Virus record (IMG/VR): IMGVR_UViG_2788499997_000004
DNA length: 15,916 nt
Direction: 5' to 3' (one strand)
Source: a virus
Taxonomy: Duplodnaviria > Heunggongvirae > Uroviricota > Caudoviricetes
Part shown: positions 1-15,916 of the stretch, piece by piece
How the letters are laid out: each line of letters opens with the position of its first letter
How positions within the stretch are numbered: position 1 is the stretch's first letter
The notes under the pieces: generated by a model
Database searches by the model: none
Told to the model about the DNA's origin: nothing
What the model saw: the letters and a program-made list of their open reading frames with translations, nothing else
Program-made: the position numbers and the translations under genes

Positions 1-327
1 CCAGCCCTTGCATCAAATAGCCTTGAAACAACGAATGAAGTTCAAAAAATCCTTCAAACACTCAATGCAAAAACTGACAATGTATCTCGCTATACAGAAG
101 TCCCACAGATTATGGCAAACTACAATGATAATCTCATCAGTTTTGCCATGTCTACAGAAACCATGCTGGAAACAATGCTTGGAAATTATACATCCAGCGA
201 TTATATGGCGTGGGCTGAAAGTGCATATAATGATTTTGTTGACTCACTGAATACTTTAAAATATTTAAGAAGTCAGATTGACTTTGTTATATATAGAAAT
301 GTATATGGAGGTGAAGAGAATGAATAA
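1..327 (+). CDS. Hypothetical protein, 5'-truncated by the window edge
   Basis: Frame 1 is open from base 1 (PALASNSLETTNEVQKIL...) to TAA 325-327, so the 112..327 ORF is only its C-terminus. The stop overlaps the start of the next gene (ATG 320). Confidence 0.75.
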   Translation, partial: PALASNSLETTNEVQKILQTLNAKTDNVSRYTEVPQIMANYNDNLISFAMSTETMLETMLGNYTSSDYMAWAESAYNDFVDSLNTLKYLRSQIDFVIYRNVYGGEENE

Positions 328-1534
328 TGATTCCCTTATCATGCAATACGATGCACAGATTAATAGGATTGAAAAAGAATATAGAGAAGCTCAATCAAGG
401 GCAAAGAGTCTAAGAAAAAACCTCGAAACAATCGCTGAAAAAACCTGCAATTTTAAATATGCTATCAAACAACTGGGTGGCCCTAATGAAATCTTCAAGA
501 TGAGTGATGGCCAGTTAAGAGATTTCATCATTACCAATATCATAGAGCAGAAGCAGGAATTTATGCAGAATATTCGAGAATTACAGCAATTATATCTGGA
601 ATGTCAAAGAGAAAATCAGGAATTGGCTTCTAAGGTGTTGTCGCTTCAGGAAGCATTGGAGAGAAATGAGGGAAATAATAAAATCTTGCATGCATCTACA
701 CCACCTCCTCCAACATTTTCAAATAGTGAAGAGCCTTCTCAGGATAAAGCAGTGGTAGACGACAAGCTGATTATGGGAGGAGAAGTGTATGATATTGCAA
801 GAGTTGTTCAAAGACTCACAGTATACCAGGAAGAAATCGTCAAAGTCATGGGAGAAAAGGGTTATTCGGAAACTGCCGAGATTTTTGGTGAGGTTATGAA
901 AAGGATTGATATTCAGGAAACAACACTGAAGAATGAGATGAGAAACCTTTCTGAAAAGCTTGTTGTAGAGAGTGAATCCATTTCAACATTTCTAAGAAGA
1001 AACCTATCGCTGTATAGATTAACGCAACTTGGAGAAGCAGTCTATAAACGATTAACAGAAAAAACTCCTGTTAAAGCTCAAAGGGATAAATTGGAATCAC
1101 AGCATTCAACGCTTGAACATGCCTATCTCATAAAAGATACTGCGAGTATCCTTGAAACTTTAGGTTATACAAATGTCACATATGATTCAAAAGACAATCA
1201 GATTCAGGTTGCGGGTGGTAACAGATATGTCCCAGATATCAGTGCCGATTTTTCTCCTACAGTCAAGACTTACTGGGAATGCGAATTAGGACATCATAAA
1301 GATGCAGACTTTTTTGAAAAGTTACAGAAAGCAGCAAAGGTGACTGATACGCTTTATGTCATTACTCCACGTAAGGAAGTATCTGATAAAATGAAAAAAC
1401 AGATTGGTAGATATAAGGCTTCAGTTGTGACAAAACAGATGAAAACGCAGTTGATAGTTTTTGTAGGGACAATCAGTCAATTGAAGACAAGACAGTTGTT
1501 CTCTAATAAGGATTGTCAAATAAAAATAGGGTAG
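320..1534 (+). CDS. Replication-relaxation (Replic_Relax)-like protein with N-terminal coiled coil, 404 aa
   Basis: SD GGAGGTG 307-313 favours ATG 320 over 278. Architecture: ~110-aa coiled coil, TPPPPT linker, wHTH wing LYRLTQLGEAVY, HSTLEHAYLIKD, then PD-(D/E)xK-like YVPDISA...YWECELG...FFEKL. This matches the Replic_Relax motif order as recalled. Confidence 0.65.
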   Translation: MNNDSLIMQYDAQINRIEKEYREAQSRAKSLRKNLETIAEKTCNFKYAIKQLGGPNEIFKMSDGQLRDFIITNIIEQKQEFMQNIRELQQLYLECQRENQELASKVLSLQEALERNEGNNKILHASTPPPPTFSNSEEPSQDKAVVDDKLIMGGEVYDIARVVQRLTVYQEEIVKVMGEKGYSETAEIFGEVMKRIDIQETTLKNEMRNLSEKLVVESESISTFLRRNLSLYRLTQLGEAVYKRLTEKTPVKAQRDKLESQHSTLEHAYLIKDTASILETLGYTNVTYDSKDNQIQVAGGNRYVPDISADFSPTVKTYWECELGHHKDADFFEKLQKAAKVTDTLYVITPRKEVSDKMKKQIGRYKASVVTKQMKTQLIVFVGTISQLKTRQLFSNKDCQIKIG

Positions 1535-1563
1535 TTATTCTAAAAGAATGACTATCCTTTTTT
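1529..1563 (+). terminator. Intrinsic terminator overlapping the stop codon
   Basis: GGGTAGTTATTC-taaaa-GAATGACTATCC stem (with G-U pairs) followed by T6. Confidence 0.75.
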
Positions 1564-1607
1564 GTATAGAAAAAAAGCCTCATAAGTGGCTCTTAAAAAG
1601 TGTCTAT

Positions 1608-2138
1608 CTATGGAATATTGTTTATAATCTCGCTATTTTCATCATACAATTGAAAATTATTAGCAGAAGGGTTATTGCTTCCATCTATCAAGTAGATATC
1701 TAATATATATTCATTGTTTAGTTCATTAGTATATGATTTGTTTTGATTTTCAAAAGAGTATTTGATAGCTTTTACGTTGTTTTTACCATATACAACAATT
1801 ATACTTCTCTCGTTTTCGAGATAATTAAAAGTATCAATATCCTGCGACGAGTCAGAACTTCCATAAAAATTGTATTTTGTTGAAAATAAATCATGATTTT
1901 CTTCGTATATCACAAGATGACATTCAGCAGCATTGTCCTGATATAGAACGAAATAAAGGTCATCTTTATATTTTATTTTCTCAATAGACTCGAAATTTTT
2001 ATCTCTTTGAGAAATGTCCTGAATCAAGAAGGGTAAAAAATCCTGAGAACGAGATAATATAACCACCCATAAAAGTGAAAGAACAAGTATTCCACTTAAA
2101 AATATATAAAATAAATGAATCCTTTTCATCTTACTCAT
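1608..2138 (-). CDS. Hypothetical membrane-anchored protein, 176 aa
   Basis: One N-terminal hydrophobic helix (LFYIFLSGILVLSLLWVVIL) then a soluble domain. The start overlaps the stop of the upstream gene. Confidence 0.75.
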   Translation of the reverse strand: MSKMKRIHLFYIFLSGILVLSLLWVVILSRSQDFLPFLIQDISQRDKNFESIEKIKYKDDLYFVLYQDNAAECHLVIYEENHDLFSTKYNFYGSSDSSQDIDTFNYLENERSIIVVYGKNNVKAIKYSFENQNKSYTNELNNEYILDIYLIDGSNNPSANNFQLYDENSEIINNIP

Positions 2139-2670
2139 TATTTGCTATCTGATTATATAAGCTTTGCACCTTTGGATATAGACAATGTATTGGATAATAA
2201 ATCAATATTCCTATACATATACTGATGAGATGAATGATGATATCACCGAAATCATATACATACTGCACATATAAAGTTAAAAAATTAATAAGTAACTGTA
2301 AATTTTCTATACCAAATATAATAGCAACAGAAATCAAAATTGTATTTTTAAGTGGAAATTCTTTTCTTAATATAAATCCAAATGGAATAAATAATACAAA
2401 ATGGAAAAGAGTGTATTCGGGTAGTAACTCCAATTTTAATATAGGATGATAGAAATCAACAGCCCACCTTAATTCTTCTCCAAAATGATAATTTTCTCCA
2501 GGATTTAAAACAAAAGGGAAAAATAAGACACTAATGACAAATGATATATATATTCCCACAAATCCTGAATAAAGTAATGAATAATTTTTAAAAAAGTAAA
2601 GAAAAGAGAATATAATTATTGCAATCACAATAAACAAAGGTATAGGAAATTGAATGATGTTCGAATCCAT
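2131..2670 (-). CDS. VanZ-like family membrane protein, 179 aa
   Basis: VanZ-like motifs HFVLFIPFGFIL, IFGIENLQLL and YDFGDIIIH, with ~5 TM segments. SD GGAG 6 nt before ATG 2670, inside the end of the upstream gene. Confidence 0.75.
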   Translation of the reverse strand: MDSNIIQFPIPLFIVIAIIIFSFLYFFKNYSLLYSGFVGIYISFVISVLFFPFVLNPGENYHFGEELRWAVDFYHPILKLELLPEYTLFHFVLFIPFGFILRKEFPLKNTILISVAIIFGIENLQLLINFLTLYVQYVYDFGDIIIHLISICIGILIYYPIHCLYPKVQSLYNQIANNE

Positions 2671-2671
2671 T

Positions 2672-3112
2672 TTAATCTCCAAAAATCACTCTTATTTGCC
2701 CATAGACTTTTCTACCAGAATATATATCTGCATAAGAGCTAGTAAGTCTAATAGAATATTTACCAGAAGGTAATTCACCCCAGCTTACAAATTTTCCAGA
2801 AGTCATCGCAACTGTTTTCTCTTTACCTGTTCTAGTTCCATCTCTAACGAGCTCAAAAGTCATTGTTTCTTTTGGCATATTTGTATCTGGATATAATGTA
2901 ATACTAATGCCACCTTTATTTGGAACATAACTACTAATACTAGCAGGAGTTTCATAATAATTACTAAAACTATAGGAATATGTAACAGTATTAGCAGTAC
3001 GTGTACTTATGTTTGGTTGCTGACTAGAAGAAATATTTTCTAAAGCATAAGTATTAGAAATCATACCAAAAGATAATAAACATGCTAAACATGCACAAAC
3101 TATTTTTTTCAT
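2672..3112 (-). CDS. Secreted hypothetical protein with Sec signal peptide, 146 aa
   Basis: SD AAGGAG. MKKIVCACLACLLSFGMISNTYA|LE fits an SPase I site. The mature part is S/T/Y-rich and looks beta-rich. Confidence 0.8.
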   Translation of the reverse strand: MKKIVCACLACLLSFGMISNTYALENISSSQQPNISTRTANTVTYSYSFSNYYETPASISSYVPNKGGISITLYPDTNMPKETMTFELVRDGTRTGKEKTVAMTSGKFVSWGELPSGKYSIRLTSSYADIYSGRKVYGQIRVIFGD

Positions 3113-3151
3113 ATTATATTTCTCCTTAATATTTGTAATTTACGGCCGCAA

Positions 3152-3174
3152 ATGTATTTTATCACGTAATACAT
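3152..3174 (-). promoter_or_regulatory. Extended -10 promoter of the 3-gene operon with overlapping inverted repeat
   Basis: Minus strand TGaTAAAAT (3164-3156). Inverted repeat ATGTATT (3152-3158) / AATACAT (3168-3174) flanks it. The -35 is weak. Confidence 0.45.
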
Positions 3175-3271
3175 GCTAAATGTAATAAACTTTTTTAAAG
3201 ATTATGTTAAGATAATGTAAATAGAGAAGAGAACCTTGAAAACGACATTTAGTAAATAAACAAATTATATA

Positions 3272-3300
3272 TTGAAAAATTTAGGAAAATATGTTATAAT
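3272..3300 (+). promoter_or_regulatory. Near-consensus sigma-A promoter
   Basis: TTGAAA (3272-3277), 17-bp spacer, TGtTATAAT (-10 at 3295-3300). Confidence 0.75.
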
Positions 3301-3306
3301 AACAAA

Positions 3307-3440
3307 TGAAAGAAAGGAAGTGTACCAATATTAATTTATTTTAATTAAAACAGCTTTAGAATCTGCCATATAACAATTAAAGCTAAAAAATATGTTATGA
3401 ATCAAGGTACACTATGACTTCTTTTATAGAAGTCTTTTTC
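3307..3440 (+). ncRNA. Candidate ~130-nt sRNA or attenuator leader
   Basis: Follows the promoter. Helices AGTGTACC 3319-3326 / GGTACACT 3406-3413 and AGCTTTA 3352-3358 / TAAAGCT 3378-3384. Ends in a terminator-like hairpin. No credible ORF. Confidence 0.45.
3416..3439 (+). terminator. Intrinsic terminator-like hairpin
   Basis: GACTTCT-tttat-AGAAGTC followed by TTTTT. Confidence 0.55.
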
Positions 3441-3444
3441 TTTA

Positions 3445-4100
3445 TCAATTTTATAAAGGTTTCATTCACACCTGGAGATAGTGTTTCTCAATTTATCTGT
3501 CTGGAAAGGAGGATTAAAGACAAGACAGGAGATGAAGTGAATGGGGTTTTATCAGCCCACATAGAATTTGTAATCTGCGGAAAAACTTATGCCTGTATTG
3601 TATAATTTCTGGCTCCCAGGACATTATATAGTGCAGGGGTAACATAAGGGCAAGACCAATGAGATACAACCAACCTCCATCATGTCTAAAGTTGGTTTCT
3701 ATGAAAATCGATACTGATATTCTAGTTGCTATTGGTGTATAGGATGTCGAGCTCGTAAACCCTCAAAGCCCAGATGGCGAGGTTGATAAGATACCTTATA
3801 CTGTTAAAGTCTAGATAATGCCCGGTGAGTTCTACCATGTAATATTTATATTGCTAAAATGACGGCGTGGAAGATGGTACCAGCAGACGAGGGAGGTCTG
3901 GACTGGTAGGGGGCAGTTCCCTTTTTAAGGTGTTTTGGAAACCCATGGAAGCATGGCAAAAGTCATGTAACTGTAACTGAGAAAACCTCGCGACGACTGA
4001 CCGACCGACGGAATACTCAATCCCTAGATGAGATAGTTTAACTATCTCCGTGTTTGATAGACCAATGCGTCTAGTCAAACCCTAGGGGGATTTTTTTATT
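3445..4100 (+). ncRNA. Candidate large structured non-coding element (RNA or ssDNA), family unassigned
   Basis: GC ~44% by hand count over 3601-4260, against ~15-20% in sampled lines just downstream. No ORF with a credible start. Many nested helices. Ends in a 3-way junction followed by T7 at 4091-4097. Confidence 0.55.
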
Positions 4101-4104
4101 TACA

Positions 4105-4256
4105 AGGGTGCTTCCTGCTCAGAGCTTCTCTCCCTCTAGAATGAAAGGTGGGAGCGAGCCCCTGTTTTTATCGAATGTTTTTATAAATTATGTAAGAACA
4201 GTTAGGGCAATGGCGAGCTTCCTTGGAAGCTCTGGGTGGGAGCACCTCCGTGCTCT
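4105..4256. other. GC-rich hairpin cluster (candidate oriT/sso-type element)
   Basis: GAGCTTCC-tt-GGAAGCTC (4215-4232) and GAGCAC-ctcc-GTGCTC (4240-4255). GAGCTTC...GGTGGGAGC is repeated near 4122-4156 and 4215-4243. Confidence 0.35.
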
Positions 4257-4281
4257 ACTTTAATGCAAAAGTTGGCTTTCG

Positions 4282-4412
4282 TAATAAAAAATTATCATTT
4301 TTATCCATATTTAGCCTTCTAATGATAAAAAATTATCACTCGTATCACAAAAATAGTGTTTCTATCATAAAAAGTAAGCTTTTGAGCCAAAGTGAGTGGT
4401 AAAAAAATATCA
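4282..4412. repeat. Three copies of palindrome TGATAA-AAAA-TTATCA
   Basis: 4323-4338 perfect, 4282-4297 one mismatch, 4397-4412 two mismatches. Confidence 0.6.
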
Positions 4413-4441
4413 TTTCTGTACAAATTAAAGAAATATCTATT

Positions 4442-4603
4442 CTTATATAATAGAAATATTCTTCTCTTACATCAGTAAAAGTTGTTTACTTTTGTAATAT
4501 ATTTCTTCTTATGTAATAGTAAAAGTTATTCACTTCTGTAACAGAAAAGTTAATTCATACATAAAGAGAAAAGTTTGATAGGGTTTTGATAGATTTTAGA
4601 TAG
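4442..4603. repeat. Degenerate ~22-24-bp tandem repeats (iteron-like) plus GATAG triplet
   Basis: AAAAGTT at 4477, 4521, 4545 and 4569. CTTwTrTAAYAG-like units at 4442, 4489, 4508 and 4533. GATAG occurs three times in 4578-4603. Confidence 0.6.
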
Positions 4604-4691
4604 TATTATTTTTTCTTTTGTATATAAATATAAGTTAAATAGATTATAATTAGGTTTTATAAGGTATTGCACTTATAATAGAATAATAGTT

Positions 4692-4732
4692 TTCTCAGAG
4701 AAGGTTACAGAGGCGTTCTCATTCTCAGAGAA
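4692..4732. repeat. Two copies of palindrome TTCTC-A-GAGAA
   Basis: 4692-4702 and 4722-4732, 30 bp apart. The second overlaps a predicted minus-strand -10. Confidence 0.6.
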
Positions 4733-4770
4733 TACTTTTTTTGTCTATATAATTCAAGTTATGCTTGAGT
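4729..4770 (-). promoter_or_regulatory. Operator TCAAG-N5-CTTGA over promoter TTGAAT-17-TATTCT, facing the repeat array
   Basis: Operator 4754-4768, -35 at 4757-4752, -10 at 4734-4729. The 20-mer AATTCAAGTTATGCTTGAGT is identical to 5246-5265. Confidence 0.55.
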
Positions 4771-4836
4771 TGGGAGCATATAGTGAGGGTTTTATAGGAG
4801 TGATTATTAACATAAATTAACAAAAATAAGTCACAT

Positions 4837-4903
4837 CTCAAGTTATACTTGAATAAGACAGAAAATATATCTTTTGTTGGGATGTTTATCAAGATTATTT
4901 TGA
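4837..4903 (+). promoter_or_regulatory. Two further TCAAG-N5-CTTGA operator copies
   Basis: 4838-4852 perfect (17-mer CAAGTTATACTTGAATA identical to 5470-5486). 4889-4903 has one mismatch. No -10 at 17-bp spacing for these copies. Confidence 0.55.
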
Positions 4904-4967
4904 GTATTGTTTTAGAAAACAGATGTTTTTGTTAGTTTTTCTCATAACATTAGTAATAGTGGTATAA

Positions 4968-4992
4968 TAAAAGAGCAGGGACAAGTCCCCGC
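4968..4992 (-). terminator. Intrinsic terminator of the minus-strand small ORF
   Basis: Minus strand GCGGGGA-cttg-TCCCTGC-tctttt. The stem pairs fully only on the minus strand (G-U) and starts 2 nt after the stop. Confidence 0.6.
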
Positions 4993-4994
4993 GT

Positions 4995-5183
4995 TTATTG
5001 CCTTTTCTGGCTCTTGTAGAATGTATCTACTAAATTGATTGTTACATCGGCAGTGATTGTAAGAACTAATGTGTCGAGAGGTAACATTTGTAGTGTTGTG
5101 AGCCATTCTATGATGTCCACTAAAATAATGAACAGAATGGCTTTCCAACTTTTCTTCAAGGCAGACAACAGTCTGCTTGCCAT
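4995..5183 (-). CDS. Small hydrophobic protein, 62 aa (MASRLLSALKKSWKAILFIILVDIIEWL...)
   Basis: Has its own promoter, SD GGAGGTG and terminator. The SD spacing is long (11-13 nt), and an out-of-frame ATG (5191) sits at better spacing. Confidence 0.5.
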   Translation of the reverse strand: MASRLLSALKKSWKAILFIILVDIIEWLTTLQMLPLDTLVLTITADVTINLVDTFYKSQKRQ

Positions 5184-5223
5184 AAAGACATTTTCACCTC
5201 CGTCGTTTGGAAGCGACAGAGGT

Positions 5224-5265
5224 ATTTTATTATATATATAAGTTAAATTCAAGTTATGCTTGAGT
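5224..5265 (-). promoter_or_regulatory. Operator TCAAG-N5-CTTGA over promoter TTGAAT-17-TAAAAT
   Basis: Operator 5249-5263, -35 at 5252-5247, -10 at 5229-5224. Confidence 0.65.
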
Positions 5266-5468
5266 CTAGACTGCATAAAAAGAGCTTATATAGATATAAA
5301 GTTGTCTATAGCGTATGTTCAATACAAGTTTATACTTTAAAAATACCTATAACACCATCTTTTTTTGTATGTGAGTTAGCTTAGACTAATATAGTTTGAA
5401 GAGCGTTGAGGAACCCCGTTATCGACGGTGTTATGAACAGTGTTATATGTTAAAGAGACAACATTCAT

Positions 5469-5508
5469 ACAAGTTATACTTGAATATGCCTACATTATTA
5501 CATAAAAT
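5469..5508 (+). promoter_or_regulatory. Operator (ACAAG-N5-CTTGA) over promoter TTGAAT-17-TAAAAT
   Basis: Operator 5469-5483, -35 at 5480-5485, -10 at 5503-5508. Mirror image of the 5224-5265 promoter. Confidence 0.65.
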
Positions 5509-5586
5509 AAAAGCGTACCAGCTCTAAATATATCTGGTACGTTGGTGATTATTATTTTAGGCGGTTGTTCGCAGGTACTTTTTCAT

Positions 5587-5745
5587 ATGTGCCTTCAATT
5601 CGCTATTCAATATATCACCGATATATTCCACCTCAATGACTACCAAGGAATTGTCGTGGAAGTTATCGTGATTGCAATGGTGAATATTGTTGTCATAATA
5701 ATTAACAATTTAAGAAATGACACTGGACAACAGGCCGAAAAGTAG
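5587..5745 (+). CDS. Small hydrophobic protein, ~52 aa (alternative TTG start 5542)
   Basis: Downstream of the promoter and an 8-bp 5' hairpin (5514-5541). TM-like IVVEVIVIAMVNIVVIII. Weak SD (AGGT). Confidence 0.4.
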   Translation: MCLQFAIQYITDIFHLNDYQGIVVEVIVIAMVNIVVIIINNLRNDTGQQAEK

Positions 5746-5772
5746 GGAACATACAAGATTTCCCCGCTTTTT
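5738..5772. terminator. Probable bidirectional terminator
   Basis: AAAAGTAGGGAA...TTCCCCGCTTTTTT between convergent ORFs. Confidence 0.45.
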
Positions 5773-5814
5773 TATTATAGCATAATAAATAGTATATTGA
5801 GAGGTTTTGTCTTA

Positions 5815-7140
5815 TTAAACATATGGTGTAATCAACCAATCAATCAAATTAATAGATTTAATACCATCATAAGAAGTATCTAAGCCTGTATTTAAAGAAA
5901 GAACAATTTTTTCATAGTTATCCTTTATTTTTTGAAGTGGTGTTAATTCTCTATCTCGTACTTCTTCACTTTCCATTGATTCAGTAACTTGAATATAAAG
6001 TTTCTCATCAGTCTTGGTGGCGATAAAATCTACTTCTAAATTGTCAACCTTTCCTATAGAAACATCATAACCTCTACGAAGCAACTCTAAATAGACAACA
6101 TTTTCTATAGCATGTCCACTATCTCTGTTTCTGACACCTAACAGGTAATTTCTAAGTCCAATATCAACGATATAGTATTTACCAAGTGTTCTTAAGAATT
6201 CTTTACCTTTGATATCAAATCTTTTGATATCATAAAAAAAGTATGATTCTAACAATGCATTTATATAAGCTTGAACCGTATGAGTACTTGGATTACCTTT
6301 TCGTTTCCCATCCTCAAGAAGCCCTTCATTGACTAGAGTGTTACCAATAGAAGAAACAGAAATATTGTTGCCTATATTATCTGCTAAAAATAGAATAATC
6401 TTTTTTAGAAGAACTGGGTCAGTAATTCTTTTTTGTCCTCTTCGATTTTCTCTCTCAAGAATATCTCTCATAATAACCGTAGAATAAATACCCTCAAGTA
6501 ATACAAATGCTTTTTCTTGGTCAAGTCCTACATCAGCAATACCTGGCATTCCACCAAAACGCATATAAGCTTCAAAAAGTTCTTGAAGGTCATAATATTC
6601 CCCGTTTTTATCAACAACTTGTTTGCGCGTGCCTCCTAAAGCACTTTTTCTTTCCCTGACTTCGAAATCATGAAATATTATAAATTCCATAAATGATAGA
6701 GGTAATACCTTAATTTCTATACATCTTCCTGACAAATAAGTTGCATATTCAGAGGAAAGCATATAAGCATTAGAGCCAGTTACATAGATATCGCAATTGA
6801 AATCAACACGGAAAGAGTTAATAGCATCTTCCCAGTTTGGAACTCTTTGTACTTCATCAAAGAAAAGATACATTCTTTTGTTAGGTATAATGTGTTGTTT
6901 AACATATTCATAGAAAGATTCACTATTCATATCCTTATAGGCATGAGATTCAAAATTCATTTCAAGTATCTGGTCATCATTAATCCCGCTTTCTTTTAAA
7001 TGTAGAATCATAAGCTTTAATAGACTGGATTTTCCACATCTACGAATTCCTGTTACGACTTTGACAGGCTCAGTGTCTTGAAATGCTATGATTTTATTCA
7101 AATATAAATCTCTTTTTTTGAGTTTATGACTATCAATCAT
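5815..7140 (-). CDS. ATP-binding protein, AAA_14 + DUF4143 (COG1373-like), 441 aa
   Basis: Walker A GIRRCGKS, Walker B YLFFDEVQ, YVTGSNA, LSGR, YMRFGGMP, KYYIVDIGL, IENVVYLEL, EVDFIA. SD AAAGGAGGT. Confidence 0.9.
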   Translation of the reverse strand: MIDSHKLKKRDLYLNKIIAFQDTEPVKVVTGIRRCGKSSLLKLMILHLKESGINDDQILEMNFESHAYKDMNSESFYEYVKQHIIPNKRMYLFFDEVQRVPNWEDAINSFRVDFNCDIYVTGSNAYMLSSEYATYLSGRCIEIKVLPLSFMEFIIFHDFEVRERKSALGGTRKQVVDKNGEYYDLQELFEAYMRFGGMPGIADVGLDQEKAFVLLEGIYSTVIMRDILERENRRGQKRITDPVLLKKIILFLADNIGNNISVSSIGNTLVNEGLLEDGKRKGNPSTHTVQAYINALLESYFFYDIKRFDIKGKEFLRTLGKYYIVDIGLRNYLLGVRNRDSGHAIENVVYLELLRRGYDVSIGKVDNLEVDFIATKTDEKLYIQVTESMESEEVRDRELTPLQKIKDNYEKIVLSLNTGLDTSYDGIKSINLIDWLITPYV

Positions 7141-7162
7141 TCGCTATACCTCCTTTAAGCCT

Positions 7163-7191
7163 AGTATAGCATAAACTTTTTAAAAACTCAA
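7163..7191 (-). promoter_or_regulatory. sigma-A promoter of the ATPase gene
   Basis: TTGAGT (7191-7186), 17 bp, TGcTATACT (-10 at 7168-7163). Confidence 0.65.
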
Positions 7192-7486
7192 CTTTATGCA
7201 CTGAAATGCAGAAAGTTCTATTATTTTACAATTATTTGCATTTGATAGCAGAAACTTACAAAAATGAAGTCTTTTTGTCAATTATCTACAATAATTTGAT
7301 GATTGATAGGGGTTTTGAATGTATTGAAACCTCCTCATCATCTCAATCAATCCTAAACAGAATGATTTCGAGTAGAGTTTTGAAGGAATGTGTCTAGAAA
7401 TCACTAAAAAATAGGGGTAAGACACACCATGACTATAAAAATGGGGAGATTTTTAGTATAATTTGAGGGTGAAAGGAGAATTAAAT

Positions 7487-8215
7487 ATGAACCATAATGA
7501 GAAAAAAGCAATAATAAATGAAATAAAAAATGATATTCAAAAGGAAAATGAAAAAATTTATAATGAAATAGATGAAATAAAAAAAGAAAGAAATTTCAAT
7601 AAGATAAATATGTTTTTGACTGTAGTTTCACTGTTAGCAAGTGTATGGATAGGATTTCAAGCAAATAATATAGCAACCACTTCTAACGAAATTAGTTCTA
7701 GACAGGAACCAATAATTGTAAATTATATTGAATCTGATGAAGATATAATATATGAAATTAAGGGGAATGAAAAAGAATATGAAGCCACTTCAAAGAAACC
7801 AGCCATTCAGCTGGTGCAAGGTTCATTGACAGAACTATATGGGATTATTTGCTATGATGAAAATATTCAAAATATAAAAGATATATCAAAAGAACAAAAA
7901 GAAAACTTAAATACTATAAAAGGGGCAACCATGCAATGGGGACCGAAAGACAATTATCAATTAGATAACAATAAAACGTATGATTATGCATTTGTTTATT
8001 TAAAGGATGGTAACGGAAACAGTTATATAAATTTAGTATATGTTGAAATGGAATATAAAGATGGTGAATTTATATGTTCAAGTCCTAAAAAAATAGATGA
8101 AATAGAACTATTACAATATAATAGTGGATATCAATACGAAAATACTATATTTAAAGAAATGATAGAAGACTATCAATATGTTTTAGACGTGTTTAAGACA
8201 GTTAGAAATAAGTGA
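7487..8215 (+). CDS. Hypothetical single-pass membrane protein, 242 aa
   Basis: SD AAGGAG favours ATG 7487. Charged N-terminal coiled coil, TM MFLTVVSLLASVWIGFQA, then an acidic soluble domain. Confidence 0.8.
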   Translation: MNHNEKKAIINEIKNDIQKENEKIYNEIDEIKKERNFNKINMFLTVVSLLASVWIGFQANNIATTSNEISSRQEPIIVNYIESDEDIIYEIKGNEKEYEATSKKPAIQLVQGSLTELYGIICYDENIQNIKDISKEQKENLNTIKGATMQWGPKDNYQLDNNKTYDYAFVYLKDGNGNSYINLVYVEMEYKDGEFICSSPKKIDEIELLQYNSGYQYENTIFKEMIEDYQYVLDVFKTVRNK

Positions 8216-8254
8216 TGTTATCATTAGAAAATGCTAAAAGTTAATATCAAAACG

Positions 8255-8280
8255 AAGAAAACCAAGGGTTTTCTTTTTTT
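8255..8280 (+). terminator. Intrinsic terminator
   Basis: AAGAAAACC-aag-GGTTTTCTT followed by a T run. Confidence 0.6.
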
Positions 8281-8359
8281 GTATTCAATTCAAAGAGAAT
8301 TATTTTTGTATCAAATAGCATATAATAATTCTTATTTATTTAAGAAAGAAGGAATACAT

Positions 8360-8602
8360 ATGAAAAGATACGGATATGTCCGAGTATCAAGCAAGGAGCA
8401 GAATGTAGCAAGGCAGGTAGAAGCCCTGCTTTTTTATCATATTGAAGAAAATAATATCTATATAGATAAACAATCTGGAAAGGATTTCAATAGAGATGAG
8501 TACAACAAAGACTGTAAAGAGCAAGGTGTTTTACAGTCTTTTTCACACAGTATTAATAGATATCATGTTAAATTTGTTAACATCTTTAATATTTATGATT
8601 AG
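8360..8602 (+). pseudogene. Truncated serine resolvase/invertase (N-terminal ~50 aa only)
   Basis: MKRYGYVRVSSKEQNVARQ...IYIDKQSGKDFNRDEY is the serine recombinase N-terminus. The GD...DRLGR motif and the HTH are absent. Similarity ends at ~8505. Confidence 0.85.
8507..8545. terminator. Perfect 12-bp hairpin terminator
   Basis: AAAGACTGTAAA (8507-8518) / TTTACAGTCTTT (8530-8541) followed by more T. Confidence 0.7.
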
Positions 8603-8668
8603 AAAGAAAGCTATTCTTTTAACTATGTTATACTTTTTCTGATTACTGTAGCTAATGAAAGGTATATT

Positions 8669-8779
8669 ATGAATAATGAAAAATTAATAGAGTATTTAAG
8701 GGGAATTGTTGAAATAGAAACAAGTCATTATGGTCAATCTGAACTCATAAAAAGATTAAAAAAGGAATTGAAAACTTGA
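8669..8779 (+). pseudogene. Short ORF or gene remnant (36 aa, MNNEKLIEYLRGIVEIETSHYGQSELIKRLKKELKT)
   Basis: SD GAAAGG and an upstream TGtTATACT (8626-8634). An overlapping frame continues ~30 codons, which suggests a frameshifted relic. Confidence 0.35.
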
Positions 8780-9028
8780 ATAAACTACCTCTAAGGATTC
8801 CAAAACCTATAAAAATGGAGAATCACAGATTTCTAGATATTGTAACGAGCAAGCTCAAAAAGAACTAGAGTTTATGAATCGTATGAACATTCAAGAAAGG
8901 GATGAAAAAAGGTTTGAAAATCAATAAACGAAGTTAATTCTTTAATTGTTTTGTAGTTTTCTTTATGATGAATACATGTTAATAACAAATATAACGAACT
9001 TTTTTCATTTTTGAAATTTAACATAAAT

Positions 9029-9060
9029 AGCACAAAAGTGCATAAAAAAAGAATTAGAAT
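9029..9060 (+). promoter_or_regulatory. Promoter with shared element AGCACAAAAGTGCAT-N11-TAGAAT
   Basis: The 15-mer 9029-9043 is identical to 12411-12425. -10-like hexamer at 9055-9060. Confidence 0.65.
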
Positions 9061-9123
9061 AAGGTTGTAGAAAAAATATCGATATTAAAAACTACAAAAT
9101 TTAATTATAGGAGGATTATTTTA

Positions 9124-11448
9124 ATGCAACCAAGAATTGATGAAATGGTATTAGAAGTTCAGAAATGGTTAAATAAAACATATGGTGATGATAGTAGATT
9201 TAATCGTGTTGAAGAAAATGGTAGAACAGGTTGGCCCACTATTTATGGATTAAGACGTGCTTTGCAAATTGAAATTGGTATCCAAGAAACAAGTGATAGT
9301 TTTGGCCCAACTACATATGCTAAATGTCCTAATATCAATCAAGGAGATGAAGGGAATTTAGTTTATATCGTACAAGGAGGATTATGGTGTAAAGGATATT
9401 CACCTGGAGGTTTTAATGGTTATTATGGGAATGGAACCTATGGAGCTGTTAAGGAATTAAAAGCAGATATGGGCTTTCCAACTGCTTCTGGTAATATGAA
9501 CAGAGACATTATGAAAGCATTATTGGATATGAGCGCATTCGTCTGTTTAGAAGGAGGAACAGATGCTATTCGTTCTATTCAACAACAGTTAAATTATGAT
9601 TATTACGATTATTATCAAATTTGTCCTTGTGATGGGTTATATAATCGTGAAATGAACAAAATGTTGATTTATGCTTTACAAAAAGAATTAGGAATTTCAA
9701 AAAGTGAGGCAACAGGTACATGGGGTCCTACTACTACAAGTTTATGTAAGGAACAATCTTTCTCGTTAGGGACACAAGACCCTATTATTAAGTTGGTTAA
9801 GTATGCTACTGTATGTAATGGTTTTGTAATTGATACATCAACTTCATATTATGATGCTGAGCTAGATAGTGCATTGGAAGATTTTGCTGATTCATTATTA
9901 ATCTCTAAACCAACAAATACTATTAATTATTCAATTATCAAGTCTTTATTAAGTAGTAATGGAGACCCAGATAGAAGTGCTAAGGGGTGTGACACAGCGA
10001 CACAACTCACAACGGCTCAAATTAAGACTTTAAAATCAAATGGATTTGAAATTGTGGGTAGATATTTAACAAAGGTAGAAGGTGGATTAAATAAAAATTT
10101 GACTGATGAAGAAATTAAAAGAATTTTGGATGAGGGATTACGTATCTTTCCGATTTTCCAAGAAGATGGTGGTTCAAATTCTGCCTTTAGTTATGAAAGT
10201 GGTACGAAAAATGCAGAAAATGCATATAAGGCTGCTAAAGAATTTGGTATTCCTTATGGAACAACAATATATTTTGCTGTTGATTACGACCCACAAGTAA
10301 CGGAAATTGTAAATTATATCGTACCATATTTCCAAGGCGTTTGTGCAGTAATGAGCTCATATGGAAAAGCTTCATATAAAGTAGGAGCCTATGGTACAAG
10401 AAATGTTTGTAATATTCTAAAACAAGAAACTGAAGTTACAACACTATTTGTATTAGATTCTTCATATGGATTTAGTGGAAATCTAGGATTTACTATGCCA
10501 AAAGATTGGGCCTTTGACCAATTCTCTGTTGATTTGACATATGGCTCAGGTTCAGGTGCTGTTTCCGTTGATAAAGTAGCTTATTCTGGTAGAGATGATG
10601 GATTTTCCAAAGTGAATCCACAACGACAAAGTGATATTGAAAATGTATATTTTGTAATTAAAGACTTATACGAATTGGCCATGATACACACTGGACAAAA
10701 CGTGAAAGAAAGTAATTTATGTGTTGCACAATATATTAGAGAAAAATCTCAATCATATCGAGGAACTCTTTGGGAGCTAACTGGAGGCAAATTAGATACA
10801 AATTATACTCAAAAAGCTGATGAAAGAGTTGACCAATCTAAAGGATATGATTTTAAAGACCCAGTTAGTGGAATGACGTATGACATTTATCATCTAATGG
10901 CTACTCTTAGTGCCGAACTATATCTTAGTGTAATACCAGGATTTGAGGATATTAATTGGGAAGTATTCGACCCATTAGTAGATGTATTTGCTGGATGGGG
11001 CGGAGATTTGACTACATTTACTGCGGAAGTTAAGAATAAAGGTGGTTCTAATTATAGAAATTGGGCAAAAAATAATATTTGCAGTAAAACAGCAGATACG
11101 ACATTCCCTTATGTAGATTATATTGCTGATATCGATGCATTCAATTTGGGATATTACATGGGAAGTCAAACAAGTATTGCAGATGCATTTTATGATTATT
11201 TTATTGGTTCAAATTCTGAATTAGCGAAGAATAGAAGTGGTTTGTATGTTAAACAAGCTTATGGTGATTTTGATAGTTTTTCTGAAGCAGTTACAGTATT
11301 TCAAGAAGGAATGTTTCCAAATGTTGAGTTCATGGACCCAATGAAATATTTAAAAGAAAAACTATTAGATGGCCAAGAATTACCTGAATTAGAGTATAGA
11401 TTGGCTGCTGCAGATGCATTTATAGAATATGTTATATCTGAGTTGTAA
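9124..11448 (+). CDS. Peptidoglycan-binding + DUF1906 (GH25-like barrel) protein, YbfG/YkuG/BacA-like, 774 aa
   Basis: SD GGAGG. The N-terminus DEMVLEVQKWLNKTY...GRTGWPTIYGLRRALQIE...QGGLWCKGYSPGGF...MKALLDMSAF closely resembles B. subtilis YbfG as recalled. DUF1906 motifs VGRYL, IFPIFQ, IYFAVDYD, VGAYG, WAFDQF. No signal peptide. Confidence 0.85.
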   Translation: MQPRIDEMVLEVQKWLNKTYGDDSRFNRVEENGRTGWPTIYGLRRALQIEIGIQETSDSFGPTTYAKCPNINQGDEGNLVYIVQGGLWCKGYSPGGFNGYYGNGTYGAVKELKADMGFPTASGNMNRDIMKALLDMSAFVCLEGGTDAIRSIQQQLNYDYYDYYQICPCDGLYNREMNKMLIYALQKELGISKSEATGTWGPTTTSLCKEQSFSLGTQDPIIKLVKYATVCNGFVIDTSTSYYDAELDSALEDFADSLLISKPTNTINYSIIKSLLSSNGDPDRSAKGCDTATQLTTAQIKTLKSNGFEIVGRYLTKVEGGLNKNLTDEEIKRILDEGLRIFPIFQEDGGSNSAFSYESGTKNAENAYKAAKEFGIPYGTTIYFAVDYDPQVTEIVNYIVPYFQGVCAVMSSYGKASYKVGAYGTRNVCNILKQETEVTTLFVLDSSYGFSGNLGFTMPKDWAFDQFSVDLTYGSGSGAVSVDKVAYSGRDDGFSKVNPQRQSDIENVYFVIKDLYELAMIHTGQNVKESNLCVAQYIREKSQSYRGTLWELTGGKLDTNYTQKADERVDQSKGYDFKDPVSGMTYDIYHLMATLSAELYLSVIPGFEDINWEVFDPLVDVFAGWGGDLTTFTAEVKNKGGSNYRNWAKNNICSKTADTTFPYVDYIADIDAFNLGYYMGSQTSIADAFYDYFIGSNSELAKNRSGLYVKQAYGDFDSFSEAVTVFQEGMFPNVEFMDPMKYLKEKLLDGQELPELEYRLAAADAFIEYVISEL

Positions 11449-11454
11449 AATTTG

Positions 11455-11491
11455 GGCTAAACGTGAAATTTTATACGTTTAGCCTTTTTTT
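11455..11491. terminator. Bidirectional terminator between convergent genes
   Basis: GGCTAAACGT-10 nt-ACGTTTAGCC then T7. The stop of the minus gene lies in the loop. Confidence 0.75.
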
Positions 11492-12217
11492 GAATAAATA
11501 AATTATAAGCAAAAGGATTGATAGAAAAAGTGTTATGGTAGATATTTCACAGTACAGTTTATATTGGTTTATTTTCTTTTGAATGTTTTTTTGGTATATC
11601 TTAAAATCATATTCAAATAGTTTTCTTCCCACTTGAATGTCATTTTTATTATAATTTTGTGGTTCATATAACCCTTTTTCCTCATAAATGTTTTCTTTTG
11701 TTAATGGGAAAATTAAAGTAGAGTAAATTGTAAATGTATAAGAAGTATTATTTTGGTTTTTATTTGATTCAATATAACTGGTAAAATTGTAATTTCTTTT
11801 TGCTATGTTTTTATCTAAAGCATTTTCAAAATCTTGTTGCAGTTTTTCAAATTCATCTTGATTTTCTTGGGAATATTTTCCGCTAATTGAAAATTGTGCA
11901 TAAGTGTTTGCATCATGCAATGAATAATGTAATGCAGATGTTTTTAAATAAATTGTGTCTTCATAATAAATATGAGGATATTGAAATATATCACAATCAC
12001 GAAATAAAATAAGCAAATCTTTTTCATTATATTGACTTCTTTGAAACTTAGCTTCATCTAATCCTCTGGCATATCCTTTTATTTGAGTGGAATGAAAAAA
12101 AGAATCATCATCTTTATTCTCAACGTATAAATCCAATCTCCAAGAGCAAAACCAAAGAAACAGAAGACTTAATATTGATGATAGTCCTAATAGAGAAATG
12201 ATGATTTTTTTTAACAT
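11471..12217 (-). CDS. Hypothetical membrane protein with N- and C-terminal TM helices, 248 aa
   Basis: SD AAGGAG. TM IIISLLGLSSILSLLFLWF and TM ITLFLSILLLIIYLF flank a ~190-aa loop. Confidence 0.8.
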   Translation of the reverse strand: MLKKIIISLLGLSSILSLLFLWFCSWRLDLYVENKDDDSFFHSTQIKGYARGLDEAKFQRSQYNEKDLLILFRDCDIFQYPHIYYEDTIYLKTSALHYSLHDANTYAQFSISGKYSQENQDEFEKLQQDFENALDKNIAKRNYNFTSYIESNKNQNNTSYTFTIYSTLIFPLTKENIYEEKGLYEPQNYNKNDIQVGRKLFEYDFKIYQKNIQKKINQYKLYCEISTITLFLSILLLIIYLFKKRLNV

Positions 12218-12345
12218 AAATACTCCTTTAGTAATCCATAAGATTTTTTTATGTGTTTTAGTTGTTTTAATATAAAAAGCATGATGATTTTTTTGACTAT
12301 GATTTGCTAGTCTGTGAATTTTTTAACAATATGTTAAGTGTCAAT

Positions 12346-12374
12346 ATGATACCATTATGTTTTATTGTTGTCAA
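12346..12374 (-). promoter_or_regulatory. Strong sigma-A promoter of the membrane protein gene
   Basis: TTGACA (12374-12369), 17 bp, TGgTATCAT (-10 at 12351-12346). Confidence 0.65.
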
Positions 12375-12410
12375 TTATAACTCATGAAAAACTCTAATAT
12401 AGTTTTATAA

Positions 12411-12464
12411 AGCACAAAAGTGCATTGATAATAAAATATAATTAATTTGTAAAACGTTTTACAA
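12411..12464 (+). promoter_or_regulatory. Promoter with shared element AGCACAAAAGTGCAT-N11-TATAAT and downstream 18-bp perfect palindrome
   Basis: 15-mer at 12411-12425, TATAAT at 12437-12442, TTGTAAAACGTTTTACAA at 12447-12464. Confidence 0.65.
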
Positions 12465-12494
12465 GGTTTATTTACTGAGTAGGGAGTATATAAA

Positions 12495-12821
12495 ATGTAT
12501 TATACATATAAAGAAATAGAACTTACTCTAGGATTATACTTTATTGCAAAACAGCACTTATACGAAATGAATATGGAAGAAAGCAGTAAAGCTAATCAAA
12601 CTACTTTTATGGACCTATATAATTATTATTCATATATTGTTCATCTCGTTGATTCTTGGCTACTTCTTTTATTCCCTGATGAGATTTTATTATTAGAAAT
12701 GAGAATAGATAAAGGAATGGGTTTTGATGATATATCAATTGTTTTAGGTTATGCAAATCATAGTTCTGTGCTTAGGAAATATAGACAAATAATTACGAAA
12801 ATTAAATTACGAGTAAATTAG
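12495..12821 (+). CDS. Putative ArpU/RinA-like transcriptional regulator (sigma-70 region-4-type HTH), 108 aa
   Basis: SD GGGAG. C-terminal LFPDEILLLEMRIDKGMGFDDISIVLGYANHSSVLRKYRQIITKI fits a region-4 HTH. It sits upstream of holin-lysin. Confidence 0.55.
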   Translation: MYYTYKEIELTLGLYFIAKQHLYEMNMEESSKANQTTFMDLYNYYSYIVHLVDSWLLLLFPDEILLLEMRIDKGMGFDDISIVLGYANHSSVLRKYRQIITKIKLRVN

Positions 12822-13068
12822 CTAGTGTAATTATTATATTCTATAACAAATAAGGAAGTTCTTTTTTTGTGTGATACATTGTTATATTATTTGAAACTTA
12901 TAATGCTAGATAATAGAGTTAATTCTAGAACTGATATAAAAAATTTTAAAATATGAATTATTTAGATGAGAATATAAATTTAATTATTTCTTGATGGACT
13001 GTGTCTTTATACTAATTGAAGAAAAATATGAAACGTATTCACTGACGCAATGAAAGGAGAATTTATTT

Positions 13069-13500
13069 ATGAAAAAAGCAATCATAAAAGTAGGTATTAT
13101 ATGCATCTTTATTTTAATTATATGGAATATTTTCAATGTTAATGATACTCTAACTTTTTTTCTAATAGGTAGTATGATTATTGACTATTGTTTAGGTACT
13201 TATACTGCTTTCCTACAAAAATCTACGAATTCCATCAATGGGAAATTAAGTTCAAAAGTTGGATATGCAGGTATCATGAAAAAAGTTGGAATATTAGTAA
13301 TGGTGTGGATAGGATATGAAATTGATGTCAATTTTTCTTTGAATATATGTAAAAATATGATTATTGTAGGATATTTAATTAATGAAATTATAAGTATAGA
13401 AGAAAATTTATCAACCATTGGTGTAGAAAAAAATGTGGCTATAAAAAAAGTAATAGCTATTCTAGAAAATTTTATTGATGGAGATGATGAAGATGTTTAA
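13069..13500 (+). CDS. Phage holin family protein (Phage_holin_4_1-like), 143 aa
   Basis: SD AAAGGAG. Motifs IIDYCLG, LSSKVGYAGIMKK, YLINEIISIEENLSTIGV. Confidence 0.85.
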   Translation: MKKAIIKVGIICIFILIIWNIFNVNDTLTFFLIGSMIIDYCLGTYTAFLQKSTNSINGKLSSKVGYAGIMKKVGILVMVWIGYEIDVNFSLNICKNMIIVGYLINEIISIEENLSTIGVEKNVAIKKVIAILENFIDGDDEDV

Positions 13501-14302
13501 GGGAGCTGATATTTCTAAACATAATGGAAAAATTGATTTTTCAATTATCAAAAACCAATTAGATTTTATTATTTTACGTGCTGCATACAGAGGAATAACA
13601 TATAGAAAAATCTACACTGATGAAAAATTTTTTGATAACATTGAACAAATTAATGAAATGAATATTCCTGTGGGATTATACATATATTCTACTGCTGTAA
13701 ATGAAAGTGAGGCTATTAAAGAAGCAGAATACTGTTTGTCGTTAGCAAAAAATTATAGGATTACTTATCCTATTATTATTGATATTGAAGATGAAACAAA
13801 TCAAGGTTGTTTATCAAAACAAGAATTAACCAATATTATTAAAGCGTTTTGTGAAACAATTGAAAATAATAATTATTATGCAATGTTTTATTGTTCGAAG
13901 TATTGGTATACAACAAAACTAGATTCTCAAGCTTTAAAAAAATATGACCGTTGGATAGCTCAATGGGAAGCTAAAGAATGTGAGATAGATTGTGGTATTT
14001 GGCAGTATACATCAAAGGGCAAAATTGTAGGAATTAGTGGCAGTGTAGATTTAAATTATTCTTATAAAAACTATCCATTAATAATAAAGAATAATGAGTT
14101 AAATAAAATAAAAAATAGAACTTATGAAGTAGGAGATAAAGTATCTTTTGATAGATGTTACATTTCAAGTGATTCTGATATATCATTATCTTCTTTGTAT
14201 CATAGTGGAATTATTACAAAAATAATTCCAGGAGCTAAAAATCCATATTTGATAGGTGATGGAATTTGTTGGGTACGAGAAAGTGATATTAAAAATATTT
14301 AA
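13493..14302 (+). CDS. GH25 muramidase (endolysin-like) with C-terminal SH3-like wall-binding domain, 269 aa
   Basis: SD GGAG 13480-13483 favours ATG 13493, overlapping the holin stop. GADISKHNG, PVGLYIYS, catalytic IIDIED, WIAQW, WQYTSKG, VDLN. C-terminal YEVGDKV...KNPYLIG...WVRESDI. Confidence 0.9.
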   Translation: MFKGADISKHNGKIDFSIIKNQLDFIILRAAYRGITYRKIYTDEKFFDNIEQINEMNIPVGLYIYSTAVNESEAIKEAEYCLSLAKNYRITYPIIIDIEDETNQGCLSKQELTNIIKAFCETIENNNYYAMFYCSKYWYTTKLDSQALKKYDRWIAQWEAKECEIDCGIWQYTSKGKIVGISGSVDLNYSYKNYPLIIKNNELNKIKNRTYEVGDKVSFDRCYISSDSDISLSSLYHSGIITKIIPGAKNPYLIGDGICWVRESDIKNI

Positions 14303-14443
14303 GAAACTAGTCAAGAATTCTCGGTTCATAGCGTAGCGATGTGCCGAGATGAATTGACTATATGTTTAAGTGTATATTTGTTATTTATACAAATATATTT
14401 AGATAATTAACAAATATAATCAAAAATATGATATACTATATGT

Positions 14444-14842
14444 ATGAAAGATAAATATACAAAAAGAAGAACTTGCGTCTACAACATCAATTATCATATT
14501 GTCTGGTGTGTCAAATATAGAAAGGGCATACTCACAGATGACATAGCCAAGGAACTAAAAGATATTCTACAACAGACAGCACAGGATAAAGGATTCATTA
14601 TTCACGAATGTGCTGTTGGAGATAGAAATCATGTTCATCTGTTTGTTTCTGCTCCACCAAAGATTGCTCCGTCCTATATAGTCAAAATGCTGAAGGGTAT
14701 CAGTGGCAGAAAGCTATTCATGAATCACCCTGATATTGCCACGAAGCTATATAATGGAACAATATGGAACCATAGCTTCTATATTGAGACGATAGGCTCG
14801 ACAAGCGAAGAAAATATCAGAAAATATATCAATAATCAGTAA
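14444..14842 (+). CDS. tnpA: IS200/IS605 Y1 (HUH) transposase, 132 aa
   Basis: YNINYHIVWCVKYRK, HUH motif NHVHLFV, LKGISGR, W..SFY, catalytic Tyr in IRKYINNQ. Confidence 0.95.
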   Translation: MKDKYTKRRTCVYNINYHIVWCVKYRKGILTDDIAKELKDILQQTAQDKGFIIHECAVGDRNHVHLFVSAPPKIAPSYIVKMLKGISGRKLFMNHPDIATKLYNGTIWNHSFYIETIGSTSEENIRKYINNQ

Positions 14843-14857
14843 ACAGGAGGTGAAAGC

Positions 14858-15916
14858 ATGGCGACAGCCTATAAAGCCTATAAATATAGAATCTATCCTA
14901 CTGATGAACAGGCTGTCATATTTCAGAAGACTTTTGGCTGTTGCCGTTTTATCTGGAACATGATGCTTTCAGATAAGATAGATTACTACAACAAGGAAAA
15001 GAAGATGCTGAAATGCACGCCAGCACAGTATAAGAAAAAATATGATTTTCTAAGAGAGGTCGACTCTCTAGCTCTGACAAATGTTCAATTGAACCTGCAA
15101 AGTGCATTTCAGAAGTTCTTCAAGGAAAAGAAAGCAGGATTTCCTCATTTTCATAGCAAGAAGAATACAAGGAAATCCTATACAACAAACAAGGTAGGCA
15201 ACAATATTGATATCAATGACAGATATATCAAGTTGCCTAAAGTTGGTCTTATCAAGATAAAAAGACATAGAGAACCATATGGTGTACTTAAGTCGGTGAC
15301 AGTATCTCAGACACCAACAGGAAAGTATTTTGTATCTGTTCTTTTCGAGTACGAAAACCAAGTACAGGAAAAGAATGATACAACCAAATCTGTTGGACTG
15401 GACTTTTCCATGAAGGAACTCTATGTTGACAGTTCTGGCCGTGAGCCAAACTATCCGCATTTCTACAGAAAGATGGAAAGAAGGCTTGCCAGAGAGCAGA
15501 GAAAGCTGTCAAAGATGTATAGAAAAGGGCAATTACAGTCCAACAGATATTACAGACAGAAGATAAAGGTCAACAAATTACATGAAAAGATAGCTAATCA
15601 GAGAAAGGACTTTCTGCATAAGCTATCACGACATCTTGTGGATACATATGACTTCATTTGCATTGAAGATGTCGATATGAAATCCATGTCACAATGTCTG
15701 AACTTTGGTAAAAGCGTACATGACAATGGCTGGGGCATGTTTACCAGTATGCTGGCCTACAAATGTGAGGAAGAAGGTAAACATCTTCAGAAGATAGACA
15801 AATGGTATCCAAGTAGCCAGACATGTCATGTGTGCGGGACAGTTCATGATATTACAAAAGACCTGTCTGTCAGGGAATGGACATGCCCAGACTGTCATAC
15901 ACATCACAACAGAGAT
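14858..15916 (+). CDS. tnpB: RNA-guided endonuclease TnpB, 3'-truncated by the window (absent from the ORF track)
   Basis: SD GGAGGTG. I translated 353 uninterrupted codons: MATAYKAYKYRIYPTDEQ, RuvC-I VGLDFSMK, RuvC-II ICIEDV, zinc finger CHVC...CPDC, RuvC-III HNRD at the last bases. Confidence 0.95.
   Translation, partial: MATAYKAYKYRIYPTDEQAVIFQKTFGCCRFIWNMMLSDKIDYYNKEKKMLKCTPAQYKKKYDFLREVDSLALTNVQLNLQSAFQKFFKEKKAGFPHFHSKKNTRKSYTTNKVGNNIDINDRYIKLPKVGLIKIKRHREPYGVLKSVTVSQTPTGKYFVSVLFEYENQVQEKNDTTKSVGLDFSMKELYVDSSGREPNYPHFYRKMERRLAREQRKLSKMYRKGQLQSNRYYRQKIKVNKLHEKIANQRKDFLHKLSRHLVDTYDFICIEDVDMKSMSQCLNFGKSVHDNGWGMFTSMLAYKCEEEGKHLQKIDKWYPSSQTCHVCGTVHDITKDLSVREWTCPDCHTHHNRD

Follow-up and report, generated by a model that had tools for sequence, protein, structure and literature searches.

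The window (the whole stretch of DNA that was analysed, 15,916 nucleotides) contains a 2.7-kb gap separating protein genes, and within this gap sits the block 3445-4100, with a GC content of 41.3% as compared with 30.8% for the window as a whole. The composition profile runs at 38-46% GC across 3445-4260; the preliminary description of this DNA had counted by hand 291 G or C letters among the 660 of 3601-4260 and had called the surroundings AT-rich, and the count was exact on recount and the surroundings are as it said. SSB and DnaE genes lie upstream of the block. The unit that is conserved in every copy corresponds to window 3247-4771 and is located directly 3' of a gene for a protein of 404-418 amino acids. 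Structure comparison of the 418-aa neighbour gave winged-helix and weak nuclease-like matches (E ~3e-3) and no replication-initiator fold. Downstream of the block the window has a small ORF on the - strand and an AAA_14 ATPase. The features placed on this unit are as follows (clades A and B are defined below):

3272-3300, + strand: predicted promoter TTGAAA-17 nt-TGTTATAAT, extended -10, 11 of 12 consensus positions (consensus scan)
3307-3442, + strand: predicted leader, composed of a 5' purine tract, the closing helix 3319-3326/3406-3413, a hypervariable insert at ~3328-3405 and a terminator (fold)
3416-3434, + strand: predicted weak intrinsic terminator hairpin followed by U5 (fold of the ~135-nt leader)
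3445-4100, + strand: putative large-RNA body, the GC-enriched block (fold z-score, 15% divergence, covariation, no Rfam or protein match)
3497-3528, + strand: predicted hairpin CUGUCU/AGACAG, reading CUGCUC/GAGCAG in clade B (three consecutive compensatory pairs)
3588-3641, + strand: predicted long hairpin of ~24 bp, which contains TATAAT 3601-3606 (pair probability >0.7, z -4.7, compensations)
3842-3912, + strand: near-invariant GC-rich core (alignments of both clades)
4021-4096, + strand: terminal three-way junction (4022-4027/4082-4087, 4030-4037/4041-4048, 4052-4062/4069-4080) followed by U7 (predicted fold)
4105-4252, + strand: predicted rod-like hairpin of 148 nt after U7 (MFE -64.4, z -5.3)

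The earlier statement that the block holds no credible coding sequence was borne out. Its longest ORFs are of 63 and 74 aa; the latter has no relative among 5.8 billion proteins, and the entries of the former (3414-3605) in the protein collection are spurious calls on the same DNA only. The 63-aa frame is moreover broken by indels in natural variants, i.e., by an additional T after 3513 in the copies L042-46 and by a 1-nt deletion in clade B. When all stop-to-stop frames were searched against Pfam no significant match was obtained, the best E values (0.03-0.05) falling far below curated cut-offs. A decayed protein gene was rejected as a reading of the block on these three grounds: the 74-aa ORF without relatives, the spurious nature of the 63-aa calls and the empty Pfam result in every frame. 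Neither tRNA nor tmRNA was found with ARAGORN.

Copies of this DNA were recovered by way of the spuriously called 63-aa ORF (>300 index blocks of the protein collection, and ~190 more for the variant P0039). A 57.7-kb contig in a chicken-gut MAG of Candidatus Massilimicrobiota merdigallinarum includes window 1-7746 (98% identity) and also encodes a type IA topoisomerase, a split DnaE-type polymerase, SSB, an FtsH-like protease and an AAA_5/VWA pair, and in other assemblies the island that holds the block is found on contigs of up to 256 kb. The carrier elements appear to be at least 57 kb long and megaplasmid-like or integrated. BLAST of the block against phage and plasmid collections gave no match; exact-pattern scans gave none in IMG/VR and one contig, 99% identical, in JGI metagenomes. 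A BLAST search of whole genomes (81 of the family, 401 of the order and 399 of the class) located the block in one genome only, the rest of the hits being short AT-rich noise near the terminator. The 418-aa protein, in turn, was found in the Massilimicrobiota MAG only among GTDB genomes and in none of the viral contigs searched. Throughout the collections and genomes searched no homologue outside this element lineage was found, and the RNA gene that is proposed below appears, by its sequence distribution, to be restricted to one locus of large mobile elements in chicken-gut Massilimicrobiota-type Erysipelotrichales.

The surroundings of the island differ from element to element. The three-gene operon on the - strand (176 aa, VanZ-like, 146 aa) is missing from L042-46 and is therefore considered a separate insertion. 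The gene downstream of the block varies as well: in L042-47 it is a 323-aa or 358-aa gene on the + strand, in L071-74 other small ORFs, and both L042-type and L074-type elements have + strand genes 0.5-1 kb downstream. The island is lacking in distant relatives of the neighbour gene (39-60% protein identity), whose loci gave no nhmmer match; there the gene directly precedes small genes, a gene of 1,214-1,276 aa and Tad-pilus-like genes. Since these relatives have none, the island was taken to be optional cargo at a fixed site.

The copies fall into clade A, of 16 distinct copies, and clade B (L071-L074), which was obtained through a search with the 418-aa protein at 90% clustering. Within clade A it is the leader (3297-3446) and the repeat array (4447-4750) that vary most; the block shows 1-6 variable columns per 50 nt, and the palindromes at 4260-4440 are constrained. 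The block of the clade A copies differs from the window by 2.1-4.7%, as against 9-16% at the synonymous sites of the adjacent gene (pN 0.004), so that the block/synonymous ratio is 0.13-0.52 (Fisher p 5e-14 to 0.02). In clade B the neighbour protein is 79-81% identical and the island 79% identical overall. Its divergence from the window amounts to 15% in the block, ~30% in the rod hairpin, 41% in the leader and ~50% in the palindromes and repeats, which are essentially unrelated, and in the adjacent gene to 23% of nucleotides (pS 0.66, pN 0.12); flanking non-coding DNA is 30-50% different between the two clades. From these figures it follows that the block is the most conserved DNA of the region, evolving near the nonsynonymous rate, and it is under strong purifying selection. 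The core 3842-3912 accumulated two alignment differences between or within the clades, a U->G change at 3861 and a 1-nt insertion after 3858.

Better-than-chance folding of the block is restricted to the + strand, on which the MFE is -190.3 kcal/mol (z -4.17, and -3.5 in a second shuffle set); on the - strand the MFE is -152.9 (z -0.07, and -0.8 in the second set). All helices listed in the preliminary description are present in the sequence exactly where it had placed them: ACCAAT 3655-3660/ATTGGT 3731-3736, AACCAAC 3668-3674/GTTGGTT 3691-3697, TACCAG 3878-3883/CTGGTA 3903-3908, CCATG-gaag-CATGG 3943-3956 and the terminal three-way junction 4021-4087, which is followed by T7 at 4090-4096. For some of them the thermodynamic model favours other partners, 3808-3816/3896-3904 for instance replacing the local TACCAG hairpin. 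Long-range helices differ between the MFE structure and two RNAalifold runs, and the global fold of the block is uncertain. When natural variants were compared with random mutants, they proved the more stable in the hairpins 3585-3650 and 4105-4252; for the entire 656 nt in clade A, where the mutants carried the same changes, no such difference appeared. The TATAAT to which attention had been drawn at 3601-3606 does exist on the + strand, but it is not a promoter element, since it lies within the long hairpin 3588-3641 and is mutated by changes that preserve the pairing of this hairpin (TATGAT or TATAGT in variants, TGTCAT in clade B).

The junction at the 3' end of the block is predicted with high probability (z -4.4), and together with U7 it is probably a Y-shaped terminator. 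Its stems are invariant between the clades save for the loop-closing pair 4037/4041, only loop letters varying elsewhere, and one clade A copy has an A->G change in 4059/4072 that keeps the pairing; such invariance fits the predicted fold and constitutes no test of it. The basal stem of the rod 4105-4252, long and nearly perfect, is conserved in clade B, the apical part having diverged, and the variants range from -55 to -67 kcal/mol. Of all local elements, the long hairpin 3588-3641, the junction and the rod, which lies just past 3445-4100, are defined best. This hairpin may be the 3' portion of read-through transcripts or a separate element.

A covariation check on homologues, suggested along with the preliminary description, was run on a reference fold that was predicted from the window sequence alone and mapped onto the two-clade alignment (208 predicted pairs), and compensatory changes were found above controls in the 5' half. 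In clade B 12 pairs are changed on both sides, and 10 of the 12 (L071) or 11 of the 12 (L074) are still standard pairs. The doubly changed cells number 44. Shuffles gave 17.1 +/- 2.7, with 44 attained in none of 500, a comparison that overstates the significance because with two diverged clades only each compensatory pair is a single evolutionary event; shifting the partners by 1-3 columns gave 0-10, and the covariation score of 0.102 compares with 0.022-0.033 in controls. Compensated pairs are consecutive in the hairpin 3497-3528 (3500/3525, 3501/3524 and 3502/3523), and they are found also at 3463/3543 and in the long hairpin (3589/3640, 3598/3631, 3600/3629 and 3604/3625), where eight one-sided changes preserve pairing as well. 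The long-range helix 3570-3580/4006-4016 has compensations at 3570/4016 and 3577/4009, but four of its pairs are broken, which makes it uncertain. The direction of the pairing is visible in the one-sided changes, of which 21 keep and 18 break a pair on the + strand; the same changes read on the - strand give 11 kept and 28 broken. Among the transitions that hit Watson-Crick pairs in clade A, 13 preserve the pair exclusively on the + strand, as against 3 that do so exclusively on the - strand (binomial p 0.02). Covariation within clade A alone comes to one double pair, and shuffles reach the observed value in a clade that is too shallow. As the 3' half (3700-4100) is almost invariant, covariation is informative for the 5' half only.

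A consensus scan placed the best promoter of the gap at 3272-3300, with the predicted start near 3307. Every clade retains this promoter, in the form TTGTAA or TTGCAA with TGATATAAT, and the sister element L077 has TTGAAA with TGGTATAAT. The boundaries given in the preliminary description thus need shifting: because of this promoter the transcript would start at ~3307 rather than at 3601, the leader would be included and the 3' end may take in 4105-4252. The purine tract, the closing helix and the terminator of the leader are common to all lineages, and the 40-80-nt interior is swapped each time. The closing helix reads GUGUACC/GGUACAC in the window, GUGUAUUG/CAAUGCAC in L043, GUGUACUG/CAAUACAC in clade B and GUGUAC/GUACAU in L077, and compensatory changes preserve it around four different inserts. 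The leader motif has no second occurrence elsewhere on the 57.7-kb contig; it is therefore not a promoter-leader cassette present in many copies.

In L077, of which the neighbour protein is 79% identical, the same promoter and leader scaffold precede an unrelated non-coding block of 766 nt at L077:5135-5900. This second block reaches up to 57% GC and has a z-score of about -5 on both strands; nhmmer detects no similarity of it to the window RNA, Rfam contains no match and BLAST against the phage and plasmid collections gave none.

Public runs that contain this DNA are mostly chicken-gut metagenomes and include six RNA libraries, four of which, from four studies, were examined. Their contigs, which carry neither strand nor true ends and for which DNA carry-over is formally possible, cover 3320-4384 in X15 (crossing the leader terminator and the rod 4105-4252), 3412-3871 and 3842-4023 in X17, 3325-3534 in X19 (crossing the leader terminator) and 3763-3992, with seven differences, in X20. 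In X15 and X19, which come from two studies, the contigs begin at 3320 and 3325, i.e., 13-18 nt past the predicted start, and this is a weak hint only. Contig depth on the block is moderate (14-17), and that of the neighbouring operon in X15 is 145. The cover in X15 is uneven, with no contigs over 3137-3319, 4385-6700 and 12300-15916, and absence of contigs is uninformative there. The promoter, the terminators and the G-U asymmetry of the pairing point to the + strand as the one transcribed, and the promoter and terminators suggest the ends of the transcript.

Large, intricately folded bacterial RNAs are rare, and to our knowledge each such class (RNase P, group II introns, OLE, GOLLD, ROOL, raiA) revealed unusual biochemistry or architecture. 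The search of both strands that had been proposed earlier matched no known family: cmscan with Rfam 15 gave no match in the whole window at gathering score, and nothing relevant in 3000-5900 on either strand at E<=10 with permissive filters. The preliminary description had named ROOL, GOLLD, ARRPOF and GEBRO without assigning the block to any of them, and this caution was justified, since the covariance models of ROOL (RF03087, either strand), GOLLD (RF01998), GEBRO (RF02988) and ARRPOF had no hit at E<=10. Because no Rfam model matched and helices are conserved by compensation, the RNA is considered a new family, one that would belong to the known kind of large ornate or plasmid-associated RNAs and would be distinct from these four. 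It resembles ROOL as a large (~0.6 kb), multi-domain ncRNA of low-GC Gram-positives, which is gut-expressed optional cargo of plasmids or prophages with its own promoter and includes the abundant 520-nt lncRNA of the Lactobacillus salivarius megaplasmid (PMC5737381, PMC5643018, PMC12286853). Unlike ROOL, which spans several phyla, the window RNA belongs to one narrow lineage and has a terminator-bearing leader with a hypervariable insert; moreover, high abundance and oligomer formation are features of ROOL, whereas the window RNA is known from sequence and RNA-library contigs. With GOLLD it shares the character of a very large ornate RNA tied to mobile DNA in Firmicutes, but it has no match to the model and no tRNA genes are adjacent. 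GEBRO is situated between the sso and dso of a rolling-circle plasmid, and ARRPOF lies within a minimal replicon, in each case a demonstrated or predicted replication region. Both are, like the present block, GC-enriched structured non-coding plasmid blocks of low-GC bacteria beside replication functions, but the motifs have 223-349 nt (PMC5737381) as compared with 650-950 nt of the window RNA, for which G-U-dependent pairing and the presence in RNA libraries argue for RNA over ssDNA.

Very probably the block is the body of a structured ncRNA gene that represents a new family, its transcription most likely proceeding on the + strand from 3272-3300, with a leader terminator able to limit read-through. 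A new large ncRNA was among the alternatives proposed in the preliminary description, and it gains support from the empty Rfam search, the RNA-library contigs, the purifying selection and the compensatory changes on a fold that had been predicted beforehand. The RNA would have ~0.8 kb, or ~0.95 kb and more with read-through of the terminal hairpin. Transcription would be started near 3307 by the near-consensus, probably constitutive promoter, and the ~135-nt leader, with its conserved scaffold, hypervariable insert and the weak terminator 3416-3434 with U5, would be synthesized first. Transcripts that pass this terminator would continue into the 650-nt multi-domain body and end at the Y-shaped terminator 4021-4096, which itself would be partly read through. 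In such an arrangement the leader terminator may set the amount of full-length RNA by attenuation, and the gene as a whole would be optional cargo at a fixed site, directly 3' of the gene for a winged-helix plus nuclease-like protein. We consider this overall explanation, i.e., a folded ncRNA of a mobile element with a leader, terminators and a presumed action in trans, a likely one. What the RNA does is a more tentative matter: that it acts in trans and stands alone, as a scaffold, a decoy or a self-assembling particle for element maintenance or competition with rivals, has in our view slightly less than an even chance, and this suggestion draws in part on a parallel, the ROOL-class lncRNA carried by the megaplasmid of L. 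salivarius (PMC5643018). The block would be a further large-RNA family of ~0.8-1 kb that occurs in gut RNA libraries, is strongly selected and has helices with compensatory support, and it would add to the recurring, unexplained link of large ncRNAs with megaplasmid-like elements of gut Firmicutes.

ColE1 RNAII and the attenuated rep leaders of pIP501, pAMbeta1 and pT181 combine a promoter, a long folded transcript and AT-rich repeats with an intrinsic terminator and a segment that is variable between related elements, and the hallmark of ColE1 is a persistent RNA-DNA hybrid, cut by RNase H and extended by Pol I. The window presents the same order of promoter, long structured RNA and AT-rich repeat array, with a terminator and a variable segment in the leader, and the preliminary description proposed a ColE1-like primer RNA. 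The block could accordingly be viewed as a cis-acting replication or copy-control transcript that primes or activates an origin in the downstream AT-rich palindromes or repeats, in the manner of ColE1 RNAII or of the read-through primer of pAMbeta1. The block also adjoins a module with SSB and a DnaE-type polymerase, the leader and repeats are hypervariable in clade A like incompatibility determinants while the palindromes 4260-4440 stay constrained, and the X15 contig extends as far as 4384. Further, deletion of the ROOL-class lncRNA in L. salivarius lowered the copy number of the megaplasmid, the RNA not being essential (PMC5643018), and ARRPOF is found within a region needed for plasmid replication (PMC5737381). 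Yet the proposed coupling of the RNA to a fixed 3' origin sequence was not observed: in clade B the RNA body is 85% identical and the palindromes and repeats are ~50% different, L077 has a different RNA behind the same leader, and the relatives at 39-60% protein identity do without the island. There is no rep gene after the leader, DnaA boxes are at chance level, and on the 57.7-kb contig the cumulative GC skew runs parallel to the orientation of the genes, the two switching ~7 kb upstream, without a skew switch at the island (a weak check). The primer or origin reading is weakened by repeats that do not accompany the RNA, by the dispensability of the island and by the lack of a skew switch at it, and we hold it to be improbable. 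The same low weight is given to the associated idea of an antisense copy-control RNA that would act on the variable leader; the leader's - strand does fold well (z -3.2), but the consensus scan found no promoter-like site on that strand near 3300-3520.

The strand-dependent, dense folding and the location on a mobile element would suit also a DNA-level element that folds as ssDNA after rolling-circle replication or transfer, either a single-strand origin, as the preliminary description envisaged, or an oriT-like site; motifs of the GEBRO type were proposed to act as ssDNA (PMC5737381), and the basal stem of 4105-4252 would form in DNA too. However, both the asymmetry between strands and the conserved pairing depend on G-U pairs, whose DNA counterpart, G-T, is weak, and the same changes keep far fewer pairs on the complementary strand. 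The block has a conserved strong promoter of its own and contigs in RNA libraries of four studies, and no rolling-circle Rep or relaxase family was found among its scanned neighbours. The G-U dependence, the promoter and the RNA contigs thus weaken this interpretation to such an extent that we give it hardly any credence. Slightly more, though still very little, is given to a cis-regulatory role of the block as a long structured 5' leader of downstream genes, or to a transcribed relic without own function. The raiA motif, of similar geometry, was at first taken as cis-regulatory (PMC5737381), a terminator-bearing leader opens the cassette, and in L042-type and L074-type elements + strand genes do follow; but the downstream gene is not constant between elements and two terminator-like structures end the RNA, and in a relic neither an evolution ~4x slower than that of synonymous sites nor compensatory pairs would be expected. 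As downstream genes change and selection is strong, both variants fit poorly, and the stand-alone ncRNA gene is preferred.

The locus might be an exchangeable slot: the promoter, which is conserved, and the leader scaffold, whose insert is exchanged from lineage to lineage, would gate the expression of different, unrelated ornate RNAs of ~0.7 kb in sister elements; this we regard as rather unlikely, and equally so the corresponding assignment of a type 1 RNA to the window and clade B and of a type 2 RNA to L077. Were it true, there would be a class of interchangeable RNA effectors of mobile elements, e.g., incompatibility, exclusion or defence determinants, that might self-assemble like ROOL and GOLLD. 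The terminator-bearing leader with its swappable insert and the sister element with a different RNA behind the same leader are directly testable features. The block is present on contig UYXN01000004.1 of the public genome assembly GCA_900624845.1, which, if it represents a cultured strain, offers a starting point for experiments.

At the site occupied in the window by the structured non-coding RNA, a sister element, L077, carries the same promoter and leader scaffold, followed by a 766-nt non-coding block that is unrelated to the window RNA.

L077:5013-5900: promoter, leader and unrelated block, at the same site as window 3272-4100

The GC content of this block reaches up to 57% and its folding gives a z of about -5 on both strands, while searches in Rfam and in plasmid and phage collections returned no match. 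The block may represent a second large-RNA family, which uses the same slot as the window RNA.

Several features lie around the RNA in the window.

278-1534, + strand: gene of a 418-aa protein, the constant upstream neighbour
1608-3112, - strand: operon of three genes (176 aa, VanZ-like 183 aa and 146 aa)
4282-4412: three TGATAA-A4-TTATCA palindromes
4772-5224: 93-aa ORF (- strand) and one operator pair
8231-8602, + strand: truncated serine-recombinase fragment, 123 aa

Within clade A (the window and its close copies) the palindromes diverge by 3-4%, compared with a synonymous divergence of 12% in the adjacent gene, and are thus constrained, but they are not conserved in the diverged clade B. 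Both observations are consistent with a candidate site for protein binding that is specific to the lineage, and less so with the palindromes belonging to the RNA.

The 418-aa protein matched no family in Pfam or NCBIfam, and its relatives form 413 clusters. It contains a long coiled-coil hairpin, a winged-helix domain (MarR/PadR-like) and a C-terminal PD-(D/E)xK-like motif (PD...ExE...K); in distant relatives its gene is followed by Tad-pilus-like genes. The three-gene operon is an insertion when the related loci L042-46 are taken as reference, and in the public run X15 the RNA contig over it (1759-3136, depth 145) is deeper than any other in the window.

Since homology to the L038 and L042-47 copies skips from 4771 to 5225, the missing 4772-5224 stretch constitutes a separate small indel cassette. 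Identity with the contig of the chicken-gut Massilimicrobiota MAG G001 stops at about 7746, so that the region around the serine-recombinase fragment, which retains no more of the resolvase domain than its first 50 or so residues, is a recombination boundary.

The gene for the element's DnaE-type polymerase is split in two.

L052:4794-10569 (G001 contig C50, about 24.8-30.6 kb): two-piece DnaE-type polymerase gene

A piece of 468 aa comprises PHP and the alpha N-terminal part, a piece of 485 aa the finger, HhH and OB, and the two are separated by three ORFs of 211-242 aa. Further copies occur as pieces of 414, 454, 740 and 766 aa, and in the related locus L068 the polymerase is encoded in one gene, at least 1,182 aa long.
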